A stretch of 63,409 nucleotides of DNA, counting the filler, from Choristocarpus tenellus KU-1152 (Eukaryota; Protista; Phaeophyceae): NCBI GenBank assembly GCA_964200185.2. It is 10 parts of 10 records of this genome, joined end to end, with 100 filler letters (N's around TTAATTAATTAA, not from the genome) between each part and the next. Parts side by side here need not be neighbours in the genome. Positions count along the whole stretch, not along the records: positions 38,981 to 57,769 come from CAXNAD020000518.1; 9 more parts are not named here. One strand, given 5' to 3'. Position numbers and translations under genes: made by a program. Positions 1-63,409 of the stretch are shown one piece after another (the first letter of the stretch is position 1; the number at the start of each line of letters is the position of its first letter). Below the pieces are notes generated by a model that had not been told where the DNA came from, searched no databases, and was given only the letters and a program-made list of their open reading frames with translations.

Positions 1-552
1 ATTAAAAAAATTGAGAATAGATCTTTTCATTAAGGATGTGCTTGACCCAAAATTGACTGGGATAAAGTGTCGATATGTTTTTTTTTGTATTAATGTAATA
101 TATATATATATATATATCCTCAATGAAAATCTCCATCATTCTCAATTTTTGAAATCGGCTGTTTAAACTATAACACTCCCTTAAATAATAGTAATTACTA
201 TCTTATATACACATTGCTGCTGTGCCTCCAACCTAGCTTAGCCCTACACAAGTGGGCGAGGAGGTAAGAAACCTTCCAATAATCTGACAACCCCCTTATT
301 GCCCTGGTGTCTCGGACTTGAAATGCGTAACACGTCTCAAGAGAGTCACCTGTGTAATATGTTGCCCTTTTAAACATAACATACATTATGGCAAAGCACA
401 AAATGTTATGGTACTTCCTCTAATCGGAATTGAATGTATCATACCCTTTCCAACCGGTATGAAATAAGGTTTTTTCATATGATGATATTTTATGAATGTA
501 TTGTGCAGAGAAAGGTTGCCCACCAAAATCTCAAGCAAAATGGGGCAGCCTA

Positions 553-702
553 GAAGAGCAGATTTCAAAAATTGAGGATGGAGATTTTCATTGAGGTATA
601 ATTATAATACAAAAAAACATATCGATACTTTCTCCCAGTCAATTTTGGGTCAAGCCCATCCTCAATGAAAAGCTCCATCCTCAATTTTGAAATCTGCTGT
701 TC
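553..702. mobile_element. MITE with ~30-bp TIRs and TA target duplication; a second, inverted partial copy lies at ~1-165
   Basis: GAAGAGCAGATTTCAAAAATTGAGGATGGAG ... CTCCATCCTCAATTTTGAAATCTGCTGTTC, flanked by TA (551-552, 703-704). Bases 1-165 match its reverse complement. Confidence 0.7.
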
Positions 703-704
703 TA

Positions 705-2110
705 AACCTATCAATAATTCCTTCCCAAAAGCCCTCCAAAACTCGATTCCAGCATGGTATTTCACTGCATCCACCGGGGCATTCAGGGGGGACTTGCTCA
801 CCTTCTTAGCCTTTTCCTTGCTAAGATAAGGAATTTTAAAGACGCCACCCTTGGACCCCAGCACTTCACTGTAGACTGCGAAGAGGCTCTGCCAAATGCA
901 CTCTAGTGTCTCACGGGTGTACAAATCGAACACCTCCATTGTGGCCTCCACCAACTCCTCTGTGTTGGTCACCCCTACATCTTCCTTCAGTTGCTGGATG
1001 GAAGGAAGGAATCCCAGGTAGTTGACATTGAGGTCAGGTGAGTTGGGTGGTTGGGTCTCTATGACATTGTTGTCCCCCCGCCGCCTCCTCAATTGCATCC
1101 ATGATTCCCCCCTTGGTGTGTGGATTTTCCCTGTCCTGGTGCACGAAGATGGTAAGTTCTTCCAGCCTAGGCATGCAGGTCTTGATTGACGGGACAAAAT
1201 CCTCAATCTTGAGCTTCTGATACCTCTCCCCGTCCACCATTGCTGGCACAAGCAACTTGGTGCCTTTTGGGGTGGTGTTTGCTGGAGCGCTGAGTGACCT
1301 TGGTGTCCATGATTAGCCAGGTCCCGATCTTCCCATCGAGCCACACCCCGTTGGAGAGTTTCCTGGGGCTGGTCACGCCTGCAATGGGGATTTGGGGGGG
1401 TCCTCATTGAGGTGCAGGTAAAGACTTTACCCAACTTTGAGGATGTAAAACTAGTTTTCATCCACACGCACGCGATCATGTAGATCTACTATTACCCAAC
1501 TTCCCCCCCTCTTGTTCGTGTGACTGATGACAAAACCCACCCTGTTGACTTTCTACTAGTCTGAGAGGACTGGCTTAATCCACCACTTCACCTTCTTCAC
1601 CTTCTCGTGCTTGCATTGATCACACAACGAGGCAAGGGAGACCCTAGATTTGGCTGTCATTTGCGGAAGGATGTGTGGTGTACCAATGTAACATCCCAAA
1701 TATTGAGAGTAATTGTACGGAAGACACACTGCTTCTTGCAATTTTGTACAAGGACCATGCATTCACCCCGTTCAATCTAGCTGTCATACTCCTGGTGATT
1801 TGGGAAATTCCAAAGTCCCCTGCAATGGCTGCTGCCGTCTCCCAAGGCATCCAAGTCTCATGCCCTCTCGCCTCCAGACATTGTGTCATCTCGCTGTTCT
1901 CTGTCGGGGTGTTTGAGTCTGGACTCTGCACAGACTTCTGGGTCAAAGAATTGAGACCGATGGGCGACAGCAGGATGAGCAAGATGCTCAAACGATCGGA
2001 AGCCTTCATCCTAGGTATCCCAGAAAACAGCCGCCTTGAGAGTTTCTCAAGGTTTTTGAACCCTGTCAAACGCAACTTGATCGATTTTGCACCGGTCATC
2101 CTCCGCAATC
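705..2110 (-). pseudogene. Degenerate Tc1/mariner (plant/oomycete-type, DD37-39D-like) transposase
   Basis: Motifs are spread over several frames: RVDEN*FY (cf. HVDEKWFY), IFVHQDRENPH (cf. IQQDNAxPH) and QPPNSPDLNVNYLGFLPSIQ (cf. QPPNSPDLNVLDLGFFxSIQ). Stops and frameshifts are present, and the third catalytic D appears mutated to Y. Confidence 0.85.
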
Positions 2111-2350
2111 ATGATAGCCCACCATCTCAAAATTTGCACGTCTCCCAATCTACATTAGAACTAAACCTGGCCCAGAAGATTTATCACGTGGGTCGTTCCC
2201 AAGCGAGAACGGAGCTTTCAAAAGTTACTTTACATTTAGCTCCGAATGGAGGAAGTGTAAGATAATATGGGTTTGTTTTTGTGCAACACAATCATAATCT
2301 TAATATGGGTTAACACTCTCCAAACAAAGTGTTGTTATTGTGCCATAACA

Positions 2351-2607
2351 GAATCCAAGTAAATGAGAGGTACCCAAGTTTGGGGCGTTTTGCATTTTAA
2401 GTCATTTTTTCATTTTTTTGTAATTCACTCATATATAATTCTATGAATGGAGTCCACAGTTTGACTTGAGAGGATCTATTTCTCCATTGAGACTTTTCGA
2501 CAGAAATTCAGAAGCTATCCTAAGCACTGTTATAAAAAAGCCGACTTTTGCACATATTTGTCAACATCCTCAAAATGTAACTGATTACCTCTCGTTTACT
2601 TTGACTT
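2351..2607. mobile_element. MITE family C (diverged copy)
   Basis: TIR-like ends GAATCCAAGTAAATGAGAG / CTCTCGTTTACTTTGACTT; internal similarity to 3073-3325 and 6436-6705. Confidence 0.65.
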
Positions 2608-3072
2608 GATATACCCTTACAAAAATCTGTTTACCAGCGTAGGATGAGAATACAAAGACTTGCCTATTATTGTTGCCAGAGAGGAGGAATTGCACTACTC
2701 TTCTTTACACAGGTCGGTATTGATGAGCAGAGTGAGCAACAGGACCGCCCTCATCGTCTCAAGTAGGACTTTCGAAAATGTACATACCTGTACCTACCTA
2801 CTGCCGTCGTTGTTGTGGCAGAAATCGTTATGAGTACATGCTTCCTTGCAAGATTGCGCGATCACAGGTTGTGCAAAACGTGTATGTATATATATGTACA
2901 TAATGATAATCCAAGTAATGTGCGCTCAATGATTGAAGATTTCAGGAAAAGGGGTCAAGAAGTTCCTATTTTCTGGAGGGGTTGGATCATGTATCCTCTT
3001 ATATGATGCACTTATCCCCTTGTTGCTGCGCAATCGGCATGTCTCTCTTGGTTGAACGCACACGTTGGCAGT

Positions 3073-3325
3073 GAGCCAAGGTAAACGAGAAGTACCCAGG
3101 TTTGACCGTTTCGTATTTTAACTTTTTTTTTATTTTTCGCAATTCACCCAGATTTTTGTGGATGAATTGCTAAGTTCGACTTGAGAACGTTGACTTCTCC
3201 ATTGTTTGCAAGATTTCGACATAATTCAGAAAATACCCTGTTTGTATTTTTGTTAAGTAGAACATTGCACATATTGTCAGCATCATTAAAACCCAACTCC
3301 GGATACCTCTCGTTTACTTTGACTC
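3073..3325. mobile_element. MITE family C, 3-bp TSD AGT
   Basis: agt-GAGCCAAGGTAAACGAG ... CTCGTTTACTTTGACTC-agt. Confidence 0.8.
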
Positions 3326-4479
3326 AGTAGTAACAATAATAGCAGTAGTACTAGTAGCAATGTTATGGTCGATTTCTGCAGATGCTCCATATGATTAACA
3401 AACAGCTGCATACCGACCACATTATTGTGAACTTTATTTAATAGACCTGGTCCAAAAAAAGATGAACAGGTCTGGTTTGTTCTGAAGATAGAGGACATGG
3501 TTTCATTCTCACACTCTCTTTCATCTTTCGTCAGCCTAACAAAAAAAGGTTCTGCCATACCGCGTAACAAATCGCGTAGCAGGTGCAAGGATCAGTGTGT
3601 CCTCAGTCAATGCTCGATTCTGTCAATCAAGATCATGAAGTTGGAAGGATGACTTGAGTACACTCCACAGTCTAAATCACTTCTAAGATTATGTCATGCC
3701 CGAGAGATCACACTCACATTACGTGTACACTCGCTAAAATGATATCCTCCCACAAGATGGATCAGAGTGGAAGATGATCACTATCAGTTTCCCTCATGAA
3801 GAGTAGGCCCTGTTGGACATTTCATTATCAGTAATCATCAGTCAAGTACAACCCTATAACACAGGTCGAAACGTAGATAGTCCTTGCATATGGTACTTGA
3901 TATCATCACAAATAGCGGACAAATGGTAGGATGGATGTATTGACACCCTTTGTAGCCAAAGTAAATGAGAAGTACCCAAGGTTGCATTATAAGGATGCTG
4001 ACAATTATGTGCAAAATTCGGCTTTCTTACGAAAGCGTATGGGAACTTTTCTGACTTCTACTGAAAATTATTTTGAAAAGACTAATCAGATAAAGATTAA
4101 TCAGATCCTTTCATGCGAATCTTAGTACATCAATCACAACAACGAGGTTAGATTATAAAATATGCAAAAAGTGACTTAAAATGGGAAAGTTTATGAAGTA
4201 ATCTGAGTATTGTGGGCGGAAGAATTCTGGTTGGTTGGGGGCACAGGGCAAGGAAGAGGACAGGAAAGAAATAAAAGTATTAAGGAGGGAACGAAGAGTT
4301 AAGATTAAGGGGTTAAGAAAGTAGGTGGCAGATGGAGGCACACGGGGAGAAGGAACGAACAGTATTGAATCGAATGAGGAAACCTGAGGCTGAGGGACAA
4401 GACGAGGAAGGTTAGATCAAGAGGACCCCCGAGCAAGCGTTCCCGCCCACCCGCCCTGTCGCTTGCTCACGACCGACTT

Positions 4480-4880
4480 GGATCTTAGGGTGGGAGGGGA
4501 GGTCAAGTTCGGGCGGGGTAGATGTCTTCGAGCTCAAAGGCACGGTATGAAAGGGATGATAAAAGGGGGTTCTTGGACGATTGTGGAGTGGTGTTGAGTG
4601 GTGTTGAATGGTATGGTGGAGTGGTAAGTGGGGTGGGGTTGAGTGGGGTTGAAATAGGTGGTAGAGACTGGAAATCAGTGGCGAAAGGGGTCGCACTGGT
4701 TGGTCATCAGATGTGGGGTGACTGGAAATCAGGGGCGAAGGGGGTTCAACCTGGTTGGTCATCAGGTGAAGGGAGTGACTGGAAATCAGTGGCGAAGAGG
4801 TCGCACTGGTTGGTCACAAAGGTTGTTAGAATATGGGGAGAAAAGGGAACAGGGAGGAATACAAATGTAGAATAAAATAA
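4480..4880. repeat. Dispersed repeat carrying an internal ~53-bp minisatellite; inverted homolog at ~22120-22509
   Basis: GACTGGAAATCAGTGGCGAAGGGGTCGCACTGGTTGGTCA units recur about 3 times here and about 4 times (reverse complement) at 22160-22380. Confidence 0.7.
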
Positions 4881-5716
4881 TAATCCTGAATTCGTGAGCA
4901 AAACAAAGGATATTGCTTTTGAGTGTTACAGTCGAATTCCGTCTGAAGACAATACGTACTAAATACTCACTAAAATCGTGTTCTGAACCAATAGTTAAAA
5001 AAGTACAGACATAATTTCTTTATAAGAACAACTGCTAGAGGCGACAGGGGTGTGTGGATAGTCGTGAACTAACTATTGTCAAAGATACCCAACACCAGAC
5101 TAATAGGGGTCGTTTGGACGGGAGGAATTTGTAGGAGTAGAAATGGAGTGTGGAGGTGTATGGCAGCAGTGTATGCGTAATTTTTTTTCCACTAAGTGAA
5201 TACCTGGTTGTTATAGGATGGTCCATCTTCTAAGGAGGTGATCGCTATGTGAGCCACCCACAGCACAAGATTATATACTCCTAATATAATGCTAAATACA
5301 TGCCACAACCCTCCCCAGCATAGGCACAGGAGGTTAACTCCTACCCAAGTAGCTTATCCTGAAGGGCAGCAGAAGTACTCCATTGTTGTAGATTTGGGAG
5401 ATGGTGAGGTTTTATCATCCCAAGGAAAAGACCATTCTCAATCGTGTCCCAACTAAATGTTGACAGAGGTACAGGATATCAATAAGTTAAGAGCCAAAGC
5501 AATGAGATGTAGGCAGGTGTGGACCCTTTTGCATTATATGAAGCCATCATTATTTATCCTGTGCAATGCAACCTATTTCATTGCTGTAGATGCACAATAA
5601 CGTAAGCAAAATTCATATTCCCCCTTTCCACACACAGATCCCAAAATTCAGCCTGCAACTTGACTAAAATGGCGCCTTTGCCATATCTCAGGATCCTTAA
5701 AATGCAAGCTTACCAA

Positions 5717-5880
5717 CAAAAGTATCTGTGGGGGGGGGGGGGGGGGGTCTACACCAAAACCAGGACAAGTGCACTTTCATTATCCATCCAACGTATGGAA
5801 CCGAATCACCCAAAAATCGTGACATGAAAAAGTCGACCTCTAAAGGATAGCCGCCGCCACCCCCCAGACACTTTGAGCCA
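5717..5880. mobile_element. MITE family A copy
   Basis: AAAGTATCTG-polyG ... CCCCCAGACACTTTGAGCC; internal homology to 16649-16826. Confidence 0.65.
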
Positions 5881-6435
5881 GGGTCAAAAACGGAATCTGG
5901 CACCTCCCCCCCCAGATACTTTGACCCTTACCTACCTCTCAATCACATTGGCTCAAAGTGCCACTAGGCACCCTCACCATATAATAATAAAATAGAAAGT
6001 CTCCGTAGAAAAATATATCCACCACTTCGAATCAGGAGATTGCTAATAATAGTACCATCTTTGAGGAAAACGTTTGAGTCCGAAATCAAACACTTGTCGA
6101 GATACAGATGCCATTTTTTCAACAACATAGGAGGGCGTGCTACTCAGGGATACACATGGAGCTGCAATTTAACTGAAATGTATTGGCTAGCCGCTGACGA
6201 CCCCACCTGACTGAAACCCCTTGGCTAGATGGATTGTGCACCCATTTGTTGTGCACACTGCATGATCGCCAATGTCTTGAAGCACGCCGTATAGAGCAAA
6301 CGATCTCATGTGCAGTCACAGACTACAGAGTAAACAATGAGTCGCTTCTCAAACGCACACTCTCTTTTTACAGTCTAATACACATTTACGTGTTGTACTC
6401 TGTAGACGTTGCCTTGCTACCCCAACCTGTGTGCT

Positions 6436-6705
6436 GAGCCAAAGTAAACGAGAGAGGTACCCAGGTTTTGGACTTCTTGCATTTTAAGCCACCCTTTTCG
6501 TCTTTTGCGATTCATGCACACCTCTACTGACAAAGTGCTGAGTTTGACTTGAGAGCGCTGATTTCTCTGTTGTTTGAAGAATTTCGACGCAATTCAGAAA
6601 ATATCCTACACGTTTGTAGATATATTTTTCAGAATAGACGAATCTTGCACATATTTGTCAGCATCCTAAAATGCTAGTCTGGGTATCTCTCAAATACTTT
6701 GACTC
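6436..6705. mobile_element. MITE family C copy
   Basis: GAGCCAAAGTAAACGAGAG ... CTCTCAAATACTTTGACTC. Confidence 0.75.
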
Positions 6706-6850
6706 TATGTTTTCCGGTTTTCCATCATGCCTCTCCTCCCTCGGCCCCTAACAACAGTCGCAGTGATTCATGGGGGAGCTAGAGCAAGCCTGGTGTTATC
6801 AATTTTCTCTCTTTGCAACTTGGAATTGTGGACTCTGATCCCCACAAATG

Positions 6851-7029
6851 GACCCAAAATATCTGAGGGGGTGGGGGTGGTCTACACTAGTGTGTCCATT
6901 TGGGTCAAAATCGGGAAAAGTGCATTTACATTATCCATCCGACGTATGCAACCAAATCACCCAAAAACCGCGACATGAAAAGTTGACTCCAAATGAACAG
7001 CCGCCACCCCCCGTCAGATACTTTGAGCC
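6851..7029. mobile_element. MITE family A copy
   Basis: GACCCAAAATATCTGAGGGG ... CCCCGTCAGATACTTTGAGCC. Confidence 0.75.
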
Positions 7030-8102
7030 AACGTACACTGCTGGCAAGTTGTTCCTATCAGATTCACTCACTCGGTCGCTCTTCAGTATTCTTGTTCTCT
7101 TTACACAGTCAGTCAGTCTGAACTCTAACAGCACACCATATATCGCCTTCTTTCATGCGGATTTACTGGGAAAATTGAGAACAGCTCCAAAAAGTGGGCA
7201 TGCTTTAGAAGCTCGCTTATCGTTCCCTATTATCTTGTAGACGTAGTCCAGAAAAAGGTCAACCAAGTACAGAGTAAGACCAGAAGATACCGCCTTTCGT
7301 AGGTTACGGTATCACTTCACCGTATAGGGGAATAGACAAAGCAACATGGTATGTGGCACGGAAGAAAATGCTAGATGTTCTCAATGTTTCCTCTAACCAC
7401 ATTTATTAGGAGAAATGTACCGCATTTACTCTACCCAATGCTAGGTAAGCCACACAATAAGATACTCTGAAAGTATCGTCACTTGTTCATAAATGCTGCT
7501 GCTCAGCTCCATCACATATCACGGGGTCAAGTTAATACTTTAGTGGCTTGGATTGCTGTCAACTTCATAGGAATTACATACACTTACCCTGACCAATTGT
7601 GACTTCCATATTCGAGACTCCATTGCTACTGCCGCTACTATTGCCATATATCTCAAGCCAGCACTACTGCCAGCTTCCCCCACTACCGTCGTTCATGATG
7701 CCAACTGACACCACTGGCAACGTCACCCTCAAAACTGACATCAAGACCATCACCATCAATACCAAACACCACAAAACTGTTTCCACCAACAAATCCACAT
7801 TGGTCCCTGCTTAAACACTGCCGCCTTCACTGCTGCTGCAAATGCCGCTGCCACCACTTATGCTCAGCATCCACTGTGTAGTACTTTCTTGTGGTCTCAA
7901 GGCTCCCTGTTCTTCTATAGAATGATTCCAGAGACCAGTGCAGAGGGGGAACACATTTCATCCAAAGGCGGAGGAGATACCTGGGTGAGATATATGGCTA
8001 TGTTAGGTCGAGATGTGTGCGAATTGTGGGTCAAAGTATCTGGAGGGGAGGGGTGGTTTGTGAGGGGGCGTCCGTTTCGGTCAAACAACTCTTTTTTTTG
8101 CT

Positions 8103-8201
8103 NNNNNNNNNNNNNNNNNNNNNNNNNNNNNNNNNNNNNNNNNNNNTTAATTAATTAANNNNNNNNNNNNNNNNNNNNNNNNNNNNNNNNNNNNNNNNNN
8201 N
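8103..8201. other. Artificial contig-joining linker (N-TTAATTAATTAA-N); also at ~13346, 17965, 22510, 26707, 33145, 38881, 57770, 60380
   Basis: Identical ~100-nt spacers with a six-frame-stop 12-mer; genes on either side are truncated at them. Confidence 0.95.
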
Positions 8202-8372
8202 NGGGGGGGGGGGGGGGGGGGGGTCTATGCCAGGGTGTCAATTTCGGTCAAAATAAGGAAAAGTGCATTTACATTATCCATCCAACGTATCCAACCAAAT
8301 CACCCCAAAATTGCAACATGAAAAAATGCCCCCAACTGGACAGCTGCCATTCTCCCCTAGATACTTTGAGCC
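8202..8372. mobile_element. MITE family A, partial copy at a contig edge
   Basis: Internal family-A sequence (TTACATTATCCATCC...CCAAATCACC) ending AGATACTTTGAGCC. Confidence 0.65.
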
Positions 8373-9416
8373 TGTTCTTTCAACCAAACGAGCAAACATT
8401 AAAAACCTACAAACTGCAATAGGGTTTCTTGGTGGAGGGGGGGGTTGCATCAACTGGTTGGGAGAGGGTGTGGTGCAAGATGAGAAGCGATGGGTTGTTT
8501 GATGGTTGTGTAATTCTGCCTTGTGCCTTCCTCAAATTTAAGGTACTCTTAAGGATGTATTAATTATTGCTGATGGGGGGTATCAAGTTAAAGTTCCTCC
8601 AAACAATGCATACTATTGTGACAGGAGTTTTTGAGGGCAGAGTCGGTTATTGAAGCCCGGAGTGACACTTCCTAAAAATTGGCTCTTTTCGGGCATTGAA
8701 CTCTTTGAGACAGAACCAAAACGGAATTTTGTAATGCTAACTGTGATTTGCTGCTGTTGGGGAGCTTGTTGAAATGAGGGCCAATCTAGCGCCATATTGT
8801 GTGCGTGCGCGCACTCTGTTAGCATTTAATGACGTGTCATTCCCCCCACACAGTGATGGTGATGATGGCTGTTGTTGGCTTGTTTGTTGTAACCCTGCAT
8901 GTTGTGTGCAAAGCTGTGTTATTTTCTGTACCAACAGTATTGCTACCACAAGAACTATTATATTTGCTATTAGTATTACAACAATAACAACGGTAAGGAG
9001 GACCAATAGCAGATTGAGTGGTGTTGGGGAGAAATGAGAAAGGAGGAGGCATTAGGTCCAAGACCAACACTCACTATGTAAAAGACTGATTGTGGATCAA
9101 TGCTTTCTGAACATAGTCAACATGCATCTCACAAGGCAAAGAATGGACTTATGTGTGCAGTAGTGGTAGCAGTTGTATTTGCAGTAGTTGTAGTTGTACT
9201 GAGTGGCAGTAACGCTGAAGGGATGCCCAATGTCAAAGCACTGACTGTCAGCTTTGCCGATACAACAGTGTGCGAACAAGAGCATGCTGTCATTTACAAC
9301 ACAGGAAGAACAAGAAGTGCGAAAAACATGTCTTAACCCAATTCTTGCTACTACAACCACACATCACCAAAATTCCATATGGACTTTTGTTTGCAGCCAC
9401 AACAACAATGAATAAC

Positions 9417-9594
9417 AGGTTCAGAGTATCTGGGGGGAGGGTGGCGACTGTCCATTCAGGGCCCATTTTTCCATGACACGATTTTTGAGTGATTTGGTTG
9501 CATGCGTCGGATGGATAAAGTAAGTTCACTTCTCTGGTTCAGGGCCCGAATGGACACCCTGGTGTAGACCCCACCCCCCCAGATATTTTGACTC
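9417..9594. mobile_element. MITE family A copy, reverse orientation
   Basis: GGTTCAGAGTATCTGGGG ... CCCCAGATATTTTGACTC. Confidence 0.7.
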
Positions 9595-11908
9595 TACAGG
9601 AGGGATTGGAGATATTGGACAGGAGGGGAGAGAAGACAAATATTGAATGCAAAGGACCCCCATTAATAGTTATGTCATCGACAACACCGTTTATGACACA
9701 AGGGAGGGGCAGGGGGGATTGTATGAAAGAAGACACGAAGAGAAAAGGTAGGAAATTATAAATGTGTTACGAATCCCACCACAAGCACCTCATTCAATCA
9801 CAAGAAAGCCCAGGAAGCAGATACCATTGCACGCCTCCATGGTGGGAGGGTAAAAATGTGCAACACCCATGAGCCTCCATTACCACAACACTGCAAGGGA
9901 GCGGCTGGCGAGGATCCAGTTGTTGATATGGAAGACAATGAGGGAGATGATTCTGAACGCGTTGGAACCATTTTCTGTTTCCTCTCTCTACCAGTGCTTA
10001 TGTTACAGGCAAATAGCGCGAGTATTTCTTCCCGCATTCTAACAAGCGTGAGCAGTATACACACATCGGGAACCTTATAAAGAGCAACTCTGATTTGCTA
10101 AAGGCTGCAGAGTAAGATCTGTAACATGGGGATGTTACAACAGTTTTCAGATGTATTCCAACATCTGTTAGCCAAAACAAAATAAAGTGCATATGATAAT
10201 AAAAGAAATAAAGAGGACAGCTTAATGAAAGGCCCCGCTAGAAGTGACTTCTTTTGTTTGATGCAATTTACACACTGACGTCGAAAGAAAGAAGTATCCC
10301 CTGTTCTGCTAACCTGACCGGCGTTGGATTACGTGGACTGCTGAAGTATCCTGAGAGGCTTGCACAAGCATCAGCATCTTCCACAGGCTTATGGATTGGA
10401 GTTATACATCCTTTGGAAATAAGCTCCTAGAGCGTGCTGCAACATAGAGATCCTACCTGATCTCTTCAAACTGGAGAGGGTACTCAGTATTCACCTCGGC
10501 ACTTAGGATTCTTGGTAATTCCCTACTATAGCCTGAATTTTATTCAGCTTGGTTTTGTCATCTCCCTGGATGGTTTTGGAGCATTTTCACTGATTATGGG
10601 ATTTTCTTCAGCTTGGTTTTTTCGTTTCCTTGGGTGGTCTTGGAGCACTTACATTACCTCCTAACTTGGAGGAAGGGCCTGATGTGATGGCATCTGTGGT
10701 GCCGAGGGAGGCATCATACACCTCTGATCGTAAACGAGTGGTCTCTGATCGCCATGGTATAGATGTTGCCTAGGTAGCTATTTCCTGCCATTTGTGCACT
10801 CACATCTCCGATCTGTTTTGAGTGTGTCACACATTCTTTTTATTTCACAGGTTCCGCTAGGAATCAGTGATTCGGAGAGTTTCCAGCCCAGGGCCATACT
10901 TTCCAAGAATTCCTGCTGCAGCCGTGACGGCTCAACGCGTTCATGCATCGCATCCACACAGTGGTAACTTAACCCCTTTCGGCATCGAGCTCCTTGAACA
11001 GCTCTTGTCTGACTTTCTTGTGACACACAGCGGTCCTTCTGGGTGATTTGTCTACAATCGATGTCCCACACATCACAGGTCAGCTCTTACAGGTTCCTCG
11101 AGACGACATAACAGCAACCGTGTAGGTCCATATTTTGGTGAGAGAATGCATCCCTTCTTATGGCCAGCCGAAAAACACAGTAAAGGTTGCCATGAGTTTT
11201 TTTTAATATAGAGAAAGGTGTGACGGAAGGCTGCGGTAATCGCCTAGTTTTGCACTATTGAGCATATACCGTGGACTCATGGATGCCTCATATATGAAGC
11301 TCTTTCGGGGGGGGGATACCTAGGCGAATATCAACTCATTGATTTGTACGAATGAGTCCTCCCAACTCTCCTCCTTAATGTCCTAACCAAAACGAAGTAT
11401 ACAGTATGGCATGTTTATTTTGCAAAGAAATTAGAAGCCAAACTCATCCACTAGCAATTTGACAGAATAATCGTTCGGGGAAAAAAACAGTGAACCGTGG
11501 AATTAAAGTAGAACGGATTTTTGATGATCTCATCGAGGAATTATCCGATCAAAATGCTACAAAAATTGAATTGTATAACGACTATACTCACACTGCTTTG
11601 GGTAGCATGGCAGATGCGCGTGCTATGTTTGCTAGTATGTCACACCCTTTCACTGCCTCAGCTGAAACCCCGATCATCAGGCAGGAACTGGGACTACCTT
11701 GCCAGAACAGGACATCCATGCATGATGAGGTATCAAGCCAAACTTCACTACCATACCAAGAGGTTGTGTCAACAGTGTACTGGCAACCCTTGCACCGATG
11801 CTTCAACCTGTTTTAACCCAGATCTCCTTGCCCGTTGTCGGTGCTCTCTTAAACAAATATCCTGCTTCACTTCCTGTGAAATACGGACCTCATTTATTCC
11901 AAAAAGCG

Positions 11909-12156
11909 GAGTGAAAGTATCTTAGAGGGTACGATTTTTTCTCTGTTTGTCCATTTGGGACTTGGCTTCCCATGGGGTTTTTTATTACATTTTCCTACTC
12001 CAAAATGTTTCGTAGTAGGTAAAATGTAAAAGGTGTGTCCGGAACAAGGATATTGGCACTTCCTAACAAACACGATAGCCAAATTACATCAAAATCGCAA
12101 CATTGGATTTTGGTTCCCAAATGGACACAACCCTACCATCTAAGATACTTTGACTC
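11909..12156. mobile_element. MITE family B copy, reverse orientation
   Basis: GAGTGAAAGTATCTTAGAGGGTA ... TACCATCTAAGATACTTTGACTC; homologous to 45424-45678. Confidence 0.75.
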
Positions 12157-12789
12157 AGCAATGCATCAAGACCCATTCGACCAGTCACATCCGTTCCCTA
12201 GCCTGTGCTTCGATCCCCACTTGCTTTAGCCACAGACAGGGTGAGCAATAGAAGTCGACACCAATCAGGCAAAGACCTACCTCCATGGCTCAATCAACTG
12301 CAGGATCACGTATGATGGTAGCATTAACAGATACACATCTCCTATACCTAGCAGCGATGCAAGACTTGGGACTCCCTCCACTATGCGTGAGAAGCCAAAC
12401 TGATTCGGATGCTGCAGAGTCGTCTTGAAGCTGCATCCAGGAGTCTCTGTTGGACTGTGGTTCGATAACGGGATAATTGATAGGAATGTTTATGTTGAGT
12501 GACCATGAGAATATTATTCGGGTTATTATAGTACTACAAGAAGAATCCTAGAAAGGGAAGGTTGTAGCAAATAACACAGAATGAGTGACGTGTTATTAGA
12601 ATATGAATGATAAGGTGACAAGGACCCCCCCTTTTGGACTTGGATGTTCACTCCTCCTTTCACCTTCCTTACTTCATGTACAACCTAATCAATGCAATAA
12701 GGAGTTAATCGAGTCATATACATACACAAGTCTTGGGAACATCAATTTATTTAACACTAGTCAAGTATGGATATCTGCCCTGCTATGGC

Positions 12790-13157
12790 ATCCACTCAAA
12801 GTCCACTCGAGAATGCCTATCCAGGTGCTCCTTGACACAGGTGCAAGAGGGGGGAATTACATCTCGTCTGTTTTTTGGCACAGCACTGCTCTTTGGGGGG
12901 GTGGCAACAGCTTACCACATCTCAACATAGCAGACAAAGGTAACTTACACACAGCAAACCCCAGAGGGCCCAATATTCCACCAATGCAGGTATTGGGGTC
13001 GTGCAAACTTCCAATCGTGTTTTCCCCAGAGAATAAAATGAGAAACGTGGCATTTAGGATTGTGATGGGGCTGCCTTACAAGATTATTTTAGGAGCAACA
13101 TTTTGTAGGCAACACCAGAGCATACTGTCATTTAGAAAAAAAAGTCAAGGTTTCTGA
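12790..13157 (+). pseudogene. Retroviral-like (Ty3/Gypsy) aspartic protease remnant
   Basis: VLLDTGARGGNYIS catalytic motif and the downstream YKIILGATFC motif; no intact flanking pol. Confidence 0.75.
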
Positions 13158-14303
13158 CCATCGCCACGGTCACCATGAGTACCTTTCGCAAGAGTTCTAA
13201 CGCCCAGATCCTGCAGTAGTAGTGTACCCTTGTCAGCCCTTAGCGAATGCCATTGTAGTACAAAGGAAAGTTCTAAAATACAGAAGTTGTCATACTGGAT
13301 AACAAAAATAGCAGTAATGAAGACCCAAAGTATCTGGGAGGGGGGNNNNNNNNNNNNNNNNNNNNNNNNNNNNNNNNNNNNNNNNNNNNTTAATTAATTA
13401 ANNNNNNNNNNNNNNNNNNNNNNNNNNNNNNNNNNNNNNNNNNNNCTCCCCCCCCTCCCAGATACTTTGGGTCACGTGTTCTCTACTTCAATATACTATG
13501 AAACGTTTTAGTCAAAATATTTGAATATTATAACTTGTGCGTATGCCCGTATGAGTCTTGTTTTGTCGACCAGTATTCAAAAGCTGGCAAGTTGTGAACC
13601 TTCAACTTTTACATATGAAATCCGACTTTTGACAAGTCCTAAGTAATGCTGATTGGCAAGGCTTGCCTCCTCCACAAGGAAACTGCCACACAATACAAAA
13701 AACTTTGATATCAAACATGGCAATATTTAGTACTTCACAAACCACAGGAACAGAGTACTATTCATTATATCCTCAAACAACAGAACCACCTGCTGTCACA
13801 CTCCTCTGTATATGGTAGCAAATCTCTTCTGAACAAAAAACAATACTTGAGAGTATCAAGTACTTTGACGAAATATCAGTACAGATATCAGGTCAGCATA
13901 AATCAAGAATTAGTAGCCAGTGTCTGATTCAAATTCTTGTATCTTGCCCTGATCAAATGGTGGTTCGTACGTATGTGGTATGCAATCACAGCTGTGGTCG
14001 AGCATGACATGCCAGTAGGTATTGTCACAGGGAATTGAGGTCAAGTCTAGAGAATACTATTTGATGTGAAGTGAAAAGGAAGAAAAGCGATAAAAACCAT
14101 TGCCAAGTTGGACAAGGAAGTCGACTAATGAGAGTTTTCAGAATACTAAGTATATCTTAGTAAATTTCAGAATATTCAGTTTATCCACTACATGGGATAG
14201 CTTCAAACTGATCAGCTTGAACCAGTTCGGATCACAGCTCTACATGTTTTCGTGTTCTTCTTTTCTCAATATTAGCAGTCCCCATTCTTGGTTCATCCAG
14301 TAG

Positions 14304-17300
14304 GTGTTCTGCCATCGTGGATGTCTACCTCGTCTATTCATACTTCTAGGAAGAAGAGAAAGGTTCCACAGACCACGGTCCCTGGAGGATGGCTTGCTCA
14401 CGCAGCTGCTACCGGTGAACTTGGGCATCTCCCTAAGGACGAGGAGGAGGATGACACAGAATGTTCACCTTCTGCTTCAGTCACTCCATTCCCTGCACAA
14501 AGTACATCCCGGAGACCTTCACTCTGTGGAGGCCTGCCACCTTGGGCCCCCAAACAATGTTCTGCTGCCAAGGATGACTATGGAGATGATGCAATCCCAA
14601 ATGGGTTAAAGAAAGGGAAAGCAGGGTTGGGTGGTGGGCTACCGCCCTGGGCCCCAAAGACAACACTTGTGACCCCTACCTTGCCACAAGCAGAGGAAAC
14701 ATGCAGCAGGAGTTTCGAAGGAGACCCTGACCCGAGGTATATACCTCACTGGGATGGGGGTTGTTGAGTAGGTCTGTGCTTGTCCTGAAGTTATACTCTT
14801 GAAAAAAACGTACTACTATGTCAACGCATGGATTAAATGATTGATACAAGGGTCAGTCACACTATATTAAGTGGACTACGTTTACTCTTGTGCCAGCAAT
14901 GTCTGCCGATTGTGCTATTGTTCTCTATGCCACAATGTCTGATAGAGTTGACTTAAAGGGGGGTGTTACTGACATTTAAGAGGGATATGCATATAGAGTA
15001 CTCAGCCCACAACTGTGGACTGCATTTTGACTGTTTCATGGCCAGAGTTGTTCGCAGAAGTAAGTTATCCTTGGTAACACCCAAGAAACATTCGAAATTT
15101 CGGCACGGCCGAGAATACACACCCCTCTGGTTACATTGACTGATAAGGATGGGATCAAAAGCGGACAGACACTACATGCATTGCAATTGATTATCATGCT
15201 TCTATCGTGGCTAAATCAACAGTAAACCGTTAACACTCTGAGCCCAGACTAGGCCGTGTGATGGCCAGTGAGTGTGCATGGGAGGAAACCAAGAGGTAAT
15301 TATTGTGTTGTTTGAGTTTGTTCAGATGTGATCGACCTATGGGTTCTACAATTGATTGTGGTTGTTGCGGAGTCCAGTAGCAGAAGAGGAGACCATCATG
15401 ACTTGCAATCCATAAAGCAAGGCAGTAAGTAGCCTGCCCACCCATGTAATACAAGCACAAACTACCAGAGTAGGTCCTCACTGGGTCTGTCCTCTTCTCT
15501 CATAAAAAAAATCATCCCGTCCTGCCCAGGATAGCTGCCATTTCCATCTCTAATATTCCTTCCCTCAACTCCCTCTGGATACCAGCCCTACTGAGGAGAA
15601 GGGCAGTGATCTCCCAGACTGGCTGCGAGTTGCTGCATCTGGGGAAGTGGTTGATTCCCCCCAAGGTGCTGAGAGCAAGAGCAGAACTGGGGAGGGCTTG
15701 GACTGGCTTCTCAAGCCTGCCAGCAGCAAAATAACACTCAACACTGATGGCTCAATTCCAGCTGCAGGCTCAGTTGCTGGGTGCACAGATTGGCTGGCAG
15801 CAGCACTGGCAGGGGGAACGACCACTGATGTACGGAATGGAGAGATTGGGGGAAAGACTGGGAGTGAGATCAGCAGGGCGACTGCAGATTCACCGGTCAG
15901 GAAGACTGATGGGGAGACGACATATTGGCTTGAAGCAGCTGCCCGTGGAGAGTTATCTAGGGATGAAGGTTTCCAGCAATACCTCCACTCCTTTGGATGC
16001 CATTGATACATTCTCAATGGGTTGATCTACATATACTAGTCAAAATATCTTAAGAGGGTAGAGCTGCGTCCATTCGGGATCTTAAATCCAATGTTGCGAT
16101 TTTGATGCAATTTTGGCTATTGTGTTTGTTTGGAAGTGTCAATATCTATGTTCCGGACACAAACTTTCATAATCTATATATTTTACATATTCTGAAACAT
16201 TTTAGAGTAGGTAAAATATCATTAGCAAAATTCGTGGTAAGACAAGCCCCAAACGGACAAACAGGGCAAACCTCGTACCCTCTAAGATAATTTAACTCAT
16301 ACTATCAACATATTACTGCATTTCCTTTATCTGGGCATCCTTTGTAGATCATCTGCAGATTTTGGTAAATTGTACCAGATCAGCTTAGTTAATGAAGTTC
16401 AGTTATATGCAATTTCCCATGACATACAGCATGGTGTTCTGTGTTAATGGGTGCATCTTGCAAGTAGGAAAAGACAAAAACCATCAGCGGTTGTCAGCCT
16501 GGTCTACCCTTCACAGTAGTCGGTATTTCTCGGAAGTAGTCCCCAAATCTCTGTATTGTCTTTGGCTACACCGCTATTGATACGTTACCCCTGTTCTAGT
16601 CCCCTTCACATAACTCTGAGTTTTGCAATGAGACCTTCTGTTGTCTATGACCCAAAGTATCTGGGGGGGGGGAGGGGTCTGCACCAGGGTGCCCATTTGG
16701 CTCATAACAGGAAAAGTACACTTACATTATCCATCCGATGTATGCAACCAAATCACCAATAAATCGCGACATGAAGAAATTGGCCCCAAATGGACAGCCG
16801 CCACCCCCTCCCAGATACTTTGAGTCTATGTCTCCCTTGAAATTCATTGGTGTGTGTTACTGTCCTGTATACACATGTGCCAAATATGAAGACTTGCTAT
16901 CAGCCGCGGTAAGGGGCCAAAGGCTTCCCAAGTCACAACTACGACGTTCTTCCCTCAAGGAGGGGCAATCCGAGGCTCAGAGGGGCTGGATGACGAAAGC
17001 AGTTGCTGTGGGAAGCTTTGGAGCATTGCCAAGCGATGGCAAGGAGGACAAGGAAGTCCGTGGGAACATCAGCAGGGGAAGCATTCGAGGTGCAAGGAAA
17101 AATGAAGTGCAATTGTTTACAATATTCCACCAGCAACATTGTTCACTTGCAGTCCATCTACGTAACCCAAAAATATCTGATATCTCTGAAATGCTTTTTG
17201 CCTCTTCGGCCCTCATCCTTTGTTCCGTCTCTTCCCAAATCTCCCATTGACTTCCACATATGTCCCATCTATTGTTCTCTTGGATATTGGCCGAATTCTC

Positions 17301-17964
17301 CAACTAGTTATCCATGAAATCGGAGCTGTACTTGATACACGCAGTTACCTTGGGGAGGTAAAATCGATCCTGACTCAAGAGGTGGCAACGAGGAGAAGCA
17401 GAATTGTGCAGATTTTGGTGTTTATTTTGGTATTTTCTACATATATGTATGGGTCCTGAACGAAAGTACACATGGCACTACCGGGGATTTGTAGGGATCA
17501 ATACTTTAGTTGCTGTATATATTTTTTGTTGTAACAATACCATATTTGCCCATCCAACCCTCCACATTCATCCTCCTTCTATTGACTTGTCCTAAGAGAG
17601 CTTAGCCAGACTCTCATTTAATTTTTTTTTGGGGGGGGCTCATCACTTCCCTGCCATTCTCCATAAGGTGGCAATTCATCGTGGATATCTGCCTCATCAC
17701 ACCCCACATCTGCTCCCAACAAGGAAAGGAAGACCCCTTCGAGATGGATACCTGGAGGATGGCTCGCACAGGCTGCTGCCATGGGCACCCTTGGGGCTCC
17801 GTGTGAGAATGACAATGATGAAGAATGCGATACAGCTGCTCCTACCAAGGAAAGGAAGACCCCTTCGAGATGGATACCTGGAGGATGGCTCGCACAGGCT
17901 GCTGCCACGGGCACCCTTGGGGCTCCGTGTGAGAATGAGGATGAAGAAGGTGATGCAGCCAGGC
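14304..17964 (+). CDS. Partial multi-exon gene: low-complexity protein with repeated W-[LM]-x-x-A-[AV]-x-x-G motifs, function unknown
   Basis: Phase-compatible AG/GT exons 14304-14736, 15586-15968, 16904-17089 and 17668->17964 (runs into a gap). Motifs GWLAHAAATG, DWLRVAASG, DWLAAALAG, YWLEAAARG, GWMTKAVAVG, GWLAQAAAMG, GWLAQAAATG. Confidence 0.7.
16037..16298. mobile_element. MITE family B copy (intronic)
   Basis: TAGTCAAAATATCTTAAGAGGGTAG ... TACCCTCTAAGATAATTTAACTC. Confidence 0.7.
16649..16826. mobile_element. MITE family A, 3-bp TSD TAT (intronic)
   Basis: tat-GACCCAAAGTATCTGGGG ... CCCAGATACTTTGAGTC-tat. Confidence 0.8.
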
Positions 17965-18415
17965 NNNNNNNNNNNNNNNNNNNNNNNNNNNNNNNNNNNN
18001 NNNNNNNNTTAATTAATTAANNNNNNNNNNNNNNNNNNNNNNNNNNNNNNNNNNNNNNNNNNNNGGGGATATGAGCAGGTGGATGGAAAGTTGTTTTGTT
18101 TCTATTGCCCTGGTGAATTTGCCAGGTTATCATTGTCCTTGTTGAGCTTCACTGACATTTTTTCCAGCGGTACACGCCATCTGTTCGAGAAACGTTTTAG
18201 TTCGAGGGCATAGATGTAAACAAAACACAAAAACATTTTTGTCCCTCTCCGAGAAACACAGACCCTGGTCTACCGGTAATTGTGCTGCGGGAGTACATAT
18301 GTGTACCTAGATAGGTGTGAACTTTCAATGCGGGATACACGAAGAGGTGCTTGCGGAGGATCACTTTGCGGCAACCTCAGAGTTCAGGTTGGGGAGGATC
18401 TCTCTCCTTTCAGAC

Positions 18416-18723
18416 CTTGAGTGTGGAGTCGGAGGAGGAGGACAGCAAATAGTTCCCAGACTCATGGAAGCTGATGGAGGTCACTGCTCCATCATGGGCA
18501 GGGTAGTGTTGTAATAGCTGATGTGAGCGACCATCCCACACCTCGAAGGAGAATCGGGGATCAGATCATTCATTTTTCCCGAATCCCGCACGCGGGAGAA
18601 CAGGGAGGGCCGGAGGTGGGAGTCAGGCATGGGGCCATGTGGCTAAAAACAAATCTTCGATACGATCACAAGAGGACTTGGTGATTGCATTTTTATATGT
18701 GCGCAGGTGCAAAAAAAAAATAA

Positions 18724-18754
<31 letters not shown>

Positions 18755-21751
18755 TCGCTACATGAGAGTTGCGAAAAGCACCGGAGAGTCGCTTGCGCAG
18801 TAAAACACGCTGAGAAAAAAAAGAATTATTTGCTTCTGCAAGAACAGAGCATATTCGCATTTCGCCCTGCAACCCGCCAGCTAATCCCATCGAGGTTCAA
18901 CTCCCGCCAGGGTCCCAACACACACGGAAGGGCAACGTATTGCAGGCAAGGAAGGAAGGAAGGACGCCATCGACACACTTGCCCTGACAGTACAGCAGTC
19001 TAAACTATGCGATTGATCTCTCACCTTGATCGTTTGGTCAGCGGAGCAGGAGGCAACGCACGTACCGTCCGGGTGGAACTTGACCTTATTAACAGCATCG
19101 TTGTGATCGAAAAAAATATGGAGGCTTTTCTGACTGGCTACATCCCAGAGTCGGACGGTCTTGTCGTCACCGCAAGATGCTGCCAATCGAGAATCCGGGC
19201 TAATTTCGAGGAATCATGGAAGGCGGTACATGCGCAGAGAGAGTGGAAGAGGCGGAGGGCACAGACTGAGGCTCGTGTAGGAGCTTGGAAGAAAGAAGCC
19301 TTGCAGGGAATATTAACTCCATGCCAATCACGGCCAATGTAGAACTGACGTTCCAGATTAGCCCAGCCCCTCACAAACAAACGCCTCTACCGATTTCTCA
19401 AGTGGTTATTTGGTGTTCTACATTAGCGGTGATTGTGAGTTTAGGGAGGATGGAGGGGGCCAAGATTCACTTTGGGATTTATCTTCAACCTTCACTATTG
19501 TGCTCACCGGATTGATGCTCCTGCTACTGCCCTCTGGCTTTTCATCCCAGGTGCTATACAATGACGCCATTGTTTTATCACACCCTGACCCCATCGCCCC
19601 TCTTCTACACAACCTCTTGGTCAATGCAGCTATAACATACATCAAAAGAATGCCTCTATCAGCCCCAACAAGATCGCTTCTCTTCAATAACAGTTGCCTA
19701 AACTCCCAGCATAGACCATGTCACATTTGCATCACCGATGTTAACAGCCAAACCTGAAAGTTGCACAGCGAACCCAGTTGTTGTGCCCTGTCAAGGTGCA
19801 GGAAAACTTTTGTGCCGGAAGGGACCATATCTGACGTTAAATCAAAGCATTGCAGTGTTGGCGAGATAACATGTATCAGAATAAACAGATGCATCAACAG
19901 CTGACACAAAATGGCACCACGACAAGAAGAATGGCTAAGGGAACCGCAACAGTGAGAATGGGGATGATTGTAAAATGGATATTAGCACAAGTTTATAAAC
20001 TGATTGTGGCAAGTTGAAGGAATGGGGTGTAAACATAAAAAAGGAGGGTTGTAGTGTGATCTCACATCTCTCAAGGATTAGACAGTGAGATGGAAAGCTT
20101 TTGCTTACCTGTGTCCTTCCTGTGCTGGAAAGGATAAAAAGGTGCTAAGTAGGGTTGTGTCTGTGCGTGCCTGAAAGAAAGCTTGAATGACAGCAAAAAT
20201 GACCAAGGATTCTATGGACAAAGATGCAACAGAAACGTAGACCAGGGCCAGGGGACCAGGATTAAGTTTGGCCCTTTGAGTTGGCAGGCTTAAGGAAATT
20301 CCAGGTTTCCATCGACCAAGAAATTTTGGATTGGTGGAAGATGTGACAGGATGATGTCTTTACTGACAGTGCAAGATATTCTCTTGTGGTATTCTGTCCG
20401 CAGCAGCATGTTTCTCCCTACTGCATGAAGGTACAAGTCAACATTCTCCTGCTCGGTGGTAACAAATTGCCAACAAAACCACAAGCCACCATCATTCCCC
20501 GGGAAATACCTAGCAGACTCTGTACCACAAAAACAAATGAAAAACATCTTCAAGACAAAATAGAGTGCTATGTATGGCATAATAAGAGGTTATATGGAAC
20601 AACAGAAAATCTACACATCCTACTATAACCACCACAATTTCCAACCAGGGTTGGAGACACTGAGGACCTTCCACTCACCTTGACAGTTTTGTCCTCAGAG
20701 GCAGTGATCAAGAACCGCCCATTCCGGGAAAAGGATGCATGACGGACACCTCCCATATGCCCCTTTAGAACACTGGACTCTCCCCTTGCCGTGGGGGTCC
20801 ACAGACGTACTGTTCGGTCGCGAGAGGCTGAGGCCACAAGAGAGCCAGAGGGAGAGTACTCTGCATGGTAGACCACCGACGTGTGACCCTTGAAACGAAA
20901 AGCCTAAAGTGGGTGTGGATGGGCCCGGGTACAGGGTAGTTCGGGGGGTAACGTCGGAGGAATGCTCCACTTTCTCTTCAAGAAAGAGGGACGAGGGATA
21001 GGCGCAAGCGTGGCACTTACCCTAAGTTGGGGACGGAAACTCCAGACCATGAGACAGTGATCAGCAGAGGAAGAGACAAGTTGTTTCATATCCGGAGAAA
21101 AGTCAACTCCTGTCACAGAATTGGTGTGGCCACGAAAAGTGCGCTCGAGTTCCGGGTCAGCCAACAGGGGCTCTCTGTCTCCCGCGAGGGTAATGGTTCC
21201 TGTAAATACGAGGGATATGTAAATAGCGAAAGGGGGTGAACGTTTTCATTCAGAGATCACGAGATTTGCTACACTCGATGCGTCAGGTCGAACTGCTTGC
21301 GCACAGCAAGGCGGGTTCTACCGAACCAATAACTAACCGAGATCTCCCCCGCTCCCCCAAAAGCCAGGAACGGTTCCCCCTTGAGAGAAACTAGGGTAAG
21401 GGTGTCAATGTGCTCTAGAGGTTATACTATTGATGTGCACCAAATATTTGCTTGGAAACTTGTATATTGAATCAGCTCCATCACATTCTTAGGTGCCACT
21501 TACGATTCAAGTATCAGTGAAATTAGACTGGGTCAGAAAACCTGTGATTGGTAGAGGGAGACTTTAAATCCTGGCAGTATGTTGCGTCAACAACATAAAC
21601 CATCAAGTTGACTCAATCCCGATAATCGTCTGTGAACACCGACGGCAACACACAAGTTCTACACTTTTGTTCGAGGGACAATGGAATTTATCACCCCAGT
21701 TAAGTCCTAAATATGGAAAACGTCACCTCCTCCTCCGTACGACCGTAACAT
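18416..21751 (-). CDS. POC1: POC1 centriolar WD40 protein (5' part; 3' exons lost at the contig end)
   Basis: Phase-consistent exons 21751-21727 (tentative first), 21199-21021, 20903-20679, 19830-19754, 19199-19025, 18541-18416. They give [11 protein letters not shown]...[15 protein letters not shown]...[27 protein letters not shown]...QLLQHYPAH, matching POC1 hallmark motifs. Confidence 0.92.
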
Positions 21752-22119
21752 CCTCCGTGACCGTCCCAACGCGCCACCAGTGCAATTTGTAGATATGAAA
21801 CACCCAGTCGCCACCTCTGTTAGAGCTTCACCGATTATTTCAGTTTTTCGACTCTACTGAAGACCACAGATAGTGGACGCTCTCGCTGCAGGATTGCACA
21901 GCTCCAACCTTCTCGCTACAGCTTGCTCGATATATCATCACTTCCCAAAAGTATATATTTAAAATTATGCCTTGTTTGGAGTGTCAACCATTTTTGAAAA
22001 ACATGAAAAAGCCTTCGCATACTTTTTTAAATAGAATTGTAGTTGTCCTCCATTACAAAAGGCAATAAATAGGAGTAGGTACTTTTACTTTCATGTTCAC
22101 GAACTATGGATTGTTTTAC

Positions 22120-22509
22120 TTTATTATACTTTTTGCGTTCCACCCCTTCCCCTCCTCCCCATTTGCGACCAACCAGTGCAACCTCTTCGCCGCTGATTTC
22201 CAGGCACTGCCCACTTCCAATGACCCAACACTGCAAACCCCCTTTGCCACTGATTTCCAGTCACCAACCCCATCAAATGACCAACCAGTGCAACCCCTTC
22301 GCCACTGATTTCCAGTCACCACCCCATCAGATGACCTACCAGTGCAACCCCTTCGCCACTGATTTCCCGTCACCACCCCACCCTTCAACCCTACTCAACC
22401 CTACACCGCTTACCACACCACCAGACCACTCAACACCACTCCCCCTCACAACACTCGCCCCCAGTTACCACTTCCCAACCCCATTCAACACCTCTCAACC
22501 CCCCAACAC
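22120..22509. repeat. Dispersed minisatellite-bearing repeat (inverted homolog of 4480-4880)
   Basis: CCAACCAGTGCAACCCCTTCGCCACTGATTTCCAGTCACC units, about 4 copies. Confidence 0.7.
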
Positions 22510-22609
22510 NNNNNNNNNNNNNNNNNNNNNNNNNNNNNNNNNNNNNNNNNNNNTTAATTAATTAANNNNNNNNNNNNNNNNNNNNNNNNNNNNNNNNNNN
22601 NNNNNNNNN

Positions 22610-22659
<50 letters not shown>

Positions 22660-23990
22660 GGAGCAGGTGAGGGTGAGGGGAGATGAAAAAGAGAGCTCAC
22701 ACAATAGGGGAAACATGCATTGTGCGTGGATTTGAGCTTGGCGCAAACATTTCACACCCTATCATATACAGACGAACTTCAATACCATGTTTGGGTTTTA
22801 CCAGAATTACTAGTGCACCCATAGTACTGCACAATACACATTAATATGTAGTAATTATTTATTTTTTCACAACTGCACTTGTCACAATTCATTTGTGATA
22901 ATGCTGTAGAAGTCATGGTGCTCACTACAGCATGATGAGCACATATGTCACCAATCAGTCACATCTACAAGATGACATCACCAATACCTACACAAATACA
23001 GATGTATCACCTAGTAGCACATTGGGTACGTGTATATCACACTTTTTCATAAATAGTAGACAAAAAAAAGGCGTCTTCTACTAAAAAAAAAGGTTCTGTG
23101 TGGGAAGTCTCACGCTATGCTTTAGTCATAAAAGAGAGTTGTAAATCAAAAGGCATTGTGGGTAAAACAAATGGGAAAAAAACTCTAGAAAAGAATGAAC
23201 TCAATTGGAACCAAAATATGAACAGCTCAACGTAAAAGCAACTTGACAAAAATTTCCACAGAGAGCACATTGCCCAAGCATGTACTAGAAAATAAAATTA
23301 ACTCCACCGAATTAAGCCCTTCAATTTCAATGCTTATCCTTTTATTTAAATCTATCAAACTGTAGCAATCGACAACACCACTACATTAAATTATAATTCA
23401 AATATAATGAGAGCACAGAGAATACAAACACAATGGGGTCACAGTCACACCAAGCAGGTGTACCTTAACGATGTCATCTGCTGGATTGGATGGGATTGAA
23501 TGAACACCTAAGTGCTTCCACCATAGTTGATAGATACTATGACTTGAGGGTGATGGCCAGAACAACCAAAATATAGAACAGAACATCTGATTTTAAAAAA
23601 ATGAAATTTTTAATATACATGGAACTAATATATATTTTTTAAGCATGACACATCCTCTCAAGAAACAAAACAACCCCCTGTTAATTGTGGTTTCTCCCCC
23701 CCCCACCAATACATATTTTGGAAGGAAGTCTCTATGCACCATGCTAACTCAAGCCATGCTCCCCAAACAGAGAGGTGGATCATTCCCAACTAGGGTAGGC
23801 ACACACGGGGGTCGCTGGTGGCTACAGTGCCAAGAAAATCATCATCCCAAAGCAGCTCCTTGAGTTACAATGGACAGACGTTTAGGACAAAAACTAAAGT
23901 ACAATAAATGAGCCCTCCACCAAAGCTAACCAATAGAAAGCACCGATACAGACCTCGATTCTTGCACATGCCTACACCCAATAATGGAAT

Positions 23991-24118
23991 CTTGTGGCAA
24001 TGCGCACACATGCTGTTTTTTTGTTTTTTTGGGGGGGGTGAGGAGTGGGAGAGCTTAGGGTTAGGGTTAGAGCTCCCACCCCCCCTAAAAAAACAGCATG
24101 TGTGTGCATTGCCACAAG
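23991..24118. mobile_element. Small hairpin/MITE-like element with an internal telomeric repeat
   Basis: CTTGTGGCAATGCGCACACATGCTGTTTTTT ... AAAAAACAGCATGTGTGTGCATTGCCACAAG, with TTAGGGTTAGGGTTAG in the loop. Confidence 0.65.
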
Positions 24119-27100
24119 AAACAGAAAATGTAACTATGTAACGTAACTGTCATCATTCCGTAAGTGTGGTGAGACTTGTCTCAATACTCTCCTACACAAG
24201 AACAACAATATGGATAATTTATGACAATTATACTAGAAATAAAAATAAGTTACACTCCAGAATAATAACACTAGCAATGATAATAATAAAAACAATTATC
24301 TCACAAGAGTCAGCTGCTCAGAACAAAGATCCCCAGTGGCCACAGGGAAACATCTGCCTCAGAAGTCCACCAAAGGTCATCTACCACAGTGTAACATCAG
24401 GATACATCAAACCAAAAGTCTCACACACCCCCTTCCAGATTTCGTTTGGCACATGTAGCAGTGCACTGCTCACAAAAAACGCGTACCAACAATACTCCTC
24501 CTAGTAGATGAAGACCAGCAGGAGTGCTTAAGAGGAGACTGAACAGATAAAGAAACGTTCTGACCTGTCACTGTCCATTGACCAATCAAATCTGCAGATA
24601 ATGAGCACATGGTCTTTTATCCCACCCTTACATCAACACACATGTGAAGAGCTAAATAATAGAAAAAATAATAATGGCAATAATTACTAGTATTACTACT
24701 ACTGTTATTATTGTTGTAAGGATAATTTTTTTCTCTTTTGTTGTGAGAAGAACTTGGATGACGTTTGCAGTGACCTAATTATAATACTACCAAAGATTAG
24801 CTGATGCACACATAGCAGAAAAAAAATCAACCCAGTCCTGCCCTTCCTTGCCCCCCCCCCCCCATCACAATTCATCCATACATATCAACTTGATCCCATG
24901 CACTTTTCAATACAAAGCATGTTATCAATTAATCTCTTCATTCACTGCATGAAAATAAGGTGGGGTCCTAGCAAAAGAGCAGGACTGGGTTGATATATGC
25001 TGTATGTTAAATGGGTATCAACTAATCATTACCAAAACAAAGATGAGGTAACTCAACGCACCTCTCAACCTCTTCTCATCACAAGAGGCAACAGCAAAAA
25101 CAGAATTTGCAAGTGCATTAATACAAGTCACACCCAATTAGTGGATATCTAATTCTGTCCAGATAGAGCCTTAGTGCATCCACGTGTACAAAAACCCACT
25201 GCAGCATGTAAGTCAGACACCTGATATTCATATTAGGTAGCTATCAAGTGGGTCATCACAAGAGGTGGGGGGGAAGGAATGAAACAAGCTACAAAAGGAC
25301 CTTGCAATATACATCAACACCGAACATGGATCATCATTTTCCCCAACCTAGAAAACAATCAGATCCAAATATGAAATCAAGAACGTTGATGATCTCATTG
25401 TATAATATTTTTTTCATTTCAAACCCGATTAGAAAACAAGAAATTTAAAAAAAGTTAAAAAAAAAATTATTTGTTCTCTTTTACCCACTCAATGTACAGC
25501 AATGGGATGTTCCAACATTTTTTTGTTTTCAAGAAGAAAAAAATGAGCACAACTCACATCCTGTGGGATGTCGCCTGATGAGATGGTGCAACCTATTGTG
25601 GACCCAAGACATCGGACAAATGCAGGGTCTCCAGGCTTCGAAGCACTGAAGGTCTTTGTCAACCAAGCACGGGTCTTATCCAAAATCACACTGGGTGATG
25701 TTGGCATCTGAGATTTGTTATGCACCAGCAGCATTAGAAAAAGAGGGTGAAGGATACGTTAGAAGAACACAAAAGGCAAATGAGTTTGCAGGAGGGTTTG
25801 TGTGTGTGCATAACAGGAACTGAGAGGAGGGAAAGAAGGGCGTGAAAGCACCAGGTCTTAAGAACAACAAAGGCACTTCAAGCATAATGAGACATCTGAC
25901 CAAGGCATGAGAGGTTGCATGGTGCCTGCATCTTACTACTGCAATGCCTCTTGAGACACATATATAACACCTGATTGGTCCTAATATATCATCTGTCCTT
26001 GCCACTGTCCTCAACAGAACAAGAGGGGGAGTTAGGGAGGTGGGGGGTGGGGGGGAAGCTTAAGTGGCCGGTTAAGATGGTAGGAGGGCTGGGAAATTAA
26101 ACTGACTTAACCACTTGCTTCCATTAGAATGGGACTTTGTGAGGGTTGGAAGTGGGGTGGAGCGGTGGGGGGAAGAGCATTTTTTGTTGCAACTGTTAGA
26201 GCAAAGATACACGACAATGTATTATAATTATTATATAAAATAGGACACACAGACAACAAACAGCCTATCACCAAGTACTGGTGTCCTCATTGGTTGCTCA
26301 AACAAAACACAGAATGGCATGGGGGGAGGGGAGGCGGGGCAGCAATGTGGACAGTCTACAAGTACAATACCAAAGGACTTTCATTTATATTTGTATTTTC
26401 AGAAACAAACGTAATCTATTTTCAAAATTAGATCAAACGTGTTCCTCAGTATTGATGCCGTTGTTGTCGACAGTCCGATTGTTTATCAGCAGAAATAAAG
26501 CACACACACACACACAAATATATATATATATATCCCCATAGCATGTGTGTATTGCTATGCATATTTTTAATCTCTTTTCTTCGTTGAGGACTACCATCCT
26601 GTCATGTACTCCGTACTACAGTAACCACTTGCACCTCCCCCCCCCCCCCCCCCCCCCCCACCAAAAAAAAACAAAACGCTGAGGGGAGAAAGGGAGCAGT
26701 AGACTGNNNNNNNNNNNNNNNNNNNNNNNNNNNNNNNNNNNNNNNNNNNNTTAATTAATTAANNNNNNNNNNNNNNNNNNNNNNNNNNNNNNNNNNNNNN
26801 NNNNNNCCCCCCCCAGATACTTTGAGCCAAGGCGGAAGTGTACCTTCCTTTGGTCGAAAAGTTAGGTCAAGTTTCAAATGTTTTGGTGATTGACGGCGGG
26901 TAGATAGATATAGGTTTGTAAAGTAAAGCTTCCCAAACGCTGTTATGCTGAAATAACGAAAGCACCTCATAACAATGAAGCGAGTACATGACAAGAAGTC
27001 TGGTATACTCCAACATGGTGCGATGAGGACGAAACCTTGTGTGATAGACTGCATAGTGTTCAAGGCTATTGGTCTCGCTATATATCAGATGCAGAATGGT

Positions 27101-28450
27101 TATTGAGATGAAAATGTGTTATCCCCTTGGTATATATATATATATATATTATCGTTGTATTTGTTAGCACCTCCGTGCTGTGATTGCCCTGGTACATAAC
27201 AAAAAAAATATGAATCCGGATATTGGACCAAACCTGATTTTTTCCAGACATTATCGACTTGACCAATCCCAATAGTCCACAGCAGGGACACCATTTCTGT
27301 CAATTATGCTAGTAGTAGGCCCTGACCGACAGTTCTACAGAGTCTATAAAACAAAGTCCAGACCGTACGAACTTGGTCGTCGGAGAGTGTGTTGAAGGAA
27401 CAGAATTCATAAGTCTGTCACAAATACACGGCCCTTACTTCAAGTTCTAACAAAAACCAAAACAAAACTACTTCAGCTCGTGAGCATGTGTGAAGTCACA
27501 CCTCTCCTTCCATCAACCCTTAAGCTTTGGATAAGTCTCTGTCAACACATGCCAAAGGTTTATTTTGGGGCGAGGAATACTTGTCATTCCATAGATCTGC
27601 TTCGACACAACTAAGGAACACAACTTTCTTCACAGCGAGTGCTTCTATGTCCTCCACACGCAGCGTCCTCTTGGTATTTCCTCCACCATCACGTAAGCCA
27701 TTGAGGATTCCTTTGTGGACGTAGCAGTGGTTGTTCAGGACAATGAGCTTGGCAGCTTTGCCAACTTGTATCGATTTAAAGCCGTGGTCATGCATAACCT
27801 TCTGAAAGGCACGGATTTGCACACGGTTGTACGTTGGTGTAAATCGGTTTTTGAGAGGGGATGAGCTCCTCTGTTCCTCTGTGCAAGCCTTGAGGAATTT
27901 ATCTGTCATTCCGATGATGTTTGAACTTACCATCAGAGTCCATCGATTGTTGTCTGGCGGGGGGGCTATCACCAGATCTAGGTAGGTCATCATCACTATC
28001 TGTAAGTCCTGCAGCACTTGCCCTTACGGCGGAAGCTTTTTTGCTGTGTACCTCTGCTGCTCTGTATATATATTTTTTTGATGTGTACGGAAGATGCTCT
28101 CTAGTAAGGTTACTAGGGGGGTTACAAGTGTTCCCTTTCCCTTGCAGTTGGGGACGTGTTTCTTGGGACCACGGTCCCCATTTGGTCCCTTACAGTCCCT
28201 CCCAACACCCCCAGAATGCTTACGCCTCTTGCCAGGAGGAGATCAACAATATGGATCGACCTCCTCCACACCACTCTCTTCACCTTTGCCAGATCCGTCA
28301 CCACTGCCCTCAACTGCACTTGGGTTGACGCTATGAGTTGTCGGAAGCCTGGGGCCTGGCAGGGTTTCATGCATTTCCTGCATGGTATCTTCATCGCACC
28401 TGCTAAAACTAAACTCCAAAGCTAAACTCCAAAGCTAAACTCCAAAGCTA

Positions 28451-28673
28451 ACCGAGGATGCTGTGAATAAAAAGAAGAACGCTCATACAAGTGTCGTTTC
28501 GAACCTCCTGGTCCAGTCGGGGGGCATTACTAACCTGTACTATTCTGAGGTGTTGGGGGTCATGATTCCCCCTGAGAAAAGTACAGGTTAGTACTGGCCG
28601 CCCCCTGCTGGACCAGGAAGTTCGAAACAGCACTTGTGTGAGTGTTATTAATCTTTCTCACAGCATCCTCGGT
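28451..28673. repeat. Imperfect inverted repeat (~75-bp arms), MITE-like
   Basis: ACCGAGGATGCTGTGA...TTTCGAACCTCCTGGTCCAG vs CTGGACCAGGAAGTTCGAAA...TCACAGCATCCTCGGT. Confidence 0.65.
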
Positions 28674-30939
28674 GTCATGCACTGGGGTTGCGGTTCAGTC
28701 TGGCACAATGACGATGCAGGCTGTACGCCTTGAGTCTGAAGCAATTGGAGCAATGGATGTCAGGACAAAAGTTCATCACGGATAGTTCTATGTGTAGGGA
28801 CCTTGTGTTTCTCGTGTGTGTTTGATACTCGGGTGATGAGAACTCCTCTACATAGAATCAGCTTAGAATTGCATTCATTTGGGTTTTTTGTTTATGTGTT
28901 ACATATATTTACAAAGGGTGTACATGCAATTCAAATTCTTCCCCTCCACCATCATACCATCGTCAGGCGTGGCACAGAGTCTCTTCAGCAACCTTTGAAA
29001 TTTCTTTTCCCATTTCATATGGTTTCTTGAACTGCATATCAATATACCATCACACTTACGACTATAACCAATATGAACTACAATGTTTTTTCCTTCAATC
29101 CTAAAGAAACATACAATTCATCGTTCCTCTATCACGTGTCCCTCTATCATATGTCGTTATCAAACGAAATATACACTTGCTTGCCTTCATCTTTATCGCT
29201 ATTGTTGAGGACAACACCCTTCGAGAATCGGACGATCTTCATGAAGACATTACCCTTCTCCACATTCCTCAACAACAATTTCCTCCTCACCTTCTAAAAT
29301 ATAGGGGTTGGGTGAACGTTTGAAGCGAAAAGGGCGTCGTTGTGATTCGAATGGAGTTAGAGTTGTTATTTATGCCTGGATATGTTTCGAGTCAATGGAG
29401 GAGACTAGCTGTGTTTAGAGCCAAGCCCTAAAAGGATAAAAATGACAAGACTCATACCTTCTAAGATACTTTCACTCAGTGGGAGAGGAGCGAGTCAGCT
29501 ATCCCTACGAGGTGAAATGGGAGAATGGCGAGGTGCGAAATATCCAGCTTCTTCAACAGTGATACAGTACGGAGCAAGATGCTGAGCCAAGGTCCTGGTT
29601 CTGGACGAGTCCCACATTACTATAATATAGAAGGGAGGACAGAAAGTGTTTTAAAGTAGGTATTTTGTACTAGATGGAACCTTGATTTCTCGGAAGTGCA
29701 ATGAAACTTAGATTTGGGATTCGTGTTGCCCAATTGTAGTACTTACTTCATACACTTCGAAGTACTCCATCATATCTCAAGAATCGTCTCAGTGGCCCTG
29801 AGGGATGCGTATTGAAGAAGAGGAGCAACAGATTTAAAGTCTTACTCAACTATTTTCTGGGAGTGAAGCAAGTACCTTCCAGTTCGAGGATTCCTATCAT
29901 CGTGACTGTTTGACTGAGAAGTATCATACGTTCGAAGAGCTCAAAGGGTTTGGGCAACTGTTTGGTAACTCGAAACACTCCACCTCAGTGTTTCACCGAT
30001 ACCACATAATATTTGTGGATAGATGGGCATGTGCCAGTTTGAAAAAGAGCTGCCCGACTGAGTAAAGAGAGACTTCACGCATATTTTCAGCAGTGACATC
30101 TTATCTAAGAAAACAAAAAATGGCGAATTAAATTATATGTGAGGCAACTAGTAGGGGCATAATTAAGTCGGGAGGTCAGGACTATATTTTTTGAGGTAGT
30201 CAGAGGTTTGAAGGGATGTGCGGGTACCTGTCGGGTGAGTTTGTGATATCCCCCACTCATCCACACCATATTGAAGACAGTGAACAATGGCGAGATGTTG
30301 CTATAAGGTCTGATCCACCCGTTCAGCTTGTTAGGGGAGGACCAAGGGGATGAACACCAGGCACGATCGAAGGCTTCTCCTTAACTCTTGAAATAATGCC
30401 TTCGTCTTCTGAAGGTGCACAACCACGAGGTGATTGAGGATATCAACAAATTATCTTGTCCGGATGGAAGGCACAGCATTCATCGCCGTTGCTGGTAAAA
30501 TCAGAGTTTGTGAGACCAAATCCCGGCTGGACCACTTTCCGACTCCCTACGGCGGATGGATAAAATGTGGTCCTGGGATTGATGAAGGGGGAAAGGAGAA
30601 GATTGAGATGACCTCTGGGAGATTGCGTGTGATAGTAGTAGGTGGATGGCCCCCGCATTATGCTGGGTTAGCTCTGCAGTCTCTGATTTTGTTTTTAACG
30701 CGACTATCTGCCCCAGTGGAACAGAGGTATCTCAATGATTTGACCGTGATCCCAGGACCACGAACACGAGCTGGGGGAGGACAAGCGTCAGGATTTGGGT
30801 CCACACTAGCGAATCTTGCGACTTTTGTGTGAACCTTCTTCACTCTTCCCAGATACGTGTATACATTTCCCTTTTACTTCAACCCGTCACTTGATATGGT
30901 ATGCGTCTACAAGATCTCCGATCAAAGCAATGTGTTAAA

Positions 30940-33144
<2,205 letters not shown>

Positions 33145-33369
33145 NNNNNNNNNNNNNNNNNNNNNNNNNNNNNNNNNNNNNNNNNNNNTTAATTAATTAA
33201 NNNNNNNNNNNNNNNNNNNNNNNNNNNNNNNNNNNNNNNNNNNNTTTGGTCGCACGTGTCAGATTTGAAATGTCAGCAAAAAAATAGTTGTTTGACCGAA
33301 ATGGACGCCCCCCCACAAACCCCCCCCCCCCCCCCAGATACTTTGACCCTACGCACATTCATACGTACC

Positions 33370-33672
33370 AATCACGATACATCCCGGTACATCATGATCC
33401 ATTGCGGTACATCACAGTACATTGCAGTACATCACGGTACATCACAATCCACCGCGGTACATCACAATCCATCACAGTACATCATGATCCATTGCGGTAC
33501 ATCACAGTACATCACGGTGCATCACTATACATCACAATACATCGTGGCACATCGCGATACATCACAGTACATCACAGTACATCACAGTACATCGCGGTAC
33601 ATCACAGTACATCACAATACATCACAGTACATCACAGTACATCGCGGTACATCACAGTACATCACGGTACAC
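33370..33672. repeat. 10-bp minisatellite (ATCACAGTAC)n
   Basis: Directly visible degenerate tandem array. Confidence 0.9.
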
Positions 33673-33780
33673 CTCCCCACCTTAAAATACCACATGTCAA
33701 GCAAGATTTGGTAAACAGGAAGCACCCCCCGCCCCGCTCCCCACCCCGCCCCCTCAGACCCTATCCTCCCCAGCATATAC

Positions 33781-36700
33781 CTGAGTCACCCTGGAGCCAG
33801 CGAGTTTAACCTCCCTACCCCTCACCGCCCTTTCCCTCTGTTGCCTCTCAGAGTTCTGTCTCTGTTCCTCAGAGGCTAGAGTTCTAGATGCTCGCCGCTG
33901 CTGATAATCCTTAGCACATGAGCGCCCAGCCTCCCCTATACCTCTCCACACCTGATAGCAATGCATCAGCAACAGTGGAATCAAATAGCTTACTAGGACA
34001 ATAGGAGGCTTTTCCTTAGTGCTTGGATCTGAGGGAAGGTCCTGTTAACAAGAATATGAAATGAATAGGTATATATATGCATGTATAGCTAGATCTCCTA
34101 TCCATCTTCGACTCGTGTCTGCCCATTATAGGGTATGGTATGAAGTATAGTATGAAGTATAGTATGAAGTATAGTATGAAGTATAGTATGACATAGGGTA
34201 TGAAGTATAGTACTAAGTATAGAAGTTTTATCTTTTACTTATTTTTTTCCCTTTGGTTTTTTTCACTTCAGAACAAAACAAGTAACACTTCAGAACAACA
34301 GAATAAAAATAAAACAGAAAAAAACAAAAATATACATTGTTATTGCGGTATTGTCGTGATATCTTATCGCGATATCTTATCGTAATATCTTATCGTGGTA
34401 TCATCACAGCACTATTGCGATATCATCATGATGATACTATCATGGTATTATCATGATTCTATCACGGTTTTAAAATAATGGTTGAAAATCGTTCTAAAAA
34501 ATACTCATTGTCCTTGTATCGCTGTAAATATGTTGGATCGGCACTTTCAACACAGGTGGATAAAAATAAAATATATGTTAAAAAATAAAGCTCAACAAAA
34601 AAAGAACAGCATCAGTACTACAAACAGGAAGTCACAAATCATTTGCATCCACAGCATACGTCTCTTTTTTCTTTTAGAAAAACAAAACAAAACAAAACAA
34701 AACATAGGCCGTCTGTTTGCATCAATACTCTGTCTCCACATGTTTCGTACCGATCAAAATGTGTGTGATTCTTTAAACATAAATTTATAAACATAAATTT
34801 ATAAACCACTATGATCAGGCGTATTTTTAGAGTAATGAGAAAAGACCAAAGAGACGGCACTTTATCGCTTTAACTCCAACCCTAACCCTAACCACAACCC
34901 CCAACCCTATCCCCATTCCTGTACTGCCTTCAATATGGGCGCAATTGTTCTCACTTTAACTTCAACTTTAAACTTAACCCTAACCCCTAACCACAACCCC
35001 CAACCCTATCCCCATTCCTATACTGCCTTCAATATGGGTGCAATTGTTCTCACTTTAACTCCAACCTTAACCATAACCATAACCATAACCCCTAACCCTA
35101 TCCCCGTTTCTGTACTGCCTTCAAAATAAAGACGGTTAACCTATCCTAGTTGCAAGGGAAGGACAAGGTCACCGACCACAATACCCTCTTGTCTACGATA
35201 TCAAACTCTAATTTTTGATACTCTGAAAGTACAGCCTTCAAATGACGCTCTCTTCCTTCAAACAAAAACAAAAAAATCTCGAAAAGAAAATACTGGCACT
35301 CCAAAAAGGTACACCTTCTGAGTTACCTTCTAGAATAAATATATATATATATTAAGTGTTTTTTAATGAAACTCCACACAAGTACAATCTTCTTTTGGCA
35401 TGCTCTTGCTTTGAATACAAAAAAATGCATGGCAGTTGGCTCGCACATGCACAACAGTAACAGTAATAGCACTAATAACAATAAAAACAATAGTAATAAA
35501 AAAAACAGCTACACACACAGAATCACAAAAACACAAAAACCGTGTAGAGCAATGCCGCTAGACAAAAAAATTGGTGAGTATGGTAGCGGTGTCAACCCAC
35601 CTGGAGCCTCTGGTGAGCCACCACTTCCTCTTGCCCAGCCTCTCTCAATTCTGCCGCCCTCTTTTCAATTGCCTTGGTCGTTCTGGACCTCCTGCGCTCT
35701 GCACTGACTGACCTTGTTGCCCTTATCCTGGCACAGTTATAACACAATCGCGATAGCATCAATGAGGCACCGAGCCCTTTCCAAGGCATGGGACCAACAC
35801 TGCTTCAGTTACTTTTTTTGACGGTGCATATTTCAGAACCAAAAAAAGGAGATTTGGAGGGTGGGGAGTCTGAACGGGGTGAGGGGGCCCTGTGCTAGAG
35901 CTGTGTCTCGGTTCCTGAAGCAACCAGTGGGTTGAAGAATTAAATCTGTCGAGAGAGCTGGGAGTAGAATTGATTGTTCTATGGAATGGTCTATTGTACT
36001 TGTTAGTGCAATTTCCTCTCATCATACGTTCTGGGTAGCTGAAAACTTAGGAGGTGCAGGAGTGGGGGGGATACCTCCGAGCTCACAAGACAACGAGAAC
36101 TCAACAAGGGGGCGGCATAAGGTTGGTAAGGCGACTGTGTTGGAGAGTATCCACGAACTTCGTGTTGGATTGGGGTGCGAGGGGGTACTGCTGGACAGCC
36201 TTTGAATATAATAAGTACAGTGGCGAGAGAGTGCATGTCAGCGAGAGTTGGGAACGAGGAAAGTGGGTCAGTATGTTAATGGTTACCTTTCCCCCTCCCT
36301 CTCCTGTGCCATTTTAGTGCATACAGCGAGACGGTGGGCACAGCCGACGCCCAGTAGCTTCTGTTGGAGCTGCGAGTTCATTGCAGCAAGATCTGCCCGC
36401 TTCGTTGTCTCGAAGTCACGCTGATCGCGATATGTGGTGGAATGAGAAGTAGTGTGAGAGGTTGAAAAAGATGGCAGTACAAATTGCAGCCCTGGCAAGG
36501 CACAGACAAGATCGGCGTACCAAACATGGAGTGCGAGAGCATACAGCTGAGCGTGACAATAAATCGCAATATCTCCAGTTCTTGTTTCAATGGGGCAACT
36601 TCGACCATTTGGAGGCTGAAGAACAATGGGTTGTCCGATTGTAGTAAGCAACAGAAGATTGCTTAAATTAACAAGGGGAGAGCCTCCTGTACAACAATAG

Positions 36701-37081
36701 ATCTGGTTGATAAAATTATCGTGGAGAAAGTCAGTTTTCACTCACCCTCGTCTTTTCCACCGCTTCTTGCATACCATCCCTGTGTCTTTGCCTGTACTCC
36801 TCCCTCACCGCTGCCGCATGCTCACGAGATTGCTCCCGAACCTGTTGCAGCCTTTGGAGGCGAAGTTCACGCTCCATCTCCTTTCTAACAGCTTCCGCCT
36901 CTCCTGTGCTATATCGAAGGTGGCCATATGGATACTTTGGTACCGATTTGTGCCTCGTTTCTCGATTCGCCTCTCCACCAACATGTCTCGTTGCAGTTGC
37001 CCCCCCCCCACGTCCTCGTTCAGCAGGTGTACCCCCAACCGCCACACCCATTTTCCGACGATGAGAGTTGGATTGGGGCAT
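33781..37081 (-). CDS. Coiled-coil protein with a CEP295/Ana1-like N-terminal region (5' part)
   Basis: Phase-consistent exons 37081-36746, 36420-36287, 35703-35601, 33951-33781. ERELRLQRLQQVREQSREHAAAVREEYRQR...LLGVGCAHRLA resembles the CEP295 RxxRLxQVREQE...GxGHRxA pattern (recalled, not searched). Confidence 0.6.
34868..35125. repeat. ~80-bp tandem repeat x3 containing CCCTAA-like telomeric motifs
   Basis: CTTTAACT...CCCTAACC...CCCTATCCCCATTCCTGTACTGCCTTCAA repeated three times. Confidence 0.8.
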
Positions 37082-37360
37082 GCTACCCCCTCTTGCAACG
37101 AGTCAAGACATTCATATCTAGAACAGGCCTCACGAATTTCTGTTGTTGGTGTTGCTTCTCAGCACTTTCAACCTCCGCAATGCACACTCCATACTGGGTA
37201 CTCCACACTCCACACCTCAAACTTCAAAAATTTGAAAATGAAACACCTTCCTGTTTTCCATTTGAAACGGTATGGTGTTGGACGGTACATTAATCAACAA
37301 CGATGTGACAAAGGACATCTTCGTCTAAATGAATCATTTTGGTTGTAATTAGCAAGTGGT

Positions 37361-38880
37361 ATGCGGACCCTACTCGAGATCGCCTGCCTAGGGTGGGTAA
37401 TAATACCTTCTTCATTCGCATTTGTGCATCCTTTAGAATGTGGGGCTAGGGCGTCTATGACAAGAGTACAGACCTCAAGGGCAAAGTCTGCAACTCATCA
37501 ACACGAAACATGTCAAGGATGGCAGAATGCGAGACATATTACCAGTATGCAAATGGAAACATCCACGCGTCGCGAGTGGTTGGGAACTACTTCCTCGCTT
37601 GTGGCAGTGTCTTTCCTCACCGTCGCACCACCAGCCACAGCATTGGGGGGTGACGGGGAGATTGTGAAGAAACCGATCGTTCAGGCGCTGGTCCAGCTGC
37701 AAAACGAGGGCACCAACTGGAAAAAGTGAGAAGGTGCAGTGCCAGCGTCCCCATAAGGTTCATGCCATGCGCATTTTCCCTTGTTTTTCTACCATCTCCA
37801 CTATCTATGACAATGTGTGACAGGGCGATTGCGAGGTCAGATCTCGTGGGAAAGATCAAACCTCCTCCTCTCCAGCGTAAACTCCCCCATCGCTTCGATA
37901 GACGAACCTCTTGTCTCGACGCCCCCATCAGCTGAATGTTGCGAACCCTGGAAGCCCTGAATGTTCTTACCTACTTTGCATAGGTATCTGCCCGACTCAG
38001 CTCAGGCGGAAGGGGCCCGCCTCTACATATTGGCGAGGCAGGGGGGAGAAAATACACAGCCACTGCTTGGAGCCAGCTTGTCAATGGACAAGGTGAAACT
38101 GCCAGCACTCTTACAGGTAAGCTCACCCTACAAGCCAGCGTTTGCCATTCCCGAGCTATACCGAGACAAGTACGAATTTGTGCATTGGAACCTGAACCTA
38201 CTACCTGATGGTGCCGTCGCTACAATAGAATGGCAGCTCAAGGAGGCAGTAAGTCCCGCCTGAAAATCGATATGCCAGTAAAGATGTCATCTAGGCTACT
38301 GTGTGCCCGATGAGATGTCTTACTACCTTGAAATACCCTTCACTGAAGTTTTGTCATCGTGCACAAAGAAAACTACTCGAAGTACAATCTCAAGATCGTA
38401 CCTCAACTTCAACGCTCTACATCCGCTACCAAAATGAACGTGGGCCTACAGCTATTTCCAGCGAATGCTCTGGGAAATGCGAAATGGCCTGCAGATTTTG
38501 ACAACAAAGCTGACTACACCTTGGATGTGAGACTACAAAATGTAATTCGTTACATAATGTGTGTTCTGACCTGAAACCTCTCTTTGACGATAATGCTGCA
38601 TTGCAGGTGGTAGTGCGGGATGGATAAAATGGTCGTTTATGGAGTTTGAGCTTGCTGCATACCCTTGAGAGTTTAAGTTTGACTGTGGGTGTCAAATAAA
38701 AATATGTGTGTGTGTGTGCATGTTTTCTTCTTCTGAGATTAGCGTGAGCTACCTTCGGACACACACAAATTATATTTGTTATTTGATTATCACCCGATAC
38801 ATTGTAGTGCTTCCAACTATCAATTGACAATCAGTTACTCTTCCCACTGCTGTACCCAGGTGACTATTTGCCCGGGGGGG
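37361..38880 (+). CDS. Nucleus-encoded plastid thylakoid-lumen (Tat) protein, 3' end in a gap
   Basis: Signal peptide ending SFA-FVHP (ASAFAP-type), transit peptide, twin-arginine STRREWL, hydrophobic stretch and ATA cleavage site. Exons 37361-37725, 37984-38116, 38452-38526 and probably 38860->gap. Confidence 0.8.
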
Positions 38881-39605
38881 NNNNNNNNNNNNNNNNNNNN
38901 NNNNNNNNNNNNNNNNNNNNNNNNTTAATTAATTAANNNNNNNNNNNNNNNNNNNNNNNNNNNNNNNNNNNNNNNNNNNNCCCTCCCCCCTCAGATACTT
39001 CAAGCCATGGTCACACTTCATAAAGCCGAGTTCTGCAGGGGAACCAGGGTCTGGCGCCCTGCAATGATCAATTTCTGGGGGTGGTACAGACACGTCAATT
39101 CCTCACACCCAGCACCAGCATTGATGGTGTTAACACCTCTTCCAGTAGTGCCAGGACTGTCCCCCTCTCTGACCTTCAGAGGGCGGGGGAATGGCCTACT
39201 CTTGCTTGATGACTGTGGGACCTTCACTTTCATGCAAACGACTTGATCTGCAATTCTGTAGAGAAGTTTGTTGATGTGTGATGATGTATCTGCTGATGTT
39301 GTCATGGAGGTATTGTAGCCATCACCAATCAACACACAGGTGCCTTGCGGCCCTGTTGGTCATAATTATGACCCCCCCACACAATGAGATGGAAATCTCT
39401 GTTTAAGTGATTGTCATAAGTAATTGTCATAGTAGTTGTCGAATGCCGCCCACACAAGATACACCAAGATCAAACGCAATTGCTACGTTTCCTTTAAATG
39501 TTTAATATAACGGGTGTTTTTGATGGGGGTGGGCATATATCTGGAAAACTCCCATTTCTCCCCACTAAAAGCTTGTTATTGGGTAAAAGCGGTATGACAT
39601 GACCT

Positions 39606-39703
39606 TTATGGCTAACAGAATAATACTGTGACTCTAGTTTATGGCTAACAGAATAATACTGTGACTCTAGTTTATGGCTAACTAAATAATAATGTGACTC
39701 TAG
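39606..39703. repeat. 33-bp tandem repeat x3
   Basis: TTATGGCTAACAGAATAATACTGTGACTCTAGT repeated, abutting the palindrome. Confidence 0.9.
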
Positions 39704-40620
39704 TTATAGCCTCTCGGTAAGCAAGCGGAACATTTTCTGAATGAGCTAGCTACGCACGGGGTAGGGGAGAGAGGGGCAAGAGGTTACAGCAGAAAATGGG
39801 TTGTCAAATCCTGTCTACGACAGATAGTCTCTGTCACAACACAAGTAGCTCTATCTAGACATGTCGTGCATTTTAAGCTGGAGACACCATGGAGATGGGC
39901 AAGGAGAGGCTTGTTAGATTCTTGGGATGCTTCCCTAGCTCCTCACCCTGGGGTGCAGTACTAAACTAGTTTGGAGACACAGGAGGGCAACGGTGCAGCA
40001 TAGCTGGTAATAATATAGTAAATATAGATTAATGTCTTTCACATACGACAACTGTTACTTTTTTAGGGGTTGTTCTGACATGTGAATAGGTTTCATTGGT
40101 TTTTCCCCTTACACATCTCCAAAATGTCAGAGGGCATAATAATAAAAACACGGTGACTCTTATTCCTGTTTTTTTATTACTATGCCCTTGGACATTTTAC
40201 AGGCGTGTAAGAGAAAAAACCAATGAAAACTATTAATGTGTCAGAAAAATCCCTAAAAAAAGAACAGTTGTTGTTGCAAACGTGAAAGACATTAATCTAT
40301 ATTTACTATATTATTACCAGCTATGCTGCACCATTGCCCTCCTGTGTCTCCAAACTAGCTTAGTACTGCACCCCAGGGTGAGGAGCTAGGGAAGCATCCC
40401 AAGAATCTAACAAGCCTCTCCTTGCCCATCTCCGTGGTGTCTCCAGCTTAAAATGCACGACATGTCTAGATAGAGCTACTTGTGTTGTGACAGAGACTAT
40501 CTGTTGTAGACAGGATTTGATAACCCCTTTTCTACTGTAGCCTCTTGCCCCTCTCCCCCCTACCCCGTGCGTAGCTAGCTCATTCAGAAAATGTTCCGCT
40601 TGCTTACCGAGAGGTTATAA
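39704..40620. repeat. ~917-bp near-perfect palindrome (foldback element or hairpin)
   Basis: 39704-40153 is the reverse complement of 40165-40620 (TTATAGCCTCTCGGTAAGC... / ...GCTTACCGAGAGGTTATAA), with a ~11-nt loop. Confidence 0.95.
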
Positions 40621-42309
40621 AATTTCCACCACGAACGTGTTAAGGTTATTACTATGAGGGTCAAAAGATACTCCTCTTTCTGCAGAGATCATATCGTTGG
40701 CATGCACTAAGTTGTAACCCTATCCTGAACACTGCTATTTCCCATCTTGGTTACCTCATTTAACTGGGCGTGGTCCTCCTAATTGTGAAGGGTTTGATCG
40801 GTTTTTTGAGACCCCCGCCAGCCTTTTAGAGTGTTCAGCAACAACTTGGTCATTAGTGGTTGTAACCACCCATGTTCCGAACACCCTGCAACAAGACCCT
40901 CAACGTGCTTGCTTCCACTGCCTTCCTGATGTTAATTCTTGCGGTCAACAGGCTCGGTGATTGCCCTTGCCTCGGCATCTTCTCCTTCCACTGGTGCCAT
41001 ATGCACAAGTGCGTGCATGACTTCTCATTAGTCATGAAAATAAAGGAATCTTCAATGTGAAATTCACACCGTGCCATAGTTCAACCATTGGTGTTGATTT
41101 TGGCCGTTGGTGCCGACCAGTAGATCCTTCACCACGTTCGCATCTCCCTCACCCATGACACCCTCACTAACTGTGCAACCTGAGTCCATGCTGGTCCTTC
41201 AATCTTGCTATCTTGGCGGTATCCACGATCCAGTTCTAGTGGTTTCCTCACAACCATGTTTGAAAGACACATGAGGTCATTGCCAGCGCTCTGCACTTAA
41301 TCCTGTTTGAAAGTCTCAATACTTCAATTCAAATGAAGAAACTGTTTTACAACCGACCCCTGCAAGGACTCTCCCATTAATGAACTTGGAGCATCTGTTT
41401 GATAGCTATAATAGTTTACTGAGATGACCCTGTGTGGCTTCAAAGATAGGATTGCAAAACAATACCAACGCTGATGAAATATTTACGAAAACCCTGCTCT
41501 GGGTGTACAAGATCTCTCTAAAACGGAGCTCAATGATCCCTGCCAACCAAAGGAGTGTAAGCGGAGCAGTGGTCGGAAAAAATAGGAGTGGAAGAGGGGA
41601 AAAGGCACCTAGGCATGGTGTTGTACAGGAGGGAGCTGGTTGTGTAACTGCTACTCCTGCTTATAGCTATGGCAGCAGGATCTGCTTTGCTTGAGGTTCC
41701 AAGAAGCACCCACAGAGAGTAGAGAAGGTGGTACTCTTCATATTGAAGGACTGGAAGAGGCTTCAACTGCTGTTGCTTTTGCTAGTAGCTTGCGTGGAGA
41801 ATGGGGAAGGCAGCACTGGTCACGGCAGAGAGACTCAAGAGGGAGAGACTGTTGGTATTGCTGATGCTACCACTAACAATACCAAGCACGACAAAGGCTG
41901 CACCAGAACAATTGATGCTGTTGCAGAATACCCTGGTTAACCATTAATTGTCAAATTCGAAGTAGCTGCTAGCTAAACATGTTCTAAAAGACTTAAGAAC
42001 CATTTCAACATACAACGTAGATGTGTGAATTCGTGCCAACACTGTCTTTTTCAAATCAACACATTCACCACCACTAAGAGCTGTTTTCACACCTGGGTAA
42101 GGAGAACATAGAGCAGAAGTATTCACGAAAAAAATGTTGACCCTCGTCCCAAACTCTTAAGGCTAGTATGACAAATCAGAATATCGTGTAAAAATGCGAC
42201 TTCCAAGTGTACATGTGCATTACAAGGACGGTAACATAGTTACCAGCTAAGGAAAGTCGCCTTGAAATGCTCAAACTAAAACATGTATAAAGTAACGAAA
42301 AGGGAATAA

Positions 42310-45300
42310 TCACGACTTGGAAGAGTAGACATGTTCCTTACTCAACTTCTCTTTTGCTGGAACACCTAGAACAACTCTCAAGGTGTCCACATTATGAGTT
42401 AATGCAGCAAGCATAAGGACAGACACACCCTCTCCATTGGTGGCATCCAGTCGAATAGAGGACTGTCATGTGGTGGTGCATGAAGGACAGAAGAGTAAAC
42501 AACAGGGATACTAGTGTACAGGATACATCAGACTGTTACAACTCTTCATGGGGAATAGGAGATTAAACAGGCAACGATATTCATAACCAGGGGGGTGGCC
42601 AACATGTGTTGGGTTGTCCTTGACACTAACAAGTCGCTTACCATCACACAGCATATGTAGGCATTGGCTGCCACACCAGCACACCAGCACAAAGCGTTCT
42701 CAACTCAGGGAAGGGTAACCCAGAACGTCACATATGTAAGAATTAACCCTGCTGCTGCTGGCAGCTTCAAACAGATTACCTCGATGCAAGTGATGAACTG
42801 GTGTGTATTCCAAACAGGGAAAAAAAAATAGCCAAAAAATAAGAAGAGCACGATTTTGTGAACAAACCAGAGACTCTTGCCAATCAGATACTGTAGGAAT
42901 TAGCGGATTAGTATGATACTACGAGGTATACCACCACTGTACACATTATACCGCCATCGGTTCTTTCACAGTAGTTAGTCATACTGTTCCGCTGACTATA
43001 TCACTTACATACATACTTGGTTCCGAACAGCACTGTTGTATGGAGTCTGTGTGGAATTTGACTCCTTGGACAGGATTACTCCTTGAACAGGATTACTCCT
43101 TGAACAGGATTGCCTTCTGGGGTTCGAACTAAAATAAAACAAAGCACAAAAATACCTCATTCCAACACCAAACATCAGATAAGTAGATAAGTCCTGCCTC
43201 CACCTTCTGTTCTCCCAGAGCATCCAGCACAACTCTCAATGTCTCCACATTGCCACTCGACACAGCATGCATAAGGAGAGATCTGCCACACCCATCCTCA
43301 GCTTCAAGCTGAACCAAAGACTGTTTGTTTGGTAGTCCCCAAAGGAGGAAAGAGTGAGCAAGAACATCATCAATACAAACCACACTGCACAAGGTTACAA
43401 CACTCATGTGAAGAAGGGAGATGAGGCAGGGCCGGTTCCACTTCAAACGACATGATACCGATGGTAGTCAACATGCTTTTGAACATCAATATTCTACAAA
43501 AACAATAAAGTACCACAGTTACAACTGTCGGTGCATTGGTTGCCATAACATCACAACCTGTTCCCACCTTCATTAAAGGAAGAACGAACAAGAGTTTTAG
43601 ATCCAAATATTACCCTATGCCTGTAGTTATATATAAAAAAATAGCTACTTCTGAGCTCTGGACTAGTGATTTTCAAAATAGCAATGACTGTTGATGTATG
43701 GAAGGTTTGACTGGTCGGTAGAGGATGATTGCCTTCTCATTTCATTTCCAAACTGAAATGATAGCAAGGGACAAAATACCATCTACCATAAGTCCAAAGA
43801 TGAGACAAGTCCAGTCTCTCTACCTTTGTTTCTCCCAGAGCATCCAGCAAAACTCTCATTGCCTCTGCATTGCCCCTACTAGCAGCATGCATGAGGACAG
43901 ACATCCTGTCCCTATCGGAGGCATCCAGCTGAACAGATGACTAGTGTCAGGTGGTTTACAGGAGGGAAGAGTGAGCAAGAGGATCATTCACATACGCGAC
44001 AGGCACATCAATCAGTTACAATGCCTCGTGGGAAGATTGGAGATGAAAGAGGGCCTCTTCTGGTTGGAACAACATCATGCATAGGCTGGACAACATGTGT
44101 TGGATAGTGTTCGAGGACAGATATAACATGTCACCACTACAGCTTGTTCATGTCCTGCTTGACACACAGCTTGCACCGCCCTTCCAATCCTTTGGGACGG
44201 ACAAACAATATTCTCACATGCAAATTCAACTAGCAACTCAGAAATCTTCAAAATAGTTACCTTTTTTTGAACGCTGTACTACAGCCCTAACCCTAACAGC
44301 AACATATACTCCCGATCAAAAAGGTAGATTTGACTGGCCCCACTGAAGGGGAATCTCTATATGACATCTGAACTAAAAAACAAAAACACCAAAATGCCTA
44401 CTGTTGGAACACTAGAAATCAGGCATATTCACCTGTTCTTTTCCAAGAGCATCCAGCATAACTCTCAAAGTGTCCACATTGCCATTGCAAGCAGCATGCA
44501 TTAGGGCAATCCTGCCAAAACGATCCATGGCATCCAGCTTAACCAAAGATCGTTGCAGGGTGGTGTACAGGGTGGTGTACAGGGTGGTGTACAGGGTGGT
44601 GTACAGGGTGGTGTACAGGGTGGTGTACAGGGGGTGTACAGGGCGAGGGCAAGAGGAGGAAACAATTGCAGGACAAATGAGTCGGGGTTAGGACACTCCA
44701 TGTGGCAACAAGAGATGAAATGGGGTCGGCTCCACTTAACACCATTCTCAGGTTGGTTGGTCAACATGCACGAACTATTCATAACCCACGACTTCAAGTA
44801 CTACCCTTGGAACGACTCATCTGAGCATTACTTCCTACATCAGTAGAACCCCTTCATACCTCCAGGAAGAACGACAAAGAGCTTCAGAACCAACATAGAC
44901 TGTGGAGCTACATATATATATATATTATTCCTACCAAAAGGAAAATAGTCTTCCTGCATTGAAAACTGTATAATGTGAACAAGACACAAACGATCATCGC
45001 CACAAGTCCAGCAATCAGTTATACTCTGTCTTCACCTCATCTTTCACCAGTGCGTCCAGCAAAACTCTCAACATCTCTATATTACCCCTCCGGGCAGCAT
45101 GCATGGGGAGAGACATGCCATCTTCATCTGTGGCATACAGTTGAAAAGACTGCAGCTTGGCGGGGCACACGGGTGGGAAGAGTGGGCGAGAGAGCCGGTT
45201 ACACATAGGACACGCTAATCAGTTGCAACAACATCATATGAAGACCTGAGATGAGATGTGACCTCTTCTGCATCAAACAAAATCACACCCAAGGTGGTGG

Positions 45301-48300
45301 GTGAACATGAGTTGGGGCGTGTGCAAAGTCCATACAAAACATTGCCTCTACAATGCAACTGCCATTGATTGCCACATCAGCACAACCTATATGCAATTCA
45401 CTTTGGGAAGGGATGACAACACTGAGTCAAAGTACCTTAGAGGGTAGAGCCGCGTCCATTTGGGAGTCAAAGTCCAATGTTCCGATTTTGATATTATTTT
45501 GACTATCGTGTTTGTTAGGAAGTGTCAATATTCATGTCCTGGACACCCCTTTTCATAACTTATACATTCTACCTACTTCGAAACATAGAGTAGGAAAATG
45601 TCATAAAACACCTGTGGGAAGCCACGCCCCAAATGGACAAACAGGGCAAAAATCGTACCCTCTAAGATACTTTCACTCACTTCCACATCCAAGAACCGAC
45701 CCTATCACCATGGAAATATATATATGGCCTGTTCTAAACTCTATTGCTATGTGGTAAGTAAGAATGTCAAACTATCTCAGTGTGGAATGGATTGGCGACT
45801 TGGTAATGAACAGCCCTCTTCTTGACATTCAAAACTATTAATAATATGTAAAATAGCCACCAATACCATTCATTGTTACCACAAATGTAAAATAGCTACA
45901 AATACCTAGAAATTTTGTTCTTCCTTCACCTTCTCTTTCCCTAGAGCCTCCAGGAAAATTCTCAACGTCTTCGCACTGCCCCATTTAGCAGCATGCGTAA
46001 TGGCATACCTGCCACAATCATCCATTGCACCTAGCTGAGCAGAAGACTGTTGCAAAGGAGGAGGGAAGAGTGAAAAAGAGGACCATCCACATTGCACAAC
46101 ACATCAGTCAGTCTGATCGCTTCATAGGGAAGTGGGAAATGAAACAGGACCTTTCCACTTCTAAACACAATGATAACTGTCACCCTATCGTGTCAGCCCA
46201 GTGGGCACTTGCGGAACTGTGTTACTATTTTTTTTACGTAACTTTGATCTTCAGAGGCAAGAAGGTGGCAAGTGAGAAGTGTAGTAAAATAATAAATAAA
46301 AAATGCTGCAAAAGGTTAAACATGTGTCCATTGTACTCAGTGAAAACATCCATTGCTCGGGACAATGCCTGTTGGTGTGTAATGCTAAAAACACAAAGTT
46401 GTGTGTCATGCAGGCAACATTGTGTTTTCCCGAGGTGTGATAAATTGATGCCACAGCTGCAGTCATTGGCAAACAAAATATCCAGTTCTATTTACTGTAC
46501 TGGTATGTACTTAAAATGCCTACATGTGCCAGCGCAAAATATTTGACTGTCAATCATTGAAGACTCTATTCCTTACACTGCAAACTAACATGCAAACTAA
46601 CATGCAAATAAGTCAACAACCACAACTCCAGAGACTAGATGTGTTCAATGTTCACCTTGCTTTCTCCCAAAGTGTGCTGTACAATTCTCAAAGTGTCAAC
46701 ATTGCCACTTGAGGCAGCCATCATGAGGACAGTTGTTCCATCTGAGGTAGTAGAATCCATCTGAATAGAGGACCGCCGAGGGATGGCATACAGGAGGGGT
46801 GATATTTCATGAGGCCTCACAAAATAGAAGACGGATCAATTGTATTTTATAGCATCATGGGAAGGGGGTAAACAATAAAAGAGGGTCTCTTCGACTTCAA
46901 AACATCATGACACACTTGATGGTCAATGTGCATTGCATCATCCACAGGATGCCAATCACATACCACACCTTCATCTCCCCTGCACATTTCATTGCTTTGA
47001 CACTCCATTCATCACACACACCATCCGCACTTTGGGGAAGGACGACCAAGCATTAACGCTTAGAATTTGATATCATAACTGCAGTCACCTTCAAACCAGG
47101 TAGGTGCCTTGTTGCTGTACTGGTGAGTGTCCCAAGCACTAGAGGTGTGTGTAGGTACCCCCAATAGAATAATCTGCATGTGAGAACTGAGCTTGGAGGT
47201 GAACACGATATAAAACTGCCAACCACTTCAGCTCACGAGATCAATTGTGTTCTGTCTTCACCTTTTTTCCAAAGGCACCCACCCAGGACAACCTTCAGTA
47301 CATCCACATTGCCCCGAGGAGCAGCATGTAAAAGGGCGCTGTAGCTGTATTGATCAGTGGCATACAGCTGAACCAAAGACTGTTGAAGGGTGGTGATGCA
47401 CACATACAAGGAGGGAAGACGGAGTGAAATGTTCTTTCATCACATAGGGCTGTCTACCTAGTGAGGTATGTCACTTCAGAGGGAGACGGGAGATCAACAG
47501 GCTGATAACGTCACACCCAAGCTGGTCAACATACATTTTTTGCTCTCAACATGAACTCCTATACCACCTCATCTGTGTGTTGCTCACCTCACTCATCACC
47601 AGCATATATCGTATGTGCCTTGTTTGCCACATCAGCACAACCCCTCAAATATCTTCCATGGGAGGGTCAACCGCATTCAAACATCGGCTCTATTTACCAT
47701 AGGTACCTTAAAACTAAATATCATGTATGGATAACTTAGATCTCAGTTGAAGGAAAACAATCCTTCTGATGTAAACACAACTGTGAACTATAAGACACAA
47801 AACATTAACCACATCAACTCTGGAGATCAAACGCGTTCCCTCATCACCTTCTCTTCACCCAGAGCTTCCAGCACGACTCTCAGAGTGTCGACATTGCCAC
47901 TCTTGACAGAATGCACGAGGACAGACCAGCCATGAGACTCAGTGGCATCCAACTGTAATGAGGCCTATTGTGGAGTGGTGCACAAAGGGGAGGAGTAGGG
48001 AACAGCAAGGCTATTCATATGTAGGATAGAACCTCTTTGTGTGAAGAAATGAGATTAAACGGGAACTGTTCCAATTCCAACTATATTTTGATCAGTCAAC
48101 ATATGATGGATATTCCATAGCCTGCAATTCACACATATTGCCAATATATACACTCCATCTGTCTATTGGTCTACATGTCATGAAAATCCTTCCTGCCTTG
48201 GTGTATTATCCAAAATAGTTGTACATCCTCATGTCGGCCCTACCACTGCCATCACCTTCAAACCAAGCAAGCGTCTTCTGCATGTTGCTCTGGTTCAAAA

Positions 48301-51300
48301 TGCGATGCACCTCTGCGTAGAAGGTTTGTCTATCTTACCAGTCGAACGAGAATCGCCTTCCATTTCTTTACAAACACCTGCTACTGAAAATCTAAGCACA
48401 AAAAGAAGAAAAACCCCCGCCAATTACCACATCTCCATATCATGCAATGTCGGCATTTACCCTCTCTTTTCCCAGACGTTCCAGAGCAACTCTCAATATC
48501 TCCACATTTCCGGTTGATGCAGCATGCATAAGGAAACAAGTGCCACTTCCATCCTTAGCATCAAGCTGAACCAAAGACTGCCGTAGGGTTGTGCATTGAC
48601 AGATGGAAGAGTACGCAACACCACATTAGTCGGCAGTTACGCAACAGTACTGGGCACATTAGTTGGCTTCACACCTCCATGGGGAAATAGGAGAGACTCA
48701 AGAAGGCCTATTTCATTCCCAACAACATCACACCCATCATGGTGCTGGTCAGCATGTGTTGGACCGTCCACAAGACAGGAATCACCTTCTACCAGCACAG
48801 TATGAGCATGTTTGGTTGCACCATAATATGCACCGTCCATTCATGCCATATATAGATACATATATATATATATATATAGATATAAAGGCAGACATACAGG
48901 AAGGACAACTTACAGTTTCAACTTACAGTTTCAACTTACAGTTTCAACTTACAGTTTCAACTTACAGTTTCAACTTACAGTTTCAACTTACAGTTTCACA
49001 TCCAAAAATTGCTACCACAACTGCAGTTAAAAAACCCCCTGTAAGTGTACCGGTGTGTATCCAAAATAGTGGTATGAAGGTTAGCACGGAGGATGTGACT
49101 GCCCATTCCTCAGAGTAGATTCTGATGCAGACATCTACATGAACATGTGAACAAGACACTAGGCAGAACCCCCGACAAGTTGAAGGATGAGGCATGTTCC
49201 GTCTTCACCTTCTCTTTTCCCAAGGCGTCAAGGACAGCTCTGAACATGACCACATTTCCACTCAAGGCAGTATACGTAAGGACATGGGTGTCTTCAAAAT
49301 CTAGTGCATCCAGGTGAACAGAAGACTGTCGTGGGGTGGTTGGTGCACATAAAGGTAGGTAAGGTAAGTGGTAAGGTAAGAGTGAGCAAAATGACAATTT
49401 GCTTATTGGACACGTTGGTCAGGAGCATTGTTCGATGGGAGCACAGGGAATAAAATAGGTCCTTTTTCATTTTCAACTCCATCATACCTTCACAAGCCCA
49501 AAAACTATGTATGAGTATGACATAAAAATGCGGCAACTATTTTGGGCACGTAACTAGATACATTCCACATCTACCTTTTCATTTCCCAGAGCACCCAGCA
49601 TGCCCTTGAATGTCTCCACATTGCCACTCAGGGCAGACACCATAAGAACAGAACTGTCCAGTGAATTCTTCGCATCCAGCTGAATGGAAGACTGTATTGC
49701 AATAGTGTGCAGAGGGAGGGAAGAGTGAGCAAGAGCCCCGTTGATATACGGGATGGTTCCAGTTACTTCAATTGCTCGGATGCAGGAGATGAAAGGAGAG
49801 GGCCTGTTCCACTCTCAACAATACCACACGTCGATTGTGCTCAACATGCAATGGTCTAACCCTAACCCTACCAAACAAACGAAATGAAGCCGGTACAATT
49901 TAAGTGCATGGTGGCTACCACATCATCATACACCTTTCACACCCTCAGAATATCCTCACCCTCACAAATTTTTGAATACACTATTGAATACACACTCCAC
50001 ACTTCATTCATGCCTTGAGGGTGTTTAGGACATTATCTGTGGACTCATTTCACTGAAGCAAGTACTGTTCCACTTGTACAGAAGGTTCATACCGGTATTA
50101 AAAAAAAAATGTCTCCATTGCGATCGAGAGTGTTGGAAGCCATTTTTTATTTTTAACACTTTAACACACATGTGAGATCATGCTGAACTATAGAGGAGAT
50201 AAATGTTGGTCCTATTGTAAGTTTATGTATCGTAGGGATTCCAGGGTATGAGTGTAAGTGGAGAGAGCTATTGACAATGAAGACTCAGCCAATGAACGAT
50301 CATTTATGCACTGTTCTTCTTGCAGATACTAGCAGAAAATGGCACACCTTTTCCCTTTCTGCAGACATGCAAAATCATCCATCGTCGTAAAAAAAGAACG
50401 CGTGTAGAGGTAGGTGAGACTCAAATACTCTAACGAGGATCGTCAAAGGGCATGTTCTAAACAAATTTACTCTGTAGGCTCGTTTTGGATTAAAATAAAT
50501 CAATGTGTTTCTCTGTAATAAACATTGATGGTTCATTTATTTAGTATATGGCCTCTCACTATTATTCATGCAAACAACGTAGAAAGTAAGCATGACGTGG
50601 AAAAGATCAAGCACTACAACTTCACATGTGAAATTCTACCTATCTGCATCTTCTTCGGTCCCAGAGCATCTAGCACAGCTCTCAATATTTCCAAGTCGCC
50701 ACTCTCAGCAGCGAACATGAGGACAGAGCAATCGTCATCATCCTTTACATCCAGCTGAACAGAAGCCTTTGGTGGGGTTATGAATGGAGAGAGGAAAGGG
50801 TGAGGAAGGAGCAAGGTATCACAATATATTCCTCAAATACTGACAACAATTCGTGGTTATACTGCAGCTTAGAGGTCATCAACCCTTGTTTTGTCAGTGT
50901 GGGTTGGCCGGTCATGTCCTGTCAGACCAAAAGCATTCTTAAGCATTTTGTCCCTGTCCAAGATCTAAATGAAGACCAAACGGATCCGCAGGCCTTCTCT
51001 CTTTGTGAAAACAATGTGAACGCTAACACTCAAGACACTGTCACCATTGCCACCATAAAGCAGAGGAGCATGTCCTACCACAAAGTTCTATCTTCCAAAG
51101 AATGGAATCTGTCACAAATAGTTGCAGGCATGTTTTTCAGTGCAGGGTGCTCTTACTCTGAATCTCCAGTTGGCAGGGACGTTGTTCTTTAAGCCTGGCA
51201 CACATGGTAACCCTAAACAACAATCTAGATTGGAGTTTGTTCACCTCATCTTTTGGTAGAGCACCCATCAGACTTGTGAATATCTTGGGATTGCCACCCA

Positions 51301-52736
51301 GAGCAGCAAGCATCATTACGGACATGCCTTTCTCTCCTTTGGCATCCAGATGACCTAGTACCTGGATTAGGGTGGACCACTTGGATTAGATTGCAGTCAC
51401 CATCTTGCCAGCTCCATGAGACATCCCACTAACTAGGCAGAAGCTCCCTTCCCCACTGCAAGTGTCAGCGTAGAAGGTGATCTGATGCAAGTGGCAAGAA
51501 TCTCACAATCAATTATCCCTTTCACCAATTAGGTACTTTGTAGACGACATGATCAAATGATCAAATAGGTGATGCTAAAAGTAGTACCCTTGTGAAACAT
51601 GGACTTTTATAGGTCTGAAGATATAATTGAACGATTCGTGCCTATTTCCTAGTTTTGGGGGTAACACAACCATTGGAGCTGGACAGAGGCAGGCAGGCAG
51701 GCAGGCAGGCAAGCATTAAGTAAACCTGGAAATACGACCAAATTCCCTTATGGATGCTCCGAAAGATTTTTTGTCAGGAGACGTCTGCATTATGGAACAC
51801 ACCTGATCTTGGGATAGGGTTCTCTGCAGCCACTGAAGAATTTGAGCAAACACTGACTCATTCCCACCAACTGCGGCAAGCATGAGGGTGGACAAACCCC
51901 TGTACACAGAACCATTCTTCTTGATCTTGTACCTCTTCTCATGCTATTGTCTCACACCCATCTGGTCCATCCCTTCCACCAATAGCCGTACTGAATCTGT
52001 GTCACCAGCGTTAATGGCATTTTCCATGGTCTTCAGTTCTTGCCTCACTTTCCTACGTGAGTTAAATCGGTGGGGTTCGCGCTCCCTGCTATGATCAAAT
52101 GATCAAATAAGGATCGGAGAATAAACTATTCCTTAAACTCAAGATCTCATTCAATAAAGGGACCGCCAATGTACGTTTTTGCTGTGTCGTGATGAAGCCC
52201 TATGAGCTCAGTCGGATACCACAAAAAATAATCGATTCGAACACGGGTGAGTGATTGAATATTATGGTAATCTCATTCTGAGGTAGCGTGATAGCGTGGC
52301 AACAGCCTTCAACAATACGAAGTCTCTCACTAAGATAGGAGAAAACAGCCACGAGGTATCATGGGTAGTCTGCGATACCGGCAATCTGCTGGGGTTGACC
52401 CATACTTTGTTGTTACGGTTGTAACTATCCGATTATCTCGGAGATTTTCTTTGGGGTTAAAGGGGGTTCGGTCTGACACTGCCTCGTGTCCGATCTACGC
52501 TTTCCTCTTTTGCACAAATTGTTCAAACGTGGCAGACGAATGTGCCCCCTCTAAAGGTTCACTGCAGTTGTTAATACAAACCTTTCAGCGCCACTGTCCT
52601 TCGCATGTGGAGTTGGCGTGGAACTCACAGGAGCCTCCAACGGCAATTGTGCCACTGAAACGACATAGGAAACATCGCTCCCACAACCTTCATTGTGAGA
52701 AATAGCGTCTTCTTTGTCAGGTTCCTTGCTCGTCAT
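42310..52736 (-). CDS. Ankyrin-repeat gene built from 14 single-repeat exon cassettes (possibly partly pseudogenised)
   Basis: Exon 1 52736-52582 (phase 2); exon 2 52085-51803 (in-frame TAG at 51946-51944). Cassettes: 51361-51245, 50766-50650, 49691-49575, 49325-49209, 48577-48461, 47964-47848, 47379-47262, 46772-46656, 46046-45930, 45149-45036, 44549-44433, 43940-43824, 43320-43204, 42462-42346 (reads on to TGA 42312-42310). Consensus SxVQLDAxDxxGxSVLMHAAxxGNVETLRVVLDALGKEK is an ankyrin repeat. Confidence 0.85.
44557..44643. repeat. 12-bp tandem repeat (CAGGGTGGTGTA)x7
   Basis: Directly visible, immediately upstream (on the minus strand) of cassette 44549-44433. Confidence 0.95.
45424..45678. 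mobile_element. MITE family B, 3-bp TSD ACT, inserted in an intron of the ankyrin array
   Basis: act-GAGTCAAAGTACCTTAGAGGGTA ... TACCCTCTAAGATACTTTCACTC-act. Confidence 0.85.
48907..48998. repeat. 13-bp tandem repeat (AACTTACAGTTTC)x7
   Basis: Directly visible. Confidence 0.95.
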
Positions 52737-53233
52737 ATCCTTCCTTGAATTTGGGAGTCGCGAAGTTCTATACTTGTACAACTCCAAGCGTCATCTATCT
52801 ACAATGTACTATGAAACTTCGTTGTGGATATCAAATGGACAATGAAAGTTCCTATGGATATCTTTGGAGAAGTACCGTCGTGAACCTTCCACGACCACCG
52901 CCCACCACACAGAAACAAAATTTGAGGTTTGAATCAACATGTTCAAAATGGCGTTAAGGTATACCCTGCACATGTCTTTGCAATCGCGCGTGCTTCTCTC
53001 TTTCTCAACGCGCGCGTGGTCCTCAGCAACAACCCAACCTTGCACTTGTTACGCGTGGAGCATTGATTAGGACCTATCTCGACGGTACTTCCCTTCCTAG
53101 CGACTGCATCATATACATCTGCTAATCGAGTAGGGCTGATCCTGAACTTAGCAGCGTTTTTTAGCTGACCCTGATAGTGCATACTAAGGGAGTTTTTTGA
53201 TCTGCTTGAAGGCTGTATTGAAGCCTGACCTCA

Positions 53234-56200
53234 ATGGCCCTTACGGGGACCAAGCCGGGGAGCAAGTCAGCAAGATGTGATGCAGCATGGATGGGGTGGG
53301 GAAGGGTGGCGGTCTCCGTGCTGACGTTTTCTATCCGAGGAACGGCAACCGGGGCAGCGGTCAGCGATGAGACCCTCGTTGCTGAGGCAGGATCAATTGC
53401 TTCAGATGGACGAGATCTCCCTCCATTCTTTATCCAAGACCCGATTGACGGTCTTTGTCTGAGTGGGGGAATATTTAGACGTTGCGCGATAGACACCCTT
53501 TGGCAAGCATATGGTGAGCCAGGGGACTTTGCGGTGCGACAAATGGCACTGGAAGAAGGTGAGTAGTGCTTTCATTTTCTGTTGCAATCACCACACAGCT
53601 TTGTTGTGATATGCGGGCACGGTGAATCTCACAGAGTAGGCAAAGCAAAACACAGTTAAAATATCTTCGCTTTCGTCTTCATTACCTCTGTCTTTAGGTG
53701 AACCTCTTGGTAGATACATGATACGTAACATGTAAGCCTTTAATGGCATTCGTACACCCAAGTAAGGAATGTCCTTTAGTTGTACCGTGTTGTGAGAAGA
53801 GATACTTTGCAATAAATCTACCAGAAAACCATTGTATGGGTTCAATGCAACCTTTGTTGTTCGGGAGATTCAAAGGACATTCGTTTATCGGCTCCAATAT
53901 CTGTGGCATGTTTCTAGAAGTAGGTGCTGATGATGTTATCGTATCCTCTCTCGCTCAAGCAAACATCATTTCATATTTTTTCCTTTTATATTAGTATACC
54001 ATAGGAACAATAAGCCTAGGAACTATCAGCAGACTTCTCCCAGGATGCTTGTTATCCCTTGAACTGAGCCATACAGGGTTGCGCCTAAAACACACGTATG
54101 CCAGACTGCAGTGTGCGAGGCTGTCTTTGACAATGATATGGTGCGGCATGTATGCCATGCACTAGACTTGTGCTCAGAGAATATGATATGCTTCAATGGT
54201 CCTGCTGTGATTGTGTGCTATATTTCCAACACTGCTACCTTCCATAAACTCAAACGTGAAAGAGTTCTGTTGACATGTAGGAATGCATGACCCAGACCTG
54301 CTAATTGGATGAGACTTCAGCTTCGTACTCTTGAAAAACCAGTGTGCTGGACCTAGGACATGGGTGCCTCTAATTTCCATTCCAAAGTTTCTTGGTTGAC
54401 TGGCTTGTCCTGGCTTCTGGTCTGTGCATCCACAGTGACATCATAGAAACTGTTGCCTCACACACGTTGTTTATGTTATCCACAAGTCTACTCAAACGTA
54501 CCTAATTAAAACAGTCCGCTGGTGCAAGTGTGTTAATCAAGTTGTAGTCCCTTCCCCTCTCTGTTATGATATCCGACTGTAGTTGGTGCTATGTCCTCTC
54601 CTCGCTTGTTTTCTCAATACTGCAGCTGTTCTTCTCGTGGTGACTGACTGTGTGCTTTGGATTGATGTTGTGTACAATCCTGTTCCTCTTGTTGCAATAT
54701 GTACGAGTTCAGGGAAGGACACAGACAGCAAGGTTTGCCTAGACAGAAAGAGCTGTGATTCCACTAACTCGGCTATTCGAGCTGGGAGCTGTGATCACTG
54801 TGGGGCAAAGGGCTGGAGCATTACAAGGTAAGGTGTAGGATAGAAACCTTGTTTAACTTTGGTTGTCTTGCCCCATTTTGTGACCGGTTTAGGCTTAGGG
54901 TTACAAGGGGTGACAGGAAACAATTTTTATAGCATCCTTGGGAGCTTGTAACTGATGTGGGAGAGTGTGGACCTGATTACCGAATGGTTCTTGTTGTTTT
55001 GTTGGATTGTGCTGGCGGAAGATGTTCCGAAGTGAAGGGGATGATATAAACAATTCATATTCCAGTGTTGCAAGTATGCTGGTTGTGTGACTGTGATGAT
55101 TTTGTGGTTAGACTGTTTTTGCACATTGTTGGAACAACTGTAGTACTTGTAGTTCTGCAATTGTGTTGTTGAAGTGTCTGTGTTTTTCAAAACTTCAGAG
55201 CTCTTCCGAGGGCCAGTTTATAGAGTATGCAGAAGTCATTGTGAGAACGCCTGTATCCTTCCCCTTTACCTCGACTTTCCTATTCCCCTCCCCCCCCCCC
55301 CAATTCAGATCACCATCTTCCCATTGTTGTCTTTATGCATGCTTCTTTGTTGACCATGTGTTGAATAGTATGCGGGGGAGGCTTTAATTGTGTAGGATGG
55401 TATCCAATCTACATTATTGTCTTTTGGAGGCCTTGCAAATACCCACTATGATGTTACCCTACAATATCAACATAGGGGTGCATCTATTCTATGCCTCCCA
55501 CTGAGAAACTGCAAGAACGCCTTCCTGATGTGATATATTTCCTTTGTCCGCACAACCTGTTTGAAGTGATGCTGAACAGAAGAAGTAGATGTATACTTCA
55601 TCACAGCTATCTTTTGTGATGATTAATCAATCAATTGTCTCTTAGTCACCATGTTCACAGAACCTGTTTTGTGGCTGTTCATGATCTCATTCCTGACTTG
55701 TAGTGAGGGTTAAGGTTGAGGGGTGGGGCAAAACAGGAGGCCTGCTTTTGCTTGTGGTTTGGTGCTATGCTATTGGATTAACTCATCCTTTTTCAAATAT
55801 GCCTGCTTCTTGGCATGTATCTTGTTGATGCACATGTCCAGGTTGCCTTTTTGGTCTCCCAAAGTAGTGTGTGATGCCAAAAGACAGCTAAGCTGTTGTG
55901 ATTGATATGTGTCTGGGTGGAATAAAAAAGATGGGTAAAAATTATGTCTAGTTTTTGTCTTTCTTCATCATGAACATAACTTCTCATCCTATATTGGCAT
56001 CATATATCACCTACTATGAATGAGTTGATGTTACGTACAGTACTTGTCCACCGGAGGCACAAAGCAACAGCGAAATGCAATGTGCTGGCCCTAATCCTAA
56101 GTCCACCCCTAACCCTAATTCTAACCCTGATCTTTCCTTGTGGCCTTTCATATGTTTCAGGTACCCTGATGATGACCTTGGATATGCGCTATCGGCTGGG

Positions 56201-57402
56201 ATTCCGCCCTCAGGATTAGATCTAGCTGTCTCCAGTGGGATAATGCTGCCTCAGCTATCAAGTGGCTGCTGTGTTGTGAGGGACGGGGATATTGCTCGCA
56301 TGGGTTTGTGTGGTGATAAAACACGCCTCCATGTACAGGTAAGGGAGTTAGGGTTAGGGATGAACTTGTTTCGAGATACTGTAGTACCAACAATTGGACT
56401 CTCTGTGGTGATGGTCTTTTTTGTGCTTGAAGTTAGGTTTCTTCGGATTAAGTAGCCTGTATCTTGAGGGGATCTCTTGGGGAGAGGGGGCTTGGGGTGG
56501 TGGGGGTTGAGCGGCAGCGAAGGAAAGTAATCACTGTGATCTTGTATGTATGGTGCATGCAGCTAAAGTCTCTTGTATGTATGGTGTATGCAGCTAAAGT
56601 CTCTCTTCAAGGGTGAAGATTCCCTCTCAAGGGGCACTTGAAGATTTGCACAAGTGTATGGTGTTTGCTTTTGCTGTACTGAATGAAGTTGAAATACTAA
56701 GTTGAACTCTAAGTTGAACTACAAACTTGATCTATGAAGATGGAGGTGCCATGGTATTCATTCAATCAACCATCTTTGCTGAACTGGATTTATATGCATC
56801 CCATACAACAGTGCCTTAACCCTAATCTGTATATATGTTAGACACTGTCCCTAACCCTAAGTTTGTGTCCTAGCCCTACCATGTACACTGTTTTTAAAAA
56901 TGGTGGATACCACTATTAGAGGATAGTAATGTTATAATTCCTTTATCTCAGTGCACAAACATATACATATATACTGCAGTCATCACTACAGTGAGGCTGA
57001 CTAACGTATTTTTTTCTTTAACACCCCCCCCCCCCCCCCCCCCCTCCCCCGCCCCCCACAACCCCACATCAACAAAAAACNNNNNNNNNNTTTTTCTCAG
57101 TAAAAAAAAAATTACATATATACTGCACTAACCACCACAGGGGGGCCTACTAACTTTTTTTTTTTTTTCCCCCCCCCCCCCCCCCCCCACTCCCAATCAA
57201 CAACAATATATACATTACGAGAAAGTTTGCAAGTGTGGAGGACATTGCTGCAATGAGCGCTCCAGGGGTACGACTCATCACAGCTGCCAGTGATGGAGAC
57301 AAGAAGTCAGTTAAGAGGTGGCTAGAGCAGCAGGTGCCAGTAGATTCCCGGGATTGGGATAACTTGACACCCATCATCGCTGCCGCCAGTCAAGGTCACC
57401 TG
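53234..57402 (+). CDS. Probably secreted protein with a Cys-rich (ricin-B/beta-trefoil-like) N-terminal domain followed by ankyrin repeats (5' part)
   Basis: Phase-consistent exons 53234-53558, 54713-54827, 56161-56338, 57226-57402. Translation includes PFFIQDPIDGLCLSGGIFRRCAIDTLW...CLDRKSC...CDHCGAKGW...RLITAASDGDKKSVKRWL...DSRDWDNLTPIIAAASQGHL (ankyrin), with a hydrophobic N-terminal segment. Confidence 0.85.
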
Positions 57403-57629
57403 GTGAGTTGAGATTGGGAATAGATTGTGAGTTGAGGGTTATGGTTCATGGAGTAGGGTGTGTTATTTTCGACTTTTTGAAGATTATTGACCAGGGATGG
57501 TGAAATAAATCAGTCGTATTCTGTTTTACTAGTAATTTGTGTTTTTTAGTAGCAATTTGTGTATCTTTGGTAGTAATTTGTGTATTGTGATGTCCAGTTG
57601 TGTGTTGTAGTTAGTGTGGTCTCTTGTTA

Positions 57630-57769
57630 GTATTGTTCGTAAGTTAGTATTGTTAGTATTGTTAGTAAGTTAGTATTGTTAGTATTGTTAGTAAGTTAGT
57701 ATTGTTAGTAAGTTAGTATTGTTAGTATTGTTGGTATTGTTATTAAGTTAGTATTGTTGGTAAGTTGGT
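57630..57769. repeat. (TTAGTATTG/TTAGTAAG)n tandem repeat
   Basis: Directly visible. Confidence 0.9.
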
Positions 57770-58224
57770 NNNNNNNNNNNNNNNNNNNNNNNNNNNNNNN
57801 NNNNNNNNNNNNNTTAATTAATTAANNNNNNNNNNNNNNNNNNNNNNNNNNNNNNNNNNNNNNNNNNNNGGGGGGATTATTATGATGAGCTCTAGGGGTG
57901 CAGCAGGGTGGTGGGTTGCCTTTCCCTACCTGATGGACTTGACTGTGCCAGAAAAATGAAGTAAAATTTAATTAAATAAATAAGATAAAATAAATAAGAT
58001 AAAATAAAGGGTTGGGTTTGTCTACGGTCAAGGTCAAGTACTTTCTTTTTGTAGGGTTAGGGTTAGGGTTGTTACATTGGTTTGAAACCGCAAAATCCAA
58101 TGTGCAACCCTAACCCTACAATTCTCTAGTCCTTTTGCCTCCAATTTGGGGTTTTGCTATGATATTGATACAATATCATCGCATCAATTTATAGCGTCAA
58201 TAGTATTAATGGTGCAAATTGCTG

Positions 58225-58352
58225 ATTACTGATTGGTGATTGGTTATTGGTTATTACTGATTGGTTATTGGTGATTGGTGATTGGTTATTACTGATTGGT
58301 TATTGGTGATTGGTTATTACTGATTGGTGATTGGTTATTGCTGATTGGTTAT
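58225..58352. repeat. (TGATTGG/TTATTGG)n simple repeat
   Basis: Directly visible. Confidence 0.85.
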
Positions 58353-58959
58353 GCCGGATGTAGGAGTGGAGTTACATGCGAATGACGCCCTGTAGCCCTA
58401 ACCTGGACCGGGGCTTGACAAATACGGAGGCGTGTCATGGTGTTCGTGTGACTGCTCGGGGGTAGTACATACAAGTAGACATAAAATAAATAGGTGTTTT
58501 TGTAGGGTTAGGGTTAGGGTTAGGGCTGAATTGGTCATCGTATTTATTTTATTTTGTTTTTATTTTGCGTAACGTGCACTGGATATAAGATCGTGTACGC
58601 CTTCCAATGTATGGATCAGAATAGTTGAAAAAATATATTTATATTTATATGTTTGTATTCTGAAAGGTGCAGCGTAGAGTGGGTCCTTTGCTTGCAACTG
58701 GGTCCTGAGAAGGTGTTCTTGTGTGGTGTGGTGATGGATGTGATGGAGATTGGATGCGCATTGAGCAGGTGTGGGTGAGGTGGGAACAAGAGCCATGGTG
58801 TGAGGAGTTTTGAAATATTAGGGGTTGCATCTTCTTGTCAGTCACTGTGATTGTGGGGGTGGGGGGTGGGGGTGAGGGTGGAGGAAGAATGAGTTGTGTT
58901 GTGTTCTGGTTGTGTTTGTGGTGATGTGAAAAGTGGAGTTGGTGTGGTGTGTGTGACGC

Positions 58960-59295
58960 ATGTAGTTGTTTGGAGTAGACTGTCTCTCTTTGATATTGTT
59001 TGAAGTAGACCGGCTCTCTTTGATGTAGGTGTTTGAAGTAGATTGGCTCTCTTTGATATAGTTGTTTGGGGGTAGACTGGCTCTCTTTGATGTAGTTGTT
59101 TGAGGTAGACTGGCTCTCTTTGATGTAGGTGTTTGGAGTAGATTGGCTCTCTTTGATGTAGGTGTTTGGAGTAGACTGGCTCTCTTTGATGTAGGTGTGT
59201 TGGAGTGGACTGGCTCTCTTTGATGTAGTTGTTTGAGGTAGACTGGCTCTCTTTGATGTAGGTGTTTGGAGTAGACTGGCTCTCTTTGATGTGGT
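58960..59295. repeat. ~33-bp minisatellite, about 10 copies
   Basis: GTAGACTGGCTCTCTTTGATGTAGGTGTTTGGA units. Confidence 0.9.
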
Positions 59296-60595
59296 TGTGC
59301 CTTGTTACGATCAAGGTTTGATATTTTTTTTCTTTGAGGTAATGATATGCTGTGCTTGGAGTAGACTGGCTCCTGTGCTAGTGATGTTTCTTGATTTATT
59401 TTTACATGATGTCAACCCAAGAACAGGTGTTATTAGAAAGTCAGAAGGGCCCTTATACCTTAGAGAGTCTTCTTACATGTTAGGGCTACATCCCCCTCCC
59501 GGTTACTTGGCTATGGAATCACTGTTTTCAGTATGATACTTTTGTTTGCTTGTATTCATTCTTATTTTTTATCTACTGTATTTACCCAAACAGACAAGAG
59601 CATGGGCACCCTTACCTGTTCTTAACTCTTTTGTTAAAATATTAACTGTTTGGGAGGGAGAGCATAAAATGTATATATATATATATATATATGTATGTAT
59701 ATCCTCCCCCTAATATAACCTTGTATTAAAGTAATGGGGATTTTTTATTCTCCTCTTTTTAAATGACTGGCAATCCTAGCGCCTATCTATCACCCCATCA
59801 ATTTTTTGTGCCACCGATGTGATGCAGATATAAGGCATTACAAAAAAATACTAAAAACTCCTAACATTTTCTTTTTTTAAAGAAAAATAAACATCTATGA
59901 CATTCCTCGCTGCAAGGTCACTACACTGAATGGTAAAAAAAATAAATTTCCCCCCAGAATGGTGGTAAGAATGACGATATTTTCAAACTCCACTGTACCT
60001 ATCCCTTTGTTTTGTTGAGTATCTCTCCCCTCCCCCACAAAACCCCTACAACCCCCACAATCCCTGTTTGAATTGTATTCCTCCTCATCATTATCCTCCT
60101 CCTCCTCCTCCTCTCCCCACTCCTGCGCTGTGGTGTACGGCATGTTCCTGTTCTGTCCCTTGCATCTTTTTTTTGTTTTTATTTTTTATTTTTGCAATTA
60201 AAAAATATATATATTATATATTTATATTTGGGACGTTGAAACCGTCTCTGTGTACGTGTGCATTTTTTTCTTCTTCATTTTTGTACTTTTTTTTTTTTTT
60301 TTGGGGGGGGGTTTTCTGCAATTTTTTTTTTTTTTTTTTTTTGTATAATTTCTCCTTCGTGGTTTCCTCCCACCTTGATNNNNNNNNNNNNNNNNNNNNN
60401 NNNNNNNNNNNNNNNNNNNNNNNTTAATTAATTAANNNNNNNNNNNNNNNNNNNNNNNNNNNNNNNNNNNNNNNNNNNNCTATAATAGTGCTACTGATTA
60501 TATGAGCTTGATCATCATCCTTAATTGAAGCAGCGCAGTGTTTGCTTGTAAAAAAGTTACATGTTCCTTTTGTGTTTAACTCTACAGACTCAAGT

Positions 60596-60844
60596 TTAAA
60601 TAATTTTAGGATATTTTTTATTATTATAAAATCCTTCCCAATTAATATCTATACCTATAGTGTAGAAATTCAATAAACTACTCAATAAAGTATCTACTTC
60701 CTTTGCAGGTCTGATACTTGGAGCAAACATCATTGTGTTTTTTTCTCCTTGTAATACACAATTACTTGCTAAAGCAATTAATACTGGCTTTGGACCTATT
60801 TCAAGAAAGTTATAAATACCCATCTCATTTATTACTGATACACT
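60596..60844 (-). pseudogene. Fragment of a type I polyketide synthase (end of acyltransferase domain plus post-AT linker)
   Basis: SVSVINEMGIYNFLEIGPKPVLIAL...PSIRPAKEVDTLLSSLLNFYTIGIDINWEGFY matches the FLEIGPxPxL...PSLR...LLxxLxxLYxxGxxIDW pattern of modular PKSs. Confidence 0.75.
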
Positions 60845-60893
60845 CTACTATAAACCATATAGACTACTAGTCTATATTGCACAGCACTCTCAT

Positions 60894-61044
60894 GGGGGAG
60901 TGTGCAAAATAGGATAATAGTGAGGTGTACCTTATTTTGTGTATGAGAGATAGTCGTTTTGATTAATTCCATGTGGTGTAACTAATGAGAAAGTACATCA
61001 GAATTATGAATGGAATATGTATGGGTTTTGTTGATTTGAATTCA
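60894..61044 (+). mobile_element. PPT plus the start of a Copia-like LTR related to the 30940-33144 element
   Basis: GGGGGAG-TGTGCAAAATAGGATAATAGTGAGGTGTACCTTATTTTGTGTATG is nearly identical to 33064-33120. Confidence 0.75.
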
Positions 61045-61545
61045 TGTGAAACAGCGTATCACATGGATGTTCGAATCAATTAGAAACAAAATGAAAGAAA
61101 GGAAAAAGAAAAGAAAGATAATTTTAAAAAGAAAAGAAAAGAAAAAGAACAAACAAAACAAAAAAAAGAAATTCAATTGTGAACCGTGGATAAACACGGG
61201 GATGGAGTTGGCCATACACCATCACTCAAATAACTGTTCATCAAAACAGTTGTCCTCCTGAAAAATAAAAGAAACGAAAAGAAAATGAAAAGAAAATATA
61301 ACATGTGTGCAAGAGTCATTTGTAAATAAATGAACTCGGATCTCCTCTGTTCATACATGGGTGCACATGTACAAAATATGGCCAAATAGACATCCATGTG
61401 ACATATATATCAAAAGATATATATATGTAACAACACAACCACAAATCATTGACTGAAACACAAATAAAATTCGCATCACATATATATTTAAAAATATATA
61501 TATATACTAACTTCAGCAGAAAATTCAATGAAGTATGGAAACCTT

Positions 61546-63409
61546 TCATTGATCAGAATTGATAACGATCAAAGGTTTTGTGTTGGAATGATGTGTATCC
61601 AGAAAATGTTGTTGACAATATGCAGCAATCATATCTGCACATTGTGGCAAATCAAGTGGACGATAGAATACATCAGAAGCACGGTCATAGCCTTTAAGAC
61701 GTAGTCTATATTCTATGTTCATAGGTGAACGAGGTCCACGGCCAAACTTGTGTCCCACAATCGCTTCAATAATATAAGGACCAATGGTTACCGGGGATTC
61801 AAAATCATCCAGATCTGGTAAGGGTAAAGTTCGGCCTAGAAAAAATTCACTGAGTTTCATAAAATCAGGTTCAGGTGGTTGTGTGTTTGGAATGTAAGGT
61901 TTGAAGTGGGCTAAATGAACAGAAATGTCTTTGATGTCACCCTGTTTACGAACACAGTAAACTACAGGAGAAATCTTAGCGGTGACAGTGAAAGGTCCAC
62001 GCCAAGGATGAATCAGTTTTGGATTAGGTCCGTCAGGATCAGTATGTGGACGATGCACCAAAACTTGAGCTCCAACTTGAAACACAGGGAAAACGAGAGT
62101 GTTTCATTGTTAGTAATTTTCTTAGCATTCCATTCTCCCAGATTGCGACGGGCTAATTCAAAAGCTAACTGTAAATTCTCAGCTGTTGATTGAGTAAGCT
62201 CTTGACTAGATTGTGCAACTGTTGTTTTAGATAGACCAAAAATGACATCTATCGGTAAAATTGGCCGGCGTCCAAAAAGTAGGAAGAAAGGTTTTTCTTG
62301 TAATGTGGTATTGTATGCCGTATGGTGAGCCAATTGAAGAAATGGAACAACAGTCGCCCACTTATTCTCTGCAATGTTACTGTACATGGATAACATTTGA
62401 TGCAAAGTAGAATGAACACGCTCTAAGACAGAGTTACCCTGAGGTCTGTAGGGTGTGGTTCGAGTTTTATGGTACCCAAACACTGTCTGCAATTCCAGAA
62501 CAAGTTTATTGTCAAATTCCGAACCTTGGTCAGAGTGAAGGATTTCGGGTGCCCCAAATATTGAAAATATCATTTCAAACAAAACTTTGGCAATGGTAAC
62601 TTCTTCTTTGCCTGGAATGGGAATGAGAAAAGCAAAGCGTGTCAACTGACAAATAGCCAAAAGAACATAACGGCAACCACGGGAAATGGTTTTATACTGT
62701 ACAAGATCAACAGCAATCCGTTCAAATGGTCGAGTGGCAGGAATTTGTCCTTGAGGTAATGTAGGACGTCTGTGAGAGGTTTTTCGTCTTTGACAAAGTT
62801 GACATCTTTCACACCACTCTCTAACATCTTTTTGAAACATAAGCCACCAATATCGGTCTCGTACCTTGTCCAGAATATGAGATAGACCAAAATGACCCCC
62901 CCGAAGTGGGATGATCATGACAAGCATGCAACACCAAGATTGTAATTCTTTTGGAACTACTAATTGACCACGAAAAGCTCGATGTTTGCGTATATGCCCT
63001 GAAAATATGATCGGTACTGCAAGTTAGTGTCAGCATCAACATAAAAATATGACATTCTATATCTCGATTCCCGGGGAGGTAAAGACACTGAATCAGGGAC
63101 TTCTAAATACGCAAAGTAAAGAGATAATTGTTTCATTTGAACATCCTCAATTTTGGTGTGGTCTAAAGTTGGAAAGATGTTCACTGAACTACTAAAAGGT
63201 TCGCGGTCACTCTGAATTATATCTAATTCATGAAGGCAGTCTGGATATATTTCGTATCCTTGACGCGGGGTTTCCGCATTTGAAATGGTGTTTTCCGGAA
63301 TATTCCTACAAATAGGAGAAAGTACTTTTGGCATACGATCAATCTCAATATCAAACAGACGAGAAAGGGCATCAGGTACAACATTGTCTCTGCCAGGTTT
63401 ATGATGGAC
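61546..63409 (-). mobile_element. Ty3/Gypsy chromovirus pol remnant (end of RNase H, integrase, chromodomain), frameshifted
   Basis: HKPGRDNVVPDALSR (RNase H end), GGHFG...WW...CERCQLC (zinc-binding), IAVDLV/LHSDQGSEF/PQGNSVLERVH (DDE core), KLIHPWRGPF (GPY/F) and YIIEAIVGH...EYRLRLKGY (chromodomain). Frameshifts near 62085 and 62930. Confidence 0.92.

Follow-up and report, generated by a model that had tools for sequence, protein, structure and literature searches.

Does a series of ankyrin exons in a brown alga represent a set of freely combinable binding modules, or what remains of a gene with a different past? This question is raised by a locus of Choristocarpus tenellus KU-1152 (assembly GCA_964200185.2) in a window of 63,409 nucleotides, which is the whole stretch of DNA that was analysed and consists of ten parts of the genome joined end to end with filler. 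An earlier note on this DNA had described a gene of two leader exons and 14 interchangeable cassettes, a natural library that might encode a stand-alone binder. We put the chance at about one half that the locus is the expanded and diversified ankyrin domain of a brown-algal ankyrin-TRP channel (ANK-TRP) gene, which is now truncated or decaying.

The array is located in the part derived from CAXNAD020000518.1 (positions 38981-57769, GC content 38-53%). Profile searches identified 14 homologous ankyrin cassettes, all co-directional on the minus strand from 51361 down to 42346 (Table 1), and the array is far above chance expectation. Twelve cassettes have a length of 117 nt, C10 has 114 nt and C07 has 118 nt, all in phase 0, where 117 nt denotes the homology register of the cassettes and not a set of functional splice sites. 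The number, lengths, and phase given in the earlier note were all recovered, and its spacing of about 0.4-1.1 kb corresponds to measured start-to-start distances of 366-1075 bp. Each cassette encodes a 39-residue ankyrin-like repeat. The claim of one ankyrin repeat per cassette is backed by Pfam, in which nine of the 14 cassettes match Ank_4 at E<=0.1 and the top single match is to Ank_5 (E=6e-6); the cassettes are thus members of the Pfam ankyrin repeats, with most single repeats scoring below the gathering scores. Additional, inverted, or intronic cassettes were not found in profile searches of both strands across the CAXNAD020000518.1 part.

Table 1. Positions of the array, its cassettes, and the flanking gene parts in the window.
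Feature	Position	Strand	Description
Probable exon 1	52582..52736	-	starts with ATG at 52736; N-terminus of low complexity; donor in phase 2
Leader exon 2	51803..52052	-	capping ankyrin helices and first repeat; phase-2 acceptor, phase-0 donor
In-frame TAG	51944..51946	-	within leader exon 2
Whole array	42200..51775	-	intron-plus-exon duplication units, ~600-620 bp where intact; introns mutually homologous
C01	51245..51361	-	117 nt, both splice sites (AG/GT) intact; diverges most of all cassettes
C02	50650..50766	-	117 nt, donor lost (AT); following GT out of frame
C03	49575..49691	-	117 nt, intact
C04	49209..49325	-	117 nt, intact; upstream intron reduced to 249 nt
C05	48461..48577	-	117 nt, intact
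C06	47848..47964	-	117 nt, intact
C07	47262..47379	-	118 nt, net +1 frameshift close to 3' end
C08	46656..46772	-	117 nt, acceptor lost (GG); backup AG in frame, 12 nt into the exon
C09	45930..46046	-	117 nt, intact
C10	45036..45149	-	114 nt, intact, one codon short
C11	44433..44549	-	117 nt, acceptor lost (GA); backup AG in frame, 12 nt into the exon
C12	43824..43940	-	117 nt, intact
C13	43204..43320	-	117 nt, intact; commonest best partner of other units
C14	42346..42462	-	117 nt, acceptor retained, donor lost (TT)
Putative tail	42310..42345	-	11 codons and TGA read through lost C14 donor; like intron 5' ends

Several other elements are present in the same part. A multi-exon gene on the plus strand (53234-56340) is divergent and oriented head to head with the ankyrin gene, starting about 500 bp from its ATG; its first exon comprises 110 codons and it has no match in Pfam or the Atlas. 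A second ankyrin gene, of conventional type, begins with an exon at 57253-57402 (plus strand, Ank_4 E=8e-6) whose boundary differs from that of the array exons; it is truncated by the edge of the part. Between these two genes, a 103-nt repeat (78%) surrounds a 10-N gap at 56942-57193, includes poly-C runs, and is probably an assembly overlap artefact. On the other side of the array there is a MITE-like fold-back element (39704-40620) with 339-nt arms of 97% and inner 107-nt arms of 82% complementarity; its left edge carries a 33-bp tandem repeat. The stretches 38981-39450 and 40650-41950 are degenerate, coding-like, and without Pfam match, and by eye are possibly retrotransposon relics.

The two leader exons of the earlier note could both be modelled, the first as an inferred exon that has no family match in a Pfam search, but the in-frame TAG in the second had been overlooked. 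This stop can be bypassed solely via weak sites, for example a phase-2 acceptor at 51899, whose pyrimidine tract scores 7/20 compared to 13/20 for the main acceptor and whose use would drop the capping helices. A small intron excising the stop was also considered and rejected, no candidate being convincing. Fully canonical with respect to acceptor, donor, and frame are nine of the 14 cassettes (C01, C03-C06, C09, C10, C12, and C13). The cassettes can therefore not be regarded as interchangeable in the way that had been proposed: C02, C08, C11, and C14 have lost splice sites, and C07 has a frameshift. The backup AGs in C08 and C11 would result in 105-nt exons. The pyrimidine tract of C11 contains a 12-bp tandem repeat. 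Any single lesion, read here from the assembly sequence, may be an assembly error. The 11-codon tail with its stop at 42310-42312 looks like a read-through of the mutated C14 donor into intron-like sequence, given a weak profile match of the tail to the 5' ends of the array introns (E=0.024). This resemblance suggests that the gene formerly continued downstream, and the apparent C-terminus would just stem from the loss of the C14 donor; the idea of a stand-alone binder is not supported. Together, the leader stop and the lost C14 donor argue against a working product.

The repeated unit consists of an intron and an exon, together about 600 bp, and most of the C03-C14 introns can be aligned with one another. 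Their mean identity is 0.66, which is calibrated to about 0.25-0.3 substitutions per site per lineage. The cassette exons are 45-80% identical, with nearly star-like trees, and how similar two units are does not depend on where they lie in the array (Mantel r=0.04). No exact match between units exceeds 21 nt, the most similar pair of exons is 80% identical, and recent exchange tracts were not seen in the unit-to-unit comparison. From these comparisons the array is seen as the product of an old burst, after which the units show no trace of recent exchange.

The copies have not drifted freely since. The 14 cassette exons contain not a single stop codon compared to about ten expected under neutral drift at intron-level divergence, and only two small indels compared to about seven gap openings per 100 aligned intron bases. 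Codon models, which we implemented ourselves and which had to rely on 39 codons and an uncertain tree, gave an overall omega of about 0.5 and a framework omega of 0.40-0.53. The framework of the cassettes was under purifying selection (omega 0.4-0.5). Codons 8, 10, 11, 13, and 21, in contrast, change at a much higher rate than either framework or introns and are the sites flagged in the comparison of M8 with M8a (p=5e-6 on the exon tree), so that the diversification supposed in the earlier note is found at five binding-face codons. A fixed test on six binding-face positions, which were picked after the per-column variation had been viewed, resulted in an omega of 2.07 (p=0.001), and the observed test value was reached in one of 183 neutral-surface simulations. 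The identity at surface codon positions is 0.32-0.43 compared to 0.56 at framework four-fold sites, and the surface codons evolve 2.4-3.7 times faster than the neutral rate. This faster-rate model beats the high-omega model because all three codon positions are scrambled. Classical positive selection is therefore not cleanly demonstrated. A mutational hotspot is unlikely, as it would have to spare the conserved codons 9 and 12 between the fast sites. Constraint on synonymous sites was rejected as a source of the signal, the tip dS of 0.41 not being below the intron divergence. We read the fast binding-face codons as diversifying selection, with the reservation that 39 codons and an uncertain tree form a narrow basis.

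The five fast sites 8, 10, 11, 13, and 21 correspond to what we take to be positions 33, 2, 3, 5, and 13 of the ankyrin module. Designed ankyrin libraries randomise positions of the concave face, of which six were chosen in PMC4308713, and with this numbering the fast sites coincide with five of these six. The array shares this choice of variable positions with DARPins and other designed libraries (PMC4308713, PMC8229355) but has natural 39-residue repeats without TPLH motif and no sign of combinatorial assembly.

A probable origin of the exon design emerges from the closest relatives found. The top eukaryotic matches in a profile search are Ectocarpus genes, in agreement with the brown-algal context claimed before, with weak similarity (E about 1e-5). 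This search, which like all others was run exon by exon, retrieved the Ectocarpus fasciculatus protein P0152 and short-read relatives; the longer P0162 belongs to the same cluster. A homologue search with a single exon had no matches, and neither had a search with P0162, for which its low-complexity N-terminus is probably the cause. At the Ectocarpus loci (CAM9528067.1 / CAM9272457.1; L004, L007) three phase-0 exons with lengths of 129, 129, and 135 nt, one repeat each, come after a leader ankyrin exon. The intron is at the same repeat codon in Ectocarpus and in the array, with a mean ungapped BLOSUM62 score of +25.6 at offset 0 and scores of -20 to -45 at all other offsets. The leaders are also similar: in a pairwise alignment of 79 columns, leader exon 2 and the Ectocarpus gene's first ankyrin exon are 28% identical (E=0.002). 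Thus, the array has the N-terminal ankyrin exons of brown-algal ANK-TRP genes in the phase and register of the family. The Ectocarpus homologue is predicted to fold as an ankyrin stack, and its ankyrin exons are followed downstream by hydrophobic exons and the motif LPPPFN, known as TRP box 2 (PMC8539334). Its single membrane exons have no match in Pfam or the PDB. Based on motifs and hydropathy, it is most likely an ankyrin-TRP channel. At NCBI the gene (L007:10001-22650 and L004) is split into two unnamed partial models; the donor of its leader ankyrin exon is a conserved GC.

The Ectocarpus gene has three repeat exons of 43-45 residues with unrelated introns, whereas in the array there are 14 exons of 39 residues, the introns are homologous, the surface is hypervariable, and channel exons are missing from the sequenced part. 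The Ectocarpus ankyrin exons are static, with a fixed order and 82-100% conservation among orthologues. Because the register is shared, the arrangement of one repeat per phase-0 exon would be inherited and is not in itself evidence of shuffling. A library of freely combinable cassettes, as suggested earlier, is hard to reconcile with a register taken over from a gene with static exons and with lesions in five cassettes and the leader. New relative to the Ectocarpus gene is the amplification together with the surface diversification. Neither channel exons nor a TRP box were found in the 3.4 kb downstream (38981-42345), where the CAXNAD020000518.1 part ends, and the downstream reading frames have no Pfam family match. 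As no TRP exon was found in the part, the assignment to the channel genes is based on the register, the likeness of the leader, and one weakly similar homologue.

Two other types of brown-algal genes have a comparable design. The NB-ARC-TPR genes of Ectocarpus also consist of equal-length one-repeat exons, have exons inactivated on the coding strand, show a selection signal at repeat sites, and are frequently pseudogenes (PMC3341825). They are defined by an NB-ARC domain and TPR exons of 126 nt (42 residues), whereas the array has ankyrin exons of 117 nt and no NB-ARC domain. The brown-algal ROCO-LRR genes have one repeat per exon and diversified residues on the concave face (PMC3341825, PMC11378527) like the array. 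However, their exons are in phase 2 and not in phase 0, and of the Roc-COR domain and the 72-nt LRR exons that characterise them the array has neither, its repeats being ankyrins of 117 nt. Active shuffling of ROCO genes is recognised by inverted intronic exons and traceable recent recombination tracts (PMC3341825), and both are absent from the array. Other ROCO-type characteristics are present, namely equal-length exons of the same phase, exons inactivated on the coding strand, and diversification of the ligand-facing residues, although here the faster-rate model fits better than the high-omega model. Of the supposed ROCO/NB-ARC-TPR-like architecture the one-repeat-per-exon design holds, but not the traces of shuffling. 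By this comparison the array appears to work like the ROCO-LRR and NB-ARC-TPR arrays in design and selection and is a member of neither.

Further arrays of this type were also sought. Among representative proteins, generic 33-residue ankyrins were found and a single match with a 39-residue period, P0110, encoded on a JGI metagenome contig (L001). It resembles the array in its period and a similar motif but is intronless, is encoded on a virus-like, gene-dense contig, and reaches only about 24 bits per repeat; the resemblance is probably convergent or distant. The contig, which resembles those of giant viruses, contains three tandem intronless ankyrin genes (L001:4131-9012), one with the 39-residue period, adjoining TBP and cyclin genes. 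Scanning metagenomes yielded two ankyrin genes of a generic, bacterial-looking kind, and a scan of viral sequences had no match. Paralogous arrays were thus not found in representative proteins, the homologue profile search, metagenomes, or viral sequences. A description of brown-algal ankyrin exon arrays was not found in the literature search, which had most subscription papers outside its scope.

A history that would accommodate these observations starts from an ancestral ANK-TRP gene with each ankyrin repeat on its own phase-0 exon, as is seen in the Ectocarpus homologue. One intron-plus-exon unit would have been amplified in tandem to 14 copies in an old burst, as suggested by the homology of the units, probably by unequal crossing-over. 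The copies would have been translated for a long time, during which the framework was kept and the codons of the concave binding face diversified faster than neutral. Such rapid change might reflect selection for varied ligand recognition, possibly with an immune role. Because the cassettes are in phase 0, single ones could have been switched off by splice-site loss with the frame unbroken. In the past, the array would have been linked to a TRP pore. The last donor would then have been lost and a stop gained in leader exon 2, which most likely leaves a truncated or recently dying member.

The best-surviving alternative, rather unlikely in our view, is that the gene is a live full-length ankyrin-TRP channel, whose channel exons lie past the edge of the part behind a transposon-filled intron. 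The damaged cassettes would be skipped, the leader stop would be bypassed or be an assembly error or allele-specific change, and the variable ankyrin array would gate a calcium channel. That the cassettes are free of stops and the lesions are concentrated at splice sites fits decay poorly, since uniform neutral decay would produce zero cassette stops but four broken splice sites with a joint probability of about 0.035 at best, and the gene may therefore still work. Also, C08 and C11 retain in-frame backup acceptors, the acceptor at 51899 skips the leader stop in frame, and the downstream 3.4 kb, at the end of the part, are repeat-like. However, the pyrimidine tract of this acceptor is poor and its use would cost the protein the capping helices, every other intron at the locus is shorter than 1 kb, and the downstream 3.4 kb are devoid of channel exons.

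Two further readings are improbable to a similar degree. A working gene for a stand-alone ankyrin binder that truly ends at the C14 read-through and whose cassettes are actively shuffled or alternatively spliced would agree with equal-length phase-0 exons, a hypervariable binding face, the missing relation between similarity and array position, and cassettes inactivated on the coding strand as in the NB-ARC-TPR genes (PMC3341825). Against it stand a stop in leader exon 2, an intron-derived tail, the failure to find inverted relics or a paralogous array, and exact matches and exon identities too low for recent exchange. The array could also come from a different family of brown-algal ankyrin genes, one with the ANK-TRP exon register that never had a channel domain. 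The repeat length of 39 residues compared to 43-45 in the Ectocarpus gene, the weak similarity, and the sampling of a single orthologue group would allow for this, but TRP-like features are seen in the one spliced homologue found, and the gene must once have extended downstream of C14, as its donor shows. An ordinary decaying tandem duplication with surface variability by relaxed constraint alone, to which the six lesions, the small number of analysed codons, and the tolerance of surface positions in any ankyrin repeat might point, is very improbable, because relaxed constraint is capped at the neutral rate that the surface codons clearly exceed, simulations with a neutral surface hardly ever reach the test value, and the exons have so few indels compared to the introns.

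If the expanded and diversified ANK-TRP domain turned out to be a lone pseudogene, it would be a neat but minor example of the birth and death of an exon array. In the published view, only LRR and TPR loci of Ectocarpus diversify their repeat exons (PMC3341825). TRP genes are strongly expanded in some brown algae, with 20-51 genes and the maximum of 51 in Sargassum fusiforme, and this expansion has been interpreted as environmental sensing (bioRxiv 10.1101/2024.02.19.579948). It is a tentative and on balance doubtful possibility that some brown algae have an expanded TRP class whose ankyrin domain is a modular array of exons shaped by diversifying selection. Such genes would form a third algal variable-receptor system, where calcium entry would be gated directly by the binding of a ligand, and this locus would be a live or recently dead member. 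A TRP-derived ankyrin array with fast binding-face codons would add a third scaffold for repeat-exon diversification and, if true, would tie the unexplained TRP expansions to the recognition of variable ligands.
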